This document shows positions 1 to 64,000 of a DNA stretch of 64,000 nucleotides, piece by piece. The position numbers were made by a program, and so were the translations under genes. Source of the DNA: a virus; IMG/VR virus record IMGVR_UViG_3300001278_000001, positions 588-64,587 of that record. One strand, 5' to 3'. A model generated the notes under the pieces. It ran no database searches and was not told the DNA's origin. It worked only from the letters and a program-made list of their open reading frames with translations. Within the stretch, counting starts at the first letter, position 1; every line of letters begins with the position of its first letter.

Positions 1-768
1 TCCAAAGTTGTTAGCATTTACCTCTCTTAGTATGTCGTCGATATAAAGTGGCTTATAGGACATTAGGGGTGTTATTATGTCTTGAGCTATTTTTTTATCT
101 GTTCGATTGAATCGATTTACTATTTCAGAAGAAACACATTTATTTATTTCAAATGTGTTAATTAGATCCTTTAGGTTTTTAGGTTTGGTTTTGTTGAATA
201 TTTTAACGTAGAAGTCAAAACAAGCGATTAAAGCATTCCATGTTGAGGTTTTTCCTACTCCGTATCCACCAATAGTTAAAGTTCCTTTGTCGAAACTAGG
301 TTTAGATAAATCTTTTCTGAGAAGTGGACTTCTAAAAAATCTATCATCTCTTAAGAAGTAGAAAATCAAAGTATATAAATACTGGATAGGTTCTTCATTA
401 TTTGAATAGGGGTTGGTTTTGCTAAAATCTTTTTTGTTTTGCAACTTATACATTCTAAAAAAGTCATCAACTATCAATTTATAATCGGGAATTACCTCAG
501 GATTTTCTTTTACAACAATGGTTTCTTTTAATTTATCGTTTTTCTCCTTTTCTTTTAAGGATTCTTCGCGTAGTTTTTCGAATTTCTCCTCCCATTTAGC
601 TATTTTTTTATCGTAATTTTCACAAAACTCTAAATCATAAGGCTCTCCCCTTTGTTTTCTCATATCATAACTATGGGGTTTTCTAGGTTTTTTACCAATT
701 TTCTCGTGTACCAAGTGCATAGAAATTGGAAGAGCATCATCTTTTTTATTCATTCTATGGTTTTTCAT
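1..768 (-). CDS. DnaC/IstB-like AAA+ ATPase (putative helicase loader), runs off the left window edge
   Basis: Not in the ORF track; translated by hand from ATG at 768 (ATGA overlap with the upstream stop) and open to position 1. Walker A GGYGVGKT, Walker B LYIDDILRE. Sits directly after the initiator gene. Confidence 0.75.
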   Translation of the reverse strand, partial: MKNHRMNKKDDALPISMHLVHEKIGKKPRKPHSYDMRKQRGEPYDLEFCENYDKKIAKWEEKFEKLREESLKEKEKNDKLKETIVVKENPEVIPDYKLIVDDFFRMYKLQNKKDFSKTNPYSNNEEPIQYLYTLIFYFLRDDRFFRSPLLRKDLSKPSFDKGTLTIGGYGVGKTSTWNALIACFDFYVKIFNKTKPKNLKDLINTFEINKCVSSEIVNRFNRTDKKIAQDIITPLMSYKPLYIDDILREVNANNFG

Positions 769-1475
769 CGGTTTCCTTTGTAAGTTCCTGATTCATTTTT
801 TTTAGTAGATATATTTTTAAGCCATGATTGCTTATATCCTCCCCAACTATTTTCAACAGAAATTTTTATAGCTTCATTTGCTGTAATTTCTGATTTTTCT
901 ATTTCTTTTAATATTTTTTTAAAAGCAGTTTCGGTATTAACTAATTTTTTTTGTTTTCGAACTAAAAGCCATTCTGATACTATTTTTTTATCAACTCCAA
1001 TTTCTATTAAAGAATTTTTGAAATTAAATTTTTTTGATTTAATAATATCTTTTGTTTCTTTTTTTAAAAGAATATCACTATCACTTACACTTACACTTAC
1101 ACTATCTCTTACAGCGAGTTTTGTATTGCTATGTATCGCTATGCGATCCTTTGCTATCTTTTGCGCTTCTAAAACATCTATTTCATTGCTAATGACTCTT
1201 TCGTATAAATCTAAATTATATCGTTTTAAATTACCTAGAACTCCTGATTTAGAGCGTTCTAATTTTTTATTCTGCCATTTTTCTAAATCTCTTTTTAGGG
1301 TTGCTTTTATTTGAGCAAAAACAGCATTTATTAAAATGTCGTCAGACTTTGGATCTTCATCATTTACATATGAAAAAATATGTTTTATTAATTGTCCTGC
1401 TTTTTCATCAGGAAGTGTTTCAAATGTTTCTTTCCAATCACAATATGCTGTAAATGATTTTTTTCCTGTAGCCAT
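765..1475 (-). CDS. Phage replication initiator-like protein (DUF6291-type N-terminus, replisome-organizer-like C-terminus)
   Basis: N-term KKSFTAYCDWKETFETLPDEKAGQLIKHIFSY, VSVSVS linker, C-term EWLLVRKQKK...AIKISVENSWGG. Paired with a DnaC-like gene as in lambda O/P-type modules. Confidence 0.72.
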   Translation of the reverse strand: MATGKKSFTAYCDWKETFETLPDEKAGQLIKHIFSYVNDEDPKSDDILINAVFAQIKATLKRDLEKWQNKKLERSKSGVLGNLKRYNLDLYERVISNEIDVLEAQKIAKDRIAIHSNTKLAVRDSVSVSVSDSDILLKKETKDIIKSKKFNFKNSLIEIGVDKKIVSEWLLVRKQKKLVNTETAFKKILKEIEKSEITANEAIKISVENSWGGYKQSWLKNISTKKNESGTYKGNR

Positions 1476-1490
1476 ATTTAAATAAAAAAA

Positions 1491-1574
1491 AGCCTTTAAA
1501 TTTTATTTTCACGTGCTGATAAGGCAACGTTATGGGAATGATACCATAACTCGTGAAAATAAAGCTTAAAGGCT
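1491..1574 (-). promoter_or_regulatory. Long branched leader hairpin followed by a U-tract just upstream of the initiator start (attenuator/terminator-like)
   Basis: Outer stem AGCCTTTA..TTTATTTTCACG / CGTGAAAATAAA..TAAAGGCT, inner hairpin GTTATGG/CCATAAC, then a T8 run and ATG at 1475. Confidence 0.55.
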
Positions 1575-1628
1575 AAATTACTAATCATTCTATTTTAATT
1601 TATCAGTGTTATCAGTTCTGATATATGG

Positions 1629-1636
1629 CAAATATA
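1629..1636 (-). promoter_or_regulatory. Bacteroidota-type -7 promoter element TATATTTG
   Basis: Exact TAnnTTTG match upstream of the replication genes. Confidence 0.5.
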
Positions 1637-1910
1637 GTAATTATAACAATACATATTAAAAATGTTTTCAATTTAAATATCATTACATCTCTATCTGTTG
1701 CTATTTTAATTAAGTTGTTTAATAGTTTCTTGAAGTTCATATTATTTTTAATTTATTTTCGATAAAGAAATCCCTTTCTTCTTTAGATAATTTTGGTGTT
1801 TCTGATTTTATTTTTCCTTCTAATAGAACAATGACAACTTCTGTTCCGTCTTCTCTAAATAGAAAATACGTGTCTTTATCCCTGCAATTTGCTCTAGTAA
1901 AAAACATTTG

Positions 1911-2363
1911 TTATTTTTTTACCCAAGTAAAACCTCTTAAGGTTGATATTTTACCATTTGAAGCGTTTGAAAGAGATGTAATGTCTATTCCTGTGACTTT
2001 AGATGCTTCTGCTATTGATTTAAATTCATTTATTTTTTTGTTGTTAAGTAATTGAATTATTGGCGTAGGCTTTTTCATGTTCCCTTTGTTGTATGATGTT
2101 GTTAGATTGGATATATTGTTGTTGGATTTATTTCCGTCTTTATGAACTATAATCTCAGGCTTTAATATTTCTCCAATAAAGTTCTCATAAACGAGTCTAT
2201 GTACACAAAAACATTTAGTTCTTCCCTTTTTGTATAAATAAACATGATGGTATCCTTGTTTGTTAATTGCTTGTTTTAATTCTTTGTTGAATTTGGAATT
2301 AATTACAATACCATTATTATTTATACTGTAATTTTCGAAACCACTTATTTTTTTAAAAATCAT
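1911..2363 (-). CDS. HNH homing endonuclease (NUMOD4-like N-term, HNH core, NUMOD1 C-term)
   Basis: FCVHRLVYENFIG...IVHKDGNKSNNNISNL and FKSIAEASKVTGI. Confidence 0.8.
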   Translation of the reverse strand: MIFKKISGFENYSINNNGIVINSKFNKELKQAINKQGYHHVYLYKKGRTKCFCVHRLVYENFIGEILKPEIIVHKDGNKSNNNISNLTTSYNKGNMKKPTPIIQLLNNKKINEFKSIAEASKVTGIDITSLSNASNGKISTLRGFTWVKK

Positions 2364-2373
2364 ATCTTTTTTG

Positions 2374-2832
2374 TTATATAGCTTTTAAAAACCTATCACA
2401 TCTAATCTTATGTTCTTCATCACTTAGTTCTAGTTCATCCAAAACAGACATAAATATTGAATATTTGGTATCTTTATTGTTGGATAAAATTATTTGTATT
2501 TCAGAATCAATTTTTAAGCATAATGATTCTACTCTTTTTTCTGTTTCAATTAGGTTTTTTATTGTCTTGTTAGCCCAAACAGCAGTAGCGTGATCTCTTA
2601 ACAATAAGTTTGATATAGTTGCTAACGAATACTTGGTGTGTTTGGATAAAAAATACATTATGATCTGACGATTAAAAACCAAACCTCTTTTTTTGTTTCT
2701 AGGTCTTAAATCTTCCAAAGGTAGATCTAAATACTTTCTTATTATAGATAGTATTTGGCTAACAATAGGGTCTTTGTGCATTTGCTTTGTAGCTTCTTGC
2801 AACACGGGTATTTTAAGGGGTTTCTTCTTCAT
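2374..2832 (-). CDS. Stand-alone DnaA C-terminal (domain IV) helix-turn-helix protein
   Basis: RQIIMYFLSKHTKYSLATISNLLLRDHATAVWA matches the DnaA domain IV signature (RQIAMYL..SL..IG..F.RDHTTV). Confidence 0.75.
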   Translation of the reverse strand: MKKKPLKIPVLQEATKQMHKDPIVSQILSIIRKYLDLPLEDLRPRNKKRGLVFNRQIIMYFLSKHTKYSLATISNLLLRDHATAVWANKTIKNLIETEKRVESLCLKIDSEIQIILSNNKDTKYSIFMSVLDELELSDEEHKIRCDRFLKAI

Positions 2833-3277
2833 TTTGAAAATCTATATCAACACCTTCGTTTGGCAAAGGTATTGTTATGTTAAAAAAATTATATGATAAC
2901 TGTCGGCATTTTTCGTGAAATTGTTCTTGATTAGAAGTGTTGTTTTTTGTGGTACTTCTAGTTTTTCGTATTATTTCACCAGTATCTTCATTCACTTCTT
3001 CTACATAATTGCAATTAGCCTTTAGGAACTCATGGACATCTTCTTTAGACCAAATTTCCCCCCAAGCGTCTTCAATTGAGTTAAGGAAAATTCCGACTAT
3101 TACCTTCCAGTAATATTTGTTTTGCTTAACAGATCTTTTGTTTATTCTTTTACTGAAAGTAATGTCGATAGTCATTCCTTCATAGCACTTTACTATTTCA
3201 ATAATTCTATCTTTATTAGAAGCGAATTTTCCGTTTTTTATTAAAACAGGTAGTGTTATTTTGGAAGCGACTTTCAT
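2813..3277 (-). CDS. NinB/Orf-like recombination accessory protein
   Basis: RSVKQNKYYW motif followed by EDVHEFLK and STTK; located in the recombination cluster. Confidence 0.5.
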   Translation of the reverse strand: MKVASKITLPVLIKNGKFASNKDRIIEIVKCYEGMTIDITFSKRINKRSVKQNKYYWKVIVGIFLNSIEDAWGEIWSKEDVHEFLKANCNYVEEVNEDTGEIIRKTRSTTKNNTSNQEQFHEKCRQLSYNFFNITIPLPNEGVDIDFQNEEETP

Positions 3278-3588
3278 TAGTAAAAAATATTTATGAATTT
3301 GAATAAATCTGAAAATCCTGAGGTTAGGTCATATGTGTATATGATGAATTTACCTCCTACATTTTGCCTTTTAGCTATTTTTATAGCTCCTTTTTTCATC
3401 AATCTAATAATATCTCTTTCTCTAAGATTTATTTTAGAATTTAATCTCTCTACACTTAAGTAGTTGCTTCTATTTCTATTGATAAGATCTACACCTCCAA
3501 CTAAAATAGCACCTTCTGATAAGTGAGATAATATTGCTAATTGGTTATCTCCAAATTGTTGTCCTAGAAACATTGTGTTTGTCGCCAT
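3277..3588 (-). CDS. Hypothetical protein
   Basis: ORF track; abuts its neighbours on the operon strand. Confidence 0.6.
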   Translation of the reverse strand: MATNTMFLGQQFGDNQLAILSHLSEGAILVGGVDLINRNRSNYLSVERLNSKINLRERDIIRLMKKGAIKIAKRQNVGGKFIIYTYDLTSGFSDLFKFINIFY

Positions 3589-3593
3589 TATGA

Positions 3594-4904
3594 TTAATTT
3601 TCTATTATTGAATAAGTTATCTCTCCACCTTCGAAATCAGGACGCTCTATCAACAATTGCAAATCATTTTCATTAGCCCAACTTTGAATCTTATCTAATG
3701 AATTTTTATCAAGATAAGAAGCGTCAAAGTGCATAGTTTTAAGTCTTCCTAAGACTAAAGATCCTAGTTTTAGAGCGCAAATATATTTTGAGGAGCTAGA
3801 TATTTGATTATCATTTAATGGAAGACCGTTGTAAGTAATACCTTCATCTGTTAATTTGAATTCCTCAGGCAGATTTGCTTTCTGTATTATTTCGGTTTTT
3901 TCTGTGGTTATTTTTTCTAATTCTTTGTTTAAAGAATCAACCTTAGATCTAGCAGTTTCACCCTCTTTAATCCAATCGTTGTATGATTTAAGGTTTACTT
4001 GATATGCGTCAGACTTAGATTTGTTGTCGTATGCGTCGTCTATTCTTTTGTCAATATCAGAAAAATCATGGTATTCAGGTTCTTTTAGAGTGGATAATTC
4101 CTTAAGTTCCTCAGGAGATTCCATTTTATCGTAAAATCTACTTATTCCCTCTAAATCTATAAATGCGGTTATTTCGTGAGCATCTTCATCTTCAAATTGT
4201 TCTATAATTGACCAATCAGCCATGAATTTATCACGTCTATCTTTTCTTGACTTTTGTATATCATTATGAGAAATAGATTCTTTTTGATTTTTTTCATTAT
4301 CAGAAACCCACTTTTCCTTAAGCTTAGTGTTTTTGTCTACTAAATTTTGCTTCTCTTTCTTAAGAGATTCTATGTTTTCAAATTCTACTTTCTCAGGTTT
4401 TTGCATTTTAATAGCTAAAAGTCTTTTAACTTCTCTATTGGCAATTGTCCTTTCGTCGAACTTCAATTTATATTTCTGATCTAATTCAGATAAATCTATT
4501 CCTAATAATTTTTGAACCTGTTTTAATTGTTCTTTCATGCTACTAGAAATAAACCTATCTATACTGAACTTAGATCCAAAATATTTCTCACCGATAGCAG
4601 ATAAGACTCCTGTAGTCATTTTAATATCATCAGCAGTGGTAAAGGAGAAGTTTTCTGTTTTTTCTGTAAAGCTCCATGAGATTTTAGATCCATCAGTTAG
4701 CTCCATAGAGTTTATTCCTTTAGATTCACCTTCTTTTACGATAATAGATGGTTTTTCTCCTCTAAATCTATCGACAAGTCCTCGTAGAACGCTAGATTTT
4801 CCTTTATTATTCCCTCCTACAATTATTGCGGAAGCTCCATTTAATTCTATATGTTGACTAGATACTGCTTTGTAATTTCTTACTGATATTGATTTTATTT
4901 TCAT
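3594..4904 (-). CDS. SMC/Rad50(SbcC)-like coiled-coil ABC ATPase
   Basis: N-term Walker A GGNNKGKSS, long central coiled coil, C-term signature-like ISSSSKY and Walker B/D-loop HFDASYLD. Confidence 0.72.
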   Translation of the reverse strand: MKIKSISVRNYKAVSSQHIELNGASAIIVGGNNKGKSSVLRGLVDRFRGEKPSIIVKEGESKGINSMELTDGSKISWSFTEKTENFSFTTADDIKMTTGVLSAIGEKYFGSKFSIDRFISSSMKEQLKQVQKLLGIDLSELDQKYKLKFDERTIANREVKRLLAIKMQKPEKVEFENIESLKKEKQNLVDKNTKLKEKWVSDNEKNQKESISHNDIQKSRKDRRDKFMADWSIIEQFEDEDAHEITAFIDLEGISRFYDKMESPEELKELSTLKEPEYHDFSDIDKRIDDAYDNKSKSDAYQVNLKSYNDWIKEGETARSKVDSLNKELEKITTEKTEIIQKANLPEEFKLTDEGITYNGLPLNDNQISSSSKYICALKLGSLVLGRLKTMHFDASYLDKNSLDKIQSWANENDLQLLIERPDFEGGEITYSIIEN

Positions 4905-5046
4905 CTTATTATGTCTTTTTTAGTTAATACTTTTCTTGGTTTATATCCTATCATTAGCCCAAATATTTTAGGAGCGTATTTGCCTAGTGGTATATTATAC
5001 TTTTCTGAAATATTCCAAATTAATGATGCTAGTTTTTTCATTTCTA

Positions 5047-5511
5047 TTATTTAGATAAAATATAGTGCAAAGTGCCTTTGCTACTTATGTTAAATTTTTC
5101 CATTGTTTTTTTATAAGATTTATATTTTTTGTGAAATTTTTTTATTTCATCATTGTTGTGCTTTCTTAAAAATGATGAAGCGTGTATAGCTCTTTTTATT
5201 CTTAATTGCTTAGGAATATCCATCATATTTTCAGAATGAGTTCCGACTAATATATTATTCCAAGAGTTGTCAGTTTTTATATTGTTTTTATGTCTAACCT
5301 CAATGCCTTTTTGAAATAAATTGTCTCCATACTTTTGGTAAGCCTGTAGCCTATGAGAAAAAATGTTAGTTTTTCTATTGTTTATTTTTAAGGTAAAATA
5401 TATGTACCCCCTATTGCTTAGTTTGCCTATTTTTTTATTTTGAGGATTATATAGTTCCCCTTTTTCGCAAACAAAATACCCTCTATTTTTACTTATTTCG
5501 TATTTATTCAT
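5047..5511 (-). CDS. HNH endonuclease
   Basis: SHRLQAYQKYG...EVRHKNNIKTDNSWNNILVGTHSENMMD. Confidence 0.78.
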   Translation of the reverse strand: MNKYEISKNRGYFVCEKGELYNPQNKKIGKLSNRGYIYFTLKINNRKTNIFSHRLQAYQKYGDNLFQKGIEVRHKNNIKTDNSWNNILVGTHSENMMDIPKQLRIKRAIHASSFLRKHNNDEIKKFHKKYKSYKKTMEKFNISSKGTLHYILSK

Positions 5512-5557
5512 AGTTCAAATGTATTAATTATATACGAACTGTTATATTTAGATATAA

Positions 5558-6616
5558 TTAATTAAATGTTCCGTTAATTATATCAAATCCATCTAAAGTA
5601 TTTGCTTCGTAATAATTCCATTTACCATCAAAAACAAATCCATCTACACCTTCTATAGTCCAACCCTGCTTTTCTAGCATTGTAGACTGAACTTTTAATT
5701 GAAGTGATAATTTTGATATTTTATTGGTTGGAAGGGATATTCCTTTTGGAAGGTTTTTGAACTTAACTTTTCCGTTTTGATCGAATGAATGATTCACTTT
5801 GTAATCCTGTAATCTACAGGTTTTGTTTTCCCAACTAGTAACTAAAACTCTATCGGCTAAAGCACACATTCCATTTTCTACATCGGTTATTAATGCTTCG
5901 GGTTTCACTTCACCTTTAAATCCTAAACTATCATAGAAATCAAAAAAGTCTTGGACAATAATTTGGATCATCGGGTGGTTTATTTTAAAGCACCTGCTAT
6001 CATCTTTAGGTTTTCTGTAGTTTCTATATAGATCTTCGAATTCCAAAGCTTTATGTATTCCAGTACCAAAAGTAGAAGCTAGTTCTCCTCCTAAATTCCA
6101 AGCTTTTTTAATGGTTTTAGCTTCTATTCCCCAAGCTTTAGAACATCTTTCTATCATAAATGAATCATCAAAATCTTCAATGTATTTTTTGATATAAGTT
6201 GTAGCACCTGTTAATTTGGATTTACCATATCGATATATGTGTTCTTTCTCATTAAAGTCAACGGATATACCATCTTCATTAAATGATGGCATTGAAACCC
6301 AATCATTTTTAACTTTAGAAATCTTTAACGTACACGAAACTAATTGACCAACCTCGTGTCTTTTGAATTTTTCGTCTGAATCTTTTTTGATATAAAAATC
6401 AACGACTTCTGCCGTCATTGGGAACTTATCTCTTCCTATTTCGTATATTTCAGAATTCTTCCCGATATATCCAATTCTTTCTTTTTCCAAATAAACAGCT
6501 AAAGCGTTTTTGTCAAACTCATTTCCTGAGTCATGGGAGATCATTAGTTTAGATCCGTTAGACATTCCATTTGCTTCTGATTTGGCGAACTCTGTGCCGA
6601 CAATTTTTGACTCCAT
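5558..6616 (-). CDS. HIRAN domain fused to a PD-(D/E)XK exonuclease
   Basis: N-term HDSGNEFDKNALAVYLEKERIGYI (HIRAN-like); C-term ASTFGTGIHKALE...PEALI...ALADRVL...LQDYKVN. Confidence 0.7.
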   Translation of the reverse strand: MESKIVGTEFAKSEANGMSNGSKLMISHDSGNEFDKNALAVYLEKERIGYIGKNSEIYEIGRDKFPMTAEVVDFYIKKDSDEKFKRHEVGQLVSCTLKISKVKNDWVSMPSFNEDGISVDFNEKEHIYRYGKSKLTGATTYIKKYIEDFDDSFMIERCSKAWGIEAKTIKKAWNLGGELASTFGTGIHKALEFEDLYRNYRKPKDDSRCFKINHPMIQIIVQDFFDFYDSLGFKGEVKPEALITDVENGMCALADRVLVTSWENKTCRLQDYKVNHSFDQNGKVKFKNLPKGISLPTNKISKLSLQLKVQSTMLEKQGWTIEGVDGFVFDGKWNYYEANTLDGFDIINGTFN

Positions 6617-6618
6617 AA

Positions 6619-7639
6619 TTATTTTAATTTTTCTATTATTAAGTTTAGGTGTTTGACTTCTGATTGAAGACGCTCTATTGTTTTATTTTTTTGTTCTACA
6701 ACTTTATTGAATCTTTCTTTTTCAAACTGATACGGAGTTTGTAGAGGGTCGGCACAAATATAATCTTCTTTGTCTAAAGTGTATATTGTTCCGTAACACA
6801 TTGGAATAAAAACTTTTTCTAAAGTTTTCGGATCTATTGTGTAATGACATTTCATTAGGTTACATCTATTTCGGAATAACACAAAGAATAAGATGTGGAT
6901 TTTTTTTGAAATTGGCTTAAATAAAAATCAAGTCTCATACCATTTAAATTCTCTAATCCTATTATTCTAAAAAGCTTCTCTTTACTAAGCTCAATTCCGT
7001 CGATAGATGCTTTATAGAATTTGCCAAAATTAGTAATCGTGACATCAATTTTGGATTTTGATTTTTCCATGAATTCTAAATAAGTTCCTCCTGATAAGTC
7101 AATATCTGAGAGATAAGCTTCTTGAAGATGCCTGTAATCTCTAAACTGTGATTTGTCTGCCATATTTTAAAATATTATATATCCGAACCAATCTATTGTA
7201 GTAAGGCATTACGTGTTTTTTTCCTGAATTTGCTCTCAAAATATTCAAATGAGATTCAAATGTTGCCTTAGGATCTAAAACTGTTTCAGATTCATTTAAC
7301 TTAATTTCCTTTTTTTCAAATTTATGAGTGGAGAAAAAAAACTCCAATTCTTTAATCGTTACTGGCATTTCTTTTCATTATTTGTAAATGACCAACTCTT
7401 GGGGATTTGTAGGGGTCATATTTTCCAAAAATAATTCCTTTATTAGATGCATATTGAATAAAATCTTCCATTTTATCTTGAACACATTTTCTTTGCCATA
7501 TCAGTGTAACATGGTTGTAAGATTTGCTACCCCAATCATATCCTAGACCAACATAAGAGAAATCTTTATGAAAATTCTCTAAAAAAGAATACATGCTTTT
7601 TTTAGTAGGGAATCCATTTCTGTATTTTAAATCACTCAT
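6619..7639 (-). CDS. Four small hypothetical ORFs (6619-6882, 6855-7163, 7141-7368, 7352-7639)
   Basis: Overlapping start/stop chain on the operon strand; no recognisable motif. Confidence 0.6.
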
Positions 7640-8046
7640 TTTTTATCTAAAAAATTAATACAAAGTTTAATTACCTTTTTACAAGTAGTTATATTGAAAA
7701 ATCCAATGTGAGTATAGTCTAATGGAATTTCCAGTTCATCAGATAACCACTCATACGCTTCATTTCTAGTTAAGTGTTTATCCATCCAAATCTTATCAAA
7801 CCAATCGTGACAAACCTTCTTGTATTTTCTTAATTCACTATTAGCTAATCTTCCGAGTGAACTTCCATCTTCTTCGTGAGTTCCAACGTAACTATCACAC
7901 TTAGGAAAATTCACACAACATATCATAGATTTGTTATTGTAGGATCTGCCATAAATGAATTCTTCTGAAACAACTTTTGTTGTAGAATTACAATAAGGAC
8001 AAGTTTTTCCTGAGTAAACATTTTCTTGATGTGGTGTTAAGTCCAT
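7636..8046 (-). CDS. DUF3268-type zinc-finger protein
   Basis: CPYC...C..FPKCDSYVGTH...LGRLANSELR...CHDWFDKIW...RNEAYEWL...HIGFF. Confidence 0.75.
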   Translation of the reverse strand: MDLTPHQENVYSGKTCPYCNSTTKVVSEEFIYGRSYNNKSMICCVNFPKCDSYVGTHEEDGSSLGRLANSELRKYKKVCHDWFDKIWMDKHLTRNEAYEWLSDELEIPLDYTHIGFFNITTCKKVIKLCINFLDKK

Positions 8047-9160
8047 TATTCAAATATTTCAACTAAATTTTCTAAAATTATAGCAACTTCACTATATCCT
8101 GACGAATGACCTTGCTGATATGCGTATGTGTAGACTTTACTCCTGTATTGTTCAGGAACAATAGAATTTAATCCTGAGAAATCTTTTATAAAGTCTACAA
8201 TCTGAGAATCTAATATGTTTTTGTGATCTCTATATTTCTTCATTTCAGAAGTATAAACTTCAAAATCTTTTTCATACTCTTCTAATTTATCTGCATACAT
8301 TCTCATTCCTGATGAGTTTTTATCGAAATGACTTTGTAAAGGTTTTGTCGGTCTTTTAGGGTAAACTAATTCTTTTCCTTTAGCTATATCTATAGCTTCT
8401 TGTACGCTATTTGCATTTTTTATGCTCATGATTTAATTGTTTTCGTGATACTCTGTATGGTGTTCTATCATTTCCCAAGAGTCAGAAAAATGATCTTGAT
8501 AATCAAGTTCAATCTCAGAGTTCTTTTCATCTCCATTTACTATTTTTTGCATAGCGTGAAAACCTGCGCAAGTCAAAGACTTTTCTCCTCTGACTATAGA
8601 GTTTTGTTGGTCTTCGTCAGGATGATCTTCGTGAACAACTCCTGTTTTGTGACAAACAAAATCTGAATAAGGATTTTCTGCACTATAAGCGAAATCCTCT
8701 GCTCTTTGAGGATGAACAAAAAGAGTATTTTTCCTTGAGTACGGACATAATCCGCAACATTTATTCATTACGTCACTCATAATTAATTGCTTAATTCTAT
8801 AGAGATCATTTTTGTGTTCTCCATAATTTGATTGTTCTTATTCATTACAACAGCCAATAGATCAACTTGTCTTTCGAATATATTGGAAAGTTCTTTTTCT
8901 AATTTTTTCCTCATATTCCTTAAGGCATCTATTTTTTCAGTAAAAGTTGGGTATTCAGTAGAATATTGTTTCGAGTTAACCTGCCAAGAAGTTCTCTCAA
9001 GTTCGTTTATGTTACATATGTAAGTTCCTGAATATGATTCTGATTCTAACAGAATAGTTTCTTTAGAAATGGATATAACCTCCATTTCAGCACAACTTTG
9101 AGAGCTAAAAACAATAAACATTGTATCTCCTATTTTTAAATCTGAAATTGTTTTTTTCAT
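8046..9160 (-). CDS. Three hypothetical ORFs (8046-8429, 8433-8780 Cys/His-rich, 8783-9160)
   Basis: ORF track, tight spacing. Confidence 0.6.
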
Positions 9161-9162
9161 AA

Positions 9163-10005
9163 CTAATCTAGTTTTAGTTTTTTAGTAAAAACAGTTTTTT
9201 TATCCTCAGCAGACAAGTTTCCTCCTTTTATGAAATACTGATGAATTAACGTATTAATCATTCTAGCTCCTAGAGTGTTCATTTCATAATTCTCAGCCAT
9301 AAAAGCCTTTATTTCATAAACGGCTTTCTCTTGATCGCATTCGTCATATATAGATAAATAGGTTTTAAGCAACTCACTTCTGTCTAATATTTCATACAAA
9401 TGATTTAGACTTAAATCTTTTGTATTGAAGCATAAACCTACTCTTCCTAAGAATTCAGTTTTTATCCCAAACTCTCTAAGATCATCTACGGTAATATCTG
9501 CTTGATTATTGAAAGCTCCTGCGAAAATAAATAGGCAGTTTTTCGTTATTGCTGATGCAAACTTTCCATAATCGTGAAAAACACTTGTAGTTTCACTCTC
9601 TAATACTTTTAAGAACTCATTTTGAACTCCATTTGTAGTTTCGTGAGCTAATTGACTATTTGTGTTTCCGCTAATAAATAGCTTATCAAATTCATCAACA
9701 AAAACTATTGTTGGAGAATTACCCATTTGTAAAAGAGGGGATAGTGCCTTGCTTAGAGAGTTACCGCTAGTTCCTTCTTTAGTAAGTGAAGCCCCATTTA
9801 TTTCTAAAAAATTAAGTTTTAGAAATTTACAAATAGTGCTGACTGTAAGAGTTTTACTTGATCCTGATGATCCTGTTAATAAAAAATGAGGTCTTATTTG
9901 ACTTTCAGAAGCTAAGAATATCTGAAATATCTTAACCAACTGCTTTACTAATTTCTCTTGACCTACAACCTCTTTGTTTACTTCTACTTCAATGTTTGTT
10001 TCCAT
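9163..10005 (-). CDS. Minimal ClpX/HslU-like AAA+ ATPase
   Basis: VVGQEK, LLTGSSGSSKT, VFVDEFDKL, GVQNEFLKVLE, FIFAGAF, DLREFGIKTEFLGRV and LGARMI are colinear with the ClpX core. Confidence 0.82.
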   Translation of the reverse strand: METNIEVEVNKEVVGQEKLVKQLVKIFQIFLASESQIRPHFLLTGSSGSSKTLTVSTICKFLKLNFLEINGASLTKEGTSGNSLSKALSPLLQMGNSPTIVFVDEFDKLFISGNTNSQLAHETTNGVQNEFLKVLESETTSVFHDYGKFASAITKNCLFIFAGAFNNQADITVDDLREFGIKTEFLGRVGLCFNTKDLSLNHLYEILDRSELLKTYLSIYDECDQEKAVYEIKAFMAENYEMNTLGARMINTLIHQYFIKGGNLSAEDKKTVFTKKLKLD

Positions 10006-10036
10006 TTTCTAAATATTTATTTGTTTTATTTTTTTG

Positions 10037-10216
10037 TAGTACTGGCAGGAATCGAACCTGCTTGATTGGAGTTTAATCTATTGAATATTTAAGTTTTTAA
10101 TCTGATAACACCTTTAGGCTATTCACGACAGTAATCGAATCTTTTACTAATATTTAACCATTAAACCAACCTATAAGACATATCCACTTTTGCGTACACC
10201 ATTACACCACAGTACT
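10037..10216 (-). ncRNA. tRNA-like RNA with a 130-nt structured insert replacing the anticodon/variable region
   Basis: Acceptor AGTACTG/CAGTACT (7/7 WC), U8, D-arm GTGT-AATGGTGT-ACGC, T-arm GCAGG-TTCGATT-CCTGC, discriminator A. No CCA encoded and no canonical anticodon arm. Confidence 0.8.
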
Positions 10217-10219
10217 TTT

Positions 10220-10918
10220 TTACTTGTTTTTCAACTGAGTTATTCTCTCTGTAACTCCTTTGATTTGATTGGGGGTTAGTTGAAAAATTGCCAATGTTTT
10301 TGTTAAGTCTTCAACCGAAGCATCTTTGAGGGCTTTTTTGTATCTAGCATCAGTTAAAGGTTTTTTACCTGTTCCTGTTGATTTTTTAGGCTCTTCTTTT
10401 TTGGGTTGTTGTGATTGCTGTTGAGGTGGAACAGGTATGTCATTACTATGTTGCGGATCTGTATCATCAATTTTTCCCACAGGAGTAAGGAAAGTATAAA
10501 GTAAACAGTTTTTTAAAGCGTATGTAGTTGCTTTACCTGCTCCTTTGTCTTGAGGGTCTACACCGTGACCATAACCTGATAGTATTTGACTTTGACCGCT
10601 TTCGTGTAACAATAGATATTTTGTAGTTACTTTTGTAAACACACTTTGTTTAGTCTTTATTCCCTGAGATTGACCATTCCAAAATTGCTCTTCTTGCCAA
10701 CGGTCTATTTTTGTGCTTTCTTCAATATCTATAGGTAGAATACATAGACCGTTTTTAGCCATAGCCTCGTTAAAAACTTCTTTAACATCAGAATCCTTAG
10801 TTCCGTCGTACTGAGATTTTCCACTACCAACTTTACTGTTTTTCTCCATTCCTGTAACTTCCTTCATTACGGAAATTATGGCTTTAGCTAATTTGTCTTG
10901 ATTATTATTTTCCTTCAT
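10220..10918 (-). CDS. erf: ERF-family single-strand annealing protein
   Basis: KLAKAIISVMKEV, AMAKNGL, GYGHGVDPQDKGAGKATTYALKNCLLYTF...DDTD. Confidence 0.85.
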   Translation of the reverse strand: MKENNNQDKLAKAIISVMKEVTGMEKNSKVGSGKSQYDGTKDSDVKEVFNEAMAKNGLCILPIDIEESTKIDRWQEEQFWNGQSQGIKTKQSVFTKVTTKYLLLHESGQSQILSGYGHGVDPQDKGAGKATTYALKNCLLYTFLTPVGKIDDTDPQHSNDIPVPPQQQSQQPKKEEPKKSTGTGKKPLTDARYKKALKDASVEDLTKTLAIFQLTPNQIKGVTERITQLKNK

Positions 10919-12211
10919 TATAATAGGTATTTTAATTGTAGATATAAATTATTAGCAGTCTCCAAATAAGCTTCCTTTTTTACTGGATTATTAGTAGACT
11001 CTGAAATATTTAAGCATTTGTGAAAAAAATGTATCAGATCTGAAAAATCTTTACACTTATCGAAGTCTGATTGAATCCACAAGTAAATTAAGGGAAACTT
11101 CGGAAGTTCTAATTGAATATTCGCTATTGATCTTGGCATTTTTAGAGTGTTTTATTTTCTGATGTAAAGATAATTAAATATATCATATATGCAACTATAA
11201 GATACATTTATTTTAACTTTTGTTTGTTATTTTATTCTCTAAGTACTGATTTAGAGCGTCTTTCATCTCTGTTTTGAATATATCTGTATATGTTTGAGAG
11301 TGCTTTATTCTTTTCAGTTTGAATTTGAAATTAAAAAATTCTCCTGCGGAAACATTATACATCATTCGGCACTTAGGTTTAATTATTCTGTTTATCCTTA
11401 TGGTGCTTCCTAGATCGGTAACAATGTAGTTTCTAAACTTGTAATTTCGGGTGACAAAATGAACCTTCAGGAAATCTAATATATCGGAAATGTTTTTGTA
11501 TGTATTTGTTGAGTCGTCAAAAAGTATTCGGATAAATTCAGTTTCGATATTGGTGTTCATTGATATTTCATCAATAGTAATATCGTTCTCGATTATTATA
11601 TTCTTGGCTTCCTCGATAACGGTAACAAAATTTTTATACTTTTTCCTTTTTCCGTTCATATTCAATTAGGTTTATGGGTTCTCTAAGTTTAGATTCTAAT
11701 TCTATATATTTATTTACATCTTTAGTTTCGTAAAGAAATTCTTTGCAGAATTCTTTGTAATTTATTGGCTTATAGTTTTTTAAGAAAATAAACTGATCGA
11801 ACTCAAAATTAATAATGAAATTAAAAAGATCGATTATATCGTAAGATTTTACGATAATGTTATTTGATGTGATTAGTTTAAACAAACCTATATTCTTTTT
11901 TGGGTTATTTCTAAGAATTCTTGGTACTGATTTTTCAAATTCAACGATCTTAAGAAGTAAATTTTATTAGTTTCACCTTTTATCATAATAGATACTAGGT
12001 TAAATAATTTTTCTCGGTCAATGGCTTCTTTTTTTGAAGAATTGTAAAAGGTTCTGAGGAAAAATCTACGATCGACAATTTTGCATTTAGCACTATGGTC
12101 TATCGATCTTATTTTAGAATCTAAATTTTTGGTAACGAAATCGTAAATTTCGTTTAGTGATTTCGTTACCAAAATTCTTTCCTTTTTTTTAGATGTTACT
12201 ACCCAATACAT
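10918..12211 (-). CDS. Four hypothetical ORFs (10918-11139, 11213-11665, 11634-11885, 11888-12211)
   Basis: ORF track only. Confidence 0.55.
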
Positions 12212-12478
12212 TTATTGCTGAAATTTAGCTGTAGGCTTAAAAGTAACTTTTCTTTTAGGTGGAATTTCAATAGATCCTCCTGACTGAAAATCGTGACCTA
12301 TTTTACCTGCTCTTTCCTTGTTTTCGAATGTTCCGAAATTTCGGATAATTACCTTACCCTCAGGTTTATCCAATTCGCTGAACATTATTTCAAATGCAGA
12401 CTCAAGAGTAGTTCTAATTTCTTTTGGATCTTGTCCTGTTTTTTGGCTTACTTCTTCAATTAATTCTGATTTAATCAT
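12212..12478 (-). CDS. HU/IHF-family histone-like DNA-binding protein
   Basis: MIKSELIEEVSQKTG...VIIRNFGTFENKERAGKIGHDFQSGGSIEIPPKRKVTFKP. Confidence 0.92.
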   Translation of the reverse strand: MIKSELIEEVSQKTGQDPKEIRTTLESAFEIMFSELDKPEGKVIIRNFGTFENKERAGKIGHDFQSGGSIEIPPKRKVTFKPTAKFQQ

Positions 12479-12504
12479 CTTGTTTATTATTTAATGGTTA
12501 TTAA

Positions 12505-12885
12505 TTATTTACGTACTATGTAAATTTCGTTAGACAAAAATGCTTCATCGAAAAGAACAAAAAAATTATATTCGTTTTCTTTGAAATTCGCATACACTTT
12601 CTCGGCAACAACAATTAGTTTTTCTATTTTAAACCGCTTTTCGCTAAATGAGCTACCTAGTTTTTTTAATTCTTTAGGGGAGTTTTTTAGTGTTCGGGAG
12701 CAATGAATAAAATTAGCTTGGTAAGGTCTTTTGCTAAATTCTACATAGTCACCTACAAAAACTTTGAATCCTGTTTTGGTGATGTGTGTTTGCTTAACCT
12801 TGATTACCTGAGCATTGCATTGAATTATTGCGATAAATGTTAGTAGTAACACAGCTAGTAATAAATTTTTTCTTGAATTTTTCAT
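12505..12885 (-). CDS. Exported hypothetical protein
   Basis: Sec signal-like N-term MKNSRKNLLLAVLLLTFIAIIQCNA. Confidence 0.6.
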   Translation of the reverse strand: MKNSRKNLLLAVLLLTFIAIIQCNAQVIKVKQTHITKTGFKVFVGDYVEFSKRPYQANFIHCSRTLKNSPKELKKLGSSFSEKRFKIEKLIVVAEKVYANFKENEYNFFVLFDEAFLSNEIYIVRK

Positions 12886-12887
12886 AT

Positions 12888-13350
12888 TTAATCTCTGTTT
12901 AGGCAGGATTTACAATCCACCTTGTTAATATTATTTGTCATTTGTAGATTATCGGAAATTTTACCGCATCTACTTTCCGTCCAAACTTTTTTTGCATCTA
13001 CTATAGAGTAGCTTCCATAATGTGTTTTCATAGTTTCGCGGGATTATTGAATTGATTTAGTTACTTCGAGAATCCAAAAAAATAATTGAACAATAATCCA
13101 CGAAAAAGCGAAAATAAATGGCGAAAAAATTATTGGCAGTATTATATACCAGTACTTTATAATATATCTCATAGTTTCGCGGATTAATGAAAGTAACTTT
13201 TGTTTAGTTTAACATGCAGTCGGGCAAATAAAGCGTCCTTTTTATTAAGTGGTGTTTTCCGTTTTGATCTTCTTCGTATAAATCTAAAGAAGCGACAAAA
13301 GGGTTTACATAATTTGTTACAACTGTTTGTTTTGTCTTTTCTTTAGACAT
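12888..13350 (-). CDS. Three small ORFs below the track cutoff: 13204-13350 (48 aa), 13044-13172 (42 aa, hydrophobic) and 12888-13031 (47 aa, Cys-containing)
   Basis: Hand translation: MSKEKTKQ..., MRYIIKYWYIILPIIFSPFIFAFSW..., MKTHYGSY...CKSCLNRD. They fill the apparent gap in frame with operon packing. Confidence 0.6.
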
Positions 13351-13562
13351 TATTTTTTGTATTTAAAAATTGTTATTATACCTATTCCCGATCTTTTTTG
13401 TAAAACATTAAGCGAGTGACACAAGCAAAAAGCTTGTATTTGGAAAAGCTGAGTAGTTTTTATTTCTTTAGAATGAAATTTTACGCAATCTTTTTCAACT
13501 ACTGGACTAACTCCAAAAATTCTAATTAGTTCGATTCTTAAAAATTCTACATTTTTTTGCAT
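13350..13562 (-). CDS. Hypothetical early protein (first gene after pistol 1)
   Basis: ORF track. Confidence 0.6.
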   Translation of the reverse strand: MQKNVEFLRIELIRIFGVSPVVEKDCVKFHSKEIKTTQLFQIQAFCLCHSLNVLQKRSGIGIITIFKYKK

Positions 13563-13584
13563 TTTAATAATTTTTAAATGTTAA

Positions 13585-13650
13585 TAATACCCTGCGGAAA
13601 ACCGCAGACGCTTAGGGCTTAAATTACTTTTTATACTCGCCCTAACGAGT
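13585..13650 (-). ncRNA. Pistol self-cleaving ribozyme, copy 1
   Basis: ACTCG-TTAGGG-CGAGT ATAAAAAG TAAT TTAAG CCCTAA GCGT CTGCGG-TTTT-CCGCAG G GT ATTA: P1, pseudoknot TTAGGG/CCCTAA, P2 TAAT/ATTA, P3, GU cleavage site at 13590/13589. Confidence 0.93.
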
Positions 13651-13651
13651 G

Positions 13652-15447
13652 TTATTTGAATTCAACTATTTGCACATTTACGATTGAAAAAATATCTCTA
13701 TTTTCTCCAAAGTTTACAAAAATATCGCCTTCTTCATCTTGTTTAACTTTGTATTCGCTCCAATCATTGTTTAAAAGATACTCTAAAACTTGGCTTTTGT
13801 CATTGGTTAAAAATACTGGATAATCTTTTCGTCCGTTTCCTATGCTTACTACTGTTAATCCGTTCATTTTCTTTATTTTTTAAGGTTATTATTTATATTT
13901 CATCTATATAGATGTGGTTAATGTGTGAATTTATTTTTCTATTTATCTGAGATTTAGCCTTTTTTCGTGCTTCTGCTTTGCTTTTGGCTTTTACTTGAAT
14001 TTCCATTGAATAAAAATCAATGTCTACAGAATAGGTTTTATTTTCTTTTTTTGCCATAACTAATTATTTTTTTTATACCTACCTATTGCATAAGGCTCAA
14101 AATTAAATTCTCTGTGAACTAGAATGTATCGATAGTTTTCAAAATCATTTAAGTAGGTTGTGACTTTTTCCCAACGATTATTAATTACTTCTCGAAATTC
14201 TAAACCCTTATTTCTAGCATTTAATAAATTTTTAGCTGTCGGTTCGTCATTCATTTTATTAACTAATAAATTAAGTTTTTCGCCTTTTTTTATATTATGT
14301 TTTATTTTATTACTGTATGGCGTTGGTTGTCTGTCCTTGTATTGTTCTGATGTTTCCCAAAATTTCATATCTAATAAGATTTAATAGTTCTATTTAGTAT
14401 TTTTAAAACCTTCTTGGCTCTTTCTACCTCTTTAGGTTCTAAGTGATTGCCATTTAATAATTGTTTTATAATTTCTAAATCTTTCATAATTGTTTTTTTA
14501 TTGTTCGTTTTTCCAGTCTTCGTAATAACCTAAATACACCATACAAAAGTCAATTATTTCTTCTTTTTTTATGCTAAAAAAATTTAATTCTTTTATGTAT
14601 GTTTTTCTTGCTTCCTTCTCTAGTCTTTCAAATCTTTCATATTTTGGCTTAGTTCCGAAAAAACCAGTATTTTTAATGTCTAAAAAAATATCGTCTCTTA
14701 AATTTGCTAATTCTCTAGTGTTTTCAGTAAATAATATCAAATCATTTGAAGCGTGATATTTAGCACCTGTTTCGTAAGTTCCCATATAATTATATATTAT
14801 AAATTTTCTTTTTGAGTTTCCCAAAACTCCAAAAATTCAGGAGTATGACCATTAAGAGCTACGCAGTTATATTGCTCTAAGTCTTCAATGTCTTCAATTA
14901 TACATTTAGTAGATCCGCCATAATAATCCAAAGACGTAAACAAATCGAAGCTTCTTTTTTCTACTCTTCGCCTAGATATTTCTTTCATAGAAACACCTCC
15001 AAAATAATGGTGTTCGCTACTTGTCACACCTCTCATAGAATACCCTACAATATCATCAGAATAAAATTTAATAGGCATAGTTATACGTATATTAAAATCT
15101 TTTGCGGTATATTCAAGTATAACCCTACCACCTGTGTTAATATTACTTTCGGTAAGCAATAAATAAGGACTAAAATGTTTCTTTTTCCCTTTGTAGTCTA
15201 TATCCTTAGTTAGTCTAGTAGCAGGATATTTATTTGTTATTTCTTTTAATATGCTTGATATTTCCGAAATCTTAACTTTTTCTAAGTCGATAAATACAGT
15301 TGTATCTATATTATTAATGTTCACGAACATTTTTAAATTATAAGAAATACTACTTTGTATTTCCTGTTCCATTTCAAAAACTAACATTTCTTTAGCTTGT
15401 TTTTTCTTTAAAATTTCTAACGGTGTTAACTCTTTTGAATCTTGCAT
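13652..15447 (-). CDS. Cluster of early hypothetical ORFs (13652-13867, 13893-14057, 14060-14368, 14371-14487, 14498-14824, 14797-15447)
   Basis: ORF track plus two hand-translated small ORFs (MAKKENKT..., MKDLEIIK...). Confidence 0.6.
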
Positions 15448-15471
15448 AATTACATTTTTAGATTATTAATT

Positions 15472-15537
15472 TCTTACCCCTTACCGAAGTAAGGACGCTC
15501 TAAGCTTAAAAGACTTTTTTAAATCGCTTAGACGATT
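15472..15537 (-). ncRNA. Pistol self-cleaving ribozyme, copy 2
   Basis: AATCG-TCTAAG-CGATT TAAAAAAG TCTT TTAAG CTTAGA GCGT CCTTAC-TTCG-GTAAGG G GT AAGA: pseudoknot TCTAAG/CTTAGA, P2 TCTT/AAGA, cleavage at 15477/15476. Confidence 0.93.
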
Positions 15538-15667
15538 ATACACTATTTGCTTTTTTAATTGCGTAATACAATTTATTAATTTCTCGCTGTACTTCTGCTT
15601 TCTTAATCTTCCAATAATCCAGTTTAGATTCAAGCTCTTTTAATTCGGGGTTTATTTTTTTAGCCAT
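15536..15667 (-). CDS. 43-aa basic helical peptide (below track cutoff)
   Basis: MAKKINPELKELESKLDYWKIKKAEVQREINKLYYAIKKANSV*; its stop codon overlaps P1 of pistol 2. Confidence 0.6.
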   Translation of the reverse strand: MAKKINPELKELESKLDYWKIKKAEVQREINKLYYAIKKANSV

Positions 15668-15668
15668 A

Positions 15669-15932
15669 CTATTTAATTATTACGGTAACAGGAGACAAAC
15701 CTCTAACACGAACAATATATTTACCGCTTGGTAAATCTGACATATCAAATCGGTTATCGTGGCGTATAGTAATCAACTGACCGCTTACCGCATCCAGTAA
15801 ATAAGTTTTCACACTCTCAACCTTATTAATAATTATTTCTTTACCGTTTACAGAAACTAACGGCTTTACCTCTTTAGCGTTAATACTCAATGAAGACACA
15901 ACCAACGCCAATACTAATAATAAATTTTTCAT
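15669..15932 (-). CDS. Signal peptide plus a lone T9SS type-A C-terminal sorting domain (Por secretion tail-like)
   Basis: MKNLLLVLALVVSSLSINA signal; C-term FDMSDLPSGKYIVRV...VTVIIK matches the T9SS CTD pattern iD.s.L..G.Y.v.v.....k.iK. Confidence 0.68.
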   Translation of the reverse strand: MKNLLLVLALVVSSLSINAKEVKPLVSVNGKEIIINKVESVKTYLLDAVSGQLITIRHDNRFDMSDLPSGKYIVRVRGLSPVTVIIK

Positions 15933-15948
15933 AATACTTGTTTTATTT

Positions 15949-16013
15949 TCCTACCGTCCGAATTAACGGACACGCTTAGAGCTTAAAGGACTTTTTAACG
16001 TCGCTCTAACGAC
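15949..16013 (-). ncRNA. Pistol self-cleaving ribozyme, copy 3
   Basis: GTCG-TTAGAG-CGAC GTTAAAAAG TCCT TTAAG CTCTAA GCGT GTCCG-TTAATT-CGGAC G GT AGGA: pseudoknot TTAGAG/CTCTAA, P2 TCCT/AGGA, cleavage at 15954/15953. Confidence 0.92.
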
Positions 16014-16306
16014 TTAAGATTTACTATATAATTAAACACCGATTCGTGTAATTTTTCAATAGTTAAATCCGTACAAAAAACAGCATCAATCTCATCTATA
16101 TAAGATAAAAGATTTTCATTATTAGCGTCTTTAATTCTTACAACTACGGGAATCAACCAATCAAAACTATTGTGATACCGCAACATATCCTCATTAATTA
16201 CAGTTCCCAAAAACAAAACTGATTTTTTATTAAACCCCCAATTTATTTTATGCCCTTCAAATTCGGCAATTACTTTGTTTCTTTCTATTATCTCGTCTAA
16301 ACTCAT
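15995..16306 (-). CDS. Conserved Bacteroidota-phage hypothetical protein
   Basis: NKVIAEFEG...LRYHNSFDWLIPVVVRI motif; its last codons overlap pistol 3. Confidence 0.65.
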   Translation of the reverse strand: MSLDEIIERNKVIAEFEGHKINWGFNKKSVLFLGTVINEDMLRYHNSFDWLIPVVVRIKDANNENLLSYIDEIDAVFCTDLTIEKLHESVFNYIVNLKSLERR

Positions 16307-16310
16307 AATC

Positions 16311-16532
16311 CTAGTATTTACTAATTAAATCACATTCCATTGTATAAGCATCATACTTATACTTTTTTGTCACACCGTCAATTGTAGTAATAAACACATA
16401 TTGATCTGTAGGGATTTCCATTTCATCAACTGGCAATACTTTAATTGCGACAATATCCGAGTTAATACTATTTGTAAACCCTACACATAGAGTAAACACA
16501 AACCCAACAACTAACATTAATAAATTTTTCAT
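16311..16532 (-). CDS. Small exported protein, first gene of the leftward arm
   Basis: Signal-like MKNLLMLVVGFVFTLCVG. Confidence 0.6.
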   Translation of the reverse strand: MKNLLMLVVGFVFTLCVGFTNSINSDIVAIKVLPVDEMEIPTDQYVFITTIDGVTKKYKYDAYTMECDLISKY

Positions 16533-17373
16533 CTTCTTTGTTTTATTATTTCTATACTGCTAATATACAACTATTAGTTACATATACTACTATAAATATG
16601 AATAAAAATAGTAAATAGTATCTATTTATAATCATTCTAAGTAACAGGGGATTAGTATATACTTCACACCACAGAAATACAAAATGCATAGTACAACTAA
16701 ATATACCCCAAAGGAACTACAACGCATATACAACATAGATAGTACAACATAAACACACAACTACTACAAATACATAGTACATCATTACTTATGATTTAGT
16801 TATTATTTTTTTTGTTACAAGGGCTTAGATCAAATAAACACTTAAATATCAATGTTTTAGCGAAAAACTGTCAGCGTATACGGATAAATGTACAGGATAG
16901 TTTTAAATACGCTCAGCATTTGGCGTTCGTTGGGTGAATTTTACCTATATGGAGAGTATATAGAGAAAACAGAGTACACCAACAGATGTATTATTGAAAA
17001 GTAGTATAAAAGTGAATACGCAAAATAAGCCCTTCTAAGAAAGCTAAAAGTTTTTGACATACAAATACATTAGGAAGGGGGTGTGGGTTCAGGAAAACGT
17101 ATTGCCCTAGCTAAATTATACGCATATATCGCCTACTAAGCCTAGACATATAATTGAATACATATAACACAAAAAAGTATCTCTACAGAGAGGATATACA
17201 TATAAATACAAACCATAAATAGCTGTTAAGCTCAGTGTTTTGGATATATATTACTGATTGTTAGCGATTAATAATTTAAAATAGTTCACATTATATGTGT
17301 GATATATTGTCATTATTACACTATTTTCTACATTTAAAGTGATATATTTGTAAAAAGAATAATAAGGGAATAA
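16533..17373. other. 840-bp non-coding divergence region (candidate genome terminus/packaging or origin region)
   Basis: No ORF; transcription switches direction; C/A-rich G-poor tract at ~16660-16785 with repeated ATAGTACA; G-rich GGAAGGGGGTGTGGG at ~17073-17087. Confidence 0.5.
17330..17350 (+). promoter_or_regulatory. TATATTTG promoter with adjacent ACATTTAAAGTGA box
   Basis: TAnnTTTG at 17343-17350; the box is repeated at 18077-18089. Confidence 0.55.
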
Positions 17374-18072
17374 ATGGATAAAAAAAAGATATATACCTAC
17401 CTATTTACTGATGGTAAGTATTATAAGATAGGTAGAAGTAAAGATCCCAAAAAAAGATTATATGCTTTTAAGACAGGTAATATAAATTGTGAATTGGTTT
17501 GTTTTGGATTAGGTGTTTCTGAGAGGGAGCTACATAAAACATATTCTGATAAACGCGTAAATGGGGAATGGTTTGCTTTAGACACTAATGATGTAATGGT
17601 TATATCCTCCAAAATACAGTCAAGTGAAATAATCGGAGTTAATGATTATTCAAATAGTGTAGAGGAGGATTATCGTAAATTCATAGAATCTTACAAAAGT
17701 AAAAAATGGCATAAGTCATACTCTCTTCATAATTCAGACCTTTACACCTATTCTAGCAATAAGGGTAAATTCGGAATGTCTAATCTTCTTTTAGATTTAT
17801 TGGTTAATGATTACACACCTATTGGCTGTAGATTATTCTTATCTATTGTAAATAAACTGGAACAATCTTATGATTTTGAAAAAAGCGCAGTGGTGTATTT
17901 GAAATATCCACTTTTTAAAGACACTTGTAGTGTGAATGTTTTCAGTCTTAATTTAAAAAAATTCATTTCGGATAAATTGCTGATAGAAACTCCAAAGAAA
18001 AAATACTATATAGTTAACCCTATGTATATTAATAAATTCTTCAAAGAAAAAATAGATAAGAAAAATGAATAA
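17374..18072 (+). CDS. T5orf172/GIY-YIG-like domain fused to a RepL-like winged-helix domain
   Basis: YKIGRSKDPKKRL...ERELHKTYSDKRVNGEWF; C-term KYYIVNPMY. Confidence 0.72.
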   Translation: MDKKKIYTYLFTDGKYYKIGRSKDPKKRLYAFKTGNINCELVCFGLGVSERELHKTYSDKRVNGEWFALDTNDVMVISSKIQSSEIIGVNDYSNSVEEDYRKFIESYKSKKWHKSYSLHNSDLYTYSSNKGKFGMSNLLLDLLVNDYTPIGCRLFLSIVNKLEQSYDFEKSAVVYLKYPLFKDTCSVNVFSLNLKKFISDKLLIETPKKKYYIVNPMYINKFFKEKIDKKNE

Positions 18073-18073
18073 A

Positions 18074-18107
18074 TTCACATTTAAAGTGAAAAAATTCCGT
18101 ATGTTTG
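18074..18107 (+). promoter_or_regulatory. Palindrome TTCAC-ATTTAAA-GTGAA plus TATGTTTG promoter
   Basis: Direct reading; TAnnTTTG at 18100-18107. Confidence 0.5.
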
Positions 18108-18132
18108 TATTAGAGAAATAAAACACTTTGTA

Positions 18133-20002
18133 ATGAAAAATAAAACGAAATGCCTAACGGCATTATTACCTTTTGACCTTACTGGCTATTCTGAGAAGGA
18201 TAAAACTAGATATAAGCTAGAGTCGGTGAATATCTACGATAAACCTAGTTGGCATAAAATTCCTGATTTTGAATTTCAGTTATGTCCTTCTACGGTAGAC
18301 CACACGATAAAACCTTTGGTTCGTCCTATGTGTGATTTAATGATCCCTATTACTGTAGATGGAAAAACCTTCACTCCGATTAAAGAAATGTTTCGCGCAA
18401 TAGATCCCACCGATTATATTGACTTTGAGTATTTCACTAATAAAGAAATTGATTTGTTGATGGACACTTGTCAACTTCAAATAGATGATAACTGGAATCA
18501 TGTGCTTTCAATAAAATCTATTGATAATCCTATAAACGAATTATCTTTTTGCGTTAGCACGAATAGGGTTGAATTGTTTTTCGATAATGAAGAGTTTAGT
18601 TTTTGTATTTCACATCAAAAAAAATTATTTGAAATGATGCGAAGTTGGCATCTCGATTTAGATGGAATGATTGAATCAGGAGATGCGTATAATATTAATT
18701 TAATAAAATAAATATGTCAGATTCTTTAAAACATTTCAACCCAAAATATTTTACAGTTCTTGAGGTTTTGGATGGCAAAAAAGATAGTGTTAGTGTATAT
18801 ATTGTTACTGATAATTCAGTAGACTATTTTATAGAAAATTACAAAACTCAATATTCAGGGAATAAAAAAGACCCTAAGTGTATAGGTATTTGGAGAATTA
18901 AAAAAATGAAAAAATGAAAAACTCAAAAGACTTCTTGCGAAGTAAAGGTATTAAGGACACATTGATGATTAATGGTCAATGGGAGAAAGAAGGTTTATCT
19001 GCATTGTTAGATGAATTTGCTAATCAGGAAAATGACATTAATTACCCCGATGATTATGATGTTCTTAAGGAGTGGATATATGAGGGGGCGTCTGTTTGGA
19101 CTAGAAGCATGGTGGGTTTTGCTGTAAAGGTATCTATTGTTACTATTGATTGGGAAGAAAAAGAAGTAGTGGCTAATAATGGAGATCAATCAGGAGTGTT
19201 AGATTTCTATTCTTTATACAGATCTGAATTTGATTGTCCAACAAGATAGTTTTATGCGGAAAAAGACTAAATACAAAAACACTTACGAACGCTTTGTTTT
19301 TAATAATAGGTGGAGAATACCTATTTGGAATAGGAGTGAAAACTGGTGTATAGTTGGATTTGGGAGGAGATCTTTCAGCCCTACAGAATTTGAATATTAT
19401 ATTAATTTTTTTGGACTAGATTTTAGATTTTGGTTCACTAGAGAAGTAAAACTTAGGAAAATATGAATACAGAAATAATATCTGCCACTAAAGGAGATTC
19501 TAAAGACACAATAGATAGTCTAATAGAATATTTAAAAGAATGTAAGTCTAAAGGGGCTACCCACTACAAAATGAGATGGAGTGGAGATCCAATGTGGGCT
19601 TTTAAATGGTTTGAAACTTTTAGGATCAAAAGTGATGAAGAGGTTAGGCAAGAAAAAATAGCTTCGCTAAAGGAAGAATTAAAAGGATTAGAGGAGGAGT
19701 GATTTATGGAAGAGGACTTAATAAATATTCTGTGGGATGTTAAGGAGCAAAAAAAGCATCCGAATATAGCTTTTAAGGAGATTTTAGCATTGGTCAAAAA
19801 ACCATCAAGTCCAAAAAAATTAAGAAAATATGACTTAGTGGATATTAAGTGTTTGGAATCTGATAGGCTTCATGCTCCTTTTGAAACTATTGAAGCTGAG
19901 TCAGTACCTCATGCAAAGTCTATTTATCACATGATGTATCCGCAATATAAATATATTGATATACGGTGTCGTATCAGCAGAAAAGGGAGTTTCGATTTGT
20001 AG
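18133..20002 (+). CDS. Six hypothetical ORFs (18133-18711, 18714-18917, 18914-19249, 19230-19466, 19463-19702, 19706-20002)
   Basis: ORF track, overlapping chain. Confidence 0.6.
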
Positions 20003-20007
20003 GATAA

Positions 20008-20652
<645 letters not shown>

Positions 20653-20656
20653 TGCA

Positions 20657-20992
20657 ATGTGTGGAGAAATAGAAATTGGAAAATGTACTGTTTGTGGGGA
20701 ATCAAAATCTGTACAAAGAAAATATTACAGATATGATATAAACTGTGATTGTTGTTCAAACCAACACTTTGAAATAGTCTACCATTGCAGTTCTTGTGAT
20801 GCAAAACCTCCTAAAACTGCAACTGTACATATTAATCCTTTGAATCCTCCTCATTTAAAGCAAAAAAACATGGAGTTGAAATCAAAAAAAGCTAAGCATT
20901 TAAAATCTTTGGGTTATAGTATTCGAGAAATTGCAAGCATAATGAAATACAAATCTCCAAAAAGTGTTCAGGATTTATTAAACAGAAGTTAA
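20657..20992 (+). CDS. Zn-ribbon plus C-terminal HTH protein
   Basis: CTVC, CDCC, CSSC; LGYSIREIASIMKYKSPKSVQDLL. Confidence 0.55.
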   Translation: MCGEIEIGKCTVCGESKSVQRKYYRYDINCDCCSNQHFEIVYHCSSCDAKPPKTATVHINPLNPPHLKQKNMELKSKKAKHLKSLGYSIREIASIMKYKSPKSVQDLLNRS

Positions 20993-20994
20993 TT

Positions 20995-21303
20995 ATGAAA
21001 AAGATAATAATTTTTTTAGCAGAAATATCAGGAGTTTCAGATGATATAAGATCTGAATGCCTAAAAGAAGCGGGTCAAAATATGCAACAATACGCTCACT
21101 GGTTTACAGGAGGTTTAATGGTTGATGGTCATAAGTATGACATATCAAACATATTGTATGAATACCCTAAAAAATGTCTAAATAACGGAAGATCTCATCT
21201 TTTTGGATCTCAATTTACTCAGTTAAGACAGTATTTATGGGATTTAAGTAATGATAAAAAATCAATTATTGTAGAATTAAATAAAAGTAATGATGGAAAG
21301 TAA
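20995..21303 (+). CDS. Hypothetical protein
   Basis: ORF track. Confidence 0.55.
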   Translation: MKKIIIFLAEISGVSDDIRSECLKEAGQNMQQYAHWFTGGLMVDGHKYDISNILYEYPKKCLNNGRSHLFGSQFTQLRQYLWDLSNDKKSIIVELNKSNDGK

Positions 21304-21682
21304 AAAGCCGTGGGGGTTTTGCGAAACTCCCGAAGAGAAATGCACAATGAATTATTGTGATGAAAACGGATGTCAAAACAGAAAAAGAAACCTTGTTCCT
21401 ACAGAAGATTTGTTTCCTAAAAAAATTAAGTTATCTAAAAGCTTAGCTAAAATGGTTAAGCTTATGTCTGACAATTTAGGAGAAGAGTTTCCTAAAGTTA
21501 AGTTGTTCAATTGTATTAAAGGGAATGAGTGTGTAACTGAGTTAGACTACTTTCAAAGTAGATCCTTTGATGTGCATTTAAGTAGAATTCGAAAATTCAT
21601 TAAGCAGGAGGGTAAATATGAATTAGTGAAGTCAGGATGGTCTAGTAAATCTAAATTTAAGTTAGTGGATAAGAATGAATAG
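21290..21682 (+). CDS. Cys-rich N-term plus OmpR/PhoB-like winged-helix fragment
   Basis: RSFDVHLSRIRKFI resembles the Trans_reg_C recognition helix. Confidence 0.5.
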   Translation: MMESKKPWGFCETPEEKCTMNYCDENGCQNRKRNLVPTEDLFPKKIKLSKSLAKMVKLMSDNLGEEFPKVKLFNCIKGNECVTELDYFQSRSFDVHLSRIRKFIKQEGKYELVKSGWSSKSKFKLVDKNE

Positions 21683-22109
21683 ATCCCACCAAAATGATAT
21701 AGATCGAGAATATAGAGAATTTATAGAGAAGTATAAGCAGGATAAATATCACAAGTCATATTCGTTATCAAATGTTGATTTGTATTCTTACTCAAGTAAC
21801 AAAGGTAAATTTGGCATAGCCAACTTACTTATTGATATTTTGATTTCTGATTATTCTCCTATAGAATCAAAACTATTCTTGGCTATAATTAACACTTTAA
21901 AACAATCGTATGACTTTGAAGAGAGTGCGGTAGTTTATTTAAAACACTCTATTTACAGTAAAGTTTGTAGTGTTAATATTTTTTCAGGAGCTATAAAGAA
22001 ATTAGTTAAGGATAAGCTTTTAGTTCCCACGCCAAAAAACAAAAAGTACATTGTTAATCCTCTGTACGTAAATAAATTCTTTAAAGAAAAAAAAGACAAA
22101 CCAAAATAA
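21675..22109 (+). CDS. RepL-like winged-helix protein, paralog of the C-term of 17374-18072
   Basis: About two-thirds identical ungapped over ~127 aa (hand count 84/127). Confidence 0.7.
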   Translation: MNRSHQNDIDREYREFIEKYKQDKYHKSYSLSNVDLYSYSSNKGKFGIANLLIDILISDYSPIESKLFLAIINTLKQSYDFEESAVVYLKHSIYSKVCSVNIFSGAIKKLVKDKLLVPTPKNKKYIVNPLYVNKFFKEKKDKPK

Positions 22110-22119
22110 AACCTAAAAG

Positions 22120-23194
22120 ATGAAAACAATTATCAATTACATTATTATCGCACTTTTATTTATATATCTTTCTGATATTGAGATTACATGGAAACCTTTT
22201 AAGATCCAATTAAATGGATGGAGAAGGTTGTTAGGTTGGGGGTTTATGATATCATCTATTCTTATGCTATCCTACGAAAATTCAAAAGAAGATTATTTTA
22301 AAGGATATAAAAAAGGAATGGATCGTGGTTGGGATGAAGCCTTAGATCATATTCGAAAAAAGACAGATATATTAATAGAAAAACACGAACTCAATAAATG
22401 TAAAGGCATTGAAGTAATTGATCCTGAAATTATTAAAACTAAAACAGCTTAAATATGAAAAATATTCCACCTGATGTTTTGATCTTAATAATGAAGGGAT
22501 CTATGGGTATTCCTGTAGATTCAGAGTTTTATGAAAATTGTTTGAAGAAATATCCTGAGTATTTCAAAGAAGAAATACAACAAAGAAAAAACTGGGAATC
22601 TGTACCTAAAATAGTACACGACCAATATAGGTTTGATGTTGAACAACTTTTAAAGAGGGATGAATATAAAATTCCTGATAATGGAAAGGGGATTATGTAT
22701 TGGATGGAAAATCTAAGTGAATTCAGTGAACACTTAAATAGGGTTCATATAATTAAAGAATCTATAAATAAGGAAAAAAAGAAAATACATTTAAAGCATT
22801 ATTCCAAGTATAAAGTAAAATTCATTAGTTGGATCTAAAAAATATATAAATGGACGACGACACATTTAGAGAAAACACAATTTTAAAGCTCAATAGAGAA
22901 TTTGGGAAAGATGAATTAGTTGCAGTGCTTAATAAGAAGGTATCTGAAAAGTCAATACTAGTGGATCAACTGGAATCCGAAGTAGATCATTTGAATTCTG
23001 TTATTTCTTCTATGAAAAAGTATTTTGAAAAAGAAGATGCGAGATCTGCTAGAATTCAAATGAAAAAAGAAAAGCTTTACAAGGATCAACAATCATTACT
23101 AAGTTCAAGAACTAGAGATCTAAAAAATTACAGAAAAATGCACAGTGCATTAATAACCGAAAACCTTAAACTTAAAGGTGAATTAAACAAATAA
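22120..23194 (+). CDS. Three hypothetical ORFs (22120-22452 two-TM membrane protein, 22455-22838, 22850-23194 coiled coil)
   Basis: ORF track; hydrophobic segments in the first. Confidence 0.6.
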
Positions 23195-23197
23195 ATT

Positions 23198-23431
23198 ATG
23201 GAAAGTAATACTGAACGATTAATCAAGATTTTATTAAAAGACAATTTTGGCGTAGAGCAGGAGGTCAAAAATGAAAGCAAATTTAAAGATGATCTAGGAA
23301 TAGATTCTTTAGATTACGTAGAACTACTTATGGAAGTAGAGTCTAAATTAGGGGTGCAAATACCTGATGCCGAGTCTGATAATATAGTAACTTACGGTCA
23401 ATTTGTAACATTGGTTAATAAGTATAGTTAG
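23198..23431 (+). CDS. acpP: Acyl carrier protein
   Basis: Acidic 77 aa with DDLGIDSLDYVELLMEVE...IPD, including the phosphopantetheinylation Ser in DSL. Confidence 0.92.
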   Translation: MESNTERLIKILLKDNFGVEQEVKNESKFKDDLGIDSLDYVELLMEVESKLGVQIPDAESDNIVTYGQFVTLVNKYS

Positions 23432-23561
23432 ATTATAATATTTTATAATATCCGATATTATAATTATTGTATATTTACAGTGAGTTAATAGTTAGTTTTT
23501 TTACGCCTACTTATATTCCGATTCTATATTTAGGCGTAATTTTTTTTAAAATAAAACTCCA

Positions 23562-24087
23562 ATGATTCAAGAATATGTAATTTGCTTTTTGCAGGAGAAT
23601 GGATCGTATTTAGCTGTATCATTGTTAATGGTAGTTGTTGCTTACGTTTTTATATTCTCAAAAAATATATGCAGTAAATGTGGTCACAATGAAGTATCTC
23701 ATTCTCACACTGAAATAATAGGAAGTGTTGAAATGGAGGTGTATAAGTGTGCAAACTGCGGAAATAAATACTTATAAAATTATGAAATCTAAATTAGACA
23801 TATTGGTTTTTCAATTTATATACTTATGGTTTTTAGTTCTATGTTACGTTGAATGTCTTTTTTAAAAGACTCTTTTGTATATTGTAGATATTTTTAAATT
23901 CATAATTATGTTAGATCCATTAAAAAGAAAAAAAGCCAAACCGCCAAATAAGAAAGAAATTGAGCTTGAAGTTAATTCAGTTTTGTCAGGTATTGGCACT
24001 ACTAGAAAAAGCACAATAAGTGCTTCGGAAAAAATGAGAAGAGAGAGATCTGCTAGATCTTTCGTTAATGCAAATAAAAGGAGGTAA
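23562..24087 (+). CDS. Small ORFs (23562-23777 TM plus Zn-ribbon; 23875-24087 basic)
   Basis: ORF track; CSKCGH...CANCG. Confidence 0.5.
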
Positions 24088-24100
24088 AAAATCATCTATT

Positions 24101-24137
24101 AAAAAAGGTCTTAATTATTTATTAAGACCTTTTTTTT
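24101..24137. terminator. Bidirectional intrinsic terminator at the convergence of the two arms
   Basis: AAAAAAGGTCTTAAT-TATTT-ATTAAGACCTTTTTT. Confidence 0.85.
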
Positions 24138-24382
24138 ATTTTTAAAAATTTAAAAAAAATCGGCTGTCTTTTTAATTACAACCGATTTTCAGCAATCATC
24201 AACACGATTTAACAACACTATTTTTTTTAGTTAAACTTTAGTATAAACAACACCTTTTTCTACAATATATTTATCAGGATATTTAGTCCACTTACAAGGA
24301 CACTCTGATTTTCCTAAAACCTTAAAGAATTTTCCTCTTAATTTTCCGTCTCTGCTGTAAAAATCTTTATTTGTTGGCATAA

Positions 24383-24646
24383 TTAAATTATATATTTAAG
24401 CATTTTATCTGATGGATCTATTAAATGTATAGGGTAATTAGATATTGGATTAATTGAACATCTAATATTTTTTTCCTCTTGTAGGGAATTTGAAATAACA
24501 ATTCCTTTAGTAAAAGCCATTTCCATTAATGATTCCTTTATGTATCTATACTTTCTTTTTCTTTCTAATAGTTTAATGGCTGAATCACAAGCATTTTGAA
24601 TTGATTCATTGTTTACTCCATTTTCAAAAAAAATACTATAATCCAT
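24383..24646 (-). CDS. Hypothetical protein
   Basis: ORF track. Confidence 0.55.
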   Translation of the reverse strand: MDYSIFFENGVNNESIQNACDSAIKLLERKRKYRYIKESLMEMAFTKGIVISNSLQEEKNIRCSINPISNYPIHLIDPSDKMLKYII

Positions 24647-24647
24647 A

Positions 24648-25295
24648 TTACCAATATTTTACCTTCAACTTCTTTTGAAGTTCATTTACTTTTTCTCTAT
24701 ATTCATCTGCAATTTGTCTATAAAAAACAGAACTGGCATTTATTGTTGACCTTGACAAGGATTCAATTTTAATAACTTGTTCTTCTCCAATTTCGTGAGA
24801 CAAGTGAACTCTGAATTCTGCTTGTTTTCCATTGTGTTTAGTGTCTCCATTACAAGTTTTGCATTGAGTCCTACAGTTATTTTCGTGATACCTAGTTGCT
24901 TTATGCTCACGTTTCATGTAGTGACCATTGTCAGTTTCTTTTATTGGTTTATCTCTTCCACAAGTGTAACAGGTGCAAAATCCATTAACACTATTTTTTA
25001 GCCTTATATACCTACTGAAATAAGTATCTGCTAATTTCATAGCTCCTGATATGTTTAATTCTCTTTTAGCTTCTCTGTATTTAGCTTTATTTTCTTTGGC
25101 TACATCTTTTTTAGCCTTTGGTATTATTCTTTTGTTTAGAAACTCGTTACTCCTATCTGATTGGAGCCATAATTTAAAGCATCCACAAGATTTCCCTATA
25201 CCAAATTGCCTGTCGGACATTGGCACTAATTCTCCACAACCTAATCCATAGGTGTACTTATGCGTTCCTTTACACTTTTTAAGTTTATCTTTCAA
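24648..25295 (-). CDS. ninG: NinG/Rap-like recombination endonuclease
   Basis: ADTYFSRYIRLK...CTCYTCG...DNGHYMKR...ATRYHENNCRTQCKTCN. Confidence 0.85.
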   Translation of the reverse strand: MKDKLKKCKGTHKYTYGLGCGELVPMSDRQFGIGKSCGCFKLWLQSDRSNEFLNKRIIPKAKKDVAKENKAKYREAKRELNISGAMKLADTYFSRYIRLKNSVNGFCTCYTCGRDKPIKETDNGHYMKREHKATRYHENNCRTQCKTCNGDTKHNGKQAEFRVHLSHEIGEEQVIKIESLSRSTINASSVFYRQIADEYREKVNELQKKLKVKYW

Positions 25296-25409
25296 TTTTA
25301 ATGTTTAAAAAATAAAAAAACAATGCATAAGAAAATAAACCAATCATCAGAATTAGAAATCATTGATAATGATATTATGATTAATGTCCATGTAAAAAAG
25401 TATATAATG

Positions 25410-25859
25410 TTATTTTTCATCTTGAATATTTTTTAAAACCAATTTCCAAAAATTAAGTTTATGTATTTTACCTCTACCTTTTACAGATCCTAATACTTCA
25501 ATTATTTGATTGCAACACTTTATAGCCATTTCATTATTAATTATAGAGGTGTTAGAATCATCATAAAAAACACCAATTAATTCTTTTGCTTTTTCTTTTG
25601 CTTTTTCTTCTGTAGGTGTCATTTTTACTAATTTAATATAGTGAGTAATATCTTTTTCTAGCCAATCCACTAATTTCAATAGAGTTCCTACTTTTAACTC
25701 ATGCGCTTCACCTTTACTAAGTCTCCAAAAAGTAGCCCTTGATATTCCTATTTTTTCAGTTAGATACTTTTGAGGTTTTTCTATTTTAATTAATCTTATT
25801 AAAATATCCTTATGTATCTTCTTCGTGTCTAGGTATGATACTTTTCCGAGTTGTTTCAT
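25410..25859 (-). CDS. Cro/C1-type HTH protein with C-terminal extension
   Basis: QKYLTEKIGISRATFWRL...KVGTLLKLVDWL. Confidence 0.65.
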   Translation of the reverse strand: MKQLGKVSYLDTKKIHKDILIRLIKIEKPQKYLTEKIGISRATFWRLSKGEAHELKVGTLLKLVDWLEKDITHYIKLVKMTPTEEKAKEKAKELIGVFYDDSNTSIINNEMAIKCCNQIIEVLGSVKGRGKIHKLNFWKLVLKNIQDEK

Positions 25860-25868
25860 TTTTTAATG

Positions 25869-26249
25869 TTAAAAAGGCAGGTCGTCCTCCTCATCTTGGT
25901 TTCCACTTGCAGGTTCAAAAGCGTCAGCAGGTGGAACAGGAGGTGGGTTATATGGTTGCTGAGGTTGTCCTGATTGAACAGCTTCAATACGCCAACCTTG
26001 AATAGTATTGAAGTATTTAGTTTCGCCCTGAGGAGAAACCCACTCTCTACCTCTTAGATTAATTCCAATTTTTACTTTTTGACCAACTTTATAACCATCT
26101 AAAATATCACATTTATCCTGTACAAATTGTATGCTAATATGTTGAGGGTATTGCTCTTCTGTAGTTACTACAATATCTCTTTTTCTAAAACCGTTGTCTC
26201 CGACTGTTTCAGTTTGACCTACTAATTTCACTTGTCCTTCTACTTCCAT
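25869..26249 (-). CDS. DUF3127 family SSB-like protein (Bacteroidota type)
   Basis: FRKRDIVVTTEEQYPQHISIQF...INLRGREW...KYFNTIQGWRI and acidic tail EDDLPF. Confidence 0.88.
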   Translation of the reverse strand: MEVEGQVKLVGQTETVGDNGFRKRDIVVTTEEQYPQHISIQFVQDKCDILDGYKVGQKVKIGINLRGREWVSPQGETKYFNTIQGWRIEAVQSGQPQQPYNPPPVPPADAFEPASGNQDEEDDLPF

Positions 26250-26260
26250 TGTTTTTTTAT

Positions 26261-26683
26261 TTAAGCTCCTGTGCTTCCGAAAGAACCTGATCCTCTATCT
26301 GATTTTTGAAGATTGGTTACTGGTATGAAATTTATTTTCGGAACAGGCATTATAATTAATTGTGCGACTCTATCTCCCACATTATATTCATCAAGATCAT
26401 CAACATAATCAAAAACAGCGGAAATCTCACCTCTATACCCACTATCAATAACACCAACGCAGTTCGCTAAAGTCATACCACTTTTATAGCAACTAGAACG
26501 AGGAAAAACATATCCAACAAAGCCTTTAGGTATTTCTAAAGCTAGACCGAAACCATACTTAAATACGTCTTTTTCGGCATCGTAGTTTTTGCTTATAGCT
26601 ACCAAGTCCATTCCCGCATCACCATCTACTTGATATGATGGAATTACAGCATTTTCAGATAACTTCTTAATCTTAACATCCAT
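26261..26683 (-). CDS. dut: Trimeric dUTPase
   Basis: AGMDL, FPRSS, GVIDSGYRGEI, RVAQL and RGSGSFGSTG motifs. Confidence 0.95.
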   Translation of the reverse strand: MDVKIKKLSENAVIPSYQVDGDAGMDLVAISKNYDAEKDVFKYGFGLALEIPKGFVGYVFPRSSCYKSGMTLANCVGVIDSGYRGEISAVFDYVDDLDEYNVGDRVAQLIIMPVPKINFIPVTNLQKSDRGSGSFGSTGA

Positions 26684-26684
26684 A

Positions 26685-27038
26685 TTATTTTTGAGTTTTT
26701 AGTTTGTCTATAATAATAAGTTTTCCTCTAACATTAGGCTTCGAGGAAAGAAAATCCTTAGAAACAATCATTGCTACTCCATTTTGAGACTTGTAAACTA
26801 AAAATACAATTCCATCCATATTACAAACAATGTCATTAGCCTTTAGAGATCCTTTATAATAAGATATTCTAAAAAGATACTGAGACAAGTCCTTTACCTC
26901 AAGTCTAAATATCTTAGCTATCAATAGTTTGAACTTGCTGTATTTGGACTCTCCTGATTCGGTTCTAGTTTTGGTTAGTTCAGAATTTCGAACAATAACA
27001 CTTTTGTTTTTTTGGGTTGGTTTTTTTTGATATGCCAT
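26685..27038 (-). CDS. Hypothetical protein
   Basis: ORF track. Confidence 0.55.
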   Translation of the reverse strand: MAYQKKPTQKNKSVIVRNSELTKTRTESGESKYSKFKLLIAKIFRLEVKDLSQYLFRISYYKGSLKANDIVCNMDGIVFLVYKSQNGVAMIVSKDFLSSKPNVRGKLIIIDKLKTQK

Positions 27039-27232
27039 TATTTATTTTTTTTAATTTTCATCTGTTTCCTAACAGAATAAACAAACCAATTTGATCTGTT
27101 TCTGTTTGTTTCTTCCTTGTTGTCTGCAACGAATTTATCCATGACTTCTAGAAAATCATCAGGAACAGATATACTTATATTGGATGTTTTTGCTTTCATT
27201 TCATACTGCAATTGAGATTCAAATATATACAT
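27038..27232 (-). CDS. Ribbon-helix-helix (CopG/Arc-like) regulator
   Basis: SNISISVPDDFLEVMDKFV...NRSNWFVYSVRKQM. Confidence 0.7.
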   Translation of the reverse strand: MYIFESQLQYEMKAKTSNISISVPDDFLEVMDKFVADNKEETNRNRSNWFVYSVRKQMKIKKNK

Positions 27233-27341
27233 AAATTATAATACAAAATAATATTTTATAATATAATTTACGAAATATTATTATTTTTTTGATTTTTGCT
27301 ATCTTTGTTACTAATCATATTTTTAATTTAATTTTTTCATT

Positions 27342-28281
27342 ATGGAAGAAAAGAAATTGGCTCTTAACGCAGAGCTACAGACGCTATTGGCAAGAATAGC
27401 AGAGCTAAAAGAAAGTGGAGGTCAACGAGACTTGTTTTACGCTTTTATTTATTTTAAACAAGCTAAAGCTATTCAAGCAGAACTTATTTGTATTTCTGAG
27501 TTTGAAGAGTTTGAAGGTGAATTTGGAGGAGAAGGTCTTCAAATTGTTGTAGGTGATGGACGGGTAGATCAGTCTTCGCAAGGATAAAGATTAATGAAAA
27601 ATGGAATTATTAAATATGGCTTTTTGATAGATGGTGGGAAGATCTACGACACAAAGATTCAGGCGTATAAACTTGAGAAGCAATTTTCTGTAAATAATTT
27701 AATTTACACAATGAAACCTAGTTTATACAAAAGACTTTATGAGTTTGAGATATTGCTTCTTTTCTATTCAATAGATAAGGTTTTTGAGTTGCTTAATTTC
27801 AATTCAAAGTTGAAGAAAAACCGTCTATCAGAAGTTATGTTAAAATTAAATAAGCTTCACTACATATCTAATATGTCAACTATATACAATTACCCTCCTA
27901 TATATCTTACACAGAAGAGGTTTACTGTATATAAGGTTTGTCAAAAACTAAAAAAAAGAATAGATTATAATGAAAAATAAAACACCTCTAACTTGTATTA
28001 AAATTGAATTCACTAAGTTTTCAATAAAGTATTTTTTTAACAAATCTATTTTGGACAAAGGCAATTTTTCTTGGTGTTGTCCTCCTGATGTAGTGGATAA
28101 AGATTTGATTCCTAAAAACAATATAATATCTAGGAATTCAAATTTTGTGGTATATACACCTAGTAACGTAACACCTGAGTTCTATCAATCTATTTTTGAT
28201 GAAACAATAAGAAATGTTTCAGAATATGAAATTGAAAGAAATCACATTTACAACATAGGAGATGTTGTTGGGTTTATATAG
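27342..28281 (+). CDS. Three hypothetical ORFs (27342-27587, 27594-27980, 27970-28281) behind a TATCTTTG promoter at 27300-27307
   Basis: ORF track; TAnnTTTG match. Confidence 0.55.
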
Positions 28282-30109
28282 TGTAATCGGAAGATATGTA
28301 ATCTCTAAAAAAATAAACCTTTATCCTGAAACTTGTTAAATTGCTGTATGGAGGTATATGTATTTTTGTAGATGTAGGTGTTGTATCTATTCCTGTGGCA
28401 TTTGTTACTCTAGGTCTAAATCCTAAGTTAGAATAAGATATATTTATAGAATTAGCAATTGCAAATCCTGATCCTAGATTACCTACAGAAACAGAATTAT
28501 TATTTGATGAAACTAATGATATTGATCTTGTAGGGTTATCTCCTCCGCCTGGATTTGTATCTGTCACTTCAAATTCTACAAAAAAAGCAGGTTTAGAATT
28601 ATCTTGAGATTGATTAATTGCATTTATTTCATTTTGATTATTTTGAGCATTTTGTAATGCAATATTAGCTGTGTTTTCAGCTTGATTTGCTAGATTTTCA
28701 TTTGTCTGAATATCTGTTTCGTTCTGAGATATTCTATTATCAACTAATTGCCTATTTAATATATGAGCAGGACTAGATGTATCATTTTCTGCCCAATTAG
28801 ATTGAACTTGCTCAGGTAATGTTATTCTTGATAACTCATTCCCATTAATGGAAAATACTATTTGTCTTCCATCTGTATTGTCCTCATTTAAAGTGTATGA
28901 TATAGGTGTTGTTGTAACATTTCCATCAGAATCAGTTGTAATTAAGTTTCCATTTTCAAAAACCTGAGTTACATTGCTTCCTTGACCAACAACAAATGTA
29001 GCAATATCAAATCCAACATTACCTGCTGTGTCTGTTACAATAACTCTAAATGAATATGTTCCCTCAGTAAGTCCATTAACTCTAGTTGTTTCAGAAGTAG
29101 GATCTACAATAAAGAAATTTCCTCCTGTTAAGCTCTCCCATCTATAGGAAGCTACATCACTACCATCGGTAACAATAGCGGTAAGATCAATAAAATTATC
29201 AGGAAAATCTACTTGATTTTTTGAAAGTTCAATTGTCACATCAGGAATGTCGCTATTAATTGTTTTAATCTCTTCAATTAATCGAATATTATCTATATAA
29301 ACTTTAGATAAAGTATCCTCTTCATTAATTGGGGATATTTTAAATGTAAAAGAATCTATCTCAGAAGCAGGGAAGTTGCTAAAAGTTAAAGGTATTGTTA
29401 TTTCTTGATACGATGTATTTGAAATATCTAATCCAAAAGTAGAATCAACTAATAATATCTCTGTGAAAGATGGAATTCCTGATTTTTCAAAGAAAATAGA
29501 TATTTTATATGGAACAGAATTCGGTTCGTTTCTTAAAAAGAATTTTAACTCTGTTAGATTTTCTGAATTAATAAGTGATCCATTATCAAATTTTATAGTT
29601 GAGTCTATAGCATTTGATATATCACAAAATGAAATATTATTATTCCCATCTTGAGGATCTAATTGACTAGATATGTCTACATTTACAGCAGTAGCATTAC
29701 TAACTGATGGAGTCCACTCTGTATTAGCTAATTCATTATAAACAACAAGTGTGTTTACTGTTGTTTCAATTTGATTAATTGTACTTTCTATAAAAGCTAT
29801 ATCATCTAATGTTTTGCATAATAATTGTTGATGTCTAAATAGAACTTGCACAAAACTTAATGGTAATTCAACAGGTTCTAATGAATCACATTCTTTTTTT
29901 CTAGTTCTTGGGTACGAAAGACACGAATTTTCAAACAAAGACATATCGAAATTTTGACCAAAAATAGCTCCCATTTCAATAGTAATAGTTTCTCCTGTTA
30001 TTGGATCTGTTCCTATTACATAATCCTGAGGACTTAATGGAAATTTTACTTTATATAATTTTTTATTTGCTATCTGACCCATGATGTAATTTTTGTGAAA
30101 ATTAAGCAT
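28274..30109 (-). CDS. Tail/virion appendage protein with carbohydrate-binding-like, PKD-like and coiled-coil segments
   Basis: YRWESLTGG...TRVNGLTEGTYSFRVIVTD (PKD-like); beta-sandwich ending VYIDNIRL; QNAQNNQNE coiled coil. Confidence 0.6.
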   Translation of the reverse strand: MLNFHKNYIMGQIANKKLYKVKFPLSPQDYVIGTDPITGETITIEMGAIFGQNFDMSLFENSCLSYPRTRKKECDSLEPVELPLSFVQVLFRHQQLLCKTLDDIAFIESTINQIETTVNTLVVYNELANTEWTPSVSNATAVNVDISSQLDPQDGNNNISFCDISNAIDSTIKFDNGSLINSENLTELKFFLRNEPNSVPYKISIFFEKSGIPSFTEILLVDSTFGLDISNTSYQEITIPLTFSNFPASEIDSFTFKISPINEEDTLSKVYIDNIRLIEEIKTINSDIPDVTIELSKNQVDFPDNFIDLTAIVTDGSDVASYRWESLTGGNFFIVDPTSETTRVNGLTEGTYSFRVIVTDTAGNVGFDIATFVVGQGSNVTQVFENGNLITTDSDGNVTTTPISYTLNEDNTDGRQIVFSINGNELSRITLPEQVQSNWAENDTSSPAHILNRQLVDNRISQNETDIQTNENLANQAENTANIALQNAQNNQNEINAINQSQDNSKPAFFVEFEVTDTNPGGGDNPTRSISLVSSNNNSVSVGNLGSGFAIANSINISYSNLGFRPRVTNATGIDTTPTSTKIHIPPYSNLTSFRIKVYFFRDYISSDYTI

Positions 30110-30150
30110 TATATCACATATAAATAAGGCTTAATTGTAATTTGACAATG

Positions 30151-30615
30151 CTATTTTTTTCTTATTTTTTGTATTTTCTCTAAACTTCTACCTCCAAAAT
30201 AAGCACCGTACACTAGTAATAGTAAGGAGGACAATAAGCTGATCCAATCCTTTTTTACGTCGAATCCATCAACCGAACTATCTACAGTTATATAAGTTGC
30301 CATAGCGACTGTTAGAAATATGATTATTAAAGGTCTTACATTTTTACTTAACCAAGAGTCAGAAGTCATGTCAGATTCCCATCTTTTAGTTGTCTCTTGA
30401 GCGTCTAACACATCAAATTCAAGCAACTTTAAAGCCACTTCTTTATCTTGTTGACTTATGGTGTCGGAATCACCAATAACCTTTCCTAGCTTCTTCAAAG
30501 CCCCAACGCCTGAAATACTACCTGCTATATCTAAAATATCAGGAGCAACACCTTTTAATTTTCTTAAAAAGTCTCCAACACGAGTAGTTCCGTTTTTATC
30601 TTTATAATTTCCCAT
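30151..30615 (-). CDS. Holin (3TM, GTA-holin-like)
   Basis: DMTSDSWLSKNVRPLIIIF...AYFGGRSLEK. Confidence 0.78.
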   Translation of the reverse strand: MGNYKDKNGTTRVGDFLRKLKGVAPDILDIAGSISGVGALKKLGKVIGDSDTISQQDKEVALKLLEFDVLDAQETTKRWESDMTSDSWLSKNVRPLIIIFLTVAMATYITVDSSVDGFDVKKDWISLLSSLLLLVYGAYFGGRSLEKIQKIRKK

Positions 30616-31072
30616 CTCTGTAAAATTTAATTATATGATTCAATTCTGAATCAGTCCATTCTTCTCTTTTTGATCCGAAATTAACTTTAGCTAGTTTGTT
30701 TTTTATTAAATAGTCATTTATACAAAGATTATGAATCCATATACGCATTAATGGTCTACCGAATTTACCATCTATATAGTTTACACTTTGAACTACAATA
30801 TCTTTATTTAGAATTTTTTTCTCTAAATCAGCAGATATTAATTTGGCACATTTTTTTTCTAGGGCATTTTTAGTTCTAGGTTCAGGGGTATCTACACCTA
30901 AAACTCTTATGTGTAAGTCGTTAATTGTTATATGAAAACCTAAATCTAAATCTATTACAAAAGTGTCTCCATCAACAATCCTGTCTACATTTGCCTTATA
31001 TGTATAGTTTACATTTTGAGAAACTGCGAGATTCACGAATAATATCGCAAAAACTAGAAGTATTTTTTTCAT
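30602..31072 (-). CDS. Thermonuclease (SNase-like) with signal peptide
   Basis: VDRIVDGDTF.IDLDLGF...IRVLGVDTPE...GKFGRPL; N-term MKKILLVFAILFVNLAVSQ. Confidence 0.85.
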   Translation of the reverse strand: MKKILLVFAILFVNLAVSQNVNYTYKANVDRIVDGDTFVIDLDLGFHITINDLHIRVLGVDTPEPRTKNALEKKCAKLISADLEKKILNKDIVVQSVNYIDGKFGRPLMRIWIHNLCINDYLIKNKLAKVNFGSKREEWTDSELNHIIKFYRDGKL

Positions 31073-31074
31073 AA

Positions 31075-31659
31075 CTAAAACTCTTTAATTAAACAAAAAG
31101 AAACAATTTTTTGAGGTTTAAGTTTATTTAAAATAAATAAGTAGTCCGAAACTTTGTTTACAACAAAGCAACCCCAAGACCAACCACCTATAAGTCTTCT
31201 AAAGAAATTAGGTCTAAGATTGTAATCGATAGTGTGAAAATTTATTCCAAAATAACCTGAAACCAATTTACCTATCTCTTCTGCCAAGTTGTTGTCGTTA
31301 TTATCCCTATAGCCAAATATTCTTCCAACCTGTCTTAAAGCGGGCATTTTACCCCTGTGAAGACCGTATTTCCATATATCATAGAACCATTCGTCAGATT
31401 TTGTTATGAATGCACCTGACAATCCTTGTCTTTTATAGTTCTTTAAAGCTTTTAATCCTGCATTTGTTGTACAGGTTGCAACCTTAATAAAAACCTCCCC
31501 CTTATAAAGATATACTTTGTCGTCAAAAGTGTTCGGGGAATTTTCATTAGATCTAACAAAAAGCAACCAATATCCTTTAGGAATTCCTTTGAAACCATTT
31601 GTAGATTTTACTCTTCTTAATAGTTGGCTGTCCGAATATGATTTTACATTACTCTTCAT
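31075..31659 (-). CDS. Putative endolysin, L,D-transpeptidase (YkuD)-like fold
   Basis: GINFH...GGWSWGCFV His/Cys motif; lies between two holins. Confidence 0.65.
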   Translation of the reverse strand: MKSNVKSYSDSQLLRRVKSTNGFKGIPKGYWLLFVRSNENSPNTFDDKVYLYKGEVFIKVATCTTNAGLKALKNYKRQGLSGAFITKSDEWFYDIWKYGLHRGKMPALRQVGRIFGYRDNNDNNLAEEIGKLVSGYFGINFHTIDYNLRPNFFRRLIGGWSWGCFVVNKVSDYLFILNKLKPQKIVSFCLIKEF

Positions 31660-32131
31660 CTTTGTCTGAATCTATTTTACAATTAGCTCCACTCTCAATA
31701 TTGCTTAATGATTTCCTAATAAATCCTGCCATAGCTTTTCTTATAGAATTTAAAAGCATTGATATGTAATCAACATTTTTGATCCTAACTTTATTCTTGG
31801 CAGAATAGATATTAGTAATACAACTTAATGCTTCTGATACTAATAGGACTCTCATAACTATTTCAACACCTAGCGAGAAGTCTCCTATTTTTAATCCTTT
31901 TGCTAAAAGAGCAACTATTAAAGGAATTATTAAGAAACATAATTTTAAACAGAATCCCCACAATAATTTTCTAAAGCAGAATTCATCTCCGAGCCTTACG
32001 CTTTTTATAGCTCCTAAGAAGGAGTCTATGCACATAAAAATTGTTAATATTAAAAACATCTCTAAATCTATTTCTAACCAAACAAAAAACCCATAAATTG
32101 ACATTTTAAGAAACTTAAGCACTTCTTCCAT
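31649..32131 (-). CDS. Holin (toxin-secretion/phage lysis holin family)
   Basis: CIDSFLGAIKS...LWGFCLK...SEALSCITNI. Confidence 0.75.
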   Translation of the reverse strand: MEEVLKFLKMSIYGFFVWLEIDLEMFLILTIFMCIDSFLGAIKSVRLGDEFCFRKLLWGFCLKLCFLIIPLIVALLAKGLKIGDFSLGVEIVMRVLLVSEALSCITNIYSAKNKVRIKNVDYISMLLNSIRKAMAGFIRKSLSNIESGANCKIDSDKDEE

Positions 32132-33110
32132 TTTTTATTAAATAATAAGTTGAACAAATTAAAAACAATGAGGTAGACAATGTTTGAAAAATTAAAGAAT
32201 ACTCAATTGAGTAATTTATTAATTCGCAAAAAGAATCAATTACATTTATTAAGTTAAAAGTTAGTAGCCCCCAAATTGATAGTTTGCTATAAAAACAAAA
32301 ATTGTAATTATATACAATGTAAAAAAGCGGAATTAAAGAGAAAATAGATTGACCTACGATGTAGCTAACATATTCATAAAAAGCAGGATTGGAAACAATA
32401 TCAAAGTAATATACGTTCACAGCAAAGCAAGTTATAATTAATGACAAAAAAGGCATTAAAGAAACTATTGATTTGAACCATTGCTTTTTTAAAATATCTT
32501 TCATTACTTTTTTTTAGGAACAGATCCACCTCCCCTAAGTGGTCTTGATTTTTTGGTTTTTTTTGATTTTGGTTTTGGTTTATTTGTTGTGTATTTTTTC
32601 TTCATGTTAATCTATTTTATTTAAGCTTTCTCCGATAAAGTGTATAGTTACTGGAAGTAGTCCGATCCACTCTCCAATTAACACACTGAAAACATTAAAT
32701 CCAAATGATAATAGTATTGATAGCGTCATAATCGACGATGCAATATATTTATATATTCTTTGTTTTTTTGATGAGAATACAACCATTACAATAGAACCTC
32801 CAATAAAAAATATCATTGTAAAGGTGTAGTGTAATATTTTGTAATCTAAATGAGGTGTTAGGGCTACACCTATTAAAGAAAAACCCAATATAATATTGTA
32901 CCATTTTTTTTCCCTAATAACTCCATTATACATAAATAGAGATCCTGAAAGAGTAAGCAATGTCGGTAACAAATAAGATTTATCTGAATACGCATAATCA
33001 CTTATACTTGATCTAACCTCTCCTGTAAGTAAAATCAATATTAAGGGTATAAAGAATAAAAAAGACCCTAGTATTGTTTCAAATTTAGTAAGTCTGCTTA
33101 TTGGTTTCAT
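32115..33110 (-). CDS. Membrane proteins 32115-32504 and 32607-33110, with a 33-aa basic peptide at 32504-32605 between them
   Basis: Multiple hydrophobic segments; the peptide was hand-translated and has a TAATG overlap. Confidence 0.6.
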
Positions 33111-33111
33111 A

Positions 33112-33957
33112 TTAACTTAAATTTCCTTTTAATTTTTCAACAAAATATTCTCTAACAGATCTTCCTTGTAAATCCTCAAGACCATATATTTGAATAGCTC
33201 CTTTTATTTGACCTGCTTGAGTTGCACTCATAGAACCCGAAGATACGGCTTGATCTATTTGTTCATTACTTAATATATTGGTATTTAGCCAATCAAATTT
33301 AGTGTCTTCATTTATTTTCTTAAAAATGAATGTACTTCCGTACTTCTCAAATTGAGAAAAAGCTCCCGAATAAGAATTTGCTATTTTTCTCATTTCGTTA
33401 AATGCGTGACTAGAGTTATTGAATATTCCTAGTACAACTAGCATTGTTCCTACTTTTTCAGATAGAATTATAGTTATATTACTTCTTCTTTTTTCTCCTA
33501 CCTCTCTTCCTGTAATATTATTATAAGTTTTACTCTTATCTTTTGAGGATAATCTTTCCTCTCCATTATTATCGGAGTCTCTATCTGATGTATCTAAGTC
33601 TCCGTTAGTGAAGAAATATTCCCAAGTTTTTATTCTTGATTTTATTCCATATTTACTTATTGGAGTATTTGGATCTGAAACGTGATTTGGGTTATATTCA
33701 TATTTCTCTGTTATGCATAATACCTCTCTTCCTTCCCAAGTATATATTACTTTGTCTATTAGACCGTCATTTGTAAAATGAATATTAGGTTCTAGTCTTA
33801 TTCCTGATAAAAGACTATTCTTGTAGTCTATAGAAGATAAATCTCCTAAAGAAGCTTGTTCAGTAACTAACAATCGTAATAAGTGAATAGGATCAGAAGC
33901 GAAATCTAAACGTCCTTTTTCTATTGCTAATTTTTTAAAATCCTGTATTGCTTTCAT
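33112..33957 (-). CDS. Hypothetical (probably virion) protein
   Basis: ORF track; position in the tail cluster. Confidence 0.6.
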   Translation of the reverse strand: MKAIQDFKKLAIEKGRLDFASDPIHLLRLLVTEQASLGDLSSIDYKNSLLSGIRLEPNIHFTNDGLIDKVIYTWEGREVLCITEKYEYNPNHVSDPNTPISKYGIKSRIKTWEYFFTNGDLDTSDRDSDNNGEERLSSKDKSKTYNNITGREVGEKRRSNITIILSEKVGTMLVVLGIFNNSSHAFNEMRKIANSYSGAFSQFEKYGSTFIFKKINEDTKFDWLNTNILSNEQIDQAVSSGSMSATQAGQIKGAIQIYGLEDLQGRSVREYFVEKLKGNLS

Positions 33958-33958
33958 A

Positions 33959-34930
33959 TTATTGTCTTCCTAGTATATAGTATTCTATTGCGTTAGCGAA
34001 ATCTACTGTGTCAATCCAAACTAACCTAGTGTACCTAGCCACTACAGCTACGTTTTCTAAATCTACTCTACTTCCATCAGGAGGCAGGGTTATTTGTAAT
34101 GCTTCCGTGAAGGTAACTCCATCGTCACTTATTTGAAAAGAAAAGGGAACTGAACCTCTATTTGCACTATGTATTAATCCTAATTTAGTTATCAATGTTT
34201 GTTGACCGTGATCTATTTGTATATAATGATCTTGTGCTTGACCATTTCCTGCGGAGAAATGTTGGCTACCTCCATTATCAGGATCAATAGTTCCATCAAA
34301 AGCGTTTGCTATTGCGAAAGTCGTGCTAAATTGTGATTTTGCAGAGAATCCAGTAATAAATCTTTGTTCAACTCCATTTGGAAGATTTACACAATCAACA
34401 AAATTGTCTCCCCAATTCTTAGAGCTAGATTGACCGTTTTTTATTTCTAACTCGTGAGTTCCTAAATCGTTACATCTAGCCAAAAGAGTTATTAAGTTTG
34501 GCTGAATAACTACGTTATCTATTTCTGCATCTTCTAATGTTATTACACTATTAGGTTGAAAGTTCTCTCCTTCTATAGATATTACGCCAAATTCAGTAGG
34601 TCTTAATTTACCTCCAACTCTTGATATGAATGGAGATATTCCTGATCCTCCTGTAACTTCATCTTTTTTTGCAAAAACAGATTCTTCATCTAATATTAAA
34701 ATAAAATATTGCTCTAATGAATCTGCATCTAAAAAAACGATGATTCCCGAATCATCTTTTCCTGATATTTCGTTAAATGGAGTTCTAACTATCTGAGGAA
34801 TGTTAGAGTTCTTTTTAGCGAATGAAAAATTATCTCCATCTCTACTGTAAATCCAATCTTCGGGGAATCCTGCGCCAAGAGTATCAGCATAAATAATTCC
34901 AGTATCGGGGCTTTTGAATATATTAATCAT
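33959..34930 (-). CDS. Tail protein with Ig-like and C-terminal discoidin (F5/8 type C) domain
   Basis: SAKSQF...IANAFDG...HYIQIDHG...ITKLGL...ARYTRL. Confidence 0.7.
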   Translation of the reverse strand: MINIFKSPDTGIIYADTLGAGFPEDWIYSRDGDNFSFAKKNSNIPQIVRTPFNEISGKDDSGIIVFLDADSLEQYFILILDEESVFAKKDEVTGGSGISPFISRVGGKLRPTEFGVISIEGENFQPNSVITLEDAEIDNVVIQPNLITLLARCNDLGTHELEIKNGQSSSKNWGDNFVDCVNLPNGVEQRFITGFSAKSQFSTTFAIANAFDGTIDPDNGGSQHFSAGNGQAQDHYIQIDHGQQTLITKLGLIHSANRGSVPFSFQISDDGVTFTEALQITLPPDGSRVDLENVAVVARYTRLVWIDTVDFANAIEYYILGRQ

Positions 34931-35747
34931 TTCTAAATTTTCTTTCTATTTTATAAATAATATCGTAAACATCTATATTACCATCACAGGTAACGTAGAT
35001 TTCTCCACCATTTTGAATAAATTCATCTAAAGTATATAAATCAATTGTTTCAGATACTTTAGTGTCAACTCCTGCTCCTCTAGCAAGTCTAATTGTTTTT
35101 GACCAAATAACTCCACTAGATCCTCCGATGTCTAACTCTAATGTTAAATTCCTGTTATTCAATGTTGGATCAACAATAAATTGTATAGTCCAATCATAAG
35201 AATCTCCTTCATTGTCAGGTTGTAGTTTATTTGAATCAAGTATAGTGTCTAAGCCTTCTGTTTGAGTAATGTTTATTACATTAGATCCATTATTTGGAAG
35301 TAATGCTCTTCCATTAGATTGAGGTATGGATAAAGGTGCTGTTTCTGTGTATTCATCGTCTCCGAACTCTATCCAACCTAAAAATCTTTTTTCTACTTTA
35401 GCTGAATCTAAATCCTGAATTTGCTGATCTAAATCATTTATCTCAGATTGAAGAGCTTCATCAAAAAATATAGAATCATTTATTGAATTTATTCCTGTAG
35501 CTAAATCACTAGGAACTGACCCATCAATTTCCCATTGGTTAAACTTCGAGAAATCAGCAGGTAACGATCTTAAATGACCGTTTCTTAGATCATTTGATGA
35601 ATAATTGTTCTTTAACTTAATTTCAAGATCTTTTTTCTTGTATAAATTATAGTTAATATATACTTCATCATCTTTTATGGTGTAGTTTTCTCCTGTAGCT
35701 AATGTTACAGATTGAGATGAACCATATATTCTATTTTTAATAACCAT
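34923..35747 (-). CDS. Tail fibre/adaptor protein (true start likely MVIKNRIY at 35747, 274 aa)
   Basis: N-term is paralogous to 37956-38273; the track start at 35813 overlaps the upstream gene. Confidence 0.6.
   Translation of the reverse strand: MVIKNRIYGSSQSVTLATGENYTIKDDEVYINYNLYKKKDLEIKLKNNYSSNDLRNGHLRSLPADFSKFNQWEIDGSVPSDLATGINSINDSIFFDEALQSEINDLDQQIQDLDSAKVEKRFLGWIEFGDDEYTETAPLSIPQSNGRALLPNNGSNVINITQTEGLDTILDSNKLQPDNEGDSYDWTIQFIVDPTLNNRNLTLELDIGGSSGVIWSKTIRLARGAGVDTKVSETIDLYTLDEFIQNGGEIYVTCDGNIDVYDIIYKIERKFRND
35522..35587. repeat. Direct repeat copy A (66 bp, 64/66 identical to 38096-38161)
   Basis: Contains a 49-bp perfect match TTAAACTTCGAGAAATCAGCAGGTAACGATCTTAAATGACCGTTTCTTA. 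Confidence 0.9.
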
Positions 35748-35757
35748 AATTTTTTTA

Positions 35758-37956
35758 TTATTCGTCTGTTGTGTAAACTCCTGATATATTAATGCTAGTT
35801 CCATTTGGAGCATTTGTAGAAAGTTCTATACTGTCTGAATTTCCCGAATCTCTTCTTATTTGAATTTCATTTCCAAAAGCAATCCACGCCTTAACGTTAC
35901 TTGCATTATCATTCGATATATTGTTAAAGCGACCAATTGTAAGAGAATGAACACCCCCTGTAGTTGCAGGTCTAATGTTGAACGGCAAATTACCTATAAT
36001 CATAGGATCAAAATTACTTGGAGCTGTGATCATTCTAGGCTGACCTATAGCAATATTAAAATAAACTAAAGACCCCGTTTTAATATAATGCCCCGAAATA
36101 GAAGAAGATCCATAAGATCCTGTGCCTTGAGATGTTAGAAATGTAGGGTTAAATGTTCCTGAAACTTGACTTAATACAGGGCTTATTGTTGGTATTTTAT
36201 GTGTTAATTCAGTTCTTTTAGATTTAAAAGCTCTTTCATCTGTATAGTCATCGTTTACTGCATTATGAGATATAGTTCCATTTAAAACGTTTAAGTTCAA
36301 TGCTCCTATAGCACTTGGGTTTAAGTCGAATCTGATTGGGAATTGCTGAGGAGTTCCGCCTGTAAATACTATTTCGTTGTGACCTAAGAAGGTTAGTAAT
36401 GTATTTAATGTAGGAGTTGTTGATGGAGATGTTGGTCTGTCTCTTACCCAAATTAAATCAGAAGCTCCTTCTAAAACAGAGTCTTTTATAAAAATAGGAA
36501 TACTTTGATCTGCTCCTGATTTATAATGACTTGTTTGAATAAAATTACCATTTCCTAGCATTCTAGCAGTTCCTTCAAAAACAATAAATGATTCTTTTAT
36601 TTCAGCATCATTAAAAAATCTTCCGTCTAAATTAAAGAAAGGAAAGTTATTGTTGTTTGTTGCTTCTACAACTCCTTTGAAGTTAAATCTATGAGATTTT
36701 GGCTCTCCAAATGTAGGTTGATACATTTGAGCATTTGAGCTAGACAATCTCAAGTTATTCATAAACACATTGAAATTACCTGCTCTACATATAAAAACAA
36801 TAAATCTATTGTTATTTGGATCAGAAAACTCTCCTCCTAAAAATATATTATATGTTCCTACATCTGTAATGCTACCTACACTTAAGTCTGTTGATGTATA
36901 TCCTAATGAAAAAACACTAAATCCTGCATCTGAATTAATAGATTGTATCTCTCCAATTCTATATGTATGAAAAGTTTTGGCTTCATCAAATCTACGACCT
37001 TTTCCAGTAAACATTGAAGCAATACCTGAACCTGTTGCTGTAATATTTATTTTATTGATTTTTACATCAACAAAATCAGCAATACAATCTCCAAGTACAT
37101 TTGTGGATTGATTAATACTTTCGTTTATGTTGAAAGTGTTAACATCCATAAATATTCTAACAGATGTGGTTCTACTTTGACTTGAGTTTGTTCTTATTGG
37201 CAACGTAAACACATCTGCTCCTTCATCAGCCATTTCGAATAAATTGGCTCTAAGATCCATATCATCATTAAAAAACAATGTAGCTCCCCTAATGGTTCTT
37301 ATCGTTCCTTTAGGAATATATATCTTTCCAAGTCCACTTATTGTCAGGCTACTGTTTAATTTTAACACAACATCCTCAGAGGACACTATATTTAGGTCTT
37401 TTAGCGTAAAAGAGTCATTAATGATATATTCTCCTGCATCTTTAAGGAATATTACAAATCCCGCATCTCTTAATTCTGAATTATTAATATCAGTAAGTGC
37501 TGAATTTATGTCATTGTAATAATTTACAGGATCTCCAATTGAAGGAGTGTGAGAAATAGCTCCAACACCAACGACAAGGTAGTTAGGCTTAGCCATTCCT
37601 GAATCTTGAGCTAAAGAAACAAGGATACTTCCCGACCATCTATATTGACTATTTGTAGCTGTATCTATATAAATTTTACCTGTTTCCAACACTATCGGAT
37701 TCCCTGTAGGATCGTTAAATGTAGTTGAATCAATAAACTCTCCTTCAATTATATCATCTACATAGCTAGGTAATTGATTAGCAGGAACAGTTCCATTTAC
37801 TAAATCTGCCTTGCCTGATAAGTCTATAGGTTCTTGGAATTCTAGTATCTCAGTTAAAGACTCAACTAGGTTCTCAGGAGTTATTTGATCTTGTTCTGTT
37901 TTGTTGATAAAATTTACAACAAATTTGTCTAATATTTCTTGCTTAGTCGGGTTCAT
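35758..37956 (-). CDS. Tail spike/fibre (receptor-binding, possible beta-helix depolymerase)
   Basis: KADLVNGTVPANQLPSYVDD...GKIYID...YRWSG fibre motif; beta-rich middle; C-term GHYIKTGSLVYFNI...GNLPF. Confidence 0.72.
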   Translation of the reverse strand: MNPTKQEILDKFVVNFINKTEQDQITPENLVESLTEILEFQEPIDLSGKADLVNGTVPANQLPSYVDDIIEGEFIDSTTFNDPTGNPIVLETGKIYIDTATNSQYRWSGSILVSLAQDSGMAKPNYLVVGVGAISHTPSIGDPVNYYNDINSALTDINNSELRDAGFVIFLKDAGEYIINDSFTLKDLNIVSSEDVVLKLNSSLTISGLGKIYIPKGTIRTIRGATLFFNDDMDLRANLFEMADEGADVFTLPIRTNSSQSRTTSVRIFMDVNTFNINESINQSTNVLGDCIADFVDVKINKINITATGSGIASMFTGKGRRFDEAKTFHTYRIGEIQSINSDAGFSVFSLGYTSTDLSVGSITDVGTYNIFLGGEFSDPNNNRFIVFICRAGNFNVFMNNLRLSSSNAQMYQPTFGEPKSHRFNFKGVVEATNNNNFPFFNLDGRFFNDAEIKESFIVFEGTARMLGNGNFIQTSHYKSGADQSIPIFIKDSVLEGASDLIWVRDRPTSPSTTPTLNTLLTFLGHNEIVFTGGTPQQFPIRFDLNPSAIGALNLNVLNGTISHNAVNDDYTDERAFKSKRTELTHKIPTISPVLSQVSGTFNPTFLTSQGTGSYGSSSISGHYIKTGSLVYFNIAIGQPRMITAPSNFDPMIIGNLPFNIRPATTGGVHSLTIGRFNNISNDNASNVKAWIAFGNEIQIRRDSGNSDSIELSTNAPNGTSINISGVYTTDE

Positions 37957-38273
37957 TATATGAAAATGCTATTAAATTGATTATTAAAAATGCCTAAAGG
38001 CACTACGGGTGGATTTGTATTTGATGATCCTGATGATGTTGATATACAATTCCAAATATTATCAAGTAGTTCTATTAAGTTAGTCTGCTTAACATCATCA
38101 ATTTCCCATTCATTAAACTTCGAGAAATCAGCAGGTAACGATCTTAAATGACCGTTTCTTATTTTGTATGGATTATTGTTTATAAAAACTTCATCATCTT
38201 TTATGGTGTAGAAAGTTCCTGTTGCTATTTGCAAACTAAATCCTGAACAATATATTTTGTTTTTAGTAACCAT
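37956..38273 (-). CDS. Small tail-associated protein sharing its N-terminal module with 34923-35747
   Basis: YTIKDDEV and RNGHLRSLPADFSKFN shared. Confidence 0.6.
   Translation of the reverse strand: MVTKNKIYCSGFSLQIATGTFYTIKDDEVFINNNPYKIRNGHLRSLPADFSKFNEWEIDDVKQTNLIELLDNIWNCISTSSGSSNTNPPVVPLGIFNNQFNSIFI
38096..38161. repeat. Direct repeat copy B
   Basis: See copy A; a second 24-bp identical block lies at 35662-35685 / 38188-38211. Confidence 0.9.
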
Positions 38274-38317
38274 AATTATATCAAACTTTGATAAAAGTAG
38301 TTTTTTATTAATTAAAA

Positions 38318-40744
38318 TTATTCGTTAGGTAGTAATCTTTCCTTGTTGAAAATACTATCTAACTCCTGTTTAAAATTAGCTTTTGACTCGGTAGAGTTAC
38401 TAAAATTAACATCTTTAGTAACATCACTTCTTTTTTCTATTAATACAGCCTGATTTTCACTTCTCAGGTTTTCCCTATCATCTTTTCTGTCCTCCTTAAA
38501 AGTATCCCTCTCAATTAAAGAGCTTTTTGATATTTCAGCTAATTCTAATTTTCTTTCATGCTCTCTTTGAGCTAATAACTCCTTAGTAAAAGCTTTTTTT
38601 CTTTCCGACTTATCTTCAAGATCTGCTTCAAGTATTTTAAGTTGTTTTGCTACATCAAATTCAATAGTCTTTGTTTGTTGTTTTTTATCTTCTATTCTTA
38701 AAGAAGCTTCTGTATTAGCATTAGATTGGGCTTGTATGTTTTCTAGTTTTCTTTTTTCAGCTTTCTCAATATTTGATTCTACTGCATATTCTAAAAACTT
38801 ATTTGCACTCTTGGTATTTCTTATCTGTCTAGCTGTATTGTATTGAGATACAGTTATTTCTCTGTTATTAAAAGCGTTAATAATTGAACTTTCAAACGCT
38901 AACCTTTCTTCATTGTCAGGTTTGAAGTCAAAATACATTGCAAATTTATGTAAAGGGAGCTTTTTTATATCATCTAACAAGTCAACATTGTCAGATCCTA
39001 TAATACTCATATACCTGTCTTTCAATGCTTTAGTTGTTAGAACATCGTATAATCTTAATGATACAGCTTCACACATTCTTAGAGACATATTGAAGCTTGC
39101 TTTTACAATATGATTTGTTGCATTATTGGAACTTGCAAGAAGTAATTTCTGAACAGTAACCGAAGTCTTGCTGTTAGGTTGAGTTGTTCCATCCCTAAGT
39201 TCATTGACTCCAAGAAGAGTTCTTAATCGACCATAGTTTGTACTGAATTCTTGAGAAAGAAATCCTAATGCAGAATTATTTAAACCTCCGTTTTCTTCCC
39301 TTATAGCTCTTCCTATAGGTTCTCCATCTTCATCAACTTCATCACCTAAAAGAATACCTCTTCCAAAGAATAAATCTAACACATCTTGTGGCGAAACCTT
39401 TTGACCGTTAAGAACAACATTGTTTAATGCTCTTGGTGATATTGTCACTGTATTTGGTCTAAGTTCTGCCTTTAATTGCTGTAGTTTGTACCAATCCCTT
39501 TGAATATCGTCAACAATAGGCTTGGCTCTTTGTATCAAGCTATCGAATCGTATTACTCCTCTTTCTGAGTTTCTTTTTACTTTGGGAGCATAAACAACGT
39601 AATTACTTATTGGGTTGTTTACTTCTTTTTCAACTTGATTAGGGATTTTTTCCCATTTAATCATAATTCCCGCAGTTGGAATATATATTCCTCTGTACCA
39701 AACTTTATATGGAACTTCAACTTTTTTATTTGGATTAGTTGGATCGTATCCAGTTTCAGTTCTTTCAATAAGTTTTACTGATTTATTCTTTCTGAGTTTT
39801 TTGAAAATTCTACTTTCGTGTACGGCATACTCAAAATCTATATACTCAATAAGTCTATGTTGGTCTTGATCGTGGTCGTAAGTGTCTAGGTTTTCTCTGT
39901 TGCCACTTATAGATGCTGTTTTTAGTTGAGATAATTCTTCTACAGAAAAATTCCGACCTGCTAATTTCATCATTTGACCAATGGTATCCTCGCAATAAGC
40001 TCCATGATACCTAGCGTCTCTAGCATCATCCATTTCAAACAAACTATGGATGTAATTATACGGATCTATGTACTTTATTTTTATACCCTCACTATAGTCC
40101 GTATAGTGGTATCCAACACCAAGTCCTATGTCAATAAGATCTTCATCTACTTTGTCTTTTATTCCTTCAAATCGTTGGTGTTTAAAAACATTTTGAACAG
40201 CTAACTCTTGAGCTTTTTCAATATTTGGCTTATATTCTAGCTTACGTATTTTTAACTCTCTCTCGTCTTTAGGAAGGTCTTTTCGAGTTATGTCTACATT
40301 TATTCCCTGACTAATTATATCAGAAAACTCCTTTGTAAAAAAATCTTGTTCGAGATTCTTAAAGAAGTTTTTCTTGTCATTTACAGCAGTAATATCAATA
40401 GCTTCTGCTTTTGGAACAAACAAACTTTCATCTATTGAATTGGACAAAATATCCTTGAATACAGGAAGTATTCTTAGCTTTTCAGAATAATCAATTTTAT
40501 AATTTTTATGATCTATTTCTGATTCGTTTTTCTTTCTAGCTCCCTCAATCATTCTTTTATAATTGGTGGTCTGCTCGCCTTTTGAATAGGCTCTCATTTC
40601 GCTAATCCATTTTCTTCTGTAATCCATTTGACCTTCACACCACTGGCTAGATATAGCTTCGGCTACTTTTTTACCAAAGGAAACGTCAGACTTTTCTTCG
40701 TCTGAACTAAAATCATCAGGAAATGTTGTGTGTATGTATGACAT
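38318..40744 (-). CDS. Portal protein
   Basis: 808 aa next to terminase; TFPDDFSSDEEKSD.SFGKKVAEAISSQW N-term, IKYIDPYNYIHS and ELRDGTTQP resemble flavobacterial/crAss-related portals. Confidence 0.82.
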   Translation of the reverse strand: MSYIHTTFPDDFSSDEEKSDVSFGKKVAEAISSQWCEGQMDYRRKWISEMRAYSKGEQTTNYKRMIEGARKKNESEIDHKNYKIDYSEKLRILPVFKDILSNSIDESLFVPKAEAIDITAVNDKKNFFKNLEQDFFTKEFSDIISQGINVDITRKDLPKDERELKIRKLEYKPNIEKAQELAVQNVFKHQRFEGIKDKVDEDLIDIGLGVGYHYTDYSEGIKIKYIDPYNYIHSLFEMDDARDARYHGAYCEDTIGQMMKLAGRNFSVEELSQLKTASISGNRENLDTYDHDQDQHRLIEYIDFEYAVHESRIFKKLRKNKSVKLIERTETGYDPTNPNKKVEVPYKVWYRGIYIPTAGIMIKWEKIPNQVEKEVNNPISNYVVYAPKVKRNSERGVIRFDSLIQRAKPIVDDIQRDWYKLQQLKAELRPNTVTISPRALNNVVLNGQKVSPQDVLDLFFGRGILLGDEVDEDGEPIGRAIREENGGLNNSALGFLSQEFSTNYGRLRTLLGVNELRDGTTQPNSKTSVTVQKLLLASSNNATNHIVKASFNMSLRMCEAVSLRLYDVLTTKALKDRYMSIIGSDNVDLLDDIKKLPLHKFAMYFDFKPDNEERLAFESSIINAFNNREITVSQYNTARQIRNTKSANKFLEYAVESNIEKAEKRKLENIQAQSNANTEASLRIEDKKQQTKTIEFDVAKQLKILEADLEDKSERKKAFTKELLAQREHERKLELAEISKSSLIERDTFKEDRKDDRENLRSENQAVLIEKRSDVTKDVNFSNSTESKANFKQELDSIFNKERLLPNE

Positions 40745-40797
40745 AATTATGTAAAAATAACTTAATTAATGTTTTTTAATTTGATCTATTAGTAATT

Positions 40798-43077
40798 CTA
40801 AGCACTAAAGGAACTGAAAGACAAACTGCCCGACTGATTAATAAAGTCAGGAGCGTCTTTTCTTTTCTTGACTCGATATTGCGCCCCCATTTTTGCTAAT
40901 CCTGATGCAACACCTAAATCGAATTCTTTACGTTTGGATAAATTAAATACAATCCATTCCTGTATTAATTCTTTGATATAGCATTTACAGTCAGTCTCAA
41001 GATTTATTCCTACATGATCTACTATATAATCTTTTATTAAACTGGCTTGATCTGCGACAACTTCTGATGAACTCGGAATTCCTCCCCATTTTTTCTCAGA
41101 CTCAGTTAGTTTACTCCATGCTTTGTCTTGTCTTCTAAGAGAATACCCTGTGTATCCATTATCGTACATAAATTCAAGAAGTCTTGGCTTATTACTTTCA
41201 ATTAATGCGTACATTCCAAAGAATCTACATATTTTAATAACATCTTCGTAAAAATCATCTCTTTTCTCAGGACGATCTCTATAGGTTAAGAAAAAAGAAT
41301 TGGAAGGTGCGCCAACCATATTAAATTTAGAGAATCCGACAACTGTTCCGTCAGATCCTTTTCCATCTCCTGCATTACCTATAATATCATAACTATCAAC
41401 TCCGAAACATCCTACATCTGCATTGTTAGGCATATTCATTTGTTTTCCGTGAAAGTTCTTTTTTGAGAATTTATTCTGCATATCCTTAGGAGGAATCCAA
41501 GTAGTCTTGATTCTTCCTTTAGGGTTAGGATTCCAAATTACATTGGACTCAAACTTCTTTCCCGACCAACTTAAATTACCTGTCATAACAATATGACTTA
41601 ATTCTTGCTCAGGAATTTTATCTAAAAATTCTATATGATTATTTAAGTTGTCAGCGTCAAAATCATTATGAACTCCTCCTTCTTGTCTGAGGGCGTGTTC
41701 AATTGTTCTTGGAACATTTCTATAAAAAGAATTAAGCTCGCTTTTTTTCATCTTCTTAGCGTTCTCTTCTTCTATATTCCACTTAGTTATAGCTCCATAT
41801 TCTACTATTTTTCCAATTTCATTTTCAACTGGCTCTATAGGATCGTGATATATTGGAAACCCCCACTTATCAAACATGGCTTCTTCCCCCCAAGTAAGGC
41901 AGTTATCTACAAACAAGGCTACTAATCCTGTAGCTGTAGATCCTGTTTTATCTCTTTTTCTAGGATCTGAATTTTCCCATTCATATTTTGCTGATAAAGA
42001 ATTTATTTTCTTATCACCTGTGGTTGATCCGAATTTTCCTTTTGGCTTAGTGTCTTTACTTTGGTTATAACACCTTTTGTGCCTAGCTCTAAATTGAGAG
42101 AAATCAACATCTTCTAATTTGAAGATTTCATCATTAATGGCAAAAGGCTTAACCCTTGTACTATCGTATGCTGTTAGTTTTGTTGGGTATGTTTTTATAC
42201 GTGATGTTTCTCTTTTTGGAGTGTCGTGTTTTATTTCTATTTTGGTTTTAGGTAGATCATTTGGATCACTTAAAACAGGTTTGAAAAATGTAGGATAATA
42301 CTTAAAAGAGTCAACTATTTTTGATTGGAATAATTCTAATGCCAATTCTTTTCTTTCTGAAACAATGGGGATGTTAGCGTATTTAGTTTTACTCATAAAA
42401 TTAAGAGCTTCACTAGATGCTTCTGATGTCCAAGCTACACGCCTACTTTTGAATCTAATTTCTCCAAAAACATCATCATCAGCTTTTACCGCTTCCCAAT
42501 GCCACCAAGTATATACTGATGTTGTTCGAAATAAGGGATACATATCAGAATCAGTCAAGTAATAATAATTAAGGAACATATAGTTAGATCCTGTCATATA
42601 CATTATTTCATTGTCTATTTTGATAAAAAAACCATTGTTTCTTTTCTCGAATTCTTTTGCTATAAATTTAGAATACTTATTAAGTAATGTTTTCCTTTTT
42701 GATTTATAGTTGTTGCGAATAGATTTTATCTCTGTTTGAGATCCTGCATCAGATAAATCGGCACTATATTTTTCTTCTAAGTCTAAAAATTCTTCAGGAG
42801 TTTCTGTTCTTCTCCAAAAAGAATTGTCGGGATGAACGTCTTCGTTCACAATTTCTTTTCCTTTATGGCTAGGTATTCCAATAAGTAGTTCTCCAACTTT
42901 ATATATTTCGCCTAAACTTCCATCTTTAGATATGCAAATAAAGTTAGGATCTATATCTTCATATTTTTTATATTGCCAAGAACCTTCTTTGTTTTTTTTG
43001 TGATACAATTTTTTATCCATCAATTCAAATGGATTTATTTTTGTAGCAATTGATCCTCTGTAGCTAGTGTCTCTCAT
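40798..43077 (-). CDS. terL: Terminase large subunit
   Basis: ATPase FKSRRVAWTS; RNase H-like nuclease GCFGVDSYD, LIESNKP, EFDLGVASGLA. Confidence 0.88.
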   Translation of the reverse strand: MRDTSYRGSIATKINPFELMDKKLYHKKNKEGSWQYKKYEDIDPNFICISKDGSLGEIYKVGELLIGIPSHKGKEIVNEDVHPDNSFWRRTETPEEFLDLEEKYSADLSDAGSQTEIKSIRNNYKSKRKTLLNKYSKFIAKEFEKRNNGFFIKIDNEIMYMTGSNYMFLNYYYLTDSDMYPLFRTTSVYTWWHWEAVKADDDVFGEIRFKSRRVAWTSEASSEALNFMSKTKYANIPIVSERKELALELFQSKIVDSFKYYPTFFKPVLSDPNDLPKTKIEIKHDTPKRETSRIKTYPTKLTAYDSTRVKPFAINDEIFKLEDVDFSQFRARHKRCYNQSKDTKPKGKFGSTTGDKKINSLSAKYEWENSDPRKRDKTGSTATGLVALFVDNCLTWGEEAMFDKWGFPIYHDPIEPVENEIGKIVEYGAITKWNIEEENAKKMKKSELNSFYRNVPRTIEHALRQEGGVHNDFDADNLNNHIEFLDKIPEQELSHIVMTGNLSWSGKKFESNVIWNPNPKGRIKTTWIPPKDMQNKFSKKNFHGKQMNMPNNADVGCFGVDSYDIIGNAGDGKGSDGTVVGFSKFNMVGAPSNSFFLTYRDRPEKRDDFYEDVIKICRFFGMYALIESNKPRLLEFMYDNGYTGYSLRRQDKAWSKLTESEKKWGGIPSSSEVVADQASLIKDYIVDHVGINLETDCKCYIKELIQEWIVFNLSKRKEFDLGVASGLAKMGAQYRVKKRKDAPDFINQSGSLSFSSFSA

Positions 43078-43409
43078 TAGTCAAGATATTTTTCTAAAGG
43101 ATATTCATCATTGGATTCTTGTTCTTTAGGAACTTCTTTTATCTCATCTTTTTTTGAGTTTCCCTGTTTCTTAATAGCTTCGATTTCATCTTCTTTTTGA
43201 GTTATCATTTGTAGAAGATTGGAAGCTGTTGTTGCAGACCTATCAATACCTTCGGCATATACTTTTCGCTGAGTGTCTTTTAATTTAATTTTACCGTTTT
43301 CAGGCTCAGTTTCTATGTCTTCACTAAGAAGAAGAATGATGTTATCGTAAGACTTGTTTAAAGCGTCTATGTGTTTTTGGATACGGTCTATTTTTTCACT
43401 TTTAGTCAT
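43077..43409 (-). CDS. Putative terminase small subunit
   Basis: 110-aa helical ORF immediately upstream of terL. Confidence 0.5.
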   Translation of the reverse strand: MTKSEKIDRIQKHIDALNKSYDNIILLLSEDIETEPENGKIKLKDTQRKVYAEGIDRSATTASNLLQMITQKEDEIEAIKKQGNSKKDEIKEVPKEQESNDEYPLEKYLD

Positions 43410-43412
43410 TTT

Positions 43413-46400
43413 TTATCTGTTATTCCTTTTTTCTTGATTTTCTTTTCTTTTTCGTTCGGAATCCTTTCTTCTTTCTGATCTGCTTTTTTTAGATTTAGAT
43501 CTTTTAGAAAGCTCTTCCCCTGTTTTTTCCGATATTATTGGCTTACTATAACCTAATGCTCTATAAACTTTAGACTCCGTACTTATATTATCGTTCCAAT
43601 AAACATCGTTCCATTCATTTAAAACATCAAATGAGAAATTTGGTATTCCTGCCAATAATCCCGATGTCTTCTTGATAGCATTAAAGATATGTCTTTCTCG
43701 TGACTTTTCATTTTTGGCTTCACTGGCGTTTTTAATATTTGCTTCTATTTTTTTTATTTCTTCAAATAAAGGACTTGAAACCAACCCACCAAAAGTAAAT
43801 TCTTTGTCAAGAACAATCTTGTCTATTGTGTATAATAATATACCCCCGATTATTGGAACAGACTGTACATTTCCTAAAATAGCACTACTTAATAACGCCT
43901 TGTCAGACTCACTAGAGTCTTCTTCATCTAAAAGACCTTTGAAAGCACTTATTAATCCTCCTGATAATATATTAGAAATATATGTGTAAAGCATTGGTTG
44001 AGCGAATTGATAATTTAAAAAAGCAAAAGCATTCCTAACATTACTACCTTTAGACTCTTGACCTCTCAATCCTTTAATTAACTCCCTTCTATGAAAGTTT
44101 GCATTTTGAAAGTTTTGTATAGGAGAGGTCGCAAACATCATTATATATCTCAAATAAGGACTTTTCTGAATTTCGCTTTTACCAAAAGCACTAATTGATT
44201 GTTGAGATCTATCTGCGGAAGATTCGAATTTCTCTAAAGCTTTTTGAGTTGCAACATCTTCTGAAAAACCTCTCTTGATAAATCTAGCTTTCCAAGACGT
44301 GAATACAGGTATAGCTCCCATAACACCAATAGTATCACCAAACTTAACGTTGACTAAGGATAAGTCTAATATCCTTTTGTATGATCTCGCTATGGCTCTT
44401 CTGTTGGCTTCAACTTGAGAATTTTTGAATCTAATAGACTTATCATCTGAAATAGATTCAAGACCTAGAATTGCATTCTCTATATTTTCTGAATCGTATC
44501 TTATTTTTAAGAAATCAGAATTTTCAAATAAAAATTTACCATCTTGAACAATACTAGAATAGGCATCTAAAAATTCTCTAGTAGACATATTGTTAGGTAG
44601 GTCAAAAGATCCGTTTATAATCGAAATTGTTTGTGTGATCCCGATTTTTGTCTTTAGAGCTAATACTGATTTGGCAATATTTCTACCTAAAGTATCTACT
44701 ATCTTGTTACCTCGTTCACCGCCTTGCTCTACATCTTTTGTTTTGTAATAGATTAGAGAGTCTATTATTTGAGACCCTTGAAGACCATTATTAAGGAGCA
44801 ATGCTTTTTGAATGCTTTTATCTTTTATAATAGCATTGTATTCCTTGTGGACTTCTGCAAAAGCTATATAGTGTGAGCTTTCTTCTATGTTTCTTTTCAA
44901 CAAAGTGTCCACAGGGATAGCATTTATTTTTTTGTCATTTAAAACTCTTTCTTTTTGACTTCCGTATCCAGTTGTTCTAATTCTTGAAGCACCTAGCAAG
45001 TCGTTTTCTTTTTGAGAAACTTCTGTAGACTCCCTATTTACTTTTCCTGCATAAAAATCAGGCTTACCTAGAGAGTGGAAATTTAATTTCTTGTAAATCT
45101 CATTAGATTGATTGTATAAGTCTTGATATACGGAGAAAATAAAATTACCATAATCTTTAGCTGATTCAGGCAAAATTTTCTCGATGTCTTGCAATACGGA
45201 GTCCGTAAATCCATTAGAAGCTAACCCCGCTCTTAAGTCTTTGTTGTGATAGTTTTGCCAAACATTTATTAATTGAGAAATAGAATAATTAGCATCTTGT
45301 TTAACCTTTACGCTTGAATCATCAGGCAGAACTTCTATTTGTAATTTGACAATTTTATTTAATAAAGCGTCGGCTTTTCTTGTACTGCCAAATATATTTT
45401 TTTGAGCGTCAGATATTTTTTTAGAAAAAGATCTAATTCTTTGCCTTTTAACTCGTTCTCGGTTCTTCAATTTATTCACAAATTGAACCCAAGAACTAGA
45501 ATCTCTGTTTTCACCACCTTTTTTAGATATGAAAGCAGATATACTATCTAAGCTTCCAGTTACTTTCCCTCTAAACAAATCAAAGTAAATCTTTTTAAAA
45601 GCTCCTGTTAGTGGATTTGATTCTAATTGTAATTCTTTCTTTATATCTGATACCGTTCTATTACTGGTCAAGTTTTCAGGATTTGCATCAGACTCAAGAT
45701 CGGATATTGTTTGGTTTATTTCCTCTTTTTGTAAGTTTCTAAGTTCTTTAAGAGAACTTCTTCCATCGTTAAATATTTCTTCAATTTGAGACAAGGCATT
45801 TGATAGTAAGTCATTTGCATTATCAACATCGTTACTAGTATTTGCTGATAGTATCTCTAAGGAGATTCCTATAGTTTGTAGGTCGATTTGTTCTGAGTCT
45901 GTCAGCGAATCCTTGTCTAATAATAATTCTCTAGCATCAAATAGCTCTACAATTTTATCATTAATTAAATCAGATTTTTTAGTAGTAGAATTACCTTTTA
46001 TCAATGTATTGTTTTTTATTTCAGATAAAATATTTGCAGTTTCCTCATTGGTTATGTTAGCTTTTCTTCTTCCACTTTCTCTTTTGGAGAATCGTTTATT
46101 CAGAATTCCGTTAATTTTTCTTAAAATAACTCTATTAGATATAGAGGTGATTATATTATTTACTTTGTCGAATTCTTTTAAAAGGTTGTTTTTTGTTTTT
46201 GATTTTTCTACTCCTCTAAGTAATTTTACAAGCTCATTCTTCTGTAATTCAGACACTTGACTACTATCAATGCTTGACTTTATAAATCCAACTAAATCTT
46301 TCTTTATATCTGAAATAGTTGATTTTTGGTCATTGAATTTTTGATATATTTTATCCTTAGTTTCTTTTATTGATTTTTGTTGAGATATTACTAAATCAAT

Positions 46401-49400
46401 AGCGTTAACATCAGATTCATCTACTTTATTGGATTGCTCAGCATTTGATCTATTGGCTATTTTTTGAGCAGAAAGTAGTTCAGCAGAAGCTAAATCCGTA
46501 AATTTATCCAAAGTTAGATCTGATAATTTATCTTCACTTAAGTTTCTTATTCTTAATCCTTTAGCTATTTTTGTAAATAAATTTTTAAACCAAGAAGAGA
46601 ATTGTTTCTTTTTTGATTCATTTAGTATTTTTACTCCTTTTTCTCCAATAGCTTGAGATAATGCTTCTTCAAGAATTTGATTCTCTGATAATTCAGAATA
46701 TGTTTCGTTATTTATTACTTGAGACTCATATTCAGATCCTTTTACTAAATTAAGACCTGTATTATATGCCTGTCTGTTTGTTGATTTTATGTGAGATACC
46801 CAAAGGTGTCCAAACTCATGTATTGGTGTATCTTTTTTTACCTGATCTCTATTTAGAAACACAACATTATCATTGACAAATCCATTAGGCGCATCGTTCT
46901 CGGAATCTATATTGAATCCTAAAGATTTCAGTTCCTCAATAATTTGAGGACTAGATAATACTTTTACATCGGATGATAAACCTGTCTTCTTTAGTCTATC
47001 AATTAAACCATTTAATTCAGATCCTTTTATTCTTTCTTGTGTACTTGATACCTGAAAAGGAATATCTTGATCTGACGAATCCGATTGTTGTTCTTGAGAG
47101 TCACTAGGAGATTCGTTTTTAAGAACATTCTCAATGTTTGAATCTGTAGCGGTTATACCCGTAAGAGATTTAAACTTGTTTTTCAAATCTTTTACATTGT
47201 TGTTTTGTGAATCTAAGAATGAGTTTGGGTTTGAGTTGGATTTAATAAAATCTGTTATGTCGCTTAACTCAACTGTGTTTTCTGTTAATGATTGCGCAAC
47301 TTCTCTAATAGAATCTATGTTTCCTGATTTTCCTGATTTATTTTTATTTTTAGAACTGAAATAAAACTGGTTTATATCAGGAACATTGTTGATGTCGTCT
47401 ACTTGAGAAAAACTTTCTTTATTAACCTTGACTCCTTGAAGCGCACTTGCAATAGCACCTTCTAGGGAATTGTTTTTTGAATCAGAAACTAAAGAATCAA
47501 ATTCCTGTTGACTTTTTATTTGCCTAGCAACTTCTATTGGATTTGTGCTTTTTTCTAAAATTTCAGAAGTTATTTGATCTGTTGTTATAGATGAGTCATT
47601 GGGAATTTCAACCTGAGTTCCATTGTCAAAATCAAAATCATTTATAAATTGATCTACTATAATTTTTCGTTCTCTTTGACTAGGCTTTTTGTTTCCGAAT
47701 TTTGGTTCAATATTTAGTTTACCTTCGTTTATAGAAACTTTGTAATCATTTATGTTTGTGGATACATCTATTTCTGATGGATTGCTGTTTTCTAAAATAG
47801 AGTCAATTTGGTTAAATGAATCTTCTTGTTGTTGAGTGTTTTCAGTAATAGGATCTCTAAATAATTTATCAGGGTTATTTGAGTCTTCAACAAAACCTTC
47901 ATCTAAATAAAGTTTTTTAAGTCTCTCTTTATCTACACTTTCCTCAAGAGGAACAACATCAAGTTCTAGCTTAGACCCATTAGAATCTGCTAGTTCTGTT
48001 ATCTTTTGTAGAGCATTTTTGGCACTTCCTTGATTTCTTGAATCTTCTTGAGTACTGATACTGTCTATTTTTATAGATCCTTCTCCTTTCTTTAAAATAA
48101 CATCAGAATTCCCAATAGATACTTTTGTTGATCCTGATGCTATATCTGAAATATCCTCAGTTTTACCAAGAGATTCTGCAAACTCCAACACCTCTTTTGG
48201 AGTGGAGTTATTTTCTTTTTTAATCTCCTCTATTCTATTAGATAAGGCTTCTGCGGATTTATTATCATTATCAATCTTAACGTCAATATCTCCTGATATT
48301 ATTTTAGAAATATTAGCATCGTCAGAAATGAAATTTTCAAAATCATTTTTAGTAGATTCTGTTTCTTTTCCATTAACAGAAATAGTTATTTTCCTATTAA
48401 TTATAGAGTCTTGCTGATTATTTAGGTCAACTAGATTTTTTTCTATCTCAGATTTTAAAGATTTTTCAGCAGAATTTAATTTAGATTTTTGATTTAACCG
48501 ATCTAGTGATATTTCTATAGAAGCTTTTTTTGATGAAATATCTAGCAATTCTTTTTTCTCATCTAAATCCAAATTATCGAAATTATCTACAGTGGTAGAT
48601 ATTATTTTTTTGTTTTCCGAGAACAATTCATTTATTCTATTTTTAGTAATGTCTATTGTATTCTGATCCAAATCATTTGTTTCATCTAGTAATCTTTGCA
48701 AGTCTGCTATTTCAGAAACATTGTTGAACACGTTTTCTCTTTTCTTTTGATTAGAGATATGACTAATGAATTGACCAGTTATTCTAGGAGAAACAGAAAG
48801 GGCAGAACCCACAGAAAAACCTCCTGCTATAGCATCTATTGAATTATCAAAAACACCTATTCGATCATCTCCTAAATAGAATTTGTTTATGGAATTCTGA
48901 GTAGCGTTAGTTAAGAACTCATCTAGCAAACCTTCCTCTGCTCCATCTTTTATGACACCGAAACTTTGTTTAGAAAATTCCTTTATTCTATTAGATATAT
49001 TTCTTTTTACTTGAGATCTTAACTGTTGCTTGGTTGCATTTGATAAAACTCTTTTCCCAATATTCAGCCTTTTGGCTTCACCAAAAAGTTTACTGAATAC
49101 TAATTCGGAAACAGCAAGTGTTGAAGATGCTATAAATATATCTGATTCACTATTGTCAGTAGCTCTTTCGAGAACAGATTTTTCAGATTCTAAAGATTCT
49201 TTTTCCTCACTGGACAAGCCATCTTCATTAAGGGAATTATTGATTTCATTAATCCTATTTGTGTCTGATTTTTTTCTTTCTCTAATAGATATTTCTGAAT
49301 CAGCTTGTTGAGCCACAACAAAAGAAGCCTGACCTACGTATGGAATTGCCAACTGAGCAACTGTAGCAGTATTGTCAGCCAATCCATCAATGGTAAAATC

Positions 49401-51041
49401 AAAAACATCTTCAACTGAGTTTATTTCTGAAACGGAAATATTCTTTCTCAACTTATCTCTTTCTGTTTGAAGTATTGACTTGTCAGTTATAACACTAGAT
49501 AGTAATTTTTCTTTTAGGTTTTCTGTCTGCTCATCAAATTCTTCCTCATTAAATTCTGATACCTTAGAGCTTGCGGGAATCTCAATATTAAACGGATTTT
49601 CTCCTGTTTTTAAAACCTCTTTTAATCTCATTCTCTCGTCAATAAGATTAATTCTTTGGGCTTGAAATTTCACATTAGCTCCTAAATTGGCAAATCCTAT
49701 ACCCGCTCTTCCTATAATATTATCTAAAAATCCATACTGTCTTTTAAGAAGATCTATTTCTTGGTCTTGAGTTCCTAGATTGTTTAGATTATCCTCTAAT
49801 TCGTTTAGCTTTTGAATTCTGTTGTTTATGATCGGTTGAGTTTCTTTTATAATTTCATTTCTTTGAGACTCTATTTCTGATTGTTCTTGACTTATCGCTT
49901 GAAACTCGGATCTTAACTCAGGCAGATTATCAACCTCTGATGAGGTTAGTTGATCTTGAATTTGTCTTTTCCTATCATTTAATGAATTAAATCTTTCGGT
50001 AATAGATAATACAGTATCCCTAGCTAAACTAAGGTTGCTGTCAATATCTTTAATTTCGGATTCTTTTAGCTTTCTTGATTCATCTAAGTTGAATTGTTCA
50101 AAAGATATTATTTCTTGTATTTTATCCTTTTGGGAATCATCTAAATCATCTATAAATTTAGATCTTTTAGATTGTATCCTTTCGTTTATTAATTCTTCTC
50201 TCTTAGATACTTTTAATTGATTATCAGGATTAAAAAATGGATTAATAGCAAATCCTATAGTTGGTGAATTTACTATCTTATTAAAAGTGTTTCCAAAAAA
50301 ACCGAAATTACCTTTACTTTCTTTGGATATTTTTTCATCAATTTCCTTTAAATCTTCTTCGGTTAAATTTTTAATATTTTTAAACTCGTTTAGTTTTTCA
50401 ATATCAAAATCAGAAGCAGAATCCAATGGGTTTTTCTTCTTTATCACCCTAGAGTTTTTACTAAAAAATCTAGTATTCAAAGATGATTCAGCTAAATTAG
50501 GATCAAAGTCAGGGTTTTCAAATATTTCTATATTTCTGTTTTCTGTCTTGAAATCAGGGTTTAAAAAGAATTTTTTGTTTAATTCAGATTCAGGTTGACT
50601 AGCATCGAAATTGGTGTTTTCTATTGCAGGTGATATTCCATCTTCTAGTTGAAATAAAGCAAATTCATTACCACCATTTTGTTGTTGCTCCAAAGTGCCA
50701 ACTTGATTCCTTGTAGAAGAATCCGACGATAACCCCGAAGAAGTTGATGTAGAATTCTCTTTTTTTTTTACGGCAGGAGGTAAGAATGGAATATTAGTGT
50801 TTTCACTAATTACATTAGATGGAGTTTCGTTTTTGGAAGAAATTGGTTTTGGGAAGTACTTGTTATTGAAGTCTTCAAAACCTTTAGTAAACAATTGTCG
50901 GTCTTTTACAACATTGAAAAGAACCTGTTGTTGATCGGAATCATTTTCATATTTTTTCCTAAAATCCTCAATAGATCCAGTAAATAATTCTCTGTCGTTT
51001 ACTACTTTATATAGTTGATCTAAGTTATCTCCTCTTTCCAT
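43413..51041 (-). CDS. 2542-aa polyvalent ejection (internal virion) protein with GNAT-like and zincin metallopeptidase domains
   Basis: IDSISTQEDSRNQGSAKNAL...LKKLYLDEGF (GNAT, ~47880-48130); DTPIHEFGHLW (HExxH, 46800-46820); long helical regions. Confidence 0.75.
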   Translation of the reverse strand: MERGDNLDQLYKVVNDRELFTGSIEDFRKKYENDSDQQQVLFNVVKDRQLFTKGFEDFNNKYFPKPISSKNETPSNVISENTNIPFLPPAVKKKENSTSTSSGLSSDSSTRNQVGTLEQQQNGGNEFALFQLEDGISPAIENTNFDASQPESELNKKFFLNPDFKTENRNIEIFENPDFDPNLAESSLNTRFFSKNSRVIKKKNPLDSASDFDIEKLNEFKNIKNLTEEDLKEIDEKISKESKGNFGFFGNTFNKIVNSPTIGFAINPFFNPDNQLKVSKREELINERIQSKRSKFIDDLDDSQKDKIQEIISFEQFNLDESRKLKESEIKDIDSNLSLARDTVLSITERFNSLNDRKRQIQDQLTSSEVDNLPELRSEFQAISQEQSEIESQRNEIIKETQPIINNRIQKLNELEDNLNNLGTQDQEIDLLKRQYGFLDNIIGRAGIGFANLGANVKFQAQRINLIDERMRLKEVLKTGENPFNIEIPASSKVSEFNEEEFDEQTENLKEKLLSSVITDKSILQTERDKLRKNISVSEINSVEDVFDFTIDGLADNTATVAQLAIPYVGQASFVVAQQADSEISIRERKKSDTNRINEINNSLNEDGLSSEEKESLESEKSVLERATDNSESDIFIASSTLAVSELVFSKLFGEAKRLNIGKRVLSNATKQQLRSQVKRNISNRIKEFSKQSFGVIKDGAEEGLLDEFLTNATQNSINKFYLGDDRIGVFDNSIDAIAGGFSVGSALSVSPRITGQFISHISNQKKRENVFNNVSEIADLQRLLDETNDLDQNTIDITKNRINELFSENKKIISTTVDNFDNLDLDEKKELLDISSKKASIEISLDRLNQKSKLNSAEKSLKSEIEKNLVDLNNQQDSIINRKITISVNGKETESTKNDFENFISDDANISKIISGDIDVKIDNDNKSAEALSNRIEEIKKENNSTPKEVLEFAESLGKTEDISDIASGSTKVSIGNSDVILKKGEGSIKIDSISTQEDSRNQGSAKNALQKITELADSNGSKLELDVVPLEESVDKERLKKLYLDEGFVEDSNNPDKLFRDPITENTQQQEDSFNQIDSILENSNPSEIDVSTNINDYKVSINEGKLNIEPKFGNKKPSQRERKIIVDQFINDFDFDNGTQVEIPNDSSITTDQITSEILEKSTNPIEVARQIKSQQEFDSLVSDSKNNSLEGAIASALQGVKVNKESFSQVDDINNVPDINQFYFSSKNKNKSGKSGNIDSIREVAQSLTENTVELSDITDFIKSNSNPNSFLDSQNNNVKDLKNKFKSLTGITATDSNIENVLKNESPSDSQEQQSDSSDQDIPFQVSSTQERIKGSELNGLIDRLKKTGLSSDVKVLSSPQIIEELKSLGFNIDSENDAPNGFVNDNVVFLNRDQVKKDTPIHEFGHLWVSHIKSTNRQAYNTGLNLVKGSEYESQVINNETYSELSENQILEEALSQAIGEKGVKILNESKKKQFSSWFKNLFTKIAKGLRIRNLSEDKLSDLTLDKFTDLASAELLSAQKIANRSNAEQSNKVDESDVNAIDLVISQQKSIKETKDKIYQKFNDQKSTISDIKKDLVGFIKSSIDSSQVSELQKNELVKLLRGVEKSKTKNNLLKEFDKVNNIITSISNRVILRKINGILNKRFSKRESGRRKANITNEETANILSEIKNNTLIKGNSTTKKSDLINDKIVELFDARELLLDKDSLTDSEQIDLQTIGISLEILSANTSNDVDNANDLLSNALSQIEEIFNDGRSSLKELRNLQKEEINQTISDLESDANPENLTSNRTVSDIKKELQLESNPLTGAFKKIYFDLFRGKVTGSLDSISAFISKKGGENRDSSSWVQFVNKLKNRERVKRQRIRSFSKKISDAQKNIFGSTRKADALLNKIVKLQIEVLPDDSSVKVKQDANYSISQLINVWQNYHNKDLRAGLASNGFTDSVLQDIEKILPESAKDYGNFIFSVYQDLYNQSNEIYKKLNFHSLGKPDFYAGKVNRESTEVSQKENDLLGASRIRTTGYGSQKERVLNDKKINAIPVDTLLKRNIEESSHYIAFAEVHKEYNAIIKDKSIQKALLLNNGLQGSQIIDSLIYYKTKDVEQGGERGNKIVDTLGRNIAKSVLALKTKIGITQTISIINGSFDLPNNMSTREFLDAYSSIVQDGKFLFENSDFLKIRYDSENIENAILGLESISDDKSIRFKNSQVEANRRAIARSYKRILDLSLVNVKFGDTIGVMGAIPVFTSWKARFIKRGFSEDVATQKALEKFESSADRSQQSISAFGKSEIQKSPYLRYIMMFATSPIQNFQNANFHRRELIKGLRGQESKGSNVRNAFAFLNYQFAQPMLYTYISNILSGGLISAFKGLLDEEDSSESDKALLSSAILGNVQSVPIIGGILLYTIDKIVLDKEFTFGGLVSSPLFEEIKKIEANIKNASEAKNEKSRERHIFNAIKKTSGLLAGIPNFSFDVLNEWNDVYWNDNISTESKVYRALGYSKPIISEKTGEELSKRSKSKKSRSERRKDSERKRKENQEKRNNR

Positions 51042-51042
51042 A

Positions 51043-52515
51043 TTAATCTAATATTCCTCTATCGGGATTGTTGTTTACTCTTCTGTTTTGCTCAATAGCC
51101 TTATCGTCCAATAAGATGCTTAACTCATTTAAGTTTTCTAACTTAGAAGTTTTGTTTTTGTCAATATTTCTTGAAATATTATTTAAAATAGCTTCTCCTG
51201 TCTCTATAATATCAACACTTTCTTCCTCTACTCTAGTTACATCATTACCATTGCTGTCTGTTTTAATAGATCCATCATCATTTCTAACTAGAACATCTTT
51301 TTTAACAGTTTGTTTTCCTACGGCAAACACTCTTCCATCTTGGGTTTTTATTAATGATGAGAATGTTTTGTTTGTATTGGAGTTTCCTTTAACTCCAACG
51401 GTAAGAGGTTTTCCTGCTAAATTAAATACTTGATCTCCTTGCTGTGGAACAAAAGGTGCGTCAACGTCTAACTCATTTAATATCTCACCTGATTCGTTTG
51501 TAGAAGCAGATATTGTTGTTAACCCTGCTTGTTCTTTTCTTCTTCCTGATCTTATGTTTAATGCTTTTTGAGAATTGTTTAAAGAGTTGTCAACTTCTTC
51601 TAAGTTTGGTCTAACAAATTCTTCATAATATCTATCAGCTAAAACATTTTGTTCTATCTCATTAAGATCACCTAAGGCTTTATTTGATGGGAAAATACCG
51701 CTTTTTCTTGCTTTTGATAAAAAACTTCTTGCTTCAACTGAGTCCTGAGAAAGTAATCCTTTTACAAGTTTAACCCCATCTGATTTAGTTTGCGCAGTTA
51801 TTCTTTTATTTCCATTAACATTATCAAGCAAATTTGAAGCTATATCCTGACCATTTTTGATAAAGTTTGATTTTTTATTAAAAGATGAATTTAGGAAGTC
51901 ATTATTAAAAAGGGTGCTAGAATTTAATCTGACAATTCCATCTTTAAATAATCCTGTTGAAGTTCCTTTTAATTCATCATCTAAGGCAGGACTATATACA
52001 TCTAAAGTGTAATCAGCATTAAGCTTATACTTTCCTTGTAGTATAGATTCTTTAAATCTATCAACATCATTATCTAAAAGCTCATTAAAGTTCCCTTGTC
52101 TTTTTTGCTTTTCTAGTTCTTGAATCTTTTCAGTATAAACCTTGTTTATTTTTACGGCAGATTCTATTTTTCTTTTTTCATCAGCAAGTTTCAACCTAGC
52201 ATCTATGTTTCCATTAGCAGAAGCTTTAGCTAAATTCATATAGTATTCTTTGTTTTCCTCAAATCTATCTATGATCTGTGAATTCAAAAAACCAGCATTC
52301 TCCTCAGGTTGTAAGCCATTATATATTTCAAAGGTTTGCTTATTAATTTTTCTTTGGAATTCCTGTCTTTTAGCATCCCTAGCTCTTTTTTCAGCTTCTT
52401 CCTTTGCTTTAGTTTTTCTATGGTATCTATTGTGTTCCTCAACAATTGCTCCGATGTTGGCATCTTGTATTGGTCTTAGTCTAACTAATGCGGATGATGT
52501 TGTGTTTTGTACCAT
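51043..52515 (-). CDS. Internal virion/ejection protein
   Basis: 490 aa, helical; lies in a three-gene cassette with the 206-aa and 2542-aa genes. Confidence 0.55.
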   Translation of the reverse strand: MVQNTTSSALVRLRPIQDANIGAIVEEHNRYHRKTKAKEEAEKRARDAKRQEFQRKINKQTFEIYNGLQPEENAGFLNSQIIDRFEENKEYYMNLAKASANGNIDARLKLADEKRKIESAVKINKVYTEKIQELEKQKRQGNFNELLDNDVDRFKESILQGKYKLNADYTLDVYSPALDDELKGTSTGLFKDGIVRLNSSTLFNNDFLNSSFNKKSNFIKNGQDIASNLLDNVNGNKRITAQTKSDGVKLVKGLLSQDSVEARSFLSKARKSGIFPSNKALGDLNEIEQNVLADRYYEEFVRPNLEEVDNSLNNSQKALNIRSGRRKEQAGLTTISASTNESGEILNELDVDAPFVPQQGDQVFNLAGKPLTVGVKGNSNTNKTFSSLIKTQDGRVFAVGKQTVKKDVLVRNDDGSIKTDSNGNDVTRVEEESVDIIETGEAILNNISRNIDKNKTSKLENLNELSILLDDKAIEQNRRVNNNPDRGILD

Positions 52516-53135
52516 TATGCTATTCTTTGGTCAGGTGAAAATACAGTTGCTCCTAAACTAGTGCTTGCGGTTGAGGGATCTGCAAAAGACGATCTTAAAG
52601 ATGGAGCTTGGGGTGTTCCTCCTGTTGCTCCTGAACCTCCTCCAATAGCACCTCCTAATGATAATCCTGCGGACGCTAAATTGGATAGTCCTGAAAAAGT
52701 ATCTTGTCTTCCAGTTTGTAATTGCTGTCCTAAACCTTGTAATGCCCGAACCTCTCTTTGTTCTTGTATAGATCTAATTCTTTCTTCTCCTGTGGCAATA
52801 AGTCTTTGACGTTCTAAATCTTGACGTTCTAAATCTTGACTTATTTGTTGTTGAAGAAGTATATTCTGTTGATTTATTCTAGGAAGACCTCCTAACACAC
52901 CTCTAACTCCTGATCTTTGTAAGGCATTAACGCTAGTAGCGAAATTAACATTATTTGCTTCTGTTTGCTGATCTGATTTCAGAGTGCTTATTCTGATGTT
53001 CTCAAAAGGATTTTTTAGTTCTTGTCTTTGAAAACCATCTATAGCTTTTTGAGCTTTTCGAGCATTACTTATTCCCGAAGCTGTTTGAGCTATTGCTGCT
53101 CCTCCTGCTATAACTCCTGCTGTAACTGCTGCCAT
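52515..53135 (-). CDS. Internal virion/ejection protein (Gly/Ala-rich termini, Gln-rich coil)
   Basis: MAAVTAGVIAGGAAIAQ... and SLGGAIGGGSG. Confidence 0.6.
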   Translation of the reverse strand: MAAVTAGVIAGGAAIAQTASGISNARKAQKAIDGFQRQELKNPFENIRISTLKSDQQTEANNVNFATSVNALQRSGVRGVLGGLPRINQQNILLQQQISQDLERQDLERQRLIATGEERIRSIQEQREVRALQGLGQQLQTGRQDTFSGLSNLASAGLSLGGAIGGGSGATGGTPQAPSLRSSFADPSTASTSLGATVFSPDQRIA

Positions 53136-53161
53136 ATTAAATAATTTGAATAAAAATATAT

Positions 53162-53220
53162 AACAAATATATGGATTTACAAGGGGTTTTTGTTATTATA
53201 ATAGTAATACTATATCTTTG
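53162..53220. promoter_or_regulatory. Divergent promoters: minus-strand TATATTTG (in AAATCCATATATTTGTT, 53162-53178) and plus-strand TTTG-N20-TATCTTTG (53189-53220)
   Basis: Matches the Bacteroidota -33/-7 consensus. Confidence 0.65.
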
Positions 53221-53224
53221 AGTT

Positions 53225-53641
53225 ATGGCTGATTTATTTGAATATAGAAATATACAAGAAGATGATTATTCAATTTTAGTAGATTGGTGGAAATGGCATA
53301 GATTTCCTGCTCCTCCTAGAGAAATACTGCCTGATAATATTTCTGACGGGATAATGGTTTCTGTGAATGGAGAAAATGTATGCGCAGGATTTGTTTATAG
53401 GACTTCTTCAAGTAGTTTGTTTTGGTGCGAGTGGATTGTTTCGTCTTATAAAATAAGAGACAAAGAGGTGAGAAAAAAAGCCATATCAAATCTAATAGAA
53501 GCTATTAAATTTTTGGCTAATGAGATGGGGGCTAAAGTTATATATACCTCATTAATAAATCCTTTATTAAAACAAGCTTACTTAGATAGTGGTTTTGTTG
53601 TTGGAAGCTCTAGTGCTGACGAATTAATCTTTAGATTTTAA
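53225..53641 (+). CDS. GNAT-family acetyltransferase
   Basis: VCAGFVY...WCEWIVSS...RKKAISNLIEAI...LKQAYLDSGF. Confidence 0.65.
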   Translation: MADLFEYRNIQEDDYSILVDWWKWHRFPAPPREILPDNISDGIMVSVNGENVCAGFVYRTSSSSLFWCEWIVSSYKIRDKEVRKKAISNLIEAIKFLANEMGAKVIYTSLINPLLKQAYLDSGFVVGSSSADELIFRF

Positions 53642-54033
53642 TCTTTTTTGTATTTCAGTCCATTTAATCTTTTCGCTTTCAGATATCTCTTCCTTAGTCA
53701 TTTCTGACTTTACTCTAGGTTTATCTGAAACATAATCGTGAATCCAAAGAACATTATTGCCTTTAGAATCTTTCACTCTCATAGATCCATATAGTTTGCA
53801 TATTCTAGCTAGTCCTCCCATTTTTATTTTTTAAAAAAAGATTTTATATCACTTAATTCCAATCCTTCTAAACATTGATAAGTGTATATTTCGTATTCTT
53901 TGTTGGTTGATAAGGATTTTACAATAATTTGAGTATCATATTTTTCCAAAACTACACCTTTAAAAGGAGTTGGCTCTTTAAACTCATCTTTATAATTTCC
54001 TAGATCGTGTACTATTATCGTGTTATCCTTCAT
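53624..54033 (-). CDS. Two small hypothetical ORFs (53624-53821, 53824-54033)
   Basis: ORF track. Confidence 0.55.
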
Positions 54034-54580
54034 GTTTTTTGTAAAATGTAACTAATACAATTCTTTCTCCTTTTTCTATTTTAAATGGATACTTAGAGTG
54101 AAAATAATTTGAATCGTAAATTAAGAATCGATTTGGCTTGGAGGATATAAAATCTGTTTTTTTCCATAAGTCAGGGTTGTTGGAATCTTCAATTAGCAAT
54201 CTATCAAAATCTTCATTTGATATATCCTCAGGAAGATTATGACCATAAGTATGGTGTTCAAAAAATTGTGTGCCGTTTTCAGTAACACCTTCTTTTAGGT
54301 TTAAATATAAAACAGAAGCTAAGTCAGACTTATGACCGTTTATGATATTATCCGCGTGTATTCTAGGATCGGTATCAAAATGAGCATGAGCTTTTCTTAT
54401 AAATGTGAGAATTGTGTCATATCCCTCAAGCTGAACAAGCGGAACAACGTAGTCAGGTGTGTTTATAATATTGAAGCTTTTTTCTCCAACTGTCACAATT
54501 CTAAATTCGTCGTTTTTTAAATTATCCTGTATTTTATTAAATGTTATTTGGGATAAAAAATCATCTATAACTGAAATCAT
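54023..54580 (-). CDS. 2OG-Fe(II) oxygenase-fold protein (DUF6445-like)
   Basis: RIHAD (HxD), ASVLYLN, NRFLIYDSNYFHS (distal His), RIVLVTF. Confidence 0.78.
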   Translation of the reverse strand: MISVIDDFLSQITFNKIQDNLKNDEFRIVTVGEKSFNIINTPDYVVPLVQLEGYDTILTFIRKAHAHFDTDPRIHADNIINGHKSDLASVLYLNLKEGVTENGTQFFEHHTYGHNLPEDISNEDFDRLLIEDSNNPDLWKKTDFISSKPNRFLIYDSNYFHSKYPFKIEKGERIVLVTFYKKHEG

Positions 54581-54629
54581 TTGTCTTATTTTACACAGCT
54601 AATATATAAATATTAGTTAATAATAACAA

Positions 54630-57600
54630 CTAAGAGTTAAAGGATTTAGCAACTTCGGTATTAACTGCTCTTATAGTAACTTCCTCTGTTTCGTCACTAA
54701 TCATCTCAACTTCTAACACATCTCCCCTCAATGGATTCCCATCTATATTTTGATTTTTTCGATACATTAGAAAAGATGGAACAGTTGTTGTCTTGTCTTC
54801 TAATATTATTTTATCTTCAGTAATGTCTAGTATTTTATTTCCTTGAAAAAGCAAAGAAGAACTTATTATTTCGTCTCCTATGCAAATGTTTACGGGTCTT
54901 CTATCTGTAGATATTTCGCCATTAATAATAGGGAAAACACCTAGTCCTTGAATATTGCTTGACTCAGTTTCTCCGTTTGTGTTTGGAGTTATGTCAGAAT
55001 ACCAATAATCTTCTTTTTTAAGGAATTTACTTTTTTCTATGGTAGAAGACGTTAATCTAGTTTTAAGATTAACCAACCAAGCATGAGTGCTTTCTAATCC
55101 CATAGCTTTCCATATCTTCTCAGTACTAAAATCTTCATTAACAAAAAACCTTAATTTACTTTCTTTTTGATCTCCAAAGAAGTTATTGCGTGTTTCGTTT
55201 GAATTTAAAACATACATTACTCCGTTTTTCCACGCATAACATTGATTATTAGCGTTTAATATGAAGTCAGGCTCAAATGTGAAGAAATTTGGAAAGCCCT
55301 TTACTCCTTCTTTAAAAGCAAGTGTTGATTCTTCTGTAGGGATATATAATAAGTATTCACCGTGCCTAGTATCAAAACCTGCGACTAATTGGTTTAACTT
55401 ATTTTTATACATAATGTCTGAGGAATAATACTCTAGTAAATTTTCATTTATTGTAGATATTCCATTATTTGATAATCTGATAATATCTCCTCTCATTTGA
55501 TCTGTAAAGTAAAATCTGCTACCATCTTGAACAAAGCTTTCGGGATGCCTAGATATTCCGTGTTTTCCACTTGCGTAAGGGCGGTAACTATTTCTGTCTA
55601 ATACATTTGTTGAGACTCCAATTATTCTACCTCCATCTACTTGATTAACAATTTGTTTATTATATGGCATTACACCTACAGCATCTTCTTGAAGAACTAG
55701 TAGATCTCTATTTATGTTCCAAAGTTTTTGAATACTGGCATCTTCTTTGTCTAATTTGACAAAATTAAGAAGGGCTAGGTTGAAAGAACTTAATCCGTTG
55801 TAGTCACTTTCATCATTATATATATCACTCCAAGTTATATCGGCTGTTCTGTGTACTTGTTGGTATCTTTCTCTAGTAGTTGTTAATGGTCTTAATCCAA
55901 CTTCTAACCCATTGGTATTAAATTCATCTCTTATCTTGTAGCTTTCTACTGCATTTCCATAACTAAAAGCATTGAACCATTCTAATGTAACAAGTAAATC
56001 ACTAGAATTAGATTGTGAGGTATCTCCATTTTGGAGTCCTATTTCTGTTTGAAAATCATTTGTTATTGCTGAGTGGAAACCATTTACTATTCTATAGTTT
56101 TTTCCAACTTCAAAATATATATCCTCAGGCTGTCTTGGTGGTTCTGTTTCGAAAACAATTCTATTGTCTCCATCAGATTGTATAACGCTACTAAATGTTC
56201 TAATCTTAGCTCTTGAATCTAAATCATTGTTTTGAGTACCTTGACTCTCTATAACCATTGTCATTATTCCATCAGATTGATTTCCTTCAATCCTAGTAGC
56301 ACTACCATCATTTCTCAATACTCCTCTTATAAACCAAATATCATTTATTGGTATTAAGGATGATATTTCATTGTATATGTTTTCTTTGTAAAACCACTCT
56401 TGAATATTGTCATAGTTTGAACTAGCTATTTTGTCTATTTCAAAAAAAACATTTTGTTCATTATATTCGTCGTATCGGAACAATATTCTAGCTCCTGCGA
56501 ATATTCTTTCTTCTGAAAGAGAAGTTATAGTGTCATTTATACCTCCTTGAGTTCTAAAGAAAGCATAAGCTTTTGAATCATTTCTAATACCGAAGTTTCC
56601 TACGGCATTTATATTCCAGTTATCAAAAATAGAATGACCTGTTTGGTTGTCAAATGTAATCTGAACACCATCCTGCAATGTAAACGCTTGACCTGATACT
56701 ATTGGAATATTTTGTCCTAAATAGTTTGCGCCATCATCTATACTCCATCTAAATGTATCTGTAGCTCCTACAGAATCTATTTCTACCAAAAATCTCAATC
56801 TATTATCTGTACCTCCTGTGTATGCACCTGATGTGTTTAAATCATTAAGTGTTTGACCATAGAAATGAGCTTCTGATATATAAGAAGATTGATTAGATAC
56901 AGGGTTATCATGTCTATTAGCCGAAGTGTCGTAAGTTCTTAATTCGTAAGAGTCATAATCGTCTATGTCAATTCTGAAATTCTCAGGCTTTATTTTAAAG
57001 TATAATCCACTACGTTCAACTATAGAATCGTTAACTATGTCAGGTTGTAAAAAGTTTTTTGGTTGCTCCGTTATTTCTAAAACTTTAGCTCGAACCAACT
57101 CTTCTTTAAATCCCTGAGTGTCAGATTTAATTATTAGATAATCTCCTTCTTTTATTTTGTCTTTATCAGCGTTTTCAAGTTTGATCCATCTGAATACTCC
57201 GTCTTCATAAAATAATGTTGGAATTAATTGTTCGTAATTTTTCTTATTTTGTTTTATGAAAAATCTGTAATACGTAGCCCAAAAAGGAGGTTTATGTTTT
57301 AGTTGTACTTGTATTTTGTTTTCGGTGACGCTATTCTTGTTGGGTATGTAAAGAGTATTTGTTTTTGAGCTTAATAAAGTTGTGATTCTTCCATCATCAT
57401 CTCCGTAAACTATCGTAACTTCATAATCCCTGTTACTTTTGGCGGTTTTTTTAGGAATTAGACTAGCGACTTCTACTAATTCAGTAGTTACATTTCCTGT
57501 ATTTGGGTCAATTAATGGTCTTTCCTCTTCTACAGTGTTGTCGAGGGCAATTAAGTTTAAAGAATAGTCTAGCCTAATTTCATTTCCTTCATCATCTTTT

Positions 57601-58610
57601 ATATCATAATTCTCTATGTAGTTAGCTAGTAAAACCCTTCCGTCAATTATTGTTTGAGCCTTGTTTGTTAGAGGAACATTATCGAAGTGGTTTAACAATG
57701 CTTCTTGCGGTAATGATCTGTATGTCTTGTTGTTATCAAAAACAAACGATTGTATTTCATTGTCTCCATACCCAAGTAAGTCTTTGTTGAAATCGTCTAT
57801 AATCCAACCTGCGTTACTGCCTGTTCTTACCCAAACAAGTTGTATTTCAGTAACTCTATCACTTCCAGTATTGAATTCTAATAAAACCTGATTAAATTGA
57901 TTAATCATACTTCGATTTGATTGTTCTGCAAAATCGTAATCAAATCTTTTAGGTTCAAAAGCGAACTCAGTAAATGGAGCTAAAGCACTATACTCTCCAT
58001 CCAAATATCTATATCTGTAAGAAAAAGCTACCATTATATCTTCTATGTGGTTTTCTTGCTGAGAAGATGTATTGGTGTTTTGTAAAGATATTCTTAATTT
58101 TTGTAATGGAGGATGTACAATTAATTTAATGTCGTCTTCGGTAAATCCATCTTCTCCATATCCTTTTGCTCTTTCAGTATTAATTCTTCTTGGATTGTTT
58201 CCGAATTCAGACCATATTTGAATTCCATCTATTTCATTCCAACCTGTAACATATCCTTTTTTATCATATTTTAAAACACCTCTGGTGTCTTTTAATATTA
58301 TGGAAGTTGTGTCGTTACAAATGTCGTATTCAGCATCTATGCTAATCATTCCATTGGAAGAAGCAAGTTTGTAATAAATTACATCTTTGTCTTCGTTGAA
58401 ATAAGCACCTATACATTTTAAATCAGTGTTATTTTCGGTAACATCACTTACCTCTGTAGTTCCTTTTATGTTTTTCCCAACACCATCGTCGGAATCATTG
58501 GTCTGAAACCTAAGATTTTCAGCGTGTCTATACACACCTTGTCTAGCTAGTGATCTGTTGGTGTCTTTATCCATCACTCCCCGACTGAAAATATTCTTTA
58601 TTTTAGGCAT
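54630..58610 (-). CDS. Tail nozzle/stabilization protein
   Basis: 1326 aa; MDKDTNRSL...YRHAEN N-term, FSYRYRYLDGEYSALAPF and NVPLTNKAQTIIDGRVLLANY resemble crAss-like/P22 gp10-type tail proteins. Confidence 0.72.
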   Translation of the reverse strand: MPKIKNIFSRGVMDKDTNRSLARQGVYRHAENLRFQTNDSDDGVGKNIKGTTEVSDVTENNTDLKCIGAYFNEDKDVIYYKLASSNGMISIDAEYDICNDTTSIILKDTRGVLKYDKKGYVTGWNEIDGIQIWSEFGNNPRRINTERAKGYGEDGFTEDDIKLIVHPPLQKLRISLQNTNTSSQQENHIEDIMVAFSYRYRYLDGEYSALAPFTEFAFEPKRFDYDFAEQSNRSMINQFNQVLLEFNTGSDRVTEIQLVWVRTGSNAGWIIDDFNKDLLGYGDNEIQSFVFDNNKTYRSLPQEALLNHFDNVPLTNKAQTIIDGRVLLANYIENYDIKDDEGNEIRLDYSLNLIALDNTVEEERPLIDPNTGNVTTELVEVASLIPKKTAKSNRDYEVTIVYGDDDGRITTLLSSKTNTLYIPNKNSVTENKIQVQLKHKPPFWATYYRFFIKQNKKNYEQLIPTLFYEDGVFRWIKLENADKDKIKEGDYLIIKSDTQGFKEELVRAKVLEITEQPKNFLQPDIVNDSIVERSGLYFKIKPENFRIDIDDYDSYELRTYDTSANRHDNPVSNQSSYISEAHFYGQTLNDLNTSGAYTGGTDNRLRFLVEIDSVGATDTFRWSIDDGANYLGQNIPIVSGQAFTLQDGVQITFDNQTGHSIFDNWNINAVGNFGIRNDSKAYAFFRTQGGINDTITSLSEERIFAGARILFRYDEYNEQNVFFEIDKIASSNYDNIQEWFYKENIYNEISSLIPINDIWFIRGVLRNDGSATRIEGNQSDGIMTMVIESQGTQNNDLDSRAKIRTFSSVIQSDGDNRIVFETEPPRQPEDIYFEVGKNYRIVNGFHSAITNDFQTEIGLQNGDTSQSNSSDLLVTLEWFNAFSYGNAVESYKIRDEFNTNGLEVGLRPLTTTRERYQQVHRTADITWSDIYNDESDYNGLSSFNLALLNFVKLDKEDASIQKLWNINRDLLVLQEDAVGVMPYNKQIVNQVDGGRIIGVSTNVLDRNSYRPYASGKHGISRHPESFVQDGSRFYFTDQMRGDIIRLSNNGISTINENLLEYYSSDIMYKNKLNQLVAGFDTRHGEYLLYIPTEESTLAFKEGVKGFPNFFTFEPDFILNANNQCYAWKNGVMYVLNSNETRNNFFGDQKESKLRFFVNEDFSTEKIWKAMGLESTHAWLVNLKTRLTSSTIEKSKFLKKEDYWYSDITPNTNGETESSNIQGLGVFPIINGEISTDRRPVNICIGDEIISSSLLFQGNKILDITEDKIILEDKTTTVPSFLMYRKNQNIDGNPLRGDVLEVEMISDETEEVTIRAVNTEVAKSFNS

Positions 58611-58748
58611 AGTACTTATTATTATGGTTATAAAAATACAACTTTATAGATGAAATTTAATTTATAAAAAGTAATCCGTATCTTCGTGAAAACAAAAAGC
58701 CAAAAGATGTAGGAATCTAATGGCTATTCTAAAAATCATACTCGTAAT

Positions 58749-59276
58749 ATGAAATCTACACCAAAAGTACACGAAAATTTATCATTAGAAAACATTGAAG
58801 GAGAAATTTGGAAAGATATTCCAAATTACGAAGGTTATTATCAATTGGTTTTGCGTACTTCTTTTGATAAGGATGGATATTTAAGATTAACATTATCTAG
58901 AAATGGAAAAAGGAAAAATTTAAAAAACTACAAATTAGTTGCTGTTACTTTTTTAAACCACACTTTTGAAAAGTCTAAAAAAGTTGTCGACCACAAGGAC
59001 AATAACAAGTTAAACAATCATGTAGATAACTTGCAGATTATTTCTTCAAGATTAAATTCTTCAAAAGACAGGAAGAATAAAACATCAAAATATACAGGTG
59101 TTAGTTGGAAAAGATCTATAAACAGGTGGATTTCTTCTATAATATTTAATGGTAAATGTATTCATTTAGGTTGTTTTAAAGAAGAAGAAATTGCCTCTAC
59201 TTATTATCAAAATGCTTTGATAGCAATTAAAAATGGAACAGAAATAGTTAGATGCACTCAAAGAACAAGAAAATGA
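58749..59276 (+). mobile_element. NUMOD4-HNH-AP2-like homing endonuclease gene, inserted antisense in the tail cluster
   Basis: EIWKDIPNYEGYYQ, VVDHKDNNKLNNHVDNLQ, SKYTGVSW. Confidence 0.75.
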
Positions 59277-59476
59277 TAAAAAGATTTTTTTTATACAATA
59301 TTATTTTTTGGAGAATACATAAAATAAAACGGTCTCACTTGGGTTTTATGGATATAGATCGTAAAATATATTATGAATATGTGATACGGCATATTATAAC
59401 TAATAAAATACTGGATCATACAGGATGGGGTTCTGAAATGACTCAAGAATCAATTATTTGTTGTAATAAATGTTAG
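59252..59476 (+). CDS. Hypothetical protein
   Basis: ORF track. Confidence 0.45.
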   Translation: MHSKNKKMIKRFFLYNIIFWRIHKIKRSHLGFMDIDRKIYYEYVIRHIITNKILDHTGWGSEMTQESIICCNKC

Positions 59477-59482
59477 TCATAA

Positions 59483-60349
59483 TTACTGGTTATAGCGAAG
59501 TGAAACAGACTTTACTATTTGACCTAGAGATATTTTATCTGATAGTAATCCTTCTGCTCTGTTTTTTTCTGTTTTATACTCTCTTTTAAATCTTTCAATT
59601 CTGCTTTCAGGAACGCGACTATTACCTTCAACATATTTCCATTTGATCCAGTTTGTAACAACAAGCTCAAGAGCATCGGGTATTTTCACATCACAATCTG
59701 ATATATTTTCTAATCCTGCTGATTGAAATTCAATAACAACTGGCTTGTCTACCAAATCTTCACTAAATTCAAAATAAGATCCTGATTTTATTGGTTTAAC
59801 CCAACTATCAATATACATCGAATTTTTACTGGCGTTCATTTTATTTCTTATGTGGTCATTTATTGAGTGGTAATATTTTGTATGTTGGCAACATTCAACT
59901 TTAACTTTACAATGACCTGCTTCTTGAGCATCAAAACTAGCCCCTTCTAATACTTGACCTTCACAATCATAAATTAATTCATATTCGTGATCCTGTAAAT
60001 AATCTTTTATCTGAGGACTATTGTTTACCGATAAGGGAACTATATTGCCACTATCATTAAGAACGGAAACCCTAGTCCAGTTTGTCATATATCTTGGAAA
60101 GGGAAACATTTTTGATGGGGGAACTTGTATGCTTATTGCTTTATCTTCACTTTTAAGGTCTACTTGTAGCTTCTTTAACCCTTGTTTTCCTAGAATAGAA
60201 GCGGTAAATCTCTTCATATTTTTAAAGAAACTATCGTCTGTTGCTGTTAAGATAATATTATCTATAACGTCCTGCAAAGTTACACATCCTGAACCACCCC
60301 AATTTTCGGGGTTTTCGTAATACTGCTGATCTGTTAGTTCTTTTGCCAT
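59483..60349 (-). CDS. Tail ring/adaptor protein
   Basis: LTDQQYYENPENWG...KAISIQVPPSKMFPFPRYMTNWTRVS; position before the nozzle gene. Confidence 0.62.
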   Translation of the reverse strand: MAKELTDQQYYENPENWGGSGCVTLQDVIDNIILTATDDSFFKNMKRFTASILGKQGLKKLQVDLKSEDKAISIQVPPSKMFPFPRYMTNWTRVSVLNDSGNIVPLSVNNSPQIKDYLQDHEYELIYDCEGQVLEGASFDAQEAGHCKVKVECCQHTKYYHSINDHIRNKMNASKNSMYIDSWVKPIKSGSYFEFSEDLVDKPVVIEFQSAGLENISDCDVKIPDALELVVTNWIKWKYVEGNSRVPESRIERFKREYKTEKNRAEGLLSDKISLGQIVKSVSLRYNQ

Positions 60350-61047
60350 TATTCTTTATTTTCTAGTTGAGCGTCTTGAGCTTGTTCTTGATTAGCTGTT
60401 TGAGTTGCGTTAAATTCTCTTAAGTATATTGATGCGTCTTCAAAAACTAAAGATATAAGATCATCATAAAAATTCTCAGGCATATCTACATCTTGAAAAT
60501 CATTAGAATCAGGATTAAACATTGCTTTTCCTTGAAAGTCAACGTATGTCCATTTTGCTGTTTTTGGCTTTCTTAAATAGTGTAAATCTATTTTCTGAAT
60601 ACTAGTAGGGGATACTTTTAATTTTTGTCCTACTTTACTGCATACAGGAGAGCATTCTGATGGCTTGGCGTATTTGTTTCTTTGTAGATCTAAAAAGTCA
60701 TTAAAATGAATTTTATCAATTCTAGTTGTGCCTTTAAAAACATCTTCTGCAAACTCAAAATCATTTGGGAATAAAAATATTCCTTTACCACCTTGTTCTT
60801 GAGAAACTTCTTCTTCGGTTGAATAAAATTCTAAAAGTTGTCTAGTGTGTTCTGATAAGTTTGCTAAATCTCTTCCATCTAGCATCCAATTCATTTTTCT
60901 AACATTTGTTTTTAAATCAGTGAAAAGTTGATCGTAAAGTTTTCGAATCTCTTTGTTTAAAAACAAATTATAGTGCATAGGTCTTAAATACCCAAGCTGT
61001 TCTTTGTTCAACATTGCTTGTACAGTAGAAAAAATCGCATCTATCAT
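60349..61047 (-). CDS. Tail ring/adaptor protein
   Basis: TVQAMLNKEQLGYLRPMHYNLF...HYLRKPKTAKWTY...DFQDVDM. Confidence 0.65.
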   Translation of the reverse strand: MIDAIFSTVQAMLNKEQLGYLRPMHYNLFLNKEIRKLYDQLFTDLKTNVRKMNWMLDGRDLANLSEHTRQLLEFYSTEEEVSQEQGGKGIFLFPNDFEFAEDVFKGTTRIDKIHFNDFLDLQRNKYAKPSECSPVCSKVGQKLKVSPTSIQKIDLHYLRKPKTAKWTYVDFQGKAMFNPDSNDFQDVDMPENFYDDLISLVFEDASIYLREFNATQTANQEQAQDAQLENKE

Positions 61048-61107
61048 TACTAAAGGTTTTAAACAAATATATGGATTTTAAAGTGTTGAATATTTTGTAA
61101 ATAGTAA

Positions 61108-61142
61108 TAAAAAAAGGCATCAACTGTTATGTTGATGCCTTT
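61108..61142 (-). terminator. Intrinsic terminator
   Basis: AAAGGCATCAAC-6nt-GTTGATGCCTTT with a U-tract on the minus strand. Confidence 0.8.
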
Positions 61143-61164
61143 ATGTATATTATAAGTAAGCTAA

Positions 61165-61455
61165 TTATTTAGCTTTTCCTTTTTTATAGGCTTTAATATC
61201 TTCTTCTGAAAGATAGCCTTTTACATTGTTTTCATCAATAGTAAGGTATCCTTTAGGCTTAGGATTGAATTTATTTAAGAAACCTTGAGTTACAGAAACA
61301 TCTTCATATCCTTTGGAAAATGTTAATATTGCTCCTTCTGTGGTTTGCTTAATTAAAACAATCTTATTGGCTCTAATTTCACTAGTAGTGCTGTAAATTG
61401 GAATTGCTTTAGGTTTTTTTTTGGTTGACATAATATTTATTTTAAAGTGAATCAA
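61165..61455 (-). CDS. Hypothetical protein
   Basis: ORF track. Confidence 0.55.
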   Translation of the reverse strand: MIHFKINIMSTKKKPKAIPIYSTTSEIRANKIVLIKQTTEGAILTFSKGYEDVSVTQGFLNKFNPKPKGYLTIDENNVKGYLSEEDIKAYKKGKAK

Positions 61456-62221
61456 TTTTATCGGTTAATGCGCTTAGAACTTGTCTTCCTTCTTCATCAT
61501 TTTTAAGCCAAACAGAGAATTCTATAATAGCGTCACCTGATTGAGAAGCGTTGAATATTGTTTCTTGTGAATCAGACCAAACCATTTTTTTGCCACCAAC
61601 TAAACTGATTATACCTTCTTTTAATGCTATAGTAGTAGCTAGTTTTTCTGCATTGTTTTTGTCTTGAAAGAATCTTGTCATTTTTACAATAAGATTCTTA
61701 TCATCTAATTTAAGAACACTATTTTCATCAATCTTTTTAATCAAATCAATTTTTATTTTTGATTCCGTCTTTCTTAAATAAGACTGACCTAAAAAGAAAA
61801 CAGCACAAGATATAAGGCTGTCTTTTTCAGCAGACATAACTAATCCTTTTGCTTCAAGAGTAGCTTCATATTTTTTTATCTCATAAAGCTCTTCCTCGCT
61901 AACGTTTACTTCTTTAAACACATGACCTCCATTAGCTATGTTGTCAGGATGAATTCTCATAACCTCAAGTAAACCTTTATCCTCTTCGTCTACAGTGAAG
62001 CTTCCATTTTTTATAAAGATAGGGGTTGGTCTAGGTTTTTCTTCAATCTTTTTTTGATCGTCAACAAAAATACTGTCTAATGTTTCAGAATACTGAACTT
62101 GCCTTTTTTTCTTAGTCTTACCTTTATTTGCACCTTGAGTATATTTCTCATAATACATGAAAGGTTGTTTAACAATAATTGCGTGACTTTTTTTGACTGT
62201 TTTGAAAACTATAATGCTCAT
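61442..62221 (-). CDS. Conserved structural-module protein of flavobacterial podovirus-like phages
   Basis: PTPIFIKNGSFTV...LLEVMRIHPDN...FKEVN motif; TATATTTG promoter upstream. Confidence 0.55.
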   Translation of the reverse strand: MSIIVFKTVKKSHAIIVKQPFMYYEKYTQGANKGKTKKKRQVQYSETLDSIFVDDQKKIEEKPRPTPIFIKNGSFTVDEEDKGLLEVMRIHPDNIANGGHVFKEVNVSEEELYEIKKYEATLEAKGLVMSAEKDSLISCAVFFLGQSYLRKTESKIKIDLIKKIDENSVLKLDDKNLIVKMTRFFQDKNNAEKLATTIALKEGIISLVGGKKMVWSDSQETIFNASQSGDAIIEFSVWLKNDEEGRQVLSALTDKIDSL

Positions 62222-62267
62222 AAGAAAATTCCATTTATTATAGAAACAAATATATAATTTTTTTTAC

Positions 62268-62298
62268 AAAAAAAATAGGGTTAATAAATTAACCCTAT
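62268..62298 (-). terminator. Intrinsic terminator
   Basis: ATAGGGTTAAT/ATTAACCCTAT stem plus U-tract. Confidence 0.7.
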
Positions 62299-62399
62299 CT
62301 AAAGAATAAAAAATGGAATAACGTTTTTCAAAAAACCGTCAAGCAATAATAATGAATATCAATTCCATTGTTTTGAGTTAGTGGTAATGCGTAAGACTT

Positions 62400-62669
62400 T
62401 TATAAAGTATTATACAATAGAATTAATTTTTCCTTATTTATTGCCGAATAAATAGTATAATTACTTTTACGTCCAAATCTGTTTTTAAATTCTTTCTTTT
62501 CTCTTTTAGAAATAGATCCGTGCCTTTTTTCTATCTCAGAAAGTCTAGTTTGAAATTTGTAAAACATACTATCAGAAATTACGTCTGAAAGAGAAAATTT
62601 ACTCCACATTAGTAAGTACCAAGCGACTTGTTGATGTTGGTTTTTCGGGTTTTTTAAGTTTGTATCCAT
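62400..62669 (-). CDS. Winged HTH protein
   Basis: QHQQVAWYLL...FQTRLSEIEKRHG...RFG...Y.IY pattern. Confidence 0.5.
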   Translation of the reverse strand: MDTNLKNPKNQHQQVAWYLLMWSKFSLSDVISDSMFYKFQTRLSEIEKRHGSISKREKKEFKNRFGRKSNYTIYSAINKEKLILLYNTL

Positions 62670-62679
62670 AGTGTTTTAT

Positions 62680-63069
62680 TTAATAAGCGATCCATTCGTT
62701 TGAATTTAATTCATCAATTGACATAAGGTGTTCTTCTGAGTTTTCTCTAACGCAATAAACTTTCCTAATATTCTGATTTAAAGGCTTGTATAGATACCAA
62801 ATGTTTTTTGACTGTTTTAGGGTTATCTTTTTGCCTGTCATTAAATGCTTTATAGCATCTGAAACATTCATTTTTTGGAAAGATCCTTTTTTATTGAACT
62901 CTTTATTATGGATAAAGTTTTCAACATCAGAATGACTAACATTTTTAAGTCTTTCTTCTAATGTTTCTCCATTATGTATTGGATGGTTTGAGTAAAGATC
63001 TCTTCTTTCAGGAGATAGTAAATATTGACCAAATTCTATTAGGTCTTTTCTGTTAAATGTAGTTACCAT
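62680..63069 (-). CDS. Two-domain protein; C-half resembles DUF2829/Tad2
   Basis: MNVSDAIKHLMTGKKITLK ... SIDELNSNEWIAY. Confidence 0.4.
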   Translation of the reverse strand: MVTTFNRKDLIEFGQYLLSPERRDLYSNHPIHNGETLEERLKNVSHSDVENFIHNKEFNKKGSFQKMNVSDAIKHLMTGKKITLKQSKNIWYLYKPLNQNIRKVYCVRENSEEHLMSIDELNSNEWIAY

Positions 63070-63121
63070 TTTTCTAAGTTTTCAATGGATTTTTTGCACT
63101 ATTGCAAAACAAATATAATAA

Positions 63122-63154
63122 AAAAAAGCCCCATACATTGTATGGGGCTTTTTT
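63122..63154. terminator. Bidirectional intrinsic terminator
   Basis: AAAAAAGCCCCATAC-ATT-GTATGGGGCTTTTTT. Confidence 0.85.
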
Positions 63155-63178
63155 AATAAATAGGTTATTATGACTATT

Positions 63179-63616
63179 TTAATCTAAGTTTAATTCGCTA
63201 AAGCATATATTTTTAAATAAGTTTTGTAACTCGTGAACACTTTTTATCCTAACATTCATTCCATATTCTGATGATGAAAGGAAAAACCACTCTAAGTTAT
63301 CTATTGCCGTGTGTAAGTAATATTCGTGATAGATAGTAAAGTAATCTTTTTTCCAATATTTAACCATTGAAGAATTTATTTCTTCAATAAAACCAAATTT
63401 TCTAAGATAATATTCATTTAAAGGTAGTGCGCACACATCATTTATGTGAGTTTTTTCTGATTCTTGCTCAGTATCAGGAACATCAAAAAAAGATAAATTT
63501 AATTCAAAATTACTTATTCCTGATACTTTTTTCACAAATCCACTTGGTAAATTAACGTTATTATTAGTAGTTATTAATTGTATGTAGTTTCCTATTCTTA
63601 AATCTGATGTATTCAT
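63179..63616 (-). CDS. Conserved Bacteroidota-phage hypothetical protein
   Basis: SDLRIGNYI...LPLNEYYLRKFGF...IKSVHELQNLF. Confidence 0.65.
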   Translation of the reverse strand: MNTSDLRIGNYIQLITTNNNVNLPSGFVKKVSGISNFELNLSFFDVPDTEQESEKTHINDVCALPLNEYYLRKFGFIEEINSSMVKYWKKDYFTIYHEYYLHTAIDNLEWFFLSSSEYGMNVRIKSVHELQNLFKNICFSELNLD

Positions 63617-63621
63617 TTTGT

Positions 63622-64000
63622 TTAATTTTCTATTAATATTTTTAACTTGGAAATCACAGCTTCTCTTTCACTATGGTATGTGCCTATATATTTCCCGTTT
63701 ATTTGTAAAGCCCATTTTTTGCCTTTCTTGTAGATGCCTTTGTGTTTACTTGTGTTAGTTTTTCTTTTGACTTGTATTTCTGTACCGTTTTTAATTGCTT
63801 TCAAGGCATTTTGATAATAATCAGAAGCAAGTTTTTCATCATCAAAAAAACCTAAATGTTTTTCTTTACCATTAATATATATAGCAGATTTCCATTTATC
63901 TCTTCCTTTTTTCCAACTGACACCAACATATTTACTAGAGAATCCTTTTTTGTCTTTAGATGAGTTTTTCCTATTTGTTATTAGTTGAAGGTTATTGACT
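63622..64000 (-). mobile_element. HNH-AP2-like homing endonuclease, 3' part (frame open to the right window edge)
   Basis: Hand translation VNNLQLITNRKNSSKDK...SKYVGVSWKK...YYQNALKAIKNGTEI; paralog of 58749-59276. The track's 60-aa ORF is only its tail. Confidence 0.75.

What the first reader, a model, noticed from the sequence alone, without database searches (positions are those of the whole stretch)
10037..10216. 180-nt tRNA mimic with a 130-nt structured insert instead of an anticodon arm
Seen on the minus strand: a perfect 7-bp acceptor (AGTACTG/CAGTACT), U8, a 4-bp D-stem with AATGGT loop, and a perfect T-arm GCAGG-TTCGATT-CCTGC. Between the D and T arms lie 130 nt (about 23 in a normal tRNA). 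They form a long interrupted helix (GTTGG-TTTAAT-GG-TTAAATATT with AATATTCAA-TAG-ATTAAA-CT-CCAAT) enclosing smaller hairpins. All three tRNA arms are fully paired, which argues for selection rather than decay. The insert is too short for a group I intron. It lacks the G3.U70 pair and D-stem-less shape of tmRNA, and its ends are at the acceptor stem, unlike Y RNA YrlA. It starts 3 nt after the ERF stop and ends 31 nt before the ClpX-like ATG. Inference: a novel tRNA-shaped ncRNA. Possible roles are a decoy for anticodon nucleases or synthetases, an RNase P/Z-dependent mRNA punctuation mark, or a mini-tmRNA (one internal frame reads VKDSITVVNSLKVLSD*).
Basis: partly seen in the sequence, partly recalled or inferred. 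Interest (0 to 1): 0.85.

Follow-up and report, generated by a model that had tools for sequence, protein, structure and literature searches.

The report
Phage tRNA-Leu-shaped RNA carrying pseudoknot domain
The 180-base element is a real, conserved phage RNA gene that keeps the top half of a leucine tRNA but carries a folded, pseudoknotted domain where the anticodon should be; it belongs to a widespread phage RNA family with no published description that I could find, and its function is unknown.

Summary
Window 10037-10216 (-) has a perfect 7-bp acceptor, U8, a D arm and a perfect T arm around a 130-nt insert. Chance expectation is about 0.007 per window. It is not an orphan. A covariance model built from 14 homologs, without this window, scores it 87 bits (E 5e-16). 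Members occur in dozens of IMG/VR phage contigs and, unannotated, in the cultured Brochothrix phage BtpYZU01. The chassis is tRNA-Leu-like. The insert is a conserved domain with covarying helices (P1, H1). In this subtype it also has an H-type pseudoknot with an A-rich loop. Two marine contigs carry the same domain closed by a plain 19-24-bp stem instead of a tRNA body, so the domain is the functional unit. An intron is rejected: no single excision gives an anticodon arm in any of 16 types. The tmRNA and decayed-tRNA readings also fail. Members sit in recombination/replication modules. For one relative, RNA-library contigs cover only the unspliced element. The likely mechanism is that the tRNA body serves as a processing and stability handle for a trans-acting RNA domain. 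The domain's partner is unknown. This scan has met the same broad class before on other DNA. I found no publication describing it.

The parts
10210..10216 (-). Acceptor stem, 5' strand (AGTACTG); T8 G9 follow at 10209-10208
   Evidence: Sequence. All 7 acceptor pairs covary across 33 family members.
10192..10207 (-). D arm, a diverged tRNA-Leu type. The family-consistent stem is G10-C25, U11.G24, G12-C23; the loop holds A14 and G18G19.
   Evidence: Alignments A3/A6. The consensus D-arm motif occurs only in tRNA-Leu among 371 tRNAs.
10172..10191 (-). Conserved leader in place of the anticodon arm: AAAGTG, a variable 9-nt loop, then CTTATA
   Evidence: AAAGT and TTATAG are invariant in 18 aligned members. 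No 5-bp anticodon stem is possible.
10164..10171 (-). P1 5' strand GGTTGG plus TT
   Evidence: Pairs 6/6 with 10064-10069 in 30 of 30 distinct members, with compensatory changes.
10148..10163 (-). H1 hairpin (TAATG / TATTA, 6-nt loop)
   Evidence: Closing pairs covary across members, e.g. GGC/GCC, AACC/GGTT, GCAC/GTGC, ATGG/CCAT, TGCG/CGCA.
10133..10147 (-). Conserved junction GTAAAA followed by GATTCGATT (a T-loop-like motif in this subtype)
   Evidence: TAAAA is invariant in the family. AAAAGA.TCGATT is shared by the four subtype members.
10129..10131 (-). Pseudoknot stem Hx, 5' strand (CTG)
   Evidence: Pairs with CAG at 10102-10104. Homologs have CCG/CGG, GTC/GAC and CCA/TGG.
10120..10125 (-). 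Pseudoknot stem Hy, 5' strand (TGAATA)
   Evidence: Pairs with TATTCA at 10082-10087. Homologs have GAGGT/ACCTC, GGTTA/TAACC and GTGATAA/TTATCAC.
10110..10119 (-). Small hairpin Hz (GCC-TAAA-GGT) inside the pseudoknot
   Evidence: Present at the same place in all four subtype members.
10102..10104 (-). Pseudoknot stem Hx, 3' strand (CAG)
10088..10101 (-). A-rich loop 3 of the pseudoknot
   Evidence: An 11-14 nt loop in all four subtype members, A-rich in this window and in L187. Inferred to lie along Hx, as in other H-type pseudoknots.
10082..10087 (-). Pseudoknot stem Hy, 3' strand (TATTCA)
10070..10081 (-). Conserved ATAGATTAAACT: AA pairs with the TT after P1, and CT is a conserved bulge
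   Evidence: TAGATTAAACT is invariant in the four subtype members; AACT is invariant in the whole family.
10064..10069 (-). P1 3' strand CCAATC
10045..10061 (-). T arm GCAGG-TTCGATT-CCTGC
   Evidence: Sequence. 4 of 5 stem pairs covary in the family.
10037..10044 (-). Acceptor 3' strand CAGTACT and discriminator A; no encoded CCA
   Evidence: Sequence. The discriminator is A in 19 of 28 members.
10220..10918 (-). Upstream gene: ERF-family single-strand annealing protein
   Evidence: Pfam PF04404, E 5e-08.
9163..10005 (-). Downstream gene: AAA+ ATPase
   Evidence: Pfam PF00004, E 9e-15. Its neighbours differ in 55 related loci.

Best explanation
The element is a gene for a roughly 180-nt non-decoding RNA of a conserved phage family.

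Chassis. The acceptor, D and T arms of a class-II tRNA-Leu are kept. In place of the anticodon and variable arms sits a conserved structured domain. It consists of a leader, helix P1 with a CU bulge, hairpin H1, a GUAAAA junction and, in this subtype, an H-type pseudoknot with an A-rich loop.

Processing. The element has no promoter or terminator of its own and lies 3 nt behind erf in the early operon. Inferred: the tRNA body makes host RNase P and a 3' tRNA-processing enzyme cut it out of the polycistronic transcript. CCA addition and the tRNA fold then make it stable, a natural counterpart of the engineered 'tRNA scaffold'.

Function. The conserved domain is the functional part. Inferred: it acts in trans by binding a conserved protein or RNA partner during the early replication/recombination phase of infection. 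Excision also separates the erf and AAA messages as a by-product.

Shown: family membership, covarying structure, tRNA-Leu-type chassis, lack of any anticodon arm, interchangeability of the chassis with a plain stem, and genomic context.

Inferred: processing, stability, trans action, and whether the RNA is charged with leucine.
For: Membership. Model R1, built without this window, scores the element 87.1 bits (E 4.8e-16). The next best hit in the window scores 20.9 bits. In three Bacteroidota genomes, genuine tRNA-Leu genes reach only 35-39 bits, so about 50 bits come from the insert.

Structure. On 33 members, 99.2% of cells are paired against 77% in shuffles, 16 of 23 pairs show compensatory changes, and slid controls collapse. 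P1 pairs 6/6 in 30 of 30 distinct members, and H1 covaries. Pseudoknot stems Hx and Hy are fully Watson-Crick with different sequences in all four subtype members.

The domain is the functional unit. L383 and L384 carry the same domain closed by 19-24-bp stems, with a small hairpin in the D-arm position and no T arm.

Chassis type. The D-arm motif is found only in tRNA-Leu among 371 tRNAs. R1 picks only tRNA-Leu genes in host-type genomes.

Not decoding, not an intron.

No own promoter or terminator.

Context. ERF here. In relatives: ERF, YqaJ, AAA_24, DnaB-like, DnaA_C, DUF4494 and NinB/RusA.

Expression of a relative. In 3 of 4 RNA-type wastewater/aquatic libraries, the only part of a 12-kb phage locus covered by contigs is the element and its flanks. 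One contig runs unbroken through the insert, and there are no joints.

Breadth. Members are found in Bacteroidota-type phage contigs and in the Firmicutes phage BtpYZU01.
Against: - There is no RNA data for this phage. Only one DNA sample holds it.
- The RNA evidence for the relative comes from assembled contigs of runs chosen because they hold that stretch. It shows neither ends nor strand.
- The pseudoknot rests on four sequences.
- Folding energy is no better than shuffles.
- No partner, conserved neighbouring protein or phenotype is known. DUF4494 is a frequent neighbour elsewhere but is absent from this genome.
- Processing and stability are inferred from general tRNA biology, not tested.
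- In some relatives the element lies in 0.7-1 kb non-coding regions near late genes. That would also fit a cis-acting role.
Confidence: 0.6

Rival explanations
1. It is a cis-acting element of the early transcript. It would act as a processing (punctuation) site, or as an RNA that affects transcription or replication locally (antitermination, origin or R-loop). It would have no trans-acting role.
For: It has no promoter or terminator of its own and is tightly packed between two genes. The same operon carries three Pistol self-cleaving ribozymes in intergenic positions. In L187 and phage BtpYZU01 the element lies in a long non-coding stretch just upstream of the terminase genes. In L383 it lies in a 1-kb non-coding gap before a DnaB-like helicase.
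Against: A mere cutting site needs no 130-nt conserved pseudoknotted domain. The position relative to genes is not fixed: after erf here, after DUF4494 or DUF2303 elsewhere, and before terS in others. RNA-library contigs of a relative cover the element but not its neighbours, as expected for a stable released RNA.
Confidence: 0.17
2. It is a chargeable tRNA-Leu mimic whose function depends on being leucylated. Examples would be a tmRNA-like ribosome factor, a leucine donor or sensor, or a sink for LeuRS.
For: The chassis is tRNA-Leu-like with discriminator A in 19 of 28 members. From established knowledge of E. coli tRNA-Leu identity, bacterial LeuRS reads neither the anticodon nor the variable arm.
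Against: The same domain exists without an acceptor end or T arm in L383 and L384. Discriminators T and G occur. This window's D arm is the most diverged of the family. Some members have altered T loops such as TGCAAGT and TATCGAAT. tmRNA features are absent.
Confidence: 0.1
3. It is an anti-defence decoy that imitates a tRNA or another host RNA, to absorb a tRNA-directed nuclease, a tRNA-modifying toxin or another immune sensor.
For: It is an early-expressed gene in a phage accessory region. Phages are known to counter tRNA-targeting defences with their own tRNAs (general knowledge). The chassis is kept with different inserts in other phages, e.g. BF1-TP2.
Against: There is no anticodon loop for anticodon nucleases. 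There is no link to any defence or counter-defence gene. The conserved part is the insert, not the tRNA part.
Confidence: 0.08
4. It is a tRNA-Leu(UAA) gene interrupted by a short (88-nt) intron of a new kind, as ARAGORN proposes when introns are allowed.
For: ARAGORN -i calls tRNA-Leu(taa) with an 88-nt intron. tRNA-Leu(UAA) is the classic host of group I introns.
Against: That call needs a D stem with one Watson-Crick pair and ignores the good one. With the homologous D arm, no excision gives a 5-bp anticodon stem with U33 and R37 in any of 16 family types. ARAGORN finds nothing in 11 of 16 types, including the nearest homolog, and finds different anticodons in the rest. There is no group I hit in Rfam. 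No joint appears in RNA-library contigs of a relative. The insert also occurs outside any tRNA.
Confidence: 0.03
5. It is a decaying pseudo-tRNA or a chance resemblance.
For: Folding energy is not better than shuffles. The element scores below the Rfam tRNA threshold (14.3 bits against 29 bits).
Against: The chance rate is 0.007 per window. Homologs occur across many phages with compensatory changes in every helix.
Confidence: 0.02

Closest known systems
Bacterial class-II tRNA-Leu (Rfam RF00005)
   Same: 7-bp acceptor, U8, a Leu-type D arm with G18G19, a canonical T arm and mostly discriminator A. The family model picks out only tRNA-Leu genes in host-type genomes.
   Different: There is no anticodon stem-loop. 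A conserved domain of about 128 nt (about 100-170 nt across the family) replaces the anticodon and variable arms. The element is below the Rfam tRNA threshold here and is not called by ARAGORN.
Bacteriophage T4 RNA C and RNA D (species 1 and 2 stable RNAs)
   Same: They are small stable phage RNAs of 119-139 nt, encoded beside tRNA genes, with unknown roles (PMC3014915). T4 rnaC ends in a canonical T arm followed by an acceptor-like strand.
   Different: Homology is undetectable: R1 gives 15.8 bits, on the T-arm side only. They have no Leu-type D arm, none of the conserved motifs of this family, a different host phylum, and they sit in a tRNA cluster rather than a recombination module.
tmRNA (SsrA)
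   Same: tRNA-like ends enclose a large pseudoknotted internal domain.
   Different: tmRNA has a G3.U70 alanine identity pair, no true D arm, and a tag reading frame, and is about 260-400 nt long. Here the 3:70 pair is U-A, a D arm is present, no conserved frame exists, and ARAGORN and Rfam find no tmRNA.
Engineered tRNA scaffolds for recombinant RNA (Ponchon and Dardel 2007; from my own knowledge)
   Same: An RNA of interest replaces the anticodon arm of a tRNA, so that the cell processes and stabilises it.
   Different: That is a laboratory device. Here the arrangement is natural, conserved and uses a tRNA-Leu body.
Group I intron in tRNA-Leu(UAA) genes
   Same: Extra sequence sits inside a tRNA-Leu-like gene.
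   Different: The insert is too short, has no group I core (no Rfam hit), yields no anticodon arm after excision, and also occurs without tRNA exons.
Bacterial Y RNA YrlA
   Same: An ncRNA with a tRNA-like domain; some are phage-encoded (PMC4201824, listed).
   Different: In YrlA the RNA ends form the Ro-binding stem and the tRNA-like part is internal. Here the ends are the acceptor stem. I did not look for a Ro60 gene.

Membership tests
Canonical tRNA (RF00005) | Acceptor, D and T arms at standard spacing | tested here: met
Canonical tRNA (RF00005) | 5-bp anticodon stem with a 7-nt loop (U33, R37) | tested here: not met
   None is present, either directly or after any single excision.
Canonical tRNA (RF00005) | Score at or above the Rfam gathering threshold; called by ARAGORN | tested here: not met
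   14.3 bits against a 29-bit threshold. ARAGORN finds 0 genes in the window and in the whole genome.
Intron-containing tRNA (group I) | Group I catalytic core | tested here: not met
   No Intron_gpI match even at E up to 10. The insert is 130 nt.
Intron-containing tRNA (group I) | Excision restores a cloverleaf with the same anticodon in homologs | tested here: not met
Intron-containing tRNA (group I) | Spliced RNA detectable | tested here: inconclusive
   No joints appear in RNA-library contigs of a relative. Contigs can miss rare forms, and there is no RNA data for this phage.
tmRNA | G3.U70 pair, tag reading frame, match to a tmRNA model | tested here: not met
   The 3:70 pair is U-A. ARAGORN -m finds none. 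Rfam gives no tmRNA match.
Phage tRNA-Leu-like RNA family defined here (model R1) | Significant score against a model built without the window | tested here: met
   87.1 bits, E 4.8e-16, full length.
Phage tRNA-Leu-like RNA family defined here (model R1) | Conserved motifs AAAGTG, CTTATAG, GGTT, GTAAAA, AACTCC.A in order | tested here: met
   Alignment A3 and the regex parse.
Phage tRNA-Leu-like RNA family defined here (model R1) | Helix P1 with CT bulge, and hairpin H1 closed just before GTAAAA | tested here: met
   GGTTGG/CCAATC pairs 6/6. H1 has 5 closing pairs.
Phage tRNA-Leu-like RNA family defined here (model R1) | Stable processed RNA in infected cells | not testable with these tools
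   There is only indirect contig evidence, and only for a relative.
T4 RNA C / RNA D | Sequence or model-level homology | tested here: not met
   R1 gives 15.8 bits on rnaC (T arm only). No match at E up to 1 lies on rnaD.
Y RNA (YrlA type) | RNA ends form a Ro-binding stem, with a Ro60 gene nearby | not tested
   The ends here are an acceptor stem. No search for a TROVE-domain gene was run.

The most novel reading that the evidence does not exclude
Phages of at least two bacterial phyla route a conserved pseudoknotted effector RNA through the host tRNA-maturation pathway, by grafting it into a tRNA-Leu body or alternatively into a long stem. The released RNA acts in trans on a conserved host or phage target during early infection, for example by sequestering a protein involved in DNA recombination/replication or in immunity. 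This would be a natural, modular 'tRNA scaffold' system for phage regulatory RNAs.
Probability: 0.4. Interest if true: 0.8.

Novelty: new variant of a known kind. Interest (0 to 1): 0.66.

Why it matters
Phage non-coding RNAs are poorly known, and tRNA finders and Rfam miss these genes. One member in a cultured Bacteroides phage is annotated as a protein. One in a Brochothrix phage is not annotated at all. A conserved, covarying RNA domain shared by phages of Bacteroidota and Firmicutes hosts points to a common molecular target. It is always placed in the early recombination/replication region and is carried on a tRNA-Leu body. If the tRNA body is a processing and stability handle, this is the natural counterpart of a widely used RNA-engineering trick. 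It would also explain many 'oversized tRNAs' in phage genomes. The family is experimentally accessible through cultured phages.

Tried and rejected
- Default ARAGORN and Rfam at the gathering threshold find nothing at the site. Rfam at E up to 10 gives only a sub-threshold tRNA match.
- BLAST of the element and of 5 kb around it against GenBank phages gives no relevant match.
- Loci related through the AAA protein (55 loci) and the ERF protein (25 loci) have no homolog of the element at the junction. Synteny is not conserved.
- The two genomes related by TerL (67-74% identity) lack the element and have different recombinases.
- An exact T-arm-plus-acceptor pattern finds nothing in IMG/VR.
- A D-loop-to-T-loop pattern finds only pairs of neighbouring tRNAs.
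- A 39-nt internal similarity elsewhere in the genome is a chance match in coding sequence.
- The first 120 rows of the pattern scan of bacterial genomes were all chance matches.
- R1 found no full-length member in 151 Flavobacteriaceae genomes, under strict filters.
- Only the source sample holds this phage's DNA, and no RNA run does.
- No protein neighbour is shared by all members. DUF4494 is common next to relatives but absent here. DUF3268 is shared with one subtype only.
- A kissing or pseudoknot pairing of the leader loop with the insert fits the short subtype (CATGT/GCATG, TATGT/GCATA) but has no counterpart here, so I left it open.
- A resemblance of GGTT...GTAAAA...AAC to Cas13b repeats, recalled from memory, was not testable and was dropped.
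- R1 with default filters misses the window's element. It is found only with filters off.

Full report
**Observation.** On the minus strand of window 10037-10216 the element has these parts:
- a perfect 7-bp acceptor stem (AGTACTG/CAGTACT);
- T8 and a D arm with GG;
- a perfect T arm with the canonical TTCGATT loop;
- discriminator A.

About 130 nt lie between the D and T arms. The element starts 3 nt after the stop of an ERF-family gene and ends 31 nt before the ATG of an AAA+ ATPase gene. A scan for a perfect T arm, a 7-bp Watson-Crick acceptor and U8 within 300 nt finds only this site in the window. It finds 0.007 such sites per window in 300 randomised windows. Default ARAGORN finds no tRNA or tmRNA in the window or in the whole 70.8-kb genome. 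Rfam has no match beyond a sub-threshold tRNA hit of 14.3 bits. The minimum-energy fold is no more stable than shuffles (z = -0.29). Energy alone therefore says nothing about the insert.

**Genome and surroundings.**
- The record is a complete 70.8-kb virus genome with direct terminal repeats, found in one algae-associated metagenome.
- It has a 759-aa large terminase, an 808-aa portal and a 2542-aa ORF.
- Nearly all genes are on the minus strand.
- The element sits in an early region with an ERF protein, an exonuclease-like protein and many small ORFs. Three Pistol self-cleaving ribozymes lie in intergenic positions 3.4 to 5.8 kb upstream on the same strand.
- No promoter-like or terminator-like site flanks the element, so it is co-transcribed.

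**Finding relatives.**
- Protein-anchored searches showed that synteny is not conserved. 55 loci with the AAA protein and 25 with ERF relatives have other things at the junction. The two TerL relatives lack the element.
- A generic scan of all fetched loci for T arm plus paired acceptor at unusual spacing turned up many oversized tRNA-like genes in phage contigs.
- One of these, in L091, shares blocks with the window's element outside the tRNA arms: AAAGTG, CTTATAG, GGTTGG, AATGG and AAACTCC.ATCA.
- Two patterns from these blocks retrieved many more members from IMG/VR. There are 82 copies, of which about 28 are distinct genuine members, 150-240 nt long.
- BLAST of members against GenBank phages found a complete, unannotated member in Brochothrix phage BtpYZU01, between a transcription regulator gene and the terminase genes.
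- The same search found the same chassis with a different insert in Bacteroides phage BF1-TP2. It lies between a DUF4494 gene and rusA, and is annotated there as a hypothetical protein.

**Membership.** A covariance model (R1) built from 14 members without the window scores the window's element 87.1 bits, E 4.8e-16, over its full length. The next best hit in 64 kb is 20.9 bits (found with filters off, missed with default filters). In three Bacteroidota genomes R1 hits only bona fide tRNA-Leu genes, at 35-39 bits. The chassis is therefore objectively tRNA-Leu-like, and roughly 50 bits of the window's score come from the insert. The consensus D-arm motif occurs only in tRNA-Leu among 371 distinct tRNAs of all fetched loci. 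The discriminator is A in 19 of 28 members.

**Structure shared by the family.** The order of parts is:
1. acceptor, then TG;
2. Leu-type D arm;
3. TAAAGTG, a 5-9-nt variable loop, then CTTATA;
4. helix P1 (G.T.GG with CC.A..), extended by TT/AA across a conserved CT bulge;
5. inside P1, hairpin H1 closed just before an invariant GTAAAA;
6. a variable region, then AAACT;
7. two nucleotides after P1, the T arm and the acceptor.

On the model-based alignment of 33 members, 99.2% of cells are paired against 77% in shuffles. 16 of 23 pairs show changes on both sides, and the signal collapses when partners are slid by 1-3 columns. That alignment is fitted to the model, which favours the structure. 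An independent regex parse gives P1 paired 6/6 in 30 of 30 distinct sequences. Across the family P1 has seven sequence variants. The parse also gives H1 closing pairs that differ widely between members yet stay complementary.

**Structure of this subtype.** The nearest homologs are L187, L383 and L384. L187 has the tRNA body. L383 and L384 are marine or aquatic contigs found with a subtype pattern. All four, including the window, share:
- AAAAGA.TCGATT after H1, and TAGATTAAACT before P1;
- a 3-bp stem Hx (CTG/CAG here; CCG/CGG, GTC/GAC, CCA/TGG in the others);
- a 5-7-bp stem Hy (TGAATA/TATTCA here; GAGGT/ACCTC, GGTTA/TAACC, GTGATAA/TTATCAC in the others);
- a small hairpin Hz.

The strand order is Hx5', Hy5', Hz, Hx3', an 11-14-nt loop (A-rich here and in L187), Hy3'. 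This is an H-type pseudoknot.

**The domain is a module.** In L383 and L384 the same domain is not inside a tRNA. It is closed by a 19-bp and a 24-bp stem, has a small hairpin where the D arm would be, and has no T arm. Conversely, BF1-TP2 and a second copy in L143 have the chassis with other inserts. Other Leu-type chassis with unrelated inserts appeared in the generic scan. The tRNA body and the domain are therefore separable. That argues against a function residing in the acceptor end. It argues for the body acting as a handle that a long stem can replace.

**Not an intron, tmRNA or dead tRNA.**
- With introns allowed, ARAGORN calls tRNA-Leu(taa) with an 88-nt intron, but only with a D stem that has a single Watson-Crick pair.
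- With the homologous D arm, no single excision gives a 5-bp anticodon stem with U33 and R37 in any of 16 family types.
- ARAGORN with introns finds nothing in 11 of 16 types, and finds Leu, Lys or Phe anticodons in the rest.
- tmRNA features are absent.
- The proposed peptide frame lies in covarying helices, and that stretch differs by 4 nt in length from the L187 homolog.

**Expression of a relative.** No RNA run holds this phage. For the abundant L091 type, wastewater and aquatic RNA-type libraries hold the element.
- In three of four runs, the only part of the 12-kb locus covered by contigs is the element with short flanks.
- One contig runs unbroken across the insert, and no joints are seen.
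- The fourth run covers the locus patchily and may contain DNA.
- These are assembled contigs of runs selected for holding the stretch. They suggest an abundant unspliced RNA but do not prove one, and they show no ends.

**Context.**
- Neighbours of members are recombination and replication genes: ERF, YqaJ, AAA_24, helicases, DnaB-like, DnaA_C, DUF4494, DUF2303 and NinB/RusA.
- In two cases the element lies just before the terminase genes.
- No single protein is always adjacent. DUF4494 is absent from this genome.
- R1 found no full-length member in 151 Flavobacteriaceae genomes. The sampled rows of a pattern scan of bacterial genomes held none either. The family therefore looks phage-borne, within the limits of those searches.

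**Mechanism.** Most likely, host tRNA-processing enzymes excise the RNA from the early transcript, the tRNA fold and CCA addition stabilise it, and the pseudoknotted domain binds a conserved partner. All three steps are inferred. Rivals:
- a purely cis-acting role;
- a function that needs leucylation;
- a decoy for defence systems;
- an intron;
- decay of a former tRNA.

**Comparison with known systems.**
- The closest published analogues are T4 RNA C and RNA D. They are stable tRNA-cluster RNAs of unknown role (PMC3014915), but R1 shows no homology to them.
- tmRNA shares only the general topology.
- The engineered tRNA scaffold shares the design logic.
- I found no paper describing this family.
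- Earlier notes of this scan describe the same broad class on other DNA. They gave me the T4 lead. I treated them as leads only.

Noticed in passing
window 13585-13650, 15472-15537, 15949-16014 (all minus strand): There are three Pistol self-cleaving ribozymes (57.7-67 bits against a 34.5-bit threshold) in intergenic positions of the same early operon. A related AAA locus, L039 (409-463), also has one.
   Followed up: partly
L386 2501-2616 (Bacteroides phage BF1-TP2, PQ571263 about 3829-3944): This is a tRNA-Leu-like chassis with a different insert. It lies between a DUF4494 gene and rusA and overlaps the annotated CDS gp8, which is probably a miscalled RNA gene. R1 scores it 59 bits.
   Followed up: partly
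L385 2494-2679 (Brochothrix phage BtpYZU01, OP750331 about 26505-26690): This is a complete family member in a Firmicutes phage. It is unannotated and is followed about 80 nt later by an ordinary-looking tRNA and then the terminase genes. Its P1 is GTGTGG/CCACAC, a further compensatory variant.
   Followed up: partly
L108, L089/L102, L097/L116, L099, L111, L095, L040 (coordinates): Many other phage tRNA-like genes of 103-225 nt have a paired acceptor, U8 and a T arm but unrelated inserts. Several have Leu-type D arms, and some are in tandem. ARAGORN with introns gives them inconsistent anticodons.
   Followed up: no
L026 3097-3177: An 81-nt tRNA-like element has a perfect acceptor and T arm but no recognisable anticodon arm. 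It lies directly downstream of a homolog of the window's AAA gene and is not called by ARAGORN or Rfam.
   Followed up: no
L039 about 1440-1610: A tRNA-Gln gene appears nested between GGTTTGG and CCAAAC. It is followed by a second T-arm-like motif, so it may be another composite tRNA-like element.
   Followed up: no
window 7636-8046 (minus strand): A DUF3268 zinc-finger protein (E 8e-40) lies here. Its homolog lies directly downstream of the short-subtype elements (e.g. L186 7344-7814), but 2 kb downstream here.
   Followed up: partly
L128 506-554: A DUF2693-FD RNA (Rfam RF02926, 76.5 bits) lies in the same phage contig as a short-subtype member.
   Followed up: no
L128 7074-7223 and L186 7069-7219: The 150-nt short-subtype members pass the Rfam tRNA gathering threshold (36.9 and 31.9 bits) despite lacking an anticodon arm. 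Pipelines could therefore mis-annotate them as tRNAs.
   Followed up: no

Follow-up and report, generated by a model that had tools for sequence, protein, structure and literature searches.

The DNA analysed here (the window, 64,000 nucleotides) was taken from a 70.8-kb phage genome whose relatives include Tenacibaculum phage Gundel_1 and the Baltivirus phages of Cellulophaga (Pachyviridae), and the carrier of its three pistol ribozymes is an uncultured marine phage of the Flavobacteriaceae type. No near-identical phage record was found in INPHARED, and a search of public sequencing runs for the phage listed one DNA run (an algae metagenome) and no RNA runs. The three ribozymes lie within 2.4 kb on the minus strand, the same strand as the small genes around them. 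The first two genes of this leftward operon, encoding 73 aa (16311-16532) and 103 aa (15995-16306), occupy 15995-16532, upstream of copy 3, which is the first copy in transcription order. Two ORFs lie between copies 3 and 2 (15536-15932), one of 87 aa whose N-terminus bears a hydrophobic leader and one of 43 aa, and between copies 2 and 1 (13652-15447) are six packed ORFs of 216, 95, 38, 102, 54, and 71 aa, of which the 54-aa ORF is conserved in the relative G001. The first ORF after copy 1 (13350-13562) encodes 70 aa, and past it the operon runs on leftwards through genes for an Erf-like annealing protein, an ATPase, an exonuclease, and replication initiation. No significant PHROGs or Pfam function was obtained for the pistol-flanking ORFs of the window. 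Upstream of the operon, an ORF-poor divergent region of about 840 nt (16533-17373) separates it from a rightward operon that begins at 17374.

Ribozymes were identified by running cmscan over the 64-kb window against Rfam, in which the Pistol family (RF02679) has a gathering threshold of 34.5 bits. Matches were obtained on the minus strand at 13585-13650 (copy 1; 67.0 bits, E 5e-10), 15472-15537 (copy 2; 63.2 bits, E 3.8e-09), and 15949-16014 (copy 3; 57.7 bits, E 6.7e-08), and each spans the full model (positions 1-68 of 68), as it also does when the run is repeated on the whole genome. The initial annotation had assigned all three elements to the pistol class from their letters, and the full-length matches, well above the threshold, bear this out; its coordinates hold for copies 1 and 2, while copy 3 begins one base further 5', at 16014 and not at 16013. 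At the gathering threshold nothing beyond the three pistols was matched in the window, a laxer Rfam scan of the window (E<=1) returned no further ribozyme class, and a model built from the three copies did not find a fourth.

The copies were then parsed helix by helix. The pairings are P1 ACTCG/CGAGT, pseudoknot TTAGGG/CCCTAA, and P2 TAAT/ATTA in copy 1; P1 AATCG/CGATT, pseudoknot TCTAAG/CTTAGA, and P2 TCTT/AAGA in copy 2; and P1 AGTCG/CGACG, pseudoknot TTAGAG/CTCTAA, and P2 TCCT/AGGA in copy 3. P1 is paired at 5/5 positions in copies 1 and 2 and at 4/5 in copy 3, the pseudoknot (6/6), which joins the P1 loop to the P2-P3 junction, and P2 (4/4) are fully paired in each, and P3 forms a stem of 6-7 bp that differs in each of the three. 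The parse thus agrees with the earlier description of a common order of elements from P1 to P2', with helices that differ in sequence and remain paired. Invariant in the three copies are TTAAG, GCGT, the G|T junction, and the linker end AAAAAG, as well as the core residues A32, G33, G40, C41, and G42 and the linker residues A19-A21; across 15 copies from five phages the core and A19-A21 are likewise invariant, except for A or G at position 32. The core that defines the class comprises purine-32, the G33-C41 pair, G40, G42, and the AAA linker (PMC6154101, PMC4604425), and activity of env25 requires core residues 32, G33, G40, C41, and G42 and the G-U junction (PMC6154101); this core is intact in all three copies. 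In a set of 93 distinct phage pistols to which these three belong, pairing holds in 97.9% of cells. The model used for alignment did not include the pseudoknot; pairing there reaches 99.3%, and 5/6 of its pairs show compensatory changes. Slid controls are 31-44% paired. Because catalytic residues and pairing have been kept through many compensatory changes, purifying selection appears to act on activity. Core identity among the three copies is 67-81%, not above their identity to the copies of other phages, and copy 1 is nearest to the pistol of Gundel_1 (86%). Recent duplication within the genome was considered as an origin of the array and was ruled out, since within-genome copies have diverged as much as between-genome ones.

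All three copies run in the same direction as the genes, and each separates the stop codon of one gene from the ATG of the next; no other intercistronic gap in the operon is as large as the three that they fill. Copy 1 begins 1 nt past the stop of ORF 13652-13867, copy 2 shares 2 nt with the TAA of ORF 15536-15667, and the first 20 nt of copy 3 coincide with the final codons and the stop of ORF 15995-16306, so that the start of P1 stands at +1, -2, and -20 nt relative to the upstream stop. The cleavage site of the class, the G-U of the 2-nt junction that links P3 to the 3' strand of P2, was located in each copy on the minus strand and is predicted at G13590|U13589, G15477|U15476, and G15954|U15953. 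Recomputing the distances to the next start codons (ATG 13562, ATG 15447, and ATG 15932) gave leaders of 27, 29, and 21 nt, respectively, the values proposed initially, as was the placement at gene junctions. The same layout recurs in relatives, where the leaders measure 26, 25, 24, 101, and 21 nt in G001, 24 nt in Gundel_1, and 23 nt in Cellulophaga phage phi19:3; within the clade, 9/10 leaders are between 21 and 29 nt. The predicted 5'-OH falls on U2638 of NC_062747.1 in Gundel_1 and on U20373 (minus strand) of NC_021789.1 in phi19:3. In G039, an unrelated phage with SD-like sequence in its leaders, the leaders are 31-39 nt long. Among about 90 IMG/VR pistols, 76% have the upstream stop within -30 to +15 nt of P1, versus 24% of random positions, and for 52% the next start lies 15-60 nt past the cut, versus 22% of random positions.

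The distribution of pistols was compared in the syntenic small-gene region of the relatives, where the counts are 5, 1, 1, 1, 0, and 0, against 3 in the window phage. The five copies belong to G001, Gundel_1 and phi19:3 carry one each at the position equivalent to the window operon, and phi18:3 carries none. By terminase the nearest relative is G002 (74% identity); its syntenic region contains no pistol, and because of this the array is best regarded as accessory and not as a fixed design feature. No other Rfam ribozyme class was detected in the 79.7 kb scanned of G002, or in the early regions of G001, G039, Gundel_1, phi19:3, and phi18:3; the pistol-less relatives therefore show no swap for another known ribozyme class. 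Judged by the genomes compared, the pistol is gained and lost within this lineage and is dispensable there. Of the 50 records in a wider sample that were searched in full, 43 carry a single copy, six carry two, and one carries five; these counts are not unbiased per genome since the sample was ascertained by pattern.

A conserved sequence, AATAGTTGTATATT, occurs once in the window (16562-16575, minus strand), where it precedes the first start codon of the operon by about 30 nt. The relatives G001 and G053 carry it unchanged at the corresponding site, and it may serve the pistol operon as a promoter or leader element. The window operon region is collinear with that of Gundel_1, in which the equivalent operon starts roughly 1 kb away from the terminal repeat that has been mapped there. 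The adjoining ORF-poor divergent region, the conserved AATAGTTGTATATT, and the synteny with Gundel_1 suggest that the pistol operon is probably early. A sigma-70 scan gave fewer matches than the shuffled expectation, and scans for the Bacteroidetes -33/-7 and TAnnTTTG motifs gave no excess over chance; because promoters of Flavobacteriia and phage are not callable by these scans, the operon may also contain internal promoters. Between the copies there is no terminator-like site except P3 and no second AATAGTTGTATATT; on the operon (minus) strand, P3 of copy 1 gives the sole terminator-like match. We infer that the genes on both sides of each pistol are co-transcribed.

It is likely that these elements are catalytically competent pistols carried within the leftward small-gene mRNA, whose operon is probably early, and that they cut this RNA in the infected cell; protein-free cutting of a polycistronic RNA is a plausible reading of their structure and placement. 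As RNA polymerase passes a junction, the element of about 66 nt would fold into P1, the 6-bp loop pseudoknot, P3, and the 4-bp P2, and the 2'-OH of the junction G would attack the G|U phosphodiester. Pistol cleavage is Mg2+-dependent and leaves 2',3'-cyclic phosphate and 5'-OH ends (PMC4604425). The upstream RNA would keep nearly all of the compact ribozyme, its GC-rich P3 hairpin included, and end in the 2',3'-cyclic phosphate, and the downstream RNA, held by the 4-bp P2 only, would leave with a 5'-OH and an A-rich leader of 21-29 nt that lacks a Shine-Dalgarno sequence and immediately precedes the next start codon. Cutting at all three sites would divide the operon RNA into about four pieces with two, two, six, and many genes, the internal ones having predicted lengths of 477 nt (copies 3 to 2) and 1887 nt (copies 2 to 1). 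The stability and translation of each gene block would in this way be uncoupled from those of its neighbours with no need for a host RNase, the upstream block gaining 3' protection and the downstream block a defined 5' end that would resist 5'-monophosphate-dependent decay.

Unmasking of the start codon was also considered as a general mechanism and rejected, as the modelled probability of being unpaired around the ATG is similar in cleaved and uncleaved RNA in 8/9 cases; predicted start accessibility is not systematically changed by cleavage, and simple structural unmasking therefore explains no benefit. Linkage to a gene family was likewise rejected, since the proteins flanking about 100 pistols are nearly all singletons (71/86 of the downstream ORFs and 70/86 of the upstream ORFs). 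The flanking genes being unrelated, pistol function would be independent of the neighbouring gene.

The position of the upstream stop bears on an unlikely variant, in which cleavage is gated by translation. Because P1 and the pseudoknot loop begin at or inside the stop codon, a terminating ribosome would occlude both, and the cut, no longer constitutive, would report on upstream translation or be timed by it. The distances in the window agree with this, as do those of most copies in the relatives (-24 to +7 nt, with G039a at +30 nt as an exception), and the enrichment of upstream stops close to P1 is general (76% versus 24% for random positions). Genome compaction alone would, however, pack the elements just as tightly, and pistols cut at about 10 per min at physiological Mg2+ (PMC4604425), whereas occlusion by a ribosome is transient. 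Such gating would refine the cutting of the operon RNA and is compatible with it.

On the downstream side, it is conceivable, but doubtful, that the cut itself serves as a translation device, with the free 5'-OH and A-rich leader letting ribosomes load on the downstream cistron. The setting for this would be Bacteroidota phages, whose mRNAs lack Shine-Dalgarno sequences. The narrow range of leader lengths within the clade fits such a role, and plain compaction would give the same pattern. If true, this would be a parallel in bacteria to the ribozyme-dependent translation initiation of fungal and plant RNA viruses (PMC13725137).

The pistols could instead be passengers of small-gene cassette turnover that bring little or no benefit, move along with exchangeable cassettes or mark their borders, and persist because cleavage is harmless. 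The patchy counts among close relatives are in keeping with this, as are the comparison of G000 with G001, in which the region is syntenic yet the genes between pistol copies are non-homologous, and the lack of a positional counterpart of window copy 1 in G001. The selection on activity evident from the conserved residues and compensated pairs argues against it, and so does the divergence of copies within a genome, which excludes recent duplicates; moreover, pistols are tied to no particular flanking gene family, and their invariant stretches are short and would leave little scope for homologous recombination. On balance, passenger status is quite unlikely. A role in ligation, in which an RtcB-type ligase would join 5'-OH and 2',3'-cyclic phosphate ends into circular or respliced RNAs, is very improbable: the internal 477- and 1887-nt segments would bear the very ends that RtcB joins and RtcB is encoded in a Bacteroidota control genome, but a family search of the phage genome found no RtcB, RNA_ligase (Rnl-type), or 2',5'-RNA-ligase (2H phosphoesterase) members, and spliced or circular products of clustered hammerheads have been sought and not found (Perreault et al., PMC3088659).

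With self-cutting of the operon RNA as the preferred reading, the locus leaves the picture of the role of pistols and other small phage ribozymes unchanged, but it adds useful material in the form of a pure pistol array within a phage clade that has cultured members. Gundel_1 (host Tenacibaculum sp. AHE14PA) and phi19:3 (host Cellulophaga baltica #19), with their single pistols at equivalent positions, and phi18:3, with none, make up a natural presence/absence series in tractable hosts, which would allow tests of mRNA stability, downstream translation, and fitness. The stereotyped geometry, with a ribozyme that starts from the upstream stop and an A-rich leader of 21-29 nt, offers concrete quantities to perturb.

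Among known systems, the early polycistronic RNA of phage T7 is cut by host RNase III at double-stranded hairpins, which leaves 5'-phosphate and 3'-OH ends. The likeness lies in the intercistronic cuts of an early polycistron and in the hairpin that the upstream mRNA retains as its 3' end; the difference is that in the window phage the cut would be made by the RNA itself, with 5'-OH and 2',3'-cyclic phosphate as the resulting ends. RiboJ is a synthetic ribozyme insulator. Together with the fungal and plant RNA viruses that use ribozyme-dependent translation initiation (Lopez-Galiano et al. 2026, PMC13725137), it shares with the window a self-cleaving ribozyme placed a few to tens of nt before a start codon, which would define the 5' end of the translated RNA; those viral systems are eukaryotic and cap-independent and RiboJ is engineered, whereas the window pistols belong to a phage of bacteria. 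A further system is that of the clustered hammerheads that flank single prophage genes or short gene blocks; the processing of long phage RNAs to mRNAs of gene or operon length was proposed for them in 2011, and their arrays were shown to be cleaved in vitro and, in the case of A. tumefaciens, also in vivo (Perreault et al., PMC3088659). Both they and the window array consist of several co-oriented ribozymes in one phage polycistron, a predicted one in the window, with flanked genes that are not conserved in identity, and the window array has the clustered-ribozyme layout of at least two co-oriented ribozymes at intercistronic junctions of one small-gene block; those of 2011 are of the hammerhead class with cleavage shown experimentally, whereas the window pistols are known from sequence. 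All defining features of the pistol class (RF02679; env25, Lysinibacillus sphaericus, and Alistipes putredinis) are shared by the window copies, with no structural differences. The class representatives reportedly come from Weinberg 2015. What differs is the context, with three copies of the same class in one putative operon of a Pachyviridae-like phage of marine Flavobacteriaceae. The initial annotation had presented a regular intergenic pistol array as a strong lead, which overstated its novelty, as association with phage genes was part of the original description of pistols (Harris 2015, PMC4604425) and prophage hammerhead clusters had also been published (PMC3088659); the array adds one more clean instance of an arrangement that is already known.

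The whole window was scanned with the Rfam covariance models, and exactly three matches were obtained above the gathering threshold, all to Pistol (RF02679, cut-off 34.5 bits; E-values 5e-10 to 6.7e-08). All three are full length and on the minus strand, with copy 1 at 13585-13650 (67.0 bits), copy 2 at 15472-15537 (63.2 bits), and copy 3, the first to be transcribed, at 15949-16014 (57.7 bits). No further ribozyme appeared in the window at a permissive E<=1, no additional pistol was found in the 70.8-kb whole genome, and a model made from the three window copies did not recover a fourth. The three pistols are real and far above chance expectation, as the initial annotation had proposed from the sequence. 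The order of elements and the helices that it described (P1, pseudoknot, P2, P3, and linkers) were matched by an element-by-element parse, as was its claim that the helices differ in sequence yet remain paired: P1 is paired at 5/5, 5/5, and 4/5 positions, the loop pseudoknot (6/6) and P2 (4/4) are fully paired in each copy with three different sequences apiece, and the P3 hairpin is different in each. The single-stranded blocks are invariant, namely the A-rich linker ending AAAAAG, TTAAG, GCGT, and the G|T junction. The active site of env25 was defined by mutagenesis and crystallography as purine-32, the G33-C41 pair, G40, G42, and the G-U scissile dinucleotide (PMC6154101), and all of these residues are found in the window copies. 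Alignment of 98 phage pistols (93 distinct) was performed with a model lacking the pseudoknot; helix cells were paired in 97.9% of cases, compared with 31-44% when the partners were slid, and the pseudoknot was 99.3% paired, with compensatory changes at 5/6 pairs. The three elements belong to the pistol class by every sequence and structure criterion, and catalysis is predicted.

The copies are co-oriented with the neighbouring genes and occupy the three largest intercistronic gaps among small, tightly packed minus-strand ORFs. The 5' end of copy 1 lies 1 nt past the stop of the upstream ORF, that of copy 2 is 2 nt within the upstream stop, and that of copy 3 is 20 nt within the upstream reading frame. 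Mapping of the predicted cuts bore out the distances first proposed, with leaders of 27 nt (G13590|U13589 to ATG 13562), 29 nt (G15477|U15476 to ATG 15447), and 21 nt (G15954|U15953 to ATG 15932) for copies 1, 2, and 3, respectively, all on the minus strand. These leaders are 81-96% A+U, and none of the three contains a Shine-Dalgarno sequence, in agreement with the typical absence of this element from Bacteroidota mRNAs.

The best-supported reading of this arrangement is constitutive self-cleavage at the three junctions, probably co-transcriptional. With the cleavage chemistry taken from the pistol family (PMC4604425), the upstream RNA would retain nearly the entire compact ribozyme, including a GC-rich P3 hairpin and a 3'-terminal 2',3'-cyclic phosphate, and the downstream RNA, tethered only by the 4-bp P2, would be released with a 5'-OH at the head of a short unstructured leader. 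The upstream 3' end would thereby be protected, the downstream RNA would acquire a defined 5' end that escapes 5'-monophosphate-dependent decay, and adjacent gene blocks would be uncoupled. In folding predictions, cleavage did not systematically unmask the start codon. Rival accounts are that cleavage is gated by translation, or that the ribozymes are passengers. Formation of circular RNA from ribozyme-bounded segments has no support from the genome because the phage encodes no RtcB, Rnl-type ligase, or 2H phosphoesterase, and such products went undetected for hammerhead arrays by Perreault et al. (PMC3088659).

Four RNAs would result from self-cleavage of the operon transcript. The 5'-most would carry the genes for 73 and 103 aa (16311-16532 and 15995-16306), the second (477 nt) ORFs of 87 and 43 aa, and the third (1887 nt) six ORFs, whereupon the last would continue into the genes for the Erf-like protein, ATPase, exonuclease, and replication initiation. 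No small gene of the operon received a significant family assignment. The 87-aa ORF (15669-15932, minus strand), downstream of the copy 3 cut, has a hydrophobic leader at its N-terminus; its proposed link to the T9SS is not established by Pfam, in which the sorting domain Por_Secre_tail scored 15.2 bits (cut-off 27) and Y_Y_Y was also below threshold. The 214-nt gap between the Erf-like and ATPase genes (10006-10219) contains no tRNA or tmRNA detectable with ARAGORN and no Rfam match at E<=1.

The source genome (70,806 bp in the IMG/VR virus record, 30% GC), of which the window is the larger part, encodes portal, large terminase (TerL), and virion proteins. Among the public runs listed, the only one containing it is an algae metagenome, and none is an RNA run. 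TerL shares 49.5% identity with its counterpart in Tenacibaculum phage Gundel_1 and about 28-29% with those of Cellulophaga phages phi18:3, phi19:3, and others, which together with Gundel_1 are Pachyviridae. From these relatives, the host is most likely a marine member of the Flavobacteriaceae. In Gundel_1, whose terminal repeat is mapped, the equivalent small-gene operon starts roughly 1 kb inside the left end, with its single pistol at 2.5 kb, and Gundel_1 and the window are collinear in gene order from this operon as far as the terminase; early expression of the pistol operon is a reasonable inference from this synteny. An ORF-poor region of about 840 nt (16533-17373), from which a second operon diverges, adjoins the start of the pistol operon and contains short direct repeats around a ATAGTACA core (16668-16785). 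From the collinearity with Gundel_1, the early promoters and perhaps the physical genome end may lie within this region. The 14-mer AATAGTTGTATATT (16562-16575, minus strand) occurs once in the window, about 30 nt 5' of the first ATG of the operon, and is invariant at the same place in the relatives G001 and G053 (L136:5958-5975; L155:396-450), with a distance of about 30-45 nt to the first gene overall, making it a candidate promoter or leader element. Candidate homing-endonuclease-type insertions are two HNH_3 ORFs in the replication module (1911-2363 and 5047-5511, minus strand), one also with NUMOD4, and a T5orf172/MUG113-domain ORF that opens the rightward operon (17374-18072, plus strand).

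In the syntenic region, G001 (TerL 67%, 75.8 kb) has five pistols with leaders of 26, 25, 24, 101, and 21 nt, and G053 (TerL 64%) has one. Single pistols occur at the gp005/gp006 junction of Gundel_1 (leader 24 nt) and the gp046/gp045 junction of phi19:3 (TerL ~28%, leader 23 nt); phi18:3 (TerL ~28%) has none. The closest relative, G002 (TerL 74%), also has none though the region is present; its small genes there (L144-L147, ~67-77 kb of the record) are unrelated to those of the window and include no pistol or other Rfam ribozyme. Replacement by another Rfam class was not seen in any relative examined. The window and G001 have one small gene in common within the pistol-bearing stretch and two more matches further downstream, and no G001 pistol corresponds in position to copy 1. 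Core identity among the window copies (67-81%) is not above that to copies of other phages. The arrays are therefore old and kept by selection as active folds, yet gained and lost along with rapidly turning-over small genes.

A core-pattern scan of IMG/VR yielded at least 118 loci. Whole-record searches of 50 records among the matches listed gave 43 with one pistol, six with two, and one with five. The last, G039, comes from an unrelated phage whose ribozymes and leaders are much richer in G+C; its pistols lie at consecutive junctions (L138; G039:C1:13516-15910, minus strand), each followed by the same Shine-Dalgarno-like leader ending CCAAGGGAGAGAACATG. One G039 copy (14379-14458) has A-U instead of G-U at the cleavage position. 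Contig L078 has three pistols (4261-4328, 5411-5480, and 6241-6310, minus strand) spaced by ~0.8-1.1 kb, and several further contigs have two (L036, L040, L064, L076, L090, and L094). With one five-copy record among 50 and the three-copy L078, arrays of at least three pistols are an independently recurring minority among the matches listed. For about 90 of these pistols, an upstream stop lies -30 to +15 nt from P1 in 76% (24% at random positions) and the next start 15-60 nt past the cut in 52% (22% at random positions), and the flanking proteins are nearly all unrelated. The window copies are typical in all three respects.

The main value of the array is practical, in that its clade has cultured members carrying one or no pistol, in hosts without Shine-Dalgarno-led translation, and such a system could serve for direct tests of phage-ribozyme function. 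Translation of the downstream gene is a possible function to probe, by analogy with a eukaryotic precedent (PMC13725137). No link between Cellulophaga or Tenacibaculum phages and ribozymes was found in the literature. As a whole, the initial annotation was confirmed in its observation by Rfam, parse, and alignment, and its interpretation as polycistron processing is supported in part. Ribozyme-punctuated phage gene arrangements are already known. Pistols were discovered by searching the neighbourhoods of phage-associated genes and of other ribozymes, and the class was called phage-associated (PMC4604425). In 2011, prophages were described in which multiple hammerheads flank one gene or a short block of genes, and processing of long phage RNAs into mRNAs of gene length was explicitly proposed; cleavage in vitro was shown for triple arrays, and for that of A. 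tumefaciens also in vivo (PMC3088659). A 2019 review restated this processing proposal and described it as still to be proven (PMC6765202). The window has the same arrangement as the prophage hammerhead arrays (PMC3088659), for which cleavage is demonstrated, whereas cleavage of its own array is predicted from sequence.

Follow-up and report, generated by a model that had tools for sequence, protein, structure and literature searches.

Three pistol ribozymes between the genes of a phage operon, and why linear sub-messages are a likelier product than circles

The DNA analyzed here, a stretch of 64,000 nucleotides from a phage genome that we call the window, carries three pistol ribozymes between the genes of one leftward block. 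We consider it fairly probable that they are intercistronic processing ribozymes of a single leftward unit, and that what they yield are linear, end-protected sub-mRNAs. Compared with circles, linear sub-messages are the likelier and the more ordinary outcome. The ribozymes, their cut positions, the layout around them and the structures of the ends are observed features of the window. Pistol ribozymes are already known, and the same idea of processing and end protection has been put forward for bacterial and phage ribozymes (PMC6765202); the locus adds a further example.

Using Rfam cmscan, where the gathering score for RF02679 is 34.5 bits, we find three full-length pistols in the window, every one scoring above that threshold:

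15949..16014, minus strand: pistol ribozyme 3 (RF02679, 57.7 bits, E-value 6.7e-8, model positions 1-68)
15472..15537, minus strand: pistol ribozyme 2 (RF02679, 63.2 bits, E-value 3.8e-9, model positions 1-68)
13585..13650, minus strand: pistol ribozyme 1 (RF02679, 67.0 bits, E-value 5e-10, model positions 1-68)

The Rfam search reports no other ribozyme family at E-values ≤1, and there is no fourth pistol anywhere in the 70,806-bp complete phage record.

All three copies have the stems P1, P2 and P3, together with a 6-bp pseudoknot with the P1 loop. Over the three copies, 97.1% of the 69 cells are paired, against 33-50% in slid controls, and 13 of the 23 pairs show compensatory changes, a level reached by 0/500 shuffles. 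In the pseudoknot, pairing is 100%, with 4 of the 6 pairs compensatory. These helices have been kept by compensatory changes in three diverged copies, and therefore there is selection on ribozyme function. Residues A32, G33, G40, C41, G42, G61 and U62 are invariant (3/3 copies); the roles of the catalytic nucleotides (purine 32, G33-C41, G40 and G42) have been described (PMC6154101). Judged by their sequences, the three elements are genuine pistol ribozymes.

The cleavage site of a pistol is the G-U junction between P3 and P2 (PMC6154101), and the cmscan alignments give predicted cuts between G15954 and U15953, between G15477 and U15476, and between G13590 and U13589. Cleavage in this family yields a 2′,3′-cyclic phosphate and a 5′-OH, and under physiological conditions its rate is about 10 per min (Harris 2015, PMC4604425). 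Because these are real pistols with complete catalytic residues, and because of the family chemistry, cleaved ends are expected at those positions. Pistols 1-3 are thus predicted to self-cleave giving 5′-OH and 2′,3′-cyclic phosphate, the termini that an earlier note on this DNA had proposed.

With the cuts placed by the alignments, the two ribozyme-bounded pieces are exactly 477 nt and 1887 nt long. The earlier note had given the same lengths, which the predicted cuts reproduce exactly, and it had also counted the ORFs correctly, two (87 and 43 aa) in the shorter piece and six in the longer one. The pieces, their contents and the start of the downstream RNA are as follows:

15477..15953, minus strand: 477-nt piece, with a 21-nt AU-rich leader, two ORFs, and pistol 2 minus its last 5 nt
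15669-15932, minus strand: 87-aa ORF, signal-peptide/T9SS-CTD-like, inside the 477-nt piece
15536-15667, minus strand: 43-aa ORF, inside the 477-nt piece
13590..15476, minus strand: 1887-nt piece, with a 29-nt leader, six ORFs, and pistol 1 minus its last 5 nt
15455-15450, minus strand: AUG-UAA start-stop, within the 29-nt leader of the 1887-nt piece
15447-14797, minus strand: 216-aa ORF, 1887-nt piece
14824/14785-14498, minus strand: 108/95-aa ORF, 1887-nt piece
14487-14371, minus strand: 38-aa ORF, 1887-nt piece
14368-14060, minus strand: 102-aa ORF, 1887-nt piece
14057-13893, minus strand: 54-aa ORF, 1887-nt piece
13867-13652, minus strand: 71-aa ORF, 1887-nt piece
13563..13589, minus strand: 27-nt leader of the downstream RNA, with a predicted 5′-OH, 93% A+U in the first 30 nt and no stable structure

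The first ORF of the downstream RNA lies at 13350-13562 and is followed by the remaining leftward gene block. None of the eight ORFs in the two pieces has a confident family match. What the earlier note had called a T9SS-CTD gene, the 87-aa ORF, retains a sub-threshold resemblance only, with 15.2 bits against Pfam Por_Secre_tail (cut-off 27) and 19.2 bits against TIGR04183 (cut-off 23). Queries with the 216-aa, 96-aa and 103-aa ORFs found no close operon relatives in viral contigs, and a tblastn search of cultured phages with the 611-aa protein found no match. The segment mRNAs may be early ones, a label that comes from their position alone.

The same-strand ORFs lie close together all the way from 17060 to 765, with gaps of ≤31 nt, and between 16690 and 11888 the only gaps >45 nt are those occupied by pistols. 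Besides the ribozyme hairpins themselves, the region has no terminator-like sites, and promoter scans are not above chance, with 24 sigma-70-like hits vs. 29 expected and 7 Bacteroidota-type hits vs. 6.2 expected. Gene packing alone suggests that the whole leftward block is co-transcribed.

Stops and starts lie close to the ribozymes on either side. P1 of pistol 3 overlaps the TAA stop of the ORF at 15995-16306 (stop at +20 from the ribozyme start), pistol 2 starts within the TAA stop of the ORF at 15536-15667 (stop at +2), and pistol 1 starts 1 nt past the stop of the ORF at 13652-13867 (stop at −1). From cut to AUG, the leaders of pistols 3, 2 and 1 measure 21, 29 and 27 nt. In viral contigs, the cut falls 20-41 nt ahead of the next ATG-ORF for 34 of 55 pistols, and for 21 of 26 array pistols the upstream stop is −10 to +25 nt from the ribozyme start. 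The three pistols in the window fit this general pattern of stop, ribozyme, leader and start. The 3′ strand of P2 occupies −28 to −17 relative to the AUG; the leaders are 83-93% A+U and fold with only −2.2 to −2.7 kcal/mol over 60 nt. At the extreme 3′ end of each 5′ product stands a P3 hairpin of 6-7 bp (−7.9 to −11.1 kcal/mol), such that the 3′ terminus consists of that hairpin and one G>p.

A cultured relative has a similar arrangement. The ORF at 14498-14824 has 68% DNA identity to gp045 of Cellulophaga phage phi46:3, a phage cultured on C. baltica, whose genome contains a single pistol:

KC821622, 19461-19528, minus strand: phi46:3 pistol, single copy

As in the window, the phi46:3 pistol lies in a region of small ORFs and overlaps an upstream stop, and by our own reading of the flanks its predicted cut is ~23 nt before gp045. 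In phi46:3 the pistol directly precedes gp045, whereas in the window the 216-aa ORF lies in between. Having one pistol, phi46:3 therefore has no ribozyme-bounded internal piece, unlike the window phage. The pistol is absent from the annotated features of that stretch in the phi46:3 record.

Under the explanation we favor, each pistol would fold and cut at its own G-U junction as the RNA polymerase passes, and the polycistronic RNA would become a 5′ part, the 477-nt piece, the 1887-nt piece and a long downstream remainder. Each upstream product would end in a compact body (P1, pseudoknot and P3 hairpin) and then a single G with a 2′,3′-cyclic phosphate, an end that would offer neither a single-stranded toe-hold for 3′ exonucleases nor a 3′-OH for poly(A) polymerase. 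Each downstream product would begin with a 5′-OH and an unstructured A+U leader, 21-29 nt ahead of the start codon. Cleavage would free the ribosome-loading region from P2, and the 5′-OH would present no 5′-monophosphate for RNase E/G-type decay. The net effect would be to uncouple the stability and translation of neighboring cassettes. We infer that cleavage occurs in vivo and that it affects half-life or translation.

A 5′-OH protects an RNA in hosts with RNase E and destabilizes it in hosts with RNase J, as established for E. coli and B. subtilis. The probable host appears to be a marine Bacteroidota of the Flavobacteriaceae type; with the T9SS-like ORF as query, bacterial genomes gave no match. 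In a Bacteroidia sample centered on a Mucilaginibacter genome, RNase E/G is present in 61/61 genomes, RNase J in 0/61, and RtcB in 74/301, figures that hold at the level of the class. The 5′-OH product of the glmS ribozyme is reportedly destroyed by RNase J1 in B. subtilis. Because RNase J is found in 0/61 of the genomes searched from the probable host class, the sign of the 5′-OH effect may here be opposite to that of glmS. Firmicutes, the group with the most pistols, do have RNase J, and therefore one "protection" logic cannot cover the whole family.

Alternatively, the pistols could be translation devices, such that cleavage releases the ribosome-loading region from P2 and the ribozyme and leaves a free 5′ end near the start codon. 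The host would be one whose initiation does not depend on Shine-Dalgarno pairing, and ribosomes that terminate on the overlapped upstream stop would modulate ribozyme folding. We regard this as unlikely, if well short of negligible. It would explain the narrow spacing from cut to AUG, both here and in the 34 of 55 viral pistols, as well as the upstream stops that overlap or adjoin P1, and the 3′ strand of P2 falls roughly in the stretch of mRNA that a ribosome should touch on initiation. In RNA viruses, a connection with translation initiation has been drawn for ribozymes located in 5′ UTRs (PMC13725137). Conservation in two arrays (G019 and G016) is higher over the opening 24 nt of the 3′ product (0.76) than over the P1/P3 stems (0.56-0.66), but the leaders in the window are less alike (mutual identity 0.57) than the stems (0.63-0.67). 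Moreover, this reading overlaps with that of linear, end-protected sub-messages and does not exclude it. A very unlikely account, in our judgment, is that of a cassette boundary or selfish module, in which a "pistol plus leader" spreads by duplication and recombination with small accessory cassettes; cleavage would then be tolerated or mildly useful, and the pieces would reflect a history of gene shuffling and not a strategy for the fate of the RNA. Many phage contigs have arrays of 2-7 same-strand pistols that bound pieces of 305-2356 nt, and the copies may be near-identical (P1 100% and P3 92% in array G034). The missing family matches of all eight ORFs, and the homologue of ORF 14498-14824 that adjoins a pistol in phi46:3, point the same way. 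But that every helix is preserved by compensatory changes in three diverged copies indicates selection and not hitch-hiking, and the spacing to stops and starts is too regular for neutral insertions.

Circular phage mRNAs, which the earlier note had raised, we hold to be improbable. Host RtcB or the reverse ribozyme reaction would join the ends of a piece into a circle that is exonuclease-proof and uses internal initiation; the 477-nt circle would alternate between open and closed, and the 1887-nt circle, having a broken chimeric P2, would persist. Each piece has a pistol on either side, in the same orientation, and the ligatable termini expected from the family chemistry, 5′-OH and 2′,3′-cyclic phosphate, are exactly the substrate of RtcB. 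Native E. coli RtcB circularizes engineered ribozyme-flanked mRNAs, which are translated (PMC12628768), and a published study addresses the ligation activity of pistols. "Circular" pistol RNAs have been described in 13 clusters (9 from marine metatranscriptomes, 1 a segment of a dsDNA phage; bioRxiv 10.1101/2022.07.19.500677), but the basis for calling them circular was terminal repeats of contigs, which tandem near-identical pistol cassettes would mimic; the supplements of this cccRNA preprint do not mention the pistol. The phage genome itself has no match at E-values ≤1 to RtcB, Rnl1, Rnl2 or 2H ligases (PF01139, PF09414, PF09511, PF13563). RtcB is patchy not only in Bacteroidia but also among pistol-carrying bacterial genomes, where it occurs in 13 of 21, many of them incomplete MAGs; there is therefore no obligate pistol-RtcB coupling, although this count settles little in either direction. 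Engineered systems depend on "sticky ends" to join the termini. Here, when the 40 nt at the 5′ end of a piece are paired with the 100 nt at its 3′ end, the duplex energies (−4.5 and −5.6 kcal/mol) are weaker than in shuffled controls (mean ~−9) and thus not above chance; the one pairing left between the termini is the chimeric P2, with 4 bp in the 477-nt piece and 2/4 pairs in the 1887-nt piece. Our P2 pairing matrix agrees with the arithmetic of the earlier note: UCUU of pistol 2 pairs with the leftover AGGA of pistol 3 at 4/4 positions, with one G-U wobble, and UAAU of pistol 1 with the leftover AAGA of pistol 2 at 2/4. The rebuilt pistol it saw in the 477-nt circle does pair, yet this is a generic state of arrays and no more than paralogy gives: we compared chimeric and native P2 in 17 adjacent pieces taken from seven phage arrays, and in 13 the chimera equals or betters the native stem. 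Re-cleavage in seconds to minutes would therefore be the fate of most circles, and the 477-nt circle, with its rebuilt pistol, would cut at ~10 per min. The partner with which P2 covaries is the 3′ strand of the same ribozyme and not that of the neighboring one. No circular frame is open, with at least 12 stops in each, and no ORF crosses the junction beyond a stretch of ≤15 aa, which rejects rolling-circle translation even though both lengths are divisible by 3; across arrays, only 5/17 piece lengths are. In an exact-pattern scan of metagenome contigs, the junctions (477/2364-nt and 1887-nt) and the native sequence were alike absent, so that the scan weighs on neither side. The circular-mRNA idea finds no positive support in the sequence, and it is very doubtful that RtcB or the reverse reaction ligates a substantial part of these RNAs, above all of the six-gene piece of 1887 nt, into translatable circles. 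The earlier note had proposed "differential stabilisation or circularisation"; end protection is mechanistically reasonable, given the P3 hairpin with its G>p and the RNase complement of the class, while circularization, with no phage ligase, patchy RtcB and no end pairing, is unsupported.

The locus is a clean case for the role of pistols, with three diverged and selected copies, two defined cassettes and a complete phage genome, and since there is also a cultured relative with the same layout, the questions of half-life, translation and circles are directly testable. Natural circular mRNAs, if true, would represent a way of expressing phage genes that is new; pistol arrays would be the natural counterpart of engineered ribozyme/RtcB circular-RNA systems, and could account for the pistol-bearing "circular RNAs" of marine metatranscriptomes. 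Without circles, there is still the regular stop-ribozyme-leader-start architecture recorded at this locus, for which every functional model has to account.

Among known systems, the closest is the pistol family itself (RF02679; Weinberg et al. 2015, Harris et al. 2015), with which the window pistols share the fold, the catalytic residues and the G-U junction, as well as a phage setting and a clustering with further ribozymes, both described for the family. The family is most frequent in Firmicutes, whereas the host lineage of the window phage appears to be marine Bacteroidota, and three diverged copies within one operon differ from the typical setting. With glmS, the locus shares the proposal that a ribozyme-made 5′-OH governs the fate of the downstream mRNA. 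In Tornado-type E. coli systems two flanking ribozymes leave 5′-OH and 2′,3′-cyclic phosphate ends on a coding RNA that contains an RBS, and similar ends are predicted here; those systems, however, use "sticky ends" (PMC12628768), whereas the complementarity between the ends of the phage pieces is not above chance. Finally, viroid-like, retrozyme and "asymmetric cccRNA" circles are, like the phage pieces, unit-length RNAs delimited by ribozymes, but such circles are replicons or transcripts of retroelements and in many cases strongly self-complementary, whereas the phage pieces are AU-rich coding RNA of a DNA phage.

The window holds exactly three pistol ribozymes (Rfam RF02679, gathering score 34.5 bits), all full-length and all on the minus strand:

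16014-15949, minus strand: pistol 3, full-length Rfam match, 57.7 bits
15537-15472, minus strand: pistol 2, full-length Rfam match, 63.2 bits
13650-13585, minus strand: pistol 1, full-length Rfam match, 67.0 bits

A permissive scan of the window reports no other ribozyme family, and the remainder of the 70,806-bp genome has no further pistols. In an ungapped alignment the three copies have a per-column identity of 79%; 97.1% of the cells are paired on the pistol structure, pseudoknot included, and 13 of the 23 pairs show compensatory changes. None of 500 shuffles matches the observed pairing and covariation, and slid controls pair at only 33-50%. Residues A32, G33-C41, G40 and G42, which have been given catalytic roles by structural work (PMC6154101), are invariant in the three copies, and so is the G-U junction between P3 and P2. 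That invariant junction leads us to predict cuts between G15954 and U15953, G15477 and U15476, and G13590 and U13589. Recomputed from these predicted cuts, the internal pieces are 477 nt with two ORFs and 1887 nt with six, in agreement with the earlier note. In a consensus scan, pistol 1's P3 hairpin and the GUAUUAUUAA after it (13591-13608, minus strand) were flagged as terminator-like; the hairpin might also serve as a weak terminator, or the flag might be a chance match in AU-rich DNA.

The pistols sit in a minus-strand block of closely packed small ORFs that runs from ~17060 down to 765, and in their part of the operon there is no sizeable intercistronic gap apart from those that they fill. 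At all three, the upstream stop overlaps or adjoins P1, and the distances from cut to next AUG are 21, 29 and 27 nt (pistols 3, 2 and 1). Elsewhere in this leftward block, gaps at 16690-16940 (~250 nt) and 11660-11887 (~228 nt), both on the minus strand, hold no ATG-ORF of at least 35 aa and no Rfam match, and could be sites of promoters or undescribed RNAs; a further gap lies at 10006-10219. The leader released by pistol 2 has a minimal AUG-UAA start-stop (15455-15450, minus strand), which ends 2 nt upstream of the start codon of a 216-aa ORF (AUG, 15447).

For comparison, pistols in viral contigs were gathered by a degenerate pattern (46 records), then searched with the Rfam model; in them, arrays of 2-7 pistols on one strand are frequent. 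The layout of stop, ribozyme, leader and start is general among pistols: 34 of 55, in a set without de-replication, have 20-41 nt between the cut and the ATG-ORF that follows, and for array pistols the upstream stop lies -10 to +25 nt from the ribozyme start in 21 of 26. Two of these contigs carry a 7-copy array (G019 25961-30279, L050) and a 4-copy array (G016 2399-4650, L051). There, conservation between copies is 0.76 for the first 24 nt of the 3′ products, a stretch made up of the P2 3′ strand and the leader as far as the RBS, versus 0.56-0.66 for the P1/P3 stems, which is why the leader in these arrays looks like a constrained module itself.

The source, an IMG/VR virus record (70,806 bp, direct terminal repeats) of which the window covers bases 588-64587, is rated 100% complete, and the window has a G+C of 30%. 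Among cultured phages, only Cellulophaga phage phi46:3 (Pachyviridae; host Cellulophaga baltica) is related to it at the nucleotide level, with 68% identity between gp045 and ORF 14498-14824. This relative, the sub-threshold T9SS sorting domain matches of the 87-aa ORF, and leaders that when read by eye are AU-rich with no Shine-Dalgarno motif seen, together indicate that the host is probably a member of the Bacteroidota, likely of the Flavobacteriaceae.

The 5′ products are predicted to terminate with the P3 hairpin (6-7 bp, -7.9 to -11.1 kcal/mol) and a single G>p, and the 3′ products to start with an unstructured leader of 83-93% A+U. Bacterial 3′ exonucleases require a single-stranded 3′ tail, and poly(A) polymerase requires a 3′-OH. 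A 5′-monophosphate stimulates E. coli RNase E, and the 5′-OH product of the glmS ribozyme is degraded by RNase J1 in B. subtilis. Because RNase E/G is present in 61/61 genomes of a Bacteroidia sample (G052-G127) and RNase J above cut-off in 0/61, a 5′-OH is probably not a disadvantage in the likely host class.

Most likely, and we hold this with some confidence, the pistols are intercistronic processing ribozymes, which would split one operon transcript into linear sub-mRNAs whose ends are protected and whose leaders are short and free. Processing of polycistronic transcripts by ribozymes of bacteria and phages, giving RNAs that differ in stability or translatability, has already been proposed (PMC6765202). 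A chiefly translational role, which overlaps with this processing model, we consider unlikely. Circular phage mRNAs made from the pistol-bounded pieces are more doubtful, and a cassette-boundary or selfish module is the least probable reading. The window pistols belong to a known kind of ribozyme; the circles are the speculative, and interesting, part.

A ligation activity of pistols is reportedly the subject of a published study. Native E. coli RtcB makes engineered circles, and the route is thus chemically feasible (PMC12628768). The phage, however, has no RtcB, Rnl2-type, T4 Rnl1-type or 2H ligase at E<=1, in searches whose positive controls, well-known genomes, all matched. Of 21 bacterial genomes in which a pistol was matched by pattern, 13 have RtcB, as do about a quarter of sampled class Bacteroidia genomes (74/301 counting the unpublished genome G155, 73/300 minus it, a difference that affects none of the claims). 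Engineered ribozyme/RtcB systems depend on "sticky ends" for bringing their termini into proximity (PMC12628768), whereas in each phage piece the complementarity between the 5′-terminal 40 nt and the 3′-terminal 100 nt falls below that of shuffled controls. Both 477 and 1887 are multiples of three, a property found at chance level across arrays, and neither piece has an open circular frame or a junction-crossing ORF. Pattern scans of metagenome contigs matched neither the native nor the predicted junction sequence. Pistols have been reported in thirteen clusters of "asymmetric cccRNAs", of which nine are marine and one is a dsDNA phage segment, with circularity called from contig terminal repeats (bioRxiv 10.1101/2022.07.19.500677). 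Nearly identical pistol cassettes in tandem, like the ones of viral contig G034, would mimic that signal.

The earlier note also claimed that circularizing the 477-nt piece would rebuild a pistol through a chimeric P2, formed by strands of two neighboring ribozymes. The pairing arithmetic stands: UCUU with AGGA gives four pairs, one a wobble, and UAAU with AAGA in the 1887-nt circle gives 2/4. Across seven arrays, the window's included, the chimeric P2 is at least as good as the native one in 13 of 17 adjacent pieces, versus 34% for chimeras between different arrays, because the P2 3′ strand, and often the downstream leader too, is common to the copies of one array. The "rebuilt pistol" is a default consequence of paralogy. 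Moreover, among the three window copies the covariation of P2, seen at 2/4 pairs, is with its own 3′ strand and not with the neighboring ribozyme's, which argues against selection for cross-piece pairing. Since pistols cleave at roughly 10 per min (PMC4604425), a rebuilt one would re-cleave, and P2 compatibility therefore disfavors a stable circle.

Pattern-matched pistols in bacteria (L063-L084) are mostly in genomes of Lachnospiraceae and other Clostridia, and also in two Mucilaginibacter MAGs and Bacillus and Lysinibacillus genomes; a further one is on a contig of a Promethearchaeota MAG, and this contig may be phage DNA or have been binned wrongly. Phage phi46:3 has a single pistol (L062):

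KC821622 19461-19528, minus strand: phi46:3 pistol, 46.5 bits, between gp046 and gp045

No such element is listed among the features annotated there in KC821622. This pistol overlaps the stop of gp046 and, by our own reading of the flanks, is cut ~23 nt before the start of gp045, the homologue of window ORF 14498-14824. This is the same stop/start layout as in the window's three pistols, and makes phi46:3 a tractable experimental system.
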